Positions 1 through 18,596 of a DNA stretch of 18,596 nt are shown in pieces; the first letter of the stretch is position 1, and every line of letters begins with the position of its first letter. Under the pieces are notes generated by a model that saw only the letters and a list, made by a program, of their open reading frames with translations, searched no databases and was not told where the DNA came from. The translations under genes and the position numbers were made by a program. Location: the NCBI GenBank assembly GCA_038217285.1, contig JBBQPO010000107.1, positions 1-18,596 on the forward strand, written 5' to 3'. Source of the DNA: Chthonomonadales bacterium (GTDB taxonomy: Bacteria; Armatimonadota; Chthonomonadetes; Chthonomonadales; Chthonomonadaceae).

Positions 1-138
1 GGAGGGGGCGAAGGACTTCAATCGCGTTCGCGGCTACATCTCGACGTTGCGCAAGCAAGGTCAGAAGGTGTTGTCCGCCCTCCATGACGTCTTCTCAGGA
101 CGCCCTCTCATGCCCGATCTTACCCCCTAAGCAGTTAC
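1..138 (+). mobile_element. Right end of an IS66-family insertion sequence (ISBst12-like), truncated by the window start
   Basis: The transposase C-terminus is followed immediately by ...CCCCTAAGCAGTTAC (ends at 138). Its reverse complement GTAACTGCTTAGGGG matches the GTAA-type IS66 terminal IR. The predicted 8-bp target duplication would be CAGGAGGA (139-146). Confidence 0.85.
2..130 (+). CDS. IS66-family transposase, C-terminal fragment (5' partial)
   Basis: Manual frame-2 translation EGAKDFNRVRGYISTLRKQGQKVLSALHDVFSGRPLMPDLTP* matches the typical IS66 TnpC C-terminus (GA..F..IRSYISTLRKQG..VL.AL). Confidence 0.88.
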   Translation, partial: EGAKDFNRVRGYISTLRKQGQKVLSALHDVFSGRPLMPDLTP

Positions 139-230
139 CAGGAGGACATCTTTTCCGGAATAGCGAACAGACCAGTAGTAATCGATTGAGGCAGTTCATT
201 CCTTCCAGTCTAACAGATTAGCCATGATGG

Positions 231-1793
231 TTGGTGTCGTTAGGCAGAATTGAAAATCAGTTGAATTATAGAGCAACAAAGACGCAGGAAGCTATCCTTG
301 TTCAAGATGATCGGGCAGACTACGACATCGCGCAACCGCACGCTGCGGCGATGATACACTCCCTCCGCGCATTTGGGTACGATCTGGCGACGGCGCTTGC
401 CGACTTGATAGACAACAGCATCTCGGCGAACGCAAAGAATGTCCGGCTGGAATTTCACTGGGATGGAGATCAATCTACCATTTCCGTAGTGGACGACGGT
501 AAGGGCATGTCGGAGAAGGATTTGCTGGCGGCGATGCGGCCGGGCAGTATTAGTCCGCTTCAAGCGCGGGATCCGCAGGATTTGGGAAGGTATGGCCTGG
601 GTCTTAAAACGGCATCGTTTTCGCAAGCCAAGCGCCTTACGGTTGGAACGAAACAAGGTGGCGCAATCTCTGTACGCTGCTGGGATCTAGACTATGTCAC
701 CGAGTGCAGTGACTGGCGTCTGCTGAGGAAGGGTACGCCTGCCTTCACCCAGGATGCTCTCCCCCGTCTTGAAGCTATGACTTCCGGCACCGTCGTTTTC
801 TGGGAAGCGATGGATCGCATCACACCGCTCGGCACCGAGACAAACAGCGACCGGGCGCACCAGCAGTTTCTCCAGCGCGCCGATCAGGTCAAAGCGCATC
901 TGGCAATGGTCTTTCATCGCTTCCTCGACCCTCGCGAAAACGTCGGCAAAACGCCCCTTAAGATCTGGCTGAACGGCAACCCCATCGAAGCCTGGGATCC
1001 GTTCCTGAGTGGCGAGAAGGCAACCCAGCTTCTGACGGAAGAGGCGGTGCCTTTACTGGGAAGTCGCCTGACCGTTAAACCCTACGTTCTGCCCCACCAC
1101 ACCAAGATTTCCGCTGAAAAGCATAAGCTAGCCTCCGGAGTAAAGGGATGGACCGCGCAACAAGGTTTCTATGTCTATCGCAACCGACGTCTGTTAGCGG
1201 CGGGAACCTGGCTCGGCCTCGGCTTCCAACAGGAAGAGCACTATAAGCTGGCGCGCATCCAGCTCGACATTCCGAATCACATGGATGCCGAGTGGGAAAT
1301 AGACGTAAAGAAATCCCGCGCTACCCCACCGCCCGCGATACGTGAACAGTTGAAGACGCTGGCCACGGCTGCACGAAGTAAGGCTTCCGCCGTCTACCGC
1401 CATCGAGGGGCGCGTATTCAAAAGGGCACCCAGGAGATGGTCTACCTCTGGGAGCAGAAGGTGCGCCGGGGCAAAGTGTTTTATCGGGTCAACCGTGAGC
1501 ATCCTGTTGTGGCGGCGATGATGCAGTCTTGCGGAGAAAAGACCCGTGCTTTGCTGCACCTGCTCGAAGAGACAATCCCGATTGCTATCATCACAAAAGA
1601 CTGGATGGAAGACCCGACAAAGCAATCGGCTCCCTTCGATGACAAAACGAGTCCTGAAATGCTTCTGGTTTTGAAGCAGGTCTATTTCGGTCTGACAGCA
1701 TCCGGGAGCACACCCCAACAGGCCAAAATTGCCCTGCTCAGTATGGAGCCATTTCATCAATTTCCCGATATTATTGCCTCCATTGGCGAATAG
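231..1793 (+). CDS. MORC/MutL-like GHKL ATPase (HATPase_c_3), MzaB-like; start codon uncertain (TTG231/GTG234/TTG261)
   Basis: GHKL motifs DLIDNSISA, DDGKGM, GRYGLGLKTAS and GTVV; S5-like domain with QGFYVYRNRRLL and WEIDVKKS; first gene of a Z1-DUF4420-AIPR operon. Confidence 0.92.
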   Translation: MVSLGRIENQLNYRATKTQEAILVQDDRADYDIAQPHAAAMIHSLRAFGYDLATALADLIDNSISANAKNVRLEFHWDGDQSTISVVDDGKGMSEKDLLAAMRPGSISPLQARDPQDLGRYGLGLKTASFSQAKRLTVGTKQGGAISVRCWDLDYVTECSDWRLLRKGTPAFTQDALPRLEAMTSGTVVFWEAMDRITPLGTETNSDRAHQQFLQRADQVKAHLAMVFHRFLDPRENVGKTPLKIWLNGNPIEAWDPFLSGEKATQLLTEEAVPLLGSRLTVKPYVLPHHTKISAEKHKLASGVKGWTAQQGFYVYRNRRLLAAGTWLGLGFQQEEHYKLARIQLDIPNHMDAEWEIDVKKSRATPPPAIREQLKTLATAARSKASAVYRHRGARIQKGTQEMVYLWEQKVRRGKVFYRVNREHPVVAAMMQSCGEKTRALLHLLEETIPIAIITKDWMEDPTKQSAPFDDKTSPEMLLVLKQVYFGLTASGSTPQQAKIALLSMEPFHQFPDIIASIGE

Positions 1794-1804
1794 GAGATCG
1801 ACCC

Positions 1805-4654
1805 TTGCCTGCCCATAGTAACGCCGACTTTGAAAATGGCCTGATAATCGCCCGAGTATTGTTGAGCAGATACGCGGCCCCCCAGTCGGAACAGTTCGAT
1901 GAGGCCGTTCGCATGGCATCTGCCGCCGTTCCCGGCGTCAATACCGAAGACCTCCGTAAAGAACTGGAGATTCTATACAGCGTCTTCATTCCGGAAGGTA
2001 CGATTCTGATCGACAGGACCGGACATGAAGAGTGGCTGGATGAATGGAGGGTGAAGGGGACAAAGGATTTCTGGTATCGCTACCAGAGATACTTGGAGCA
2101 GGAAAAGGGCATGCCGCCCCATTCTATCGCCCGCCTGGACAGTCTGACCAACACAACGCTTGGAATGCTGGAAAATCCCGCGCGTCTGGGAGAATGGTAT
2201 AGACGCGGCATGGTTGTAGGGCAGGTGCAGTCCGGCAAAACAGCAAACTACACAGGGCTTATCTGCAAGGCGGCAGACGCCGGATACAAACTCATTATCG
2301 TGATGGCAGGCATCCATAACAGCCTCCGCAGTCAGACGCAACTGCGCGTGGACGAAGGATTTCTTGGCCGCGACACAAAGCAGGATCGTCTGTTTCGACT
2401 GGACAGTCCCAAGATTGGAGTCGGCCGGATACAAATGCCTTCCGGCAGCAAAATCGCAGCGCATTCCCTGACTACCAGCGACGAAAAGGGCGATTTCAAA
2501 AGGGCGATGGCGCAGGGCGCCGCGACTTATATAGGTGATAATCCGGTAATACTGGTGATAAAGAAGAACGGCTCTATCCTTAAGAATCTGCTGGGGTGGA
2601 TACAGCATAATCTGGGTGAACTGCATGGAGAAACAAAAGTCGTTCCTGGGCATATTCCCCTGTTGCTTATCGATGATGAGGCAGACAACGCTTCTATCAA
2701 TACGAAGTTGCTGGAAGTGAATGCACGAGGGAAGTTCAATACAAATCAGGATGTGACCCGCATCAACGCTTTGATAAGGATGCTGCTCAAGGCGTTCACA
2801 TGCAGCGCGTATGTGGGATACACGGCAACTCCTTTCGCCAACATCTTTATCCCACATGACGTGGAGACACAGGAGGAGGGCGCGGATCTCTTCCCACGCA
2901 GCTTCATTGTCAATCTCCCTGCACCCTCCAACTATATAGGTCCTGTGCAGGTGTTCGGTATGGAGGCAAAGGACTCCGAGACAGAGGTCGGACTGCCGAT
3001 TCGCAGATATGTCCTGGATTCGGATGACCAACTGCCGGGAAGTCATAAAAAGGAGTTGACTCCCCAGTCCCTGCCCGATTCGCTGAAAGAGGCAATCCGA
3101 GCGTTCATTCTCACCTGCGCTGCACGGGCGGCACGGGGACAAGAGGATGAACACAATTCGATGCTGATCCATGTCACGCGGTTTGTGAATGTTCAGAAGA
3201 TCATCTGGGATCTGGTGAATACGGAATTATATTCTCTGTGCCTTCGCCTTGAACATGGGGATGGGGAGAGAACGCCTACACTTCGCGACGAACTGCATGC
3301 GCTATGGGAGGACGATTTTGTTCCGACCTCCGAGGCCGTCCGAATTCAGATGCCTGGTGACAGTGGTCTCGTTTCGCTAACCTGGGAAGAAGTAAATTCT
3401 CACCTGACGCAGTCCGCCCTGAAAATTATTGTGAAGCAGATCAATGGGACGGCAATGGATGTGCTGGACTACTACGACCACAAAAACGGTCACAGCGTCA
3501 TTGCTATCGGCGGCGATAAACTCTCGCGCGGACTGACGCTGGAAGGACTCTCGGTCAGTTACTATCTGAGGGCCTCCCGAATGTACGATACGCTGATGCA
3601 GATGGGACGCTGGTTCGGATACCGACCGGGATATGCCGACCTGTGCCGCCTGTACACAACCTTGGAACTGGAAGAGTGGTACAAGCACATCACTGCGGCA
3701 AGCGAAGAACTGCGGCAGGACTTTGATGTGATGGCGGCACAAGGCATGACACCAGAGCAGTACGGCCTTAAAGTGCGGACTCACCCGGGGGGGCTTACCG
3801 TCACAAGTGCAGGGAAAATTCGCTACGGAACTAAAATAAAGGTCGCGTTCTCAGGACAACTTGTTGAAACTTATCGACTGCCTAAAGCGACGACGGTCAT
3901 CGAACACAACTTTGCTGCGACAGACGAATTTATACGGCAAATCGAGCAGAATGCCAGTCGCCCCGACGAACATGAATATGTTTGGAAGAGTGTTCCTGCG
4001 CAGGCCGTGAAGGATTATCTCCATGAATTAACGGGCGACAGCGGTATGCCACCGACACCCGCATCTGATCCTGCAAAACTAGCAGAGTTCATAGAACTGA
4101 AAAACAATCGAGATGAACTCACAGAATGGACTGTCGCACTCATTAGCACCAATACAGCTACAGCCAAAACCAGGGAATATGTAGGCGGACTGGAGGCCGG
4201 TCTTCCCATCCGTACACCTGATCAAGATTCCACATCACAAACTTATATCGTTCGTAACCGGCATATCCTGACGGAGTCACACGAGTGGCTTGATTTTTCC
4301 GATGCAGAGAGAGAGGCAGCGATTAACAAACGCAATGAATGGGAAAGATCAAAAAACGGTGATAAGGCGAAAAATTACACAGAGCCAAACGGCAAGAGCG
4401 TTCGTGCCGTTCGGTCTAAGAAGTGTGGGCTCCTTCTAATCTATCCGCTTGATCCAAGAGCCGACAATTTATTCCCTGCCGGTGACGTGCGATCCAACGG
4501 CAGGCCCATCATTGGATTTGCAATCAGTTTTCCAGGCACGAATAGCCGATCTGACATGGAAGACACTGTGGAGTATATGGTGAATCGGGTATTTATACAG
4601 GAGGAACTTGAAGGATATTCGAAGGAAGAGGAGTTAAACGGTCATGCCGACTGA
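1805..4654 (+). CDS. SF2 helicase-like ATPase with Z1 domain (MzaC-like)
   Basis: Walker A GQVQSGKT, Walker B LLIDDEAD, YVGYTATPFAN, HNSMLIH, IGGDKLSRGLTLEGL, YDTLMQMGRWFGYR. TTG start preceded by a TAGGAG RBS overlapping the upstream stop. Confidence 0.93.
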   Translation: MPAHSNADFENGLIIARVLLSRYAAPQSEQFDEAVRMASAAVPGVNTEDLRKELEILYSVFIPEGTILIDRTGHEEWLDEWRVKGTKDFWYRYQRYLEQEKGMPPHSIARLDSLTNTTLGMLENPARLGEWYRRGMVVGQVQSGKTANYTGLICKAADAGYKLIIVMAGIHNSLRSQTQLRVDEGFLGRDTKQDRLFRLDSPKIGVGRIQMPSGSKIAAHSLTTSDEKGDFKRAMAQGAATYIGDNPVILVIKKNGSILKNLLGWIQHNLGELHGETKVVPGHIPLLLIDDEADNASINTKLLEVNARGKFNTNQDVTRINALIRMLLKAFTCSAYVGYTATPFANIFIPHDVETQEEGADLFPRSFIVNLPAPSNYIGPVQVFGMEAKDSETEVGLPIRRYVLDSDDQLPGSHKKELTPQSLPDSLKEAIRAFILTCAARAARGQEDEHNSMLIHVTRFVNVQKIIWDLVNTELYSLCLRLEHGDGERTPTLRDELHALWEDDFVPTSEAVRIQMPGDSGLVSLTWEEVNSHLTQSALKIIVKQINGTAMDVLDYYDHKNGHSVIAIGGDKLSRGLTLEGLSVSYYLRASRMYDTLMQMGRWFGYRPGYADLCRLYTTLELEEWYKHITAASEELRQDFDVMAAQGMTPEQYGLKVRTHPGGLTVTSAGKIRYGTKIKVAFSGQLVETYRLPKATTVIEHNFAATDEFIRQIEQNASRPDEHEYVWKSVPAQAVKDYLHELTGDSGMPPTPASDPAKLAEFIELKNNRDELTEWTVALISTNTATAKTREYVGGLEAGLPIRTPDQDSTSQTYIVRNRHILTESHEWLDFSDAEREAAINKRNEWERSKNGDKAKNYTEPNGKSVRAVRSKKCGLLLIYPLDPRADNLFPAGDVRSNGRPIIGFAISFPGTNSRSDMEDTVEYMVNRVFIQEELEGYSKEEELNGHAD

Positions 4655-5681
4655 TGGTACCGTGACGCCGCTTGCTGCACTCTTTGCCGAAATCGAGCAG
4701 GCGCAAATGCCTGAAGCAATCCGAACAGGCACTGTGCAACGCAGAATTCCTTCCCGCAGTAGTTGCGATCTATTTGTAGGGGTGCATAAACCCGCCAATG
4801 TCCGCTTGCTGACCGCTATTTTTGATGTACGTGCGCTGCCCGACATGTACGACCTGCCTGCCTTTAGAAGTCTGGAAATCCAAGTTCAACGAGAAAGAGA
4901 AGGTCATACAGAAAGGCTAACGGCAACCGTTCGCTCTCCGCATTCAGTATGGAACGACATCTTTACAAGTCTGGCGGAAGACATTGCCCGTACGGTTGGA
5001 AGCCAGACTGATGAAAGCGAAGCTGCGCGAATATTTCGAGGCAGGTTGCTCCAATGGCAGACACTCTTGCAGAAGACGAGCGCTACTGGGCTGACCGAAA
5101 AACAGCAGCAAGGTCTCTATGGCGAACTCTGGTGTCTGAGGGAAGTCGTGTTGCCCGCCCTGTCTGCATCCTCTGCCATTGCAGCATGGACAGGTCCTGA
5201 AGCGGCCGACCAGGACTTTCAGTTCGTCGGAGCCGCTGCACTCGAAGTTAAGACGACACGCTCTTCCGCTACGCCACTGCTATCTATTTCCAGTGAACGT
5301 CAGCTTGACGATACGGGTCTAAAATCTCTCCATTTGCTGCATCTTTCGCTGGAAAAAATGCAGGGCGCAGGAGAAACACTACCGCAGATCGTGGCGGGAT
5401 TGCGCTCCCTGCTTGAAGCCTTTCTGCCTGCTCACGCACTCTTCGAGGATAAACTCTTGAATGCCGGATATTTGGAAACGCAGTCCGCGCTGTATCAAAA
5501 TGCGGGTTATATGCTGCATGGCGTCCATCTGTACCGGGTCACCGAGGGCTTTCCACGCATCACACCGCATGAATTAATGCCAGGGGTGGAAAGAGTGCGC
5601 TACGAAGTCGGTACTGCTGCATGCCAGTCTTATGCCACCGACCTTCGTACTTTCGCAGAATATCTTGGAGCATTACTGTGA
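4644..5681 (+). CDS. PD-(D/E)XK nuclease-like protein, DUF4420 (MzaD-like)
   Basis: GLYGELWCL, WTGP...QDF...LEVKTT, ISSERQLD and EGFPRI motifs; overlaps the upstream gene by 11 nt; GAGGAG RBS. Confidence 0.9.
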   Translation: MPTDGTVTPLAALFAEIEQAQMPEAIRTGTVQRRIPSRSSCDLFVGVHKPANVRLLTAIFDVRALPDMYDLPAFRSLEIQVQREREGHTERLTATVRSPHSVWNDIFTSLAEDIARTVGSQTDESEAARIFRGRLLQWQTLLQKTSATGLTEKQQQGLYGELWCLREVVLPALSASSAIAAWTGPEAADQDFQFVGAAALEVKTTRSSATPLLSISSERQLDDTGLKSLHLLHLSLEKMQGAGETLPQIVAGLRSLLEAFLPAHALFEDKLLNAGYLETQSALYQNAGYMLHGVHLYRVTEGFPRITPHELMPGVERVRYEVGTAACQSYATDLRTFAEYLGALL

Positions 5682-7750
5682 GCGTTCAAAGTGAAACACT
5701 GGAACAGTTTGCGACTACAGTACAGCAACAGGTAATCGCCCATGTCGAGGCTGAAGCAGAAGGAGCCTTTAAGGAAGAGATGTTCGTTCATGTCATGCTG
5801 GCCTACCTTGCTGACGCTGGTGAGATAGAAGACGCTGAGGTATGTCTGCACAGGGCGAAAGGTATTCAGGTCAGCGGTTATGCCCTGAGCGAAAATGGTG
5901 AGAGCCTGGACATTATCGTCGCCATCCATACCGATATTGCCCCTCCCCAAACGGTGGGAAAAGCAGAGACAGACGCGGCAATTAAAAGAGCAGTCCAGTT
6001 TTTCAACAGTGCATCTGCCGGTTATCATCACGAAATCGAGGAAAGCGGTGCGGTCTTTGATGCGGCCCAGCAGATCTACAACGCCCGAATGTGCGATCTG
6101 ACACAGGTGCGATTCTTACTGATAACGGATGGCATCGTCAAGAACCCGCCTCCGAAAGACAAGGACTTGCCGGGTATCCGCGCCAATTTTGAAATATGGG
6201 ACATTGAGCGTCTTTATCGCTTAGTGACGTCGGGCCTGGAGCGCGAAGCAATCGAAATTGACTTTGTGGATGCGCTTGGCTCACCAATTCCTTGTCTTGT
6301 GCAGCCAGACACTACGCCGGGCTATTCGGCATATTTAGCGATATTCCCTGCGAGAGCATTAGTCGAACTCTATGGAAAATATGGGGCCCGCTTATTGGAG
6401 CGGAATGTTCGCTCCTTTCTCCAGGCACGAGGAAAGGTCAATTCCGGGATGCGAGACACTATTCGTAAAGAGCCTGGGATGTTTCTCGCCTTCAATAATG
6501 GTCTGTCGGCAACGGCGGAGGCAGTTACCATAGAGGATCTGCCAGAAGGCGGTAAGGGCCTTCGGACGATACATGACCTGCAAATCGTCAATGGCGGGCA
6601 GACAACCGCTTCTATCTTTCACGCAGTTAAACGGGATAAGGCAGACGTTTCGCAGTTGTTTGTACAGGTCAAGCTCACAGTGCTGAATGATCCTGCACAG
6701 ATGGACACTGTTGTGCCCCTGATCTCTCGCTACGCAAACACGCAAAACAAAGTGCAGGAAGCCGATCTTGCTGCCAACGACGTTTATCACCGAAAATTGG
6801 AAGAACTGTCCCGGACTGTGTGGGCTCCCGCGAAGCAAGGCACACAACGACAGACACATTGGTTCTATGAGCGCGCACGAGGCCAATATCTCAATGAGCA
6901 TCTCCACGCCGGAACGCCCGGTAAAATAAGAGATTTTGAAGCAATGTTTCCGAAGGCACAGTTGTTCGCAAAGACCGACCTGGCGAAAGTAATGGTCACA
7001 TGGCATCTCAGACCAGACATCGTGAGCAAAGGTGCACAGGCTTGTTTCTTGTGGTTTATGAGCAACTTGGAGAAGATCGAGGAAAAGGACGGTAAACTGG
7101 ACGCTCAGGGTTTCGAGCGTATCGTTGCGAAGATAATTCTCTATCGTTCTGCGGAACGCATTATCAAACATAAAGAGATGCCATTTACTGGCTATTGGGC
7201 AAATATCGTGACCTATACTGTTGCCCGACTTGTTCAGGAAACGGACAACCTTCTTGATACGGGTCGTATCTGGAAGGAGCAGAAGATCAGCGCTGTGCTG
7301 GAAACAGCAATCAACGATATTTCACGAAGTACCTGGTCGCATATCACACAGCCGTACGGCGGCTCGAATGTGACTCAGTATTGCAAGCAGTCAAAATGCT
7401 GGACAGCCTATCTGGACAGAATTGTGTGTGTGCCAGCAGGCGTAAAGGCGGAAACGCTGTCAGGAATGAACGGAACCAAACCTCGTGGCCGAGCGAATGC
7501 CGATACCATCGCTGTCCAAGAGACCATTAAACGTGTTAAGGCGATTGAATCCAGTCAATGGTTTGCGATCCATACATGGGCTAAAGACGCTGGAGTATTG
7601 AATGGGATTCAGCTTGAACAGGTAGTCACATTCGCTGAAATTGCTGGAAGCGGCGGTGCATTTACGACTCGCAAAGCCAATGAAGCGGCAAAGATATTGG
7701 ACACGGTTAGTTCCAAAGGATATGTGCTCCACCCAGGCAGCGCATCTTGA
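5678..7750 (+). CDS. AIPR family protein (abortive infection phage resistance; MzaE-like)
   Basis: LLERNVRSFLQ, FLAFNNGLS, QIVNGGQTTASI, ISRYANTQNKV and WFYERARGQY motifs. Start reassigned to GTG5678, which gives a GTGA overlap with the upstream stop and has GGAG at 5667-5670. Confidence 0.93.
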   Translation: MSVQSETLEQFATTVQQQVIAHVEAEAEGAFKEEMFVHVMLAYLADAGEIEDAEVCLHRAKGIQVSGYALSENGESLDIIVAIHTDIAPPQTVGKAETDAAIKRAVQFFNSASAGYHHEIEESGAVFDAAQQIYNARMCDLTQVRFLLITDGIVKNPPPKDKDLPGIRANFEIWDIERLYRLVTSGLEREAIEIDFVDALGSPIPCLVQPDTTPGYSAYLAIFPARALVELYGKYGARLLERNVRSFLQARGKVNSGMRDTIRKEPGMFLAFNNGLSATAEAVTIEDLPEGGKGLRTIHDLQIVNGGQTTASIFHAVKRDKADVSQLFVQVKLTVLNDPAQMDTVVPLISRYANTQNKVQEADLAANDVYHRKLEELSRTVWAPAKQGTQRQTHWFYERARGQYLNEHLHAGTPGKIRDFEAMFPKAQLFAKTDLAKVMVTWHLRPDIVSKGAQACFLWFMSNLEKIEEKDGKLDAQGFERIVAKIILYRSAERIIKHKEMPFTGYWANIVTYTVARLVQETDNLLDTGRIWKEQKISAVLETAINDISRSTWSHITQPYGGSNVTQYCKQSKCWTAYLDRIVCVPAGVKAETLSGMNGTKPRGRANADTIAVQETIKRVKAIESSQWFAIHTWAKDAGVLNGIQLEQVVTFAEIAGSGGAFTTRKANEAAKILDTVSSKGYVLHPGSAS

Positions 7751-7776
7751 AAACTGCTTGTCGGGCTGCATATACT
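7747..7776 (+). promoter_or_regulatory. Putative sigma70-type promoter for the methyltransferase-vsr unit
   Basis: TTGAAA (7747-7752)-N18-TATACT (7771-7776); an alternative -10 TACAAT lies at 7802-7807. Confidence 0.45.
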
Positions 7777-7871
7777 GCATTCCGCCATAGAAAATATGGG
7801 GTACAATAGCAGCAGAATAGCACGACTCCTGTACACTGCTTCGAATATTTCTGGGTTTAGAAGGAACGAAG

Positions 7872-9161
7872 ATGAATTTCAGACTCGGCGAGCTTTTCTG
7901 CGGAGCAGGCGGTTTAGCGTGGGGGGCGTTCCATGCTGGAAAGGAACAGCCTATCGAGCAGAACGGGGAAAGATATTCGATTTCCCATTCCTGGGCAAAT
8001 GATCTGGATAGATCTGCATGCCAGACATATGCGGCAAACCTTCTTCTGAATGGCACGGTCGAGAAAGCAGATATAGACAAGGCGATTGTAAATGTTTCGG
8101 ACTGGCGTACATTGCCCAGTTCAGTCGAACAGCCTCGGCCATCGGTCATTTGTGACCGTGTTGAAGAGTTGACGAAGTTCATTGAAGATTTGCCCGATAT
8201 TGATGGGTTTGCGTTTGGTTTTCCCTGCAATGATTTCAGTGCCGTAGGAGAGCGCAAAGGATTAGATGGTGAATTCGGCCCCCTTTACACGCATGGGATA
8301 AAGGTTCTGAACGCGAAGAGACCGCGCTGGTTCATAGCAGAAAATGTTGAGGGACTGCTGCACCGTGACGGAGGCCGCGTAGGCGAGCAGATCAAAAAAG
8401 AGTTGTCCGAAGCGGGGCCAGGTTATGTGCTCACTACGCATCTCTACCGCTTTGAACAGTACGGTGTGCCACAGTATCGCGCGCGGCTTGTTATCGTCGG
8501 TATTTCATTACCGGATGCTGCACAGGGCATAGTTTTCCGCATTCCTGAACCCACAATGAAAGAGGGGTTTCGCACTGCTCAGTGGGCAATGGAACACGAC
8601 CCCACTTTACCTAATGTGATCAAGCCCCTCACGCCTACGGTCCCTAACCACAGGTTTAAGAAGCTTTCTGAGCAGGTCCGCAAGCGCCTGGAACACACCT
8701 TGCCTGGACAGAATGCTTGGAACGCAGCTATACCGGCCGAATATGCTTTACACGTCAAAAACGCGCATCTTAGTATGATCTATAGGCGGCTTGTAGGGGA
8801 TGAGCCAGCTTACACGATCACTGGGAACGGCGGCGGCGGCACACACGGCTATCATTGGAGTGAGGCTCGCGCACTTACCAATCGTGAACGGGCTCGCCTT
8901 CAGTCCTTCCCCGATACCTATCGATTTCATGGCGGCGAGGACAGTATAAGGCGGCAGATAGGTATGGCGGTTCCACCCCTCGCTGCAAAAGTCATTTTCG
9001 AAGCCATCCTAAAAACCTATGCCCGTCAGCCCTATATTGGGGTCCCTCCTGACACTGGTGGTTCCGCGCAACGCCGACGGAAGGAATCCTCTTCAACACG
9101 CATCCCATATCCACAATCTGAGTTGCCGCTGGAAGCCGATGTACTAACCCTGACTGCATGA
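7872..9161 (+). CDS. dcm: DNA (cytosine-5)-methyltransferase, M.BbvI-like
   Basis: Motif I ELFCGAGG, IV GFPCNDFS (catalytic Cys), VI AENVEG, VIII PQYRARL, IX-X RERARLQSFPD...QIGMAVPP; TRD segment YTITGNGGGGTHGYHW. Confidence 0.96.
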   Translation: MNFRLGELFCGAGGLAWGAFHAGKEQPIEQNGERYSISHSWANDLDRSACQTYAANLLLNGTVEKADIDKAIVNVSDWRTLPSSVEQPRPSVICDRVEELTKFIEDLPDIDGFAFGFPCNDFSAVGERKGLDGEFGPLYTHGIKVLNAKRPRWFIAENVEGLLHRDGGRVGEQIKKELSEAGPGYVLTTHLYRFEQYGVPQYRARLVIVGISLPDAAQGIVFRIPEPTMKEGFRTAQWAMEHDPTLPNVIKPLTPTVPNHRFKKLSEQVRKRLEHTLPGQNAWNAAIPAEYALHVKNAHLSMIYRRLVGDEPAYTITGNGGGGTHGYHWSEARALTNRERARLQSFPDTYRFHGGEDSIRRQIGMAVPPLAAKVIFEAILKTYARQPYIGVPPDTGGSAQRRRKESSSTRIPYPQSELPLEADVLTLTA

Positions 9162-9218
9162 GGAACACCACGACCGTTCCTTGCGTCAGTAAGTTCAACA
9201 TTACATTGGGATAGGCCC

Positions 9219-9665
9219 ATGCCTGACAGCCACACGCTAGAGCAGCGACGATACAATATGTCCCGTATCCGCAGCTACGGGACGACACCGGAAAAACGGT
9301 TGGGAACCCTCTTGCGTATCTTGTTTCCGGAAGAGGTCATCGAAGAACGATCCACGACACTACCCGGCAAGCCTGATTTCTGCCTACCGCATCTACATCT
9401 CGCAGTATTCGCTGACGGCTGTTTTTTTCATCGATGCCCGCTTCACTTCATCGCTCCCGTGAATAACCAGGAATACTGGCACACAAAGATCATCCGAAAC
9501 CGTCAGCGTGATCTTAAAAACAACCGCATACTCAAGGCCAGCGTCATACAGCCTGTCCGTATATGGGAACATAATTTGGGCCGCGATCTTACGCGTGCGC
9601 GTCGCCAGATTCGTCGAGGCCGCCGTGTTGCCATGCATCTGGTTGTGCAGCCGACAGACATATAA
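9219..9665 (+). CDS. vsr: Very short patch repair endonuclease
   Basis: D...EQRRYNMSRIRS..T.PE, LPGKPDF, DGCFFH, YW..KI.RN..RD and RIWEH; directly downstream of a C5 MTase. Confidence 0.92.
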   Translation: MPDSHTLEQRRYNMSRIRSYGTTPEKRLGTLLRILFPEEVIEERSTTLPGKPDFCLPHLHLAVFADGCFFHRCPLHFIAPVNNQEYWHTKIIRNRQRDLKNNRILKASVIQPVRIWEHNLGRDLTRARRQIRRGRRVAMHLVVQPTDI

Positions 9666-9715
9666 TGCCAGCGCATACTCCCACAGGACACAGGTAGGTG
9701 GAGAACCGGAGCCTT

Positions 9716-10471
9716 ATGAAGCCGCCATTGAAACAGGAGTTTGATCCCGCTGTGGTGAGCGCCATCTTCTTCGATCTGGATGACACACTGTGCGACTCCC
9801 GCTCTGCGTTCGACGCGGGGCTGACGGCGGCGTTCGATACTATCCTGGCACAGCAAGGCCCCGGTCTGAACAGGGAACGGCTGCATGGCGTCTGGCGGGA
9901 AGTGCATGGACCTCTTTTTGCCGACCTGAGCGCTGGACGCATGAACATGGCGCAAGTGCGTGAGGAGCGTTTCGTGCGTCTGCTGCGGCAGGTCGGTATG
10001 GAGGAAGACGCGGCGCTTAATGCGGAGTTGAACGCTATCGTGGGGCGCGTACAGTTGCAGCATCTGCGGTTATTCGAGGAGACGGCTCTGTTGGCTCGAC
10101 TGCGCCCGCGCTGCCACGTCGGTATTGTCACCAATGGCGCCGATGACAGCCACCCCGATAGCCAGCGCTCGAAAATCTTGCATCTCGGCTTGCAGGAGCG
10201 TGTGGACGCGGTGTGGATTTCGGACTTGGTGGGCTATAGAAAGCCTCATGCCGCACTCTTTCATGCGGCGGCCTCTGCGCTGAACGTGCCTTACGCGCAG
10301 ATCCTCTTCGTGGGCGACAGCCCTGAAGCCGATATTTGCGGCGCGCAGGCGGTCGGCATGAAAACCGCCTGGCTACACCGGGTATCGACCTGGCCTTCCG
10401 AAATCACCGCTGTTCAGCCCGACTACGTGCTGGACTCCCTGGCGGGTTTGCCGACGCTGCTCGAAATTTGA
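9716..10471 (+). CDS. HAD-superfamily hydrolase (YjjG-like phosphatase/nucleotidase); alternative start GTG9698
   Basis: Motif I FDLDDTL, motif II VTNG, motif III KP, motif IV VGDSPEADICGA. Confidence 0.92.
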   Translation: MKPPLKQEFDPAVVSAIFFDLDDTLCDSRSAFDAGLTAAFDTILAQQGPGLNRERLHGVWREVHGPLFADLSAGRMNMAQVREERFVRLLRQVGMEEDAALNAELNAIVGRVQLQHLRLFEETALLARLRPRCHVGIVTNGADDSHPDSQRSKILHLGLQERVDAVWISDLVGYRKPHAALFHAAASALNVPYAQILFVGDSPEADICGAQAVGMKTAWLHRVSTWPSEITAVQPDYVLDSLAGLPTLLEI

Positions 10472-10558
10472 ACTTCTGCCCCTCGCCATGCTGTGGAAAA
10501 AGGACAGTTGCGAATAGTAGGCGGTGCGAGGGGTTGTGACGACAGTAGTGGTTTTCTC

Positions 10559-10588
10559 TTGACAGCGCGGTTCCGGATCGGGTATCAA
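10559..10588 (+). promoter_or_regulatory. Putative promoter for the riboswitch-eriC transcript
   Basis: Perfect TTGACA (10559-10564), 18-nt spacer, TATCAA (10583-10588); places the start site at the 5' end of the aptamer. Confidence 0.5.
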
Positions 10589-10591
10589 CAG

Positions 10592-10662
10592 GGTGGGCAT
10601 GGGGTTCGCCCACCTTTTTCGGAAACCGCCGCCGCTTCACGCTCGTGGCTGATGACTCCTAC
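10592..10662 (+). ncRNA. Fluoride riboswitch (crcB motif) aptamer
   Basis: GGTGGGC-ATGGGGTTC-GCCCACC (P1 and loop), AAACCGCC...GGCTGATGACTCCTAC; pseudoknot GGGGT/ACTCC; lies upstream of a CLC-F exporter gene. Confidence 0.9.
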
Positions 10663-10714
10663 GGATACCATGCCGTAGGTGCGTCTGCAAACCCTCGGCA
10701 TACAGGAGCTTCGT

Positions 10715-11935
10715 ATGCCGTTCCGCACGTATTGCAAAGAGCATCTTGCCCTGATTCTGGCGCTCGCCAAATGGAGCCTGTTGGGCGCTTCGGTCGGCAT
10801 TGTGTCCGGGGCCGCTTCCGCGCTCTTTCTTCACCTGCTCGCCTGGGCCACCGCCTCCCGCGAAAATCACCCCGAACTGCTCTGGTTTCTGCCGCTTGCC
10901 GGCGTCGGCATCGCGTGGATCTACAGCGGCGTCGGCAAATCGGTAGAGGGTGGCACCAATCTCCTCCTGGAACGGATTCACCAACCTTCGGCTCCCATTC
11001 CTTTCCGCATGGCTCCCCTGATACTCCTGACGACCGTGTTGACCCACCTGTTCGGCGGCTCCGCAGGGCGCGAAGGCACAGCGGTGCAGATGGGTGGCAC
11101 ACTGGCGAACCTGGCGCAGGGGCCGTTGCGACTCTCCGCGCGCGATCATCGCCTCATGATGATGGCGGGCGTCAGCGGCGGTTTCGGCGCTGTCTTCGGC
11201 ACTCCGCTGGCCGGGACTGTCTTCGGGTTGGAAGTGCTGACGGTCGGTCAGCTGAGTTACGAGGCGCTGATACCGTGCTTCGTCGCGGCCTACGTGGGCG
11301 ATGTCGTGACGCGGGCGCTGGGGATTCACCACCCCGTCTACCTCGTCGGCAGTCTGCCCGTCCTGACGCCCCGGTTATGGATCCTCATTGTCGGGGCGGG
11401 GGCGCTGTTCGGGCTGGCGGGGCTGCTGTTCAGTGAGCTCACGCACGCCATCAGCCATCTCTCTAAACTATGGCTGAAACAGCCCTGGCTGCGCGCGTTT
11501 GTGGGAGGATGTCTGCTCATCGCCCTGACCTATGCCGTCGGCACACGGCAGTATCTGGGCTTGAGCCTGCCGCTGATCGCACGCAGTTTCACGCTGGAGG
11601 GCGTCTTCGCCGGAGCCTTCGCGCTGAAGATCGTGTTCACGGCGTTGACGCTGGGAACCGGATTCAAAGGCGGTGAAGTCACGCCGCTTTTCTGCATTGG
11701 CGCGACCCTGGGCGCGGCGTTCGCGCACCTCACGGGGCAGCCGCCCGCTTTCTTCGCGGCGCTCGGCTTCGTGGCCGTCTTCGCGGGAGCCGCCAATACG
11801 CCCCTGGCCTGCACGATCATGGGCATTGAGCTGTTCGGCGGGCCGCTCGCCGTTCCGCTCGGGGCCGTCTGTATCCTCAGCTACCTCCTCTCCGGGCATC
11901 GCGGCATCTACCTGTCTCAGCAGCCAGCAACGTGA
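10715..11935 (+). CDS. eriC: CLC-family fluoride/proton antiporter (CLC-F, EriC)
   Basis: Multi-TM protein with CLC-F signatures GTNLL (cf. GNNLI), GSAGREGT, GGEVTP, GAANTP and SGHRGIY. ATG10715 with AGGAG at 10704-10708 is preferred over GTG10679. Confidence 0.92.
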   Translation: MPFRTYCKEHLALILALAKWSLLGASVGIVSGAASALFLHLLAWATASRENHPELLWFLPLAGVGIAWIYSGVGKSVEGGTNLLLERIHQPSAPIPFRMAPLILLTTVLTHLFGGSAGREGTAVQMGGTLANLAQGPLRLSARDHRLMMMAGVSGGFGAVFGTPLAGTVFGLEVLTVGQLSYEALIPCFVAAYVGDVVTRALGIHHPVYLVGSLPVLTPRLWILIVGAGALFGLAGLLFSELTHAISHLSKLWLKQPWLRAFVGGCLLIALTYAVGTRQYLGLSLPLIARSFTLEGVFAGAFALKIVFTALTLGTGFKGGEVTPLFCIGATLGAAFAHLTGQPPAFFAALGFVAVFAGAANTPLACTIMGIELFGGPLAVPLGAVCILSYLLSGHRGIYLSQQPAT

Positions 11936-11980
11936 AATATGGACGGCCCCCAGGGTTTGCGCTCGTCCTGGCAGCTGCGG

Positions 11981-14611
11981 TCAGCGGGCGGCGTCGGCGG
12001 GCGGGTAGGAGGCGTCGCCGTGCGTGTGCCGCCACAGGATCTCGGTCAGTTTCTCGGGGTCGGCCCGGTCCGGCTCGGAGAAGTCCAACTGCGCCGAGAC
12101 GGCGGCCCAGTGGCGCGGCGGACCGGAGAGCTGGGCGAGGGGCGGGTTCTTGAGGTTCAACGCCACCTCATTCTTGAGGGCCGTATAGGGCCTGAAGTCG
12201 GCTTTCTCCTGGAACACGCCGCGCATCGGTAGGGCGGCGGCATCGAACTGGTTGAGCGGCTTGAGAGCGAGGATCAACTCCATCGTGCGCAGCATGTTCA
12301 GTTGATTGTAGTTGACACTGGAGATCTGGCCGCGCCTGTTGAACGGGCTGATGACAAGTCCGGTTGTGCGATGCCCCTCGACATGATCCAGTCCGCCCTG
12401 CGCATCGTCCTCCACGATGAAGATCACGGTCGGCTCGTCCTGCCAGTATTTTTTGCTGTGCGTGACCGCCTCGACAAACCTTCCGACCGCGAGATCGTTG
12501 TCGGCGACATCGGACTCCGGCGTATACGAACCTGGCCGCGTGCCCGAGGTGTGGTTGTTGCCGAACCAGATGGTCGTCAACTGCGCCAGCCCCGCATGCA
12601 CGTTTTTCTCGTCTCCTTTGTCTTTGCCCTGCAGGTCCGCTAAGATGCGCTCGCAGTGGGCGACATCCCTATTGCGCTCCGGCGTGGCCTCGAACTTCGC
12701 GTCGTATTTATGGTCGGAGTGGCGCTGCATGCTGGGCAGCGGCCCGAACTCGCCGTAGTTGTAGAAGGTGCGCCCTGCCTGCATCGCGGCCTGCCAGAGA
12801 AAAGGATTGCCCGCATAGACCAGGGGGTCCGTGCCGCAGCAGGGATAGGAGCGCGGATAGTTGTTCATGGCGCGCTCGGAGTAGTCGCTTGCAAACGCCT
12901 CGTTCAGCCAGTGGTGCCCATCGGCGCTGATCGCGCCGGAGCAGTAGAGGTTGTCGAACAGCCCGAACTCATGGGCCAGCGCATGCTGGTTGGGGGTGAT
13001 CTTCTGCCCGAACATCACCAGTTTGGGATCTCCGCCGATGTGCCCGGCAGGCACAGGAATGTCGCCGAAGACCTGATCGTAGGTTCTATTTTCCTTGATG
13101 ATCAGCACGACATGTTTGAAACGTGTCCAGAACGGATCGGGCGGGGTGAGAGCGGCTTCCATGCGGTCGAAGCGGTTGTTCCGCGCGGTCTGGGCGGTGT
13201 ACTGCGCCAGCATGCGGGCGTCCGGCACATCGATCACGCCCAGGCTGCCCATGACGGCGTAGACGCTGTGCCCGATGAAGTTGCTGCCTCCGACGACTCC
13301 GCCCGGCCCCGCTTCCGGCGTCGTCGCCCCCGAGTTCGCGCGGGGGTGCGTGATGATCGCGCCCAGCGAGCCGATGCCTTTGCTGTTGGCGACGTAGAGT
13401 GTTTTGCCGTCCGCGCCCAGCGCTACGCCGAGCGGGAACCAGGCGGTGGGAATGAGGCCCGCGATCGTCGTCTGCGCCGCGCTCCCGCCCGCCGGCGCGT
13501 CCAGTGTCAGCACCTCTACGGCGTTGTCGCCGCCCAGCGTGACGTAGAGCGTTTTGGCGTCGGGCGCCAGGGCGAGGCCGTTGGGGCAGGCGGCGGCGAG
13601 GCGAGCAGGCGCCGGGCTAACCGGAATGGTCTCCACGACCGTGTCGATGTCTGTGCGAATGACGCTGACAGTTTCGGCGTTGGCGTTGGCGGTGAACAGA
13701 TGCGTGCCATCAGGGGAGAGCAGGAGGTCGGTAGGCTGTAAGCCGACGTCGATGGTCTTCGTCACGGCGTGGGCGGTGTCGGAGACGAGGAGGGCAGCGC
13801 TCACCACGGAGAGGGTGCCTGTGGAGGCTTTGTAGGTGTCGGGATCGACCACGACCGGGTCTTCAAAATCTCGGGTATCGCCTGCAGCCGGCGTCTTGCC
13901 GCCCCGGTTGGCGACATAGATCTTGTCGCCCTGCGGGCTGACGACGACGCGCTCCGGCGAGCTGCCGACCGGAACCTCGACAAACTTCGCCTCGCCGCTC
14001 TCGGCGCTGTAGGAGGTGAGATCCACGGCGGCCAGGGTCGCGTTGTTGAAGAGGGTCACATAGAGCGTTTTGTCGTCGGGGCTGAGGGCCAGGCCACACG
14101 GAGCGGATTCTTTGGCCTGAAGATTTGGGCCGATGCGCGACCGAAGCGCGAATGCGATAGGTTTCTGCTCCGTGGCCTGTCCCGTCTCGCTGACCTTTGT
14201 GACGAAGACCACGCCGCCCTTCGCATGGCCCGTGGTATAGAGGGTGCGCCCGTCGTGCGACCAGGCGATACCGCCGAAGTTGTGTGCGCCAGGCAGAACC
14301 TCGGGGCGGAACTGCCGTGTCGTGGTGTCGAGTAGGCGTACTTCGCGCCCGAGCATGACCGCCAGCAGCTTGCCGTCTGGGCGCATCGCCATATCCAGTG
14401 GCCGCCCCTCGAAGACGAGATTCTGGCCTACGGGCGCAAGTGTCTGCCCGGTAGGAACGAAGTAGGTTCCATCCGCCTGCTTGCCGATGATGGCCTTCTC
14501 CAGCGTTTTCTGGGCCGGGCGCGCGTGCAGACGCAGCGCTCCATAGAGCAGAGCCGCGCTCACCGGCAGGAGCAGGGCGAGAGGACGCACGGTTCGTGAA
14601 AATGATGACAT
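11981..14611 (-). CDS. Secreted YncE/YVTN beta-propeller plus alkaline-phosphatase-superfamily phosphoesterase
   Basis: Signal-peptide-like N-terminus; repeated P.GLALSPD.KTLYV blades; C-terminal KENRTYDQVFGD, SADGHHW and EDDAQGGLDHVEGHR. ATG14611 has a GAAGGGG RBS. Confidence 0.9.
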   Translation of the reverse strand: MSSFSRTVRPLALLLPVSAALLYGALRLHARPAQKTLEKAIIGKQADGTYFVPTGQTLAPVGQNLVFEGRPLDMAMRPDGKLLAVMLGREVRLLDTTTRQFRPEVLPGAHNFGGIAWSHDGRTLYTTGHAKGGVVFVTKVSETGQATEQKPIAFALRSRIGPNLQAKESAPCGLALSPDDKTLYVTLFNNATLAAVDLTSYSAESGEAKFVEVPVGSSPERVVVSPQGDKIYVANRGGKTPAAGDTRDFEDPVVVDPDTYKASTGTLSVVSAALLVSDTAHAVTKTIDVGLQPTDLLLSPDGTHLFTANANAETVSVIRTDIDTVVETIPVSPAPARLAAACPNGLALAPDAKTLYVTLGGDNAVEVLTLDAPAGGSAAQTTIAGLIPTAWFPLGVALGADGKTLYVANSKGIGSLGAIITHPRANSGATTPEAGPGGVVGGSNFIGHSVYAVMGSLGVIDVPDARMLAQYTAQTARNNRFDRMEAALTPPDPFWTRFKHVVLIIKENRTYDQVFGDIPVPAGHIGGDPKLVMFGQKITPNQHALAHEFGLFDNLYCSGAISADGHHWLNEAFASDYSERAMNNYPRSYPCCGTDPLVYAGNPFLWQAAMQAGRTFYNYGEFGPLPSMQRHSDHKYDAKFEATPERNRDVAHCERILADLQGKDKGDEKNVHAGLAQLTTIWFGNNHTSGTRPGSYTPESDVADNDLAVGRFVEAVTHSKKYWQDEPTVIFIVEDDAQGGLDHVEGHRTTGLVISPFNRRGQISSVNYNQLNMLRTMELILALKPLNQFDAAALPMRGVFQEKADFRPYTALKNEVALNLKNPPLAQLSGPPRHWAAVSAQLDFSEPDRADPEKLTEILWRHTHGDASYPPADAAR

Positions 14612-14671
14612 GGTTTCCCCTTCGTGTAATTTCGGCAGGTGCACAGATACTTTCGGCTCACGTGTAACCGC

Positions 14672-14705
14672 ATTTTACCCTACTCCCGTTAAGAATATAT
14701 TAAGG
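14672..14705 (-). promoter_or_regulatory. Pho-box-like tandem repeat plus -10 element upstream of the phosphoesterase gene
   Basis: Minus strand reads CCTTAAT-ATAT-TCTTAAC (11-bp period), 10 nt, then TAAAAT. Confidence 0.6.
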
Positions 14706-14785
14706 CAGCTTGTTCGAACAAACATGGCAGAAAGGGACCTGTTCATGCTCGGCTATGATCCCATGGGCCCGACGCTCGATAGGGG

Positions 14786-16309
14786 TTATGTCGTGAGAGG
14801 GGCAGAGAGCAGGATGGGCGCGAGAGCGTCTTCCATCTCGGCGATCTCCGCGTCCGCGATTTCAGGAAACTGTTTGCGTTTGTTCTGCGACAACCTGCCG
14901 CCGTTCTGCAGGCACAGACGTACCAACAGGGCGGCTCGTCGGTCAGGCATCTCCACGACGTTCCTCACTGCCACGAAAGCTGCGTCGAATACGGTGAGAA
15001 AGTCCAGTTCCTCCTTGAAGTCCTCCCGAATCGTCTCGGAGATACGATCATACAGATATTCGGCCTGAAAAGTGGCATCGAAGAACCGATAAAGGTTGCG
15101 TGTGTCGTTCTTGACGGCTATGCCATGGTCGTCCGTGAAGTCCCAGTCGGTCGCGGCGCGCACCGGTTTTGAAAAGGCTTCCAGGGCCGCGTCATACAGG
15201 TGACGTTGGCGCAGAATTGCCGCACTTACCGGAAAGACCACGCCAGGCGGCGTGAAATTGCGTTGCTGCAGGGCATAGTGGATCAGAAAACGATGCAGTC
15301 GCCCGTTGCCGTCCTCGAACGGATGGATGAAGACAAACGCGAACGCACTGACTGCCGCTGCGATCACTGGATCCAGGGGGGCATGCAGGATTCTCTCAGT
15401 CAGGGTCATCCAACCGTGCATCAGAGCGGGAACATCCTCCGGCCGTGGACAGATAAAATGCACATATTCGCCGTAGCGGCGTGTCGTCTCACCGACGAAG
15501 TTTTGGAAGTCCCGATAGGCTTGGGCCGCGTAGCGCGGCTCAACGATACTCGCCTGCAACGCAATCAGGGCGTCTTGATCGGTCGGATCGAAGGCAGCGA
15601 GCGCCCGCAACGCCTGGAGGAATCGTTCTTCGCGGGTTCGGCTCGGGACTTCCCCTTCGATGGCGAACGAGGAGCGCGTCTCTTTGGTATAGAGGAAGCT
15701 GACCGCGCGCCCCAGGGTTTCCGGAGCATACTGCTCGGTGAGCCTTTTGGCCTCCTGATCCAGTCCCATCGCGATCATCGCTTCCAACTTGCGCGTTCGG
15801 CGTACCGTCGGGCAGAGTTCGAAGCCTCCAAGCAGATTGTTGCGCACACGGTGGCGCGACGAGTTGACAGCCTGGGAAACGAAATGCAAGCCAGGGTCCA
15901 GGGCATCTACATAGTTGCCAGCCTGTGCCGGTGGCAGATCGAGGGTATCGCCCGTAAGAGTTTCATAAAAAAACCAGGCCCGACGACTGTAGGCGCCAGT
16001 TGGCTCGGCACGAACCCAGGCGGTCAGTGCGTCCCCTCCCAAGGTGGTGAGCGCGGCACAGAGGATCCCTAAGTCGGCAGGTTCATAGCGCAAGGCAAAG
16101 CGCAAATTGCCGAGAAGCGTCCCGTCGGTCGCATACCGTGGGGGATAGTACTCCTCCGTAAACGTTGGCTCCTGATGAATGCGTCGTGCCCCCGCAACAA
16201 TATAACTGCGTACTCCGGGCAGCGGCAGGCGAGAACCGGCAATCGTGTGGAGCGCCATCTGTCCGACCGGGAGGGGAGGAGAGGTAGAATGAGAAGGTGG
16301 AGTTGTCAT
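14786..16309 (-). CDS. Fic family protein (class II, with intramolecular inhibitory motif)
   Basis: Canonical HPFEDGNGRLHR active site (15290-15325) and an N-terminal-side SFAIEG (S/TxxxEG) motif (15653-15670). Confidence 0.93.
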   Translation of the reverse strand: MTTPPSHSTSPPLPVGQMALHTIAGSRLPLPGVRSYIVAGARRIHQEPTFTEEYYPPRYATDGTLLGNLRFALRYEPADLGILCAALTTLGGDALTAWVRAEPTGAYSRRAWFFYETLTGDTLDLPPAQAGNYVDALDPGLHFVSQAVNSSRHRVRNNLLGGFELCPTVRRTRKLEAMIAMGLDQEAKRLTEQYAPETLGRAVSFLYTKETRSSFAIEGEVPSRTREERFLQALRALAAFDPTDQDALIALQASIVEPRYAAQAYRDFQNFVGETTRRYGEYVHFICPRPEDVPALMHGWMTLTERILHAPLDPVIAAAVSAFAFVFIHPFEDGNGRLHRFLIHYALQQRNFTPPGVVFPVSAAILRQRHLYDAALEAFSKPVRAATDWDFTDDHGIAVKNDTRNLYRFFDATFQAEYLYDRISETIREDFKEELDFLTVFDAAFVAVRNVVEMPDRRAALLVRLCLQNGGRLSQNKRKQFPEIADAEIAEMEDALAPILLSAPLTT

Positions 16310-16547
16310 GGTAAACCCGTTACCTTAATGGTAAATTGATGATTTCCATTGTACCACATGGTAAAACGATTACGAATCGGACGCCCTATTTCGTGCGAAT
16401 GACGCCCCGTATTCTGTTACTTGGCGGGCGGATACCAGACAACGATGTCCTCGCCCGTAAAAATGGCGGAAGCGCCGGGCGGATACTCGACGGTTGTGGA
16501 CGAGTTCGTACGCGGTCTCGCCTACCGTGTATTTATGAAGGCAGAGC

Positions 16548-17294
16548 TCAGGGATTGGGGCCGGACGCATCGGGGGTGGGAGGGGCACCGCCGCCCGGTT
16601 TCTCGCCTTCCGGAAGAACGGTCGTCGGTTTGAAGGCGGAGTCCAGCTTCGCCAGGGCGCAGACGCGCTCGAAATCGAACGCAGCGGGATCGGATTTGCG
16701 CCCCGCAGGCCGGGCGATCAGCGCATGCGAGACGACGCGTGAGTCGGGGATGACGTAGCGGGAGCGCAGAAAGCGCAGGATCCCTGCAACGGCATGGACC
16801 TGCGCGTCGGTATAGGGGTCTTTGCCGTCGTTCAGGTTCACCATCTCGATGCCCACGCTGTAGTCGTTCACGCTCGGTACGCCGTCCAGCACGGAGGGGC
16901 CTGCGTGCCAGGCGCGGCGCTCCACCGGCACCATCTGCACGACTCGCCCATCTTTCCCGACCACGAAATGCGCGGAAACCTTCCGCGTCGTATTGAGAAA
17001 GATGCCGATGGTGCCCTCCGTCGTCGGCTCGACCGTGGAGTGAATCACCAGGCAGTTGACCGTCGTGCCCGCAGGGCGATTATCGCAGTTGGGCGACGGA
17101 ATGTAGTCGTACGGCAGGGGCATCGGGAGAGGAACGACAGCCATCGCGAGCGGCCTCCAGAACAGGATCGCGGCGAAAAGTCCGCAGACCAAGAGCAGCA
17201 TGGCGCGCCATCGGCGCAGGCGGCGCGGGGTTCGGCGCGATTTTGGCGCACTCTGGGGCGGCGTTTGCGGAACGTTTTCAGTAGAGAGAGACAT
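16548..17294 (-). CDS. N-acetylmuramoyl-L-alanine amidase (Amidase_2, AmpD/AmiD-like) with N-terminal membrane anchor
   Basis: SPNCDNRP, VIHST, VSAHF, RAWHAG, NDYSVGIEM and HALIA..RKSDP. ATG17294 has GGAGG upstream, and an Arg-rich then hydrophobic N-terminus. Confidence 0.92.
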   Translation of the reverse strand: MSLSTENVPQTPPQSAPKSRRTPRRLRRWRAMLLLVCGLFAAILFWRPLAMAVVPLPMPLPYDYIPSPNCDNRPAGTTVNCLVIHSTVEPTTEGTIGIFLNTTRKVSAHFVVGKDGRVVQMVPVERRAWHAGPSVLDGVPSVNDYSVGIEMVNLNDGKDPYTDAQVHAVAGILRFLRSRYVIPDSRVVSHALIARPAGRKSDPAAFDFERVCALAKLDSAFKPTTVLPEGEKPGGGAPPTPDASGPNP

Positions 17295-17326
17295 CGTACA
17301 CGAACCTCCGAACGACGGATGAACGA

Positions 17327-18595
17327 CTAAGGACTCGTGAGGACGGAAACGGACTGCTGCGCGACGACTTTGCCGCGCGCGTCGGTGACTTCCAGGGTGA
17401 GGGTGTGCTTGCCGGGTTTGACGCTGCCTGCATCCCAGACGCACTCCCAGAGGTCGGGGCGATAGGCGCGGTAGATCACGATCCCGTCTATTTTGTAGCG
17501 CAGAGAGACGCGGTCGGAGGGCGTGCGGGCGAAGCAGGAGAAGGTCGCCCGCCCTCTCAGCGGCTCATTGGGGCGCATGGGCATGGGCGCAGGCGGCGGG
17601 ACCGCCCGATCCGGCAGCGGCGCAGACAGAAAATAGGGTGTGGAGATCGAATAGCGGTAGGCATCGTTGACCATCGCATCGTCGGTGACGCTGTAGTCGT
17701 TGTAGGCGCGCTCCGTCACGAACTGAAGGTTGTTGCTGTCGAAATAGTTGATCGACTTCACACGCGGATAGAGGCGCGGCAGGGCGTTGTAGAGCGTGAG
17801 TATCTTGCGGAATGCGAACTCAGGTCGGGCCGTTCCCTCCACGGCCGAACTGTGGGTGGCGGCATACTCGCATATCATAATCGGCTTGCGGGCGGCGTAT
17901 CGATCGTAGATGTAGTTGAGCAGATCGCAGGGATGCTCGTTTTCGGCAGGCGACTTGATACTGTTATTGTGATAGGTGACGCTGTACATATTTACGCCGA
18001 CCCAGTCGGTGGCGTCGTCGCCGGGATAGAAGTTGGCGATATTCGAAGTCGGCGTACAGTAGGGACACCATACCAGCGCCACGTTCGGGGCGCGTCGGTG
18101 CATCACCTCGTAGACCAGGCGAAAGGCGCGTCGATACTCGGCCGGGTTGCGGTTGTAGATGCTCCAGGTGCCGTTCATCTCGGAGGCAAAGCGTAGAAAG
18201 ATCTTCGCGCCGGAGCGCGCCATATCGTCGGCGAGCTGCGTGAGGTAGGCGTCGTCTTTGACGATCTCGACGCCTTCGTTCGGTTCCATCGCTATATGCA
18301 CGAACTTGTTCATGGCGGCCTGGCGCCGCATCCAGTCCATCGGCAACCGGCGGCCGTAGCCCATATAGAAGAAGTACATCGAGTGCGCCTTGCCGACGAT
18401 CTCCTCGAAAGGGCCGGAGTCCTGGTGCTTCAGGCCGTTCTGGTCGAGGATCGTGCGCTTCAGACTGCCGTCGAAGTCGATGAACCCGCCCAGATAGCAG
18501 CCGACGGCGGGCTCAAATTTCTGATGGGTATCGCGGGCGGCGATTTCGGCCGGGGTGAGGGGGCGGGTGATGGTGAGAATCGCCTGCGGCTTGCC
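17327..18595 (-). CDS. Glycoside hydrolase family 26-like protein with C-terminal Ig-like domain (5' partial)
   Basis: The frame stays open to the window edge (GKPQAIL...KFEPAVGCYLGGFID...). LRFASEMNG (acid/base Glu), FYPGDDATDWVG and KPIMICEY (nucleophile Glu); C-terminal WDAGSVKPGKHTLTLEVTD Ig-like signature. Confidence 0.85.
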   Translation of the reverse strand, partial: GKPQAILTITRPLTPAEIAARDTHQKFEPAVGCYLGGFIDFDGSLKRTILDQNGLKHQDSGPFEEIVGKAHSMYFFYMGYGRRLPMDWMRRQAAMNKFVHIAMEPNEGVEIVKDDAYLTQLADDMARSGAKIFLRFASEMNGTWSIYNRNPAEYRRAFRLVYEVMHRRAPNVALVWCPYCTPTSNIANFYPGDDATDWVGVNMYSVTYHNNSIKSPAENEHPCDLLNYIYDRYAARKPIMICEYAATHSSAVEGTARPEFAFRKILTLYNALPRLYPRVKSINYFDSNNLQFVTERAYNDYSVTDDAMVNDAYRYSISTPYFLSAPLPDRAVPPPAPMPMRPNEPLRGRATFSCFARTPSDRVSLRYKIDGIVIYRAYRPDLWECVWDAGSVKPGKHTLTLEVTDARGKVVAQQSVSVLTSP

Positions 18596-18596
18596 C

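Follow-up and report, generated by a model that had tools for sequence, protein, structure and literature searches.

Gene content of the locus

The window, the whole stretch of 18,596 nucleotides that we analyzed, is an entire contig (C107), and the first gene of the operon begins 230 bp into it. Reading the sequence directly confirmed that six co-oriented open reading frames lie on the + strand at the coordinates given in a preliminary description, with the tight junctions that it had reported among the first four. The stop codon of the MORC gene (TAG, 1791-1793) is separated by an 11-nt gap from the TTG start of the Z1 gene at 1805, whose own stop (TGA, 4652-4654) falls within an 11-nt overlap with the DUF4420 gene, which starts with ATG at 4644. 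The DUF4420 and AIPR genes meet in the sequence GTGA at 5678-5681. The AIPR frame can be opened at 5621 or 5678, and we favor the GTG at 5678 because the alignment to the NCBIfam MzaE model begins at residue 6 of the protein read from that codon. Gaps of 121 nt and 57 nt follow, the first between the AIPR and methyltransferase genes and the second between the methyltransferase and Vsr genes. The best sigma-70-like promoter match of the region (TTGAAA-18-TATACT, 10/12, at 7747..7776 on the + strand) falls in the first of these gaps and is a hint only; 7 such sites were found across the region and 7.8 were expected.

Upstream of the operon, the contig begins in a repeat. Bases 1..139 (+ strand) recur at the start of contig C321, and bases 2-130 contain the last 42 codons and the stop of an open reading frame truncated by the contig start, which is probably the end of a mobile element. 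A Pfam search with this 42-aa fragment gave no match; we take it to resemble the tail of an IS66-type transposase. With the contig starting at this repeat, only 230 bp precede the operon, and its native promoter or a further partner gene on that side may lie outside the sequence. The GC content of the operon is 0.49-0.53, compared to 0.60-0.66 downstream. Together with the repeat edge, this contrast forms an island signature, and the operon was probably acquired horizontally as a module.

The first gene (231..1793, +) encodes a 520-aa MzaB-like, MORC-type GHKL ATPase, identified with Pfam (HATPase_c_3, 1.7e-30), PADLOC (MzaB, 3.7e-119) and NCBIfam models. Its ATP-binding boxes are intact (N-box D58/D61/N62, G1 D88-G90-G92, G2 G119-G124/K126), and the structures of human MORC3 and MORC4 were matched weakly by sequence. 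The second gene (1805..4654, +) encodes a 949-aa MzaC-like protein, a DEAD-Z1 SF2 helicase-like motor recognized by Pfam (Z1, 1.5e-82, residues 426-662), PADLOC (MzaC, 6.8e-209) and NCBIfam. Three of its motifs, the Walker A (Q142-S-G-K145-T146), the DDEAD box (290-294) and motif VI (Q599-M-G-R602), are invariant in 17/17 sequences. When the Z1 and AIPR proteins were compared to the PDB by sequence, no chain was found at E <= 1.

For the next two proteins we also used AF2 models and assigned folds from VIA-align Z scores of 6-9, a middling range; Foldseek searches of the PDB with the same models returned nothing at E <= 0.001. The MzaD-like DUF4420 protein (4644..5681, +, 345 aa; Pfam DUF4420 1e-74, PADLOC MzaD 1.5e-26) is a predicted PD-(D/E)XK nuclease. 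In its model (pLDDT 93.7), residues 145-345 align with NhoI (Z 7.5), I-Ssp6803I (7.4), Hjc (7.1) and PvuII (6.7), and sequence comparison to the PDB gave marginal matches only, to the influenza PA endonuclease (E 0.035). The candidate active site reads E161, D191 and E201-V-K203, and across 46 sequences E161, D191 and E201-x-K203 are invariant.

The MzaE-like AIPR protein (5678..7750, +, 690 aa counted from the GTG) matches Pfam AIPR_N (1.1e-40) and AIPR (2.5e-95) as well as PADLOC MzaE (3.8e-98). Its model has a pLDDT of 88.2, with a nuclease fold at residues 5-188 (AF1548 Z 9.1, FokI 8.8, AspBHI 8.3) and a ParB/sulfiredoxin-like domain at residues 211-363 (Z 5.8-6.6). The latter carries a QxxNGGQT motif in which Q302, N305, G306, Q308 and T309 are invariant. 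We considered AIPR_N as a second active nuclease and rejected it because conservation is poor at the acidic and lysine residues that could form its active site (D78 in 28/45, D151 in 25/45 and K155 in 15/45). As modeled, the AIPR protein resembles a ParB/sulfiredoxin-like module fused to a nuclease fold that has become degenerate, a description that we present as new. The DUF4420 protein is the sole core protein with an invariant predicted nuclease site (E-D-ExK).

The fifth gene (7872..9161, +) encodes a 429-aa C5 cytosine DNA methyltransferase, matched by Pfam (DNA_methylase, 5.3e-60), PADLOC (MTase_II, 1e-95) and the NCBIfam dcm superfamily model (147 bits, above its cut-off), with M.HaeIII and M.HhaI among the matching PDB sequences. 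It retains FxGxG (9-14), ENV (157-159), QxRxR (201-205) and RE (338-339). Motif IV reads PCN at 118-120 rather than PCQ, and motif X is G364-M365, with N standing in place of the M in at least 95% of 52 sequences. These departures from consensus mean that its activity is not certain. The last gene (9219..9665, +) encodes a 148-aa Vsr very-short-patch repair endonuclease (Pfam Vsr 1.7e-14, PADLOC Vsr 1.5e-13) that scores 86 bits with the NCBIfam vsr model, just below the 97.85 cut-off. Its catalytic Asp/His and Cys/His metal site are retained at D53, C68, H71, C73 and D98, which we equate with residues of E. coli Vsr, and it departs from the consensus at five sites where at least 90% of the 31 sequences compared agree. 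Vsr genes accompany m5C restriction-modification systems, and very-short-patch repair is familiar from the Dcm-Vsr pair. The arrangement here is alike in that the gene after the C5 methyltransferase encodes a Vsr that retains its catalytic residues, but the pair is embedded in a defense operon.

The preliminary description had called the catalytic motifs of all six genes intact. Most are kept in every one, with motifs IV and X of the methyltransferase as the exceptions. These two substitutions, the sub-threshold Vsr score and the repeat edge would fit a decaying or silenced copy, in which a mobile element inserted ~90 bp ahead of the MORC gene and motif X of the methyltransferase has weakened. 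We regard such decay as very improbable. Each of the six frames is open over its full length, the remaining catalytic motifs are preserved, and loss of the methyltransferase beside an intact nuclease should be counter-selected. In addition, active eukaryotic DNMT3 enzymes have PCN in motif IV.

Relation to described systems

This gene set has been predicted before. Among the operon types in the passages drawn on here from Iyer, Abhiman & Aravind (2008, Biol Direct 3:8; PMC2292703), the third combines MORC, an SFII helicase with a C-terminal Z1 domain, an E-D-ExK RE-fold protein and AIPR, and such neighborhoods are said frequently to contain cytosine methylases and Vsr-superfamily endonucleases. 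Each of these features is found in the window: a MORC with intact boxes, the Z1 helicase, the E-D-ExK RE-fold and AIPR proteins, and an adjacent methylase and Vsr. The gene set is identical, with no architectural difference from that predicted operon as those passages describe it. Miller et al. (2022, Nat Commun 13:5731; PMC9523054), in the parts used here, define a core of Z1, a PD-(D/E)XK DUF protein and a cytosine methyltransferase, to which their type II adds AIPR and is MORC-associated, with mzaA in only a few systems. The window likewise has this core together with AIPR and MORC. As reported there, those systems have ~20% identity to mzaBCDE and were undetected by PADLOC/DefenseFinder, whereas PADLOC v2 HMMs match strongly here. 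Both papers bear out the statement of the preliminary description that MORC, Z1 and AIPR genes had already been described in silico beside restriction-modification genes. We conclude that the architecture has been published as a prediction and that the window holds the usual form of the family, with no new architecture. Among titles and abstract openings of literature from 2019 on prokaryotic MORC, Z1, DUF4420 and AIPR, we found none on the mechanism of the MORC-Z1-DUF4420-AIPR operon.

Biochemical work on a Z1 motor exists for CglI and NgoAVII (Zaremba 2014; Toliusis 2017, 2018), in which a DEAD-Z1 ATPase translocating on dsDNA is combined with a nuclease subunit and a stand-alone C5 methyltransferase. 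The operon here resembles them in having a DEAD-Z1 motor, a nuclease as a separate subunit and a stand-alone Type II-like C5 methyltransferase (as judged from its sequence), and the Z1 protein shares with H.CglI an unusual Q-containing Walker A and a QxxR motif VI. Their nuclease is described as a PLD domain with a B3-like DNA-binding domain, in contrast to the PD-(D/E)XK DUF4420 protein. As described, they have no MORC, AIPR or Vsr, and the 949-aa Z1 protein here has extra N- and C-terminal regions. Pfam found no CglI/NgoAVII-type nuclease gene in the window, and Pfam Z1 also matched the Corynebacterium glutamicum control genome. One relative of the operon, L033, has an NgoFVII-type B3 protein downstream.

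The order of the MzaB-E homologues is the same as in Mza (mzaABCDE), but there is no MzaA in the window. Miller et al. (PMC9523054) call mzaABCDE "validated", citing Gao et al. 2020, and a 2026 SAR11 paper credits Mza with defense against ssDNA phages and describes its mechanism as unknown. With the NCBIfam Mza equivalog models (NF041931-35), our proteins scored 462 bits against a cut-off of 850 for MzaB, 785 against 1500 for MzaC, 164 against 420 for MzaD and 412 against 1050 for MzaE. These scores, 39-55% of the cut-offs, fall below strict MzaB-E equivalog level by so wide a margin that the tested Mza is only a distant relative.

The preliminary description had set the locus apart as having a methyltransferase in place of MzaA, a distinction that did not survive comparison. 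No MzaA was found in the 230 bp upstream, where the contig ends, and no full-length MzaA was found in the host genome (a 95% complete assembly), in which the PADLOC MzaA model matches the sigma or the ankyrin part in separate ORFs. Among 225 unlabelled neighbor ORFs of at least 150 aa at 77 loci, a single one combines ankyrin and sigma-70 regions in the manner of MzaA, and the methyltransferase-linked form is the common one. That gene, at L079, sits between the methyltransferase and MORC genes, so MzaA and the methyltransferase are not alternatives. Both L079 and another locus, L080, score just below the NCBIfam Mza cut-offs, and both have a C5 methyltransferase. Across 401 genomes of Bacteroidota, a full-length MzaA-like protein occurred only in the query protein's own genome; one partial match (71%) lay at a contig edge, and all others were RpoD-like sigma domains. 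MzaA is a rare add-on.

Linkage and exchange of the methyltransferase

The Z1 family is large, with >8000 Z1 proteins among the matches listed and 685 matching stretches in species-representative genomes from many bacterial and archaeal phyla. Among the Z1 protein matches listed, the closest relatives are P0002 (81% identical) and P0003 (72%), and a metagenome scan found none closer (best match 50% identity). With both flanks and both strands counted out to 5 kb from the Z1 gene, we found a C5 methyltransferase at 45/47 full-context genome loci and 23/25 full-context metagenome loci. Vsr was present at 18/47 and 13/25 of these loci, respectively. At L044 and L074, both of which are without Vsr, an HhH-GPD glycosylase adjoins the methyltransferase. 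The position and strand of the methyltransferase vary, and the downstream methyltransferase-Vsr order seen here is in the minority (12 of the 45 full-context loci having a methyltransferase). Since the host genome has approximately four C5 methyltransferase loci in 6.2 Mb, we roughly estimate that a random 13-kb stretch would contain one less than ~1% of the time. The four-gene core almost always adjoins a C5 methyltransferase, a pattern consistent with self DNA being marked by methylation and with Vsr repairing 5mC deamination. Both proposals of the preliminary description, the methylation guard and the role for Vsr, therefore hold up as predictions from gene content.

A different account of this locus is that the core provides methylation-independent defense, by abortive infection or some other trigger, and does no more than share defense islands with a distinct methyltransferase-Vsr module, an orphan or a remnant. 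AIPR is named after abortive infection, and PADLOC AbiU also matches the AIPR protein (3.7e-24). The 121-nt gap with the best promoter-like site divides the methyltransferase from the core, with which it does not co-evolve (see below), and no methyltransferase lies within 5 kb at two loci, L018 and L038. Nevertheless, 68/72 full-context loci, from many phyla and some of them archaeal, have a C5 methyltransferase no farther than 5 kb away. Clustering in islands would give a far lower rate for a single specific enzyme class, and the partner is in every case a C5 enzyme, often with Vsr alongside. We consider an independent core quite unlikely.

The preliminary description had also asked whether close homologues of the core lack this methyltransferase. 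A C5 methyltransferase is conserved, but this particular one is not: it forms a singleton cluster, with a best identity of 34% to any of 51 partner methyltransferases. Pairwise distances in 52 systems gave Spearman correlations of 0.74-0.91 between core proteins, compared to 0.38-0.40 between each core protein and the methyltransferase. No region of the core tracked the methyltransferase (whole-protein partial r -0.05 to 0.08; best 30-column window 0.32). Three methyltransferase clusters occur within a single core lineage (7 loci at a Z1 identity of at least ~55%), with recognition domains that are 106, ~141 and 203-215 aa long and share 11-23% identity between clusters. The catalytic parts of these swapped methyltransferases are 16-27% identical. 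In sampled pairs with a swapped methyltransferase, the DUF4420 proteins are ~48-53% and the AIPR proteins ~58-65% identical. The four core proteins co-evolve while the methyltransferase is exchanged, a finding that we present as new.

Such exchange raises the idea of a sequence-agnostic core that has no matched target-recognition module and either reads 5mC or uses the methyltransferase as a site sensor, as do Type III Mod and BREX PglX, so that any C5 methyltransferase could be plugged in. The divergent recognition domains within one lineage, the similarity of DUF4420 and AIPR despite the swaps, the lack of a tracking core region and the variable position and strand of the gene all point in this direction. 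However, a few residues may alter specificity without lowering overall identity, which makes absent co-variation weak evidence. The low identity between the catalytic parts of swapped methyltransferases makes a conserved docking surface unlikely, and the DUF4420 and AIPR models that we searched contained no 5mC-reader fold (SRA, MBD). Moreover, in the only characterized Z1 systems, CglI and NgoAVII, the nuclease brings a DNA-recognition domain of its own and the methyltransferase works by itself. We judge a sequence-agnostic core unlikely. If it were true, swapping the methyltransferase would re-program both self-marking and non-self attack with the nuclease unchanged, and a prokaryotic MORC machine would be reading an epigenetic mark, which would parallel the link of its eukaryotic relatives to DNA methylation.

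A proposed methylation-guarded defense module

We favor, with a probability of roughly 70%, the reading that the operon is a horizontally acquired, ATP-dependent, restriction-modification-like defense module guarded by methylation. In this proposal, the stand-alone C5 methyltransferase would methylate host DNA, and Vsr would correct the T:G mismatches arising from 5mC deamination. The four translationally coupled core proteins would jointly act on DNA that is without the mark. By analogy with H.CglI, the DEAD-Z1 protein may serve as a dsDNA-translocating motor, and the DUF4420 protein, with its invariant E-D-ExK site, would be the cutting subunit. The MORC GHKL ATPase could be an ATP-gated clamp or loop-former in the manner of MutL, which works with MutH and Vsr, and AIPR may be an accessory or regulatory subunit. 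Weighing against this proposal are the departures in motifs IV and X of the methyltransferase, the wide shortfall from the Mza cut-offs, the early end of the contig upstream and the finding that no core region co-varies with the methyltransferase.

The comparative results describe a family in which the methyltransferase is almost always present yet exchangeable. According to the passages cited from Iyer et al. (2008; PMC2292703), prokaryotic MORCs are thought to be ancestral to the eukaryotic MORC ATPases, so the bacterial mechanism, once worked out, would be of wider interest.

Gene content and setting of the operon

Six ORFs, all on the + strand, take up positions 231-9665 of the window, one complete contig (C107, 18,596 bp) of a 6.2-Mb assembly in 459 contigs. 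The first matches Pfam HATPase_c_3, a MORC-type GHKL domain (PADLOC MzaB, 3.7e-119), the second Z1 (MzaC, 6.8e-209), the third DUF4420 (MzaD, 1.5e-26) and the fourth AIPR_N and AIPR (MzaE, 3.8e-98). Behind this core lie genes for a C5 methyltransferase (7872-9161; Pfam DNA_methylase, PADLOC MTase_II) and a Vsr endonuclease (Vsr in both Pfam and PADLOC). The core junctions are exactly those of the preliminary description: the MORC and Z1 genes are separated by an 11-nt gap, Z1 and DUF4420 overlap by 11 nt, and DUF4420 and AIPR share a GTGA start/stop overlap at 5678-5681. For the AIPR gene we favor the GTG start, since the alignment to the NCBIfam MzaE model begins at residue 6 of the protein initiated there. 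The methyltransferase gene is preceded by a 121-nt gap containing the region's best promoter-like match; the count of such matches in the region is no higher than in shuffles.

GC content is 0.49-0.53 in the operon versus 0.60-0.66 downstream, and bases 1-139 are also found at the start of contig C321 of the same genome (positions 3-141). The contig itself opens inside an ORF, of which it has the final 42 codons, and the repeat, about 90 bp upstream of the first operon gene, is probably a mobile element. Given the GC contrast and the shared 139 bases, the operon looks like an acquired island, and because the repeat adjoins its upstream side, the native upstream context is hidden. Within the contig's high-GC portion, some 5 kb away from the operon, lies a second defense-type gene (14786-16309, - strand), whose 507-aa Fic-domain product matches the PADLOC candidate defense family PDC-S24 (1.5e-177) and SoFic (1.1e-22). 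The 887-aa ORF at 11981-14644 (- strand), with beta-propeller (SGL/lactonase-like) and phosphoesterase-family matches, is not related to the operon.

Conserved motifs and predicted folds

The catalytic motifs had been called intact, and for the operon proteins generally this holds. Conserved are the ATP-binding boxes of MORC, the Q-type Walker A, DDEAD and QxxR motif VI of the Z1 protein, and the E161/D191/E201-x-K203 site of DUF4420; Vsr retains D53, C68, H71, C73 and D98. The methyltransferase requires a caveat, as its motifs I, VI, VIII and IX are present but motif IV reads PCN, the DNMT3-type form, and motif X has G-M where 95% or more of the 52 aligned partners have G-N. In the same protein (7872-9161), the stretch from motif I to motif IV is about 40 residues longer than in most partners, and the C-terminus extends into a 45-residue tail rich in R, S and P.

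Predicted structures offer middling Z values for DUF4420 and AIPR, which indicate fold rather than function. The C-terminal half of the DUF4420 model (pLDDT 93.7) has restriction endonucleases and Hjc resolvases as its structural matches (Z 6.7-7.5), and the model's N-terminal alpha/beta domain finds weak matches only. The AIPR model (pLDDT 88.2) has three parts: an N-domain with a PD-(D/E)XK fold (Z of 9.1 to AF1548, 8.8 to FokI, 8.3 to AspBHI and 7.9 to MspJI), a middle domain resembling ParB-N/sulfiredoxin (Z 5.8-6.6) that bears an invariant QxxNGGQT, and a helical tail. Because candidate catalytic residues of the N-domain are poorly conserved, we rejected it as a second active nuclease.

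The methyltransferase as a probable partner of the core

Out of 685 confirmed stretches, we fetched 77 loci from species-representative genomes and used HMMs, built iteratively from the six proteins of the window, to label their ORFs. Their Z1 proteins share 32-54% identity with that of the window and come from many phyla, methanogenic archaea included. Within 5 kb of Z1, these loci encode MORC in 70 cases, DUF4420 in 74, AIPR in 71, a C5 methyltransferase in 65 and Vsr in 30. Among the 47 with full context (≥4 kb upstream and ≥5.2 kb downstream), the counts are 42, 47, 46, 45 and 18, respectively, and among the 25 of 80 metagenome loci with full context they are 23, 24, 25, 23 and 13. Homologues of the core thus usually carry an enzyme of this class, in agreement with the partnership that the preliminary description proposed. 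The two exceptions among the 47 are L018, with neither MORC nor methyltransferase, and L038, where the methyltransferase lies farther off; elsewhere it is upstream (33 loci) or downstream (12), and the window's exact gene order recurs in two relatives (L030 and L041). The window's own genome has one Z1 gene only, and at least three more C5 methyltransferase matches lie outside the window (contigs C186, C225 and C170).

The methyltransferase had also been described as standing in for MzaA, the ankyrin-sigma factor of the Mza anti-phage system. This part did not survive, as MzaA is not the alternative. A Pfam run on all 225 unlabeled neighbor ORFs of at least 150 aa from relatives' loci found ankyrin repeats with sigma-70 regions 2-4 in a single ORF (L079, 713 aa), and it sits between a C5 methyltransferase and MORC. 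L079 and its relative L080, both with a C5 methyltransferase upstream, score slightly below NCBIfam Mza equivalog cut-offs (for example, 834/850, 1388/1500 and 1009/1050). The window proteins reach just 39-55% of these cut-offs and therefore form a more remote branch of the family. When the PADLOC MzaA model was run on the window's genome, its hits were confined to sigma-type or ankyrin-type pieces located in separate ORFs, and a search of 401 Bacteroidota genomes with the L079 protein returned a full-length match in its own genome only.

We compared 52 systems that have all five genes. The core proteins correlate strongly in their pairwise distances (0.91 for MORC-Z1, 0.74-0.79 for other pairs), whereas each core protein correlates with the methyltransferase at only 0.38-0.40. 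Within the core, DUF4420 shows the lowest conservation, at a median 29% identity to the window, and the window's methyltransferase, with a best partner identity of 34%, is alone in its cluster. One core lineage, comprising 7 loci that group together at a Z1 identity of about 55% or more, contains three methyltransferase clusters, whose recognition domains measure 106, about 141 and 203-215 aa and share 11-23% identity between clusters. A methyltransferase swap makes no difference to DUF4420 or AIPR identity. A scan of the core proteins in 30-column stretches found none that follows methyltransferase distance (partial r 0.32 at best, with medians of 0.01-0.08). The analysis is exploratory; its pairs are non-independent, and specificity may depend on few residues. 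The comparison does not explain how a nuclease matched to one site would persist through methyltransferase swaps, and it also keeps alive a sequence-agnostic or methyltransferase-as-sensor reading.

Other genes vary among the relatives. An HhH-GPD base-excision glycosylase adjoins the C5 methyltransferase in two loci without Vsr (L044:7338-8015 and L074:5311-6009) and probably takes the place of Vsr in T:G repair. Pfam NOV_C (PF13020; L022:8890-9780, L068:1759-2514, L071:5471-6238) and DUF2971 proteins (L067:3549-4400, L071:4596-5468, L083:16566-17495) recur within or beside the operons; like the second MORC-like gene in L042, L045, L050, L051 and L071, they look like optional extra subunits. 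Between methyltransferase and Z1, MORC is replaced by a Schlafen-group-3 helicase in L058 (7984-9957) and by an HNH_2 endonuclease in L060 (9120-9899).

Precedents and proposed mechanism

The third MORC operon type of Iyer, Abhiman and Aravind (2008, PMC2292703) has the same gene set, with MORC, an SFII helicase bearing a C-terminal Z1 domain, an RE-fold protein with E-D-ExK, and AIPR; the authors describe cytosine methylases and Vsr-superfamily endonucleases as frequent in such neighborhoods. Miller et al. (2022, PMC9523054) describe a putative defense system with a core of Z1, a PD-(D/E)XK DUF protein and a cytosine methyltransferase, whose type II adds AIPR and MORC, with mzaA in few only. 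The window's operon is a further member of this kind, already described in silico. An experimental precedent is CglI/NgoAVII, reported to combine a stand-alone C5 methyltransferase (GCSGC), a PLD+B3 nuclease subunit and a DEAD-Z1 subunit whose ATP-driven dsDNA translocation is required for cleavage. The unusual Q-containing Walker A and QxxR motif VI reported for its DEAD-Z1 subunit, H.CglI, are both invariant in our alignment of 17 sequences of the window's Z1 family, and Pfam Z1 also matches in the Corynebacterium glutamicum genome, used as a control. This likeness is the strongest argument for regarding the Z1 protein as a putative translocase in a methylation-protected restriction enzyme. 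One relative encodes, after the methyltransferase, a protein with an NgoFVII-type C-terminal B3-like DNA-binding domain (L033:18515-19702), which links the family with the CglI/NgoAVII type of nuclease subunit.

In the mechanism we propose, the methyltransferase would mark host DNA and Vsr would repair deamination damage. The DEAD-Z1 motor would translocate along DNA, with DUF4420 as the predicted cutting protein and AIPR as a possible accessory or regulatory subunit. MORC may act as an ATP-gated clamp or loop-former, a role proposed by Iyer et al. (PMC2292703) by analogy with MutL. Gene overlap and co-evolution suggest that the core proteins form a complex. The MORC-Z1 operon family remains a worthwhile experimental target.
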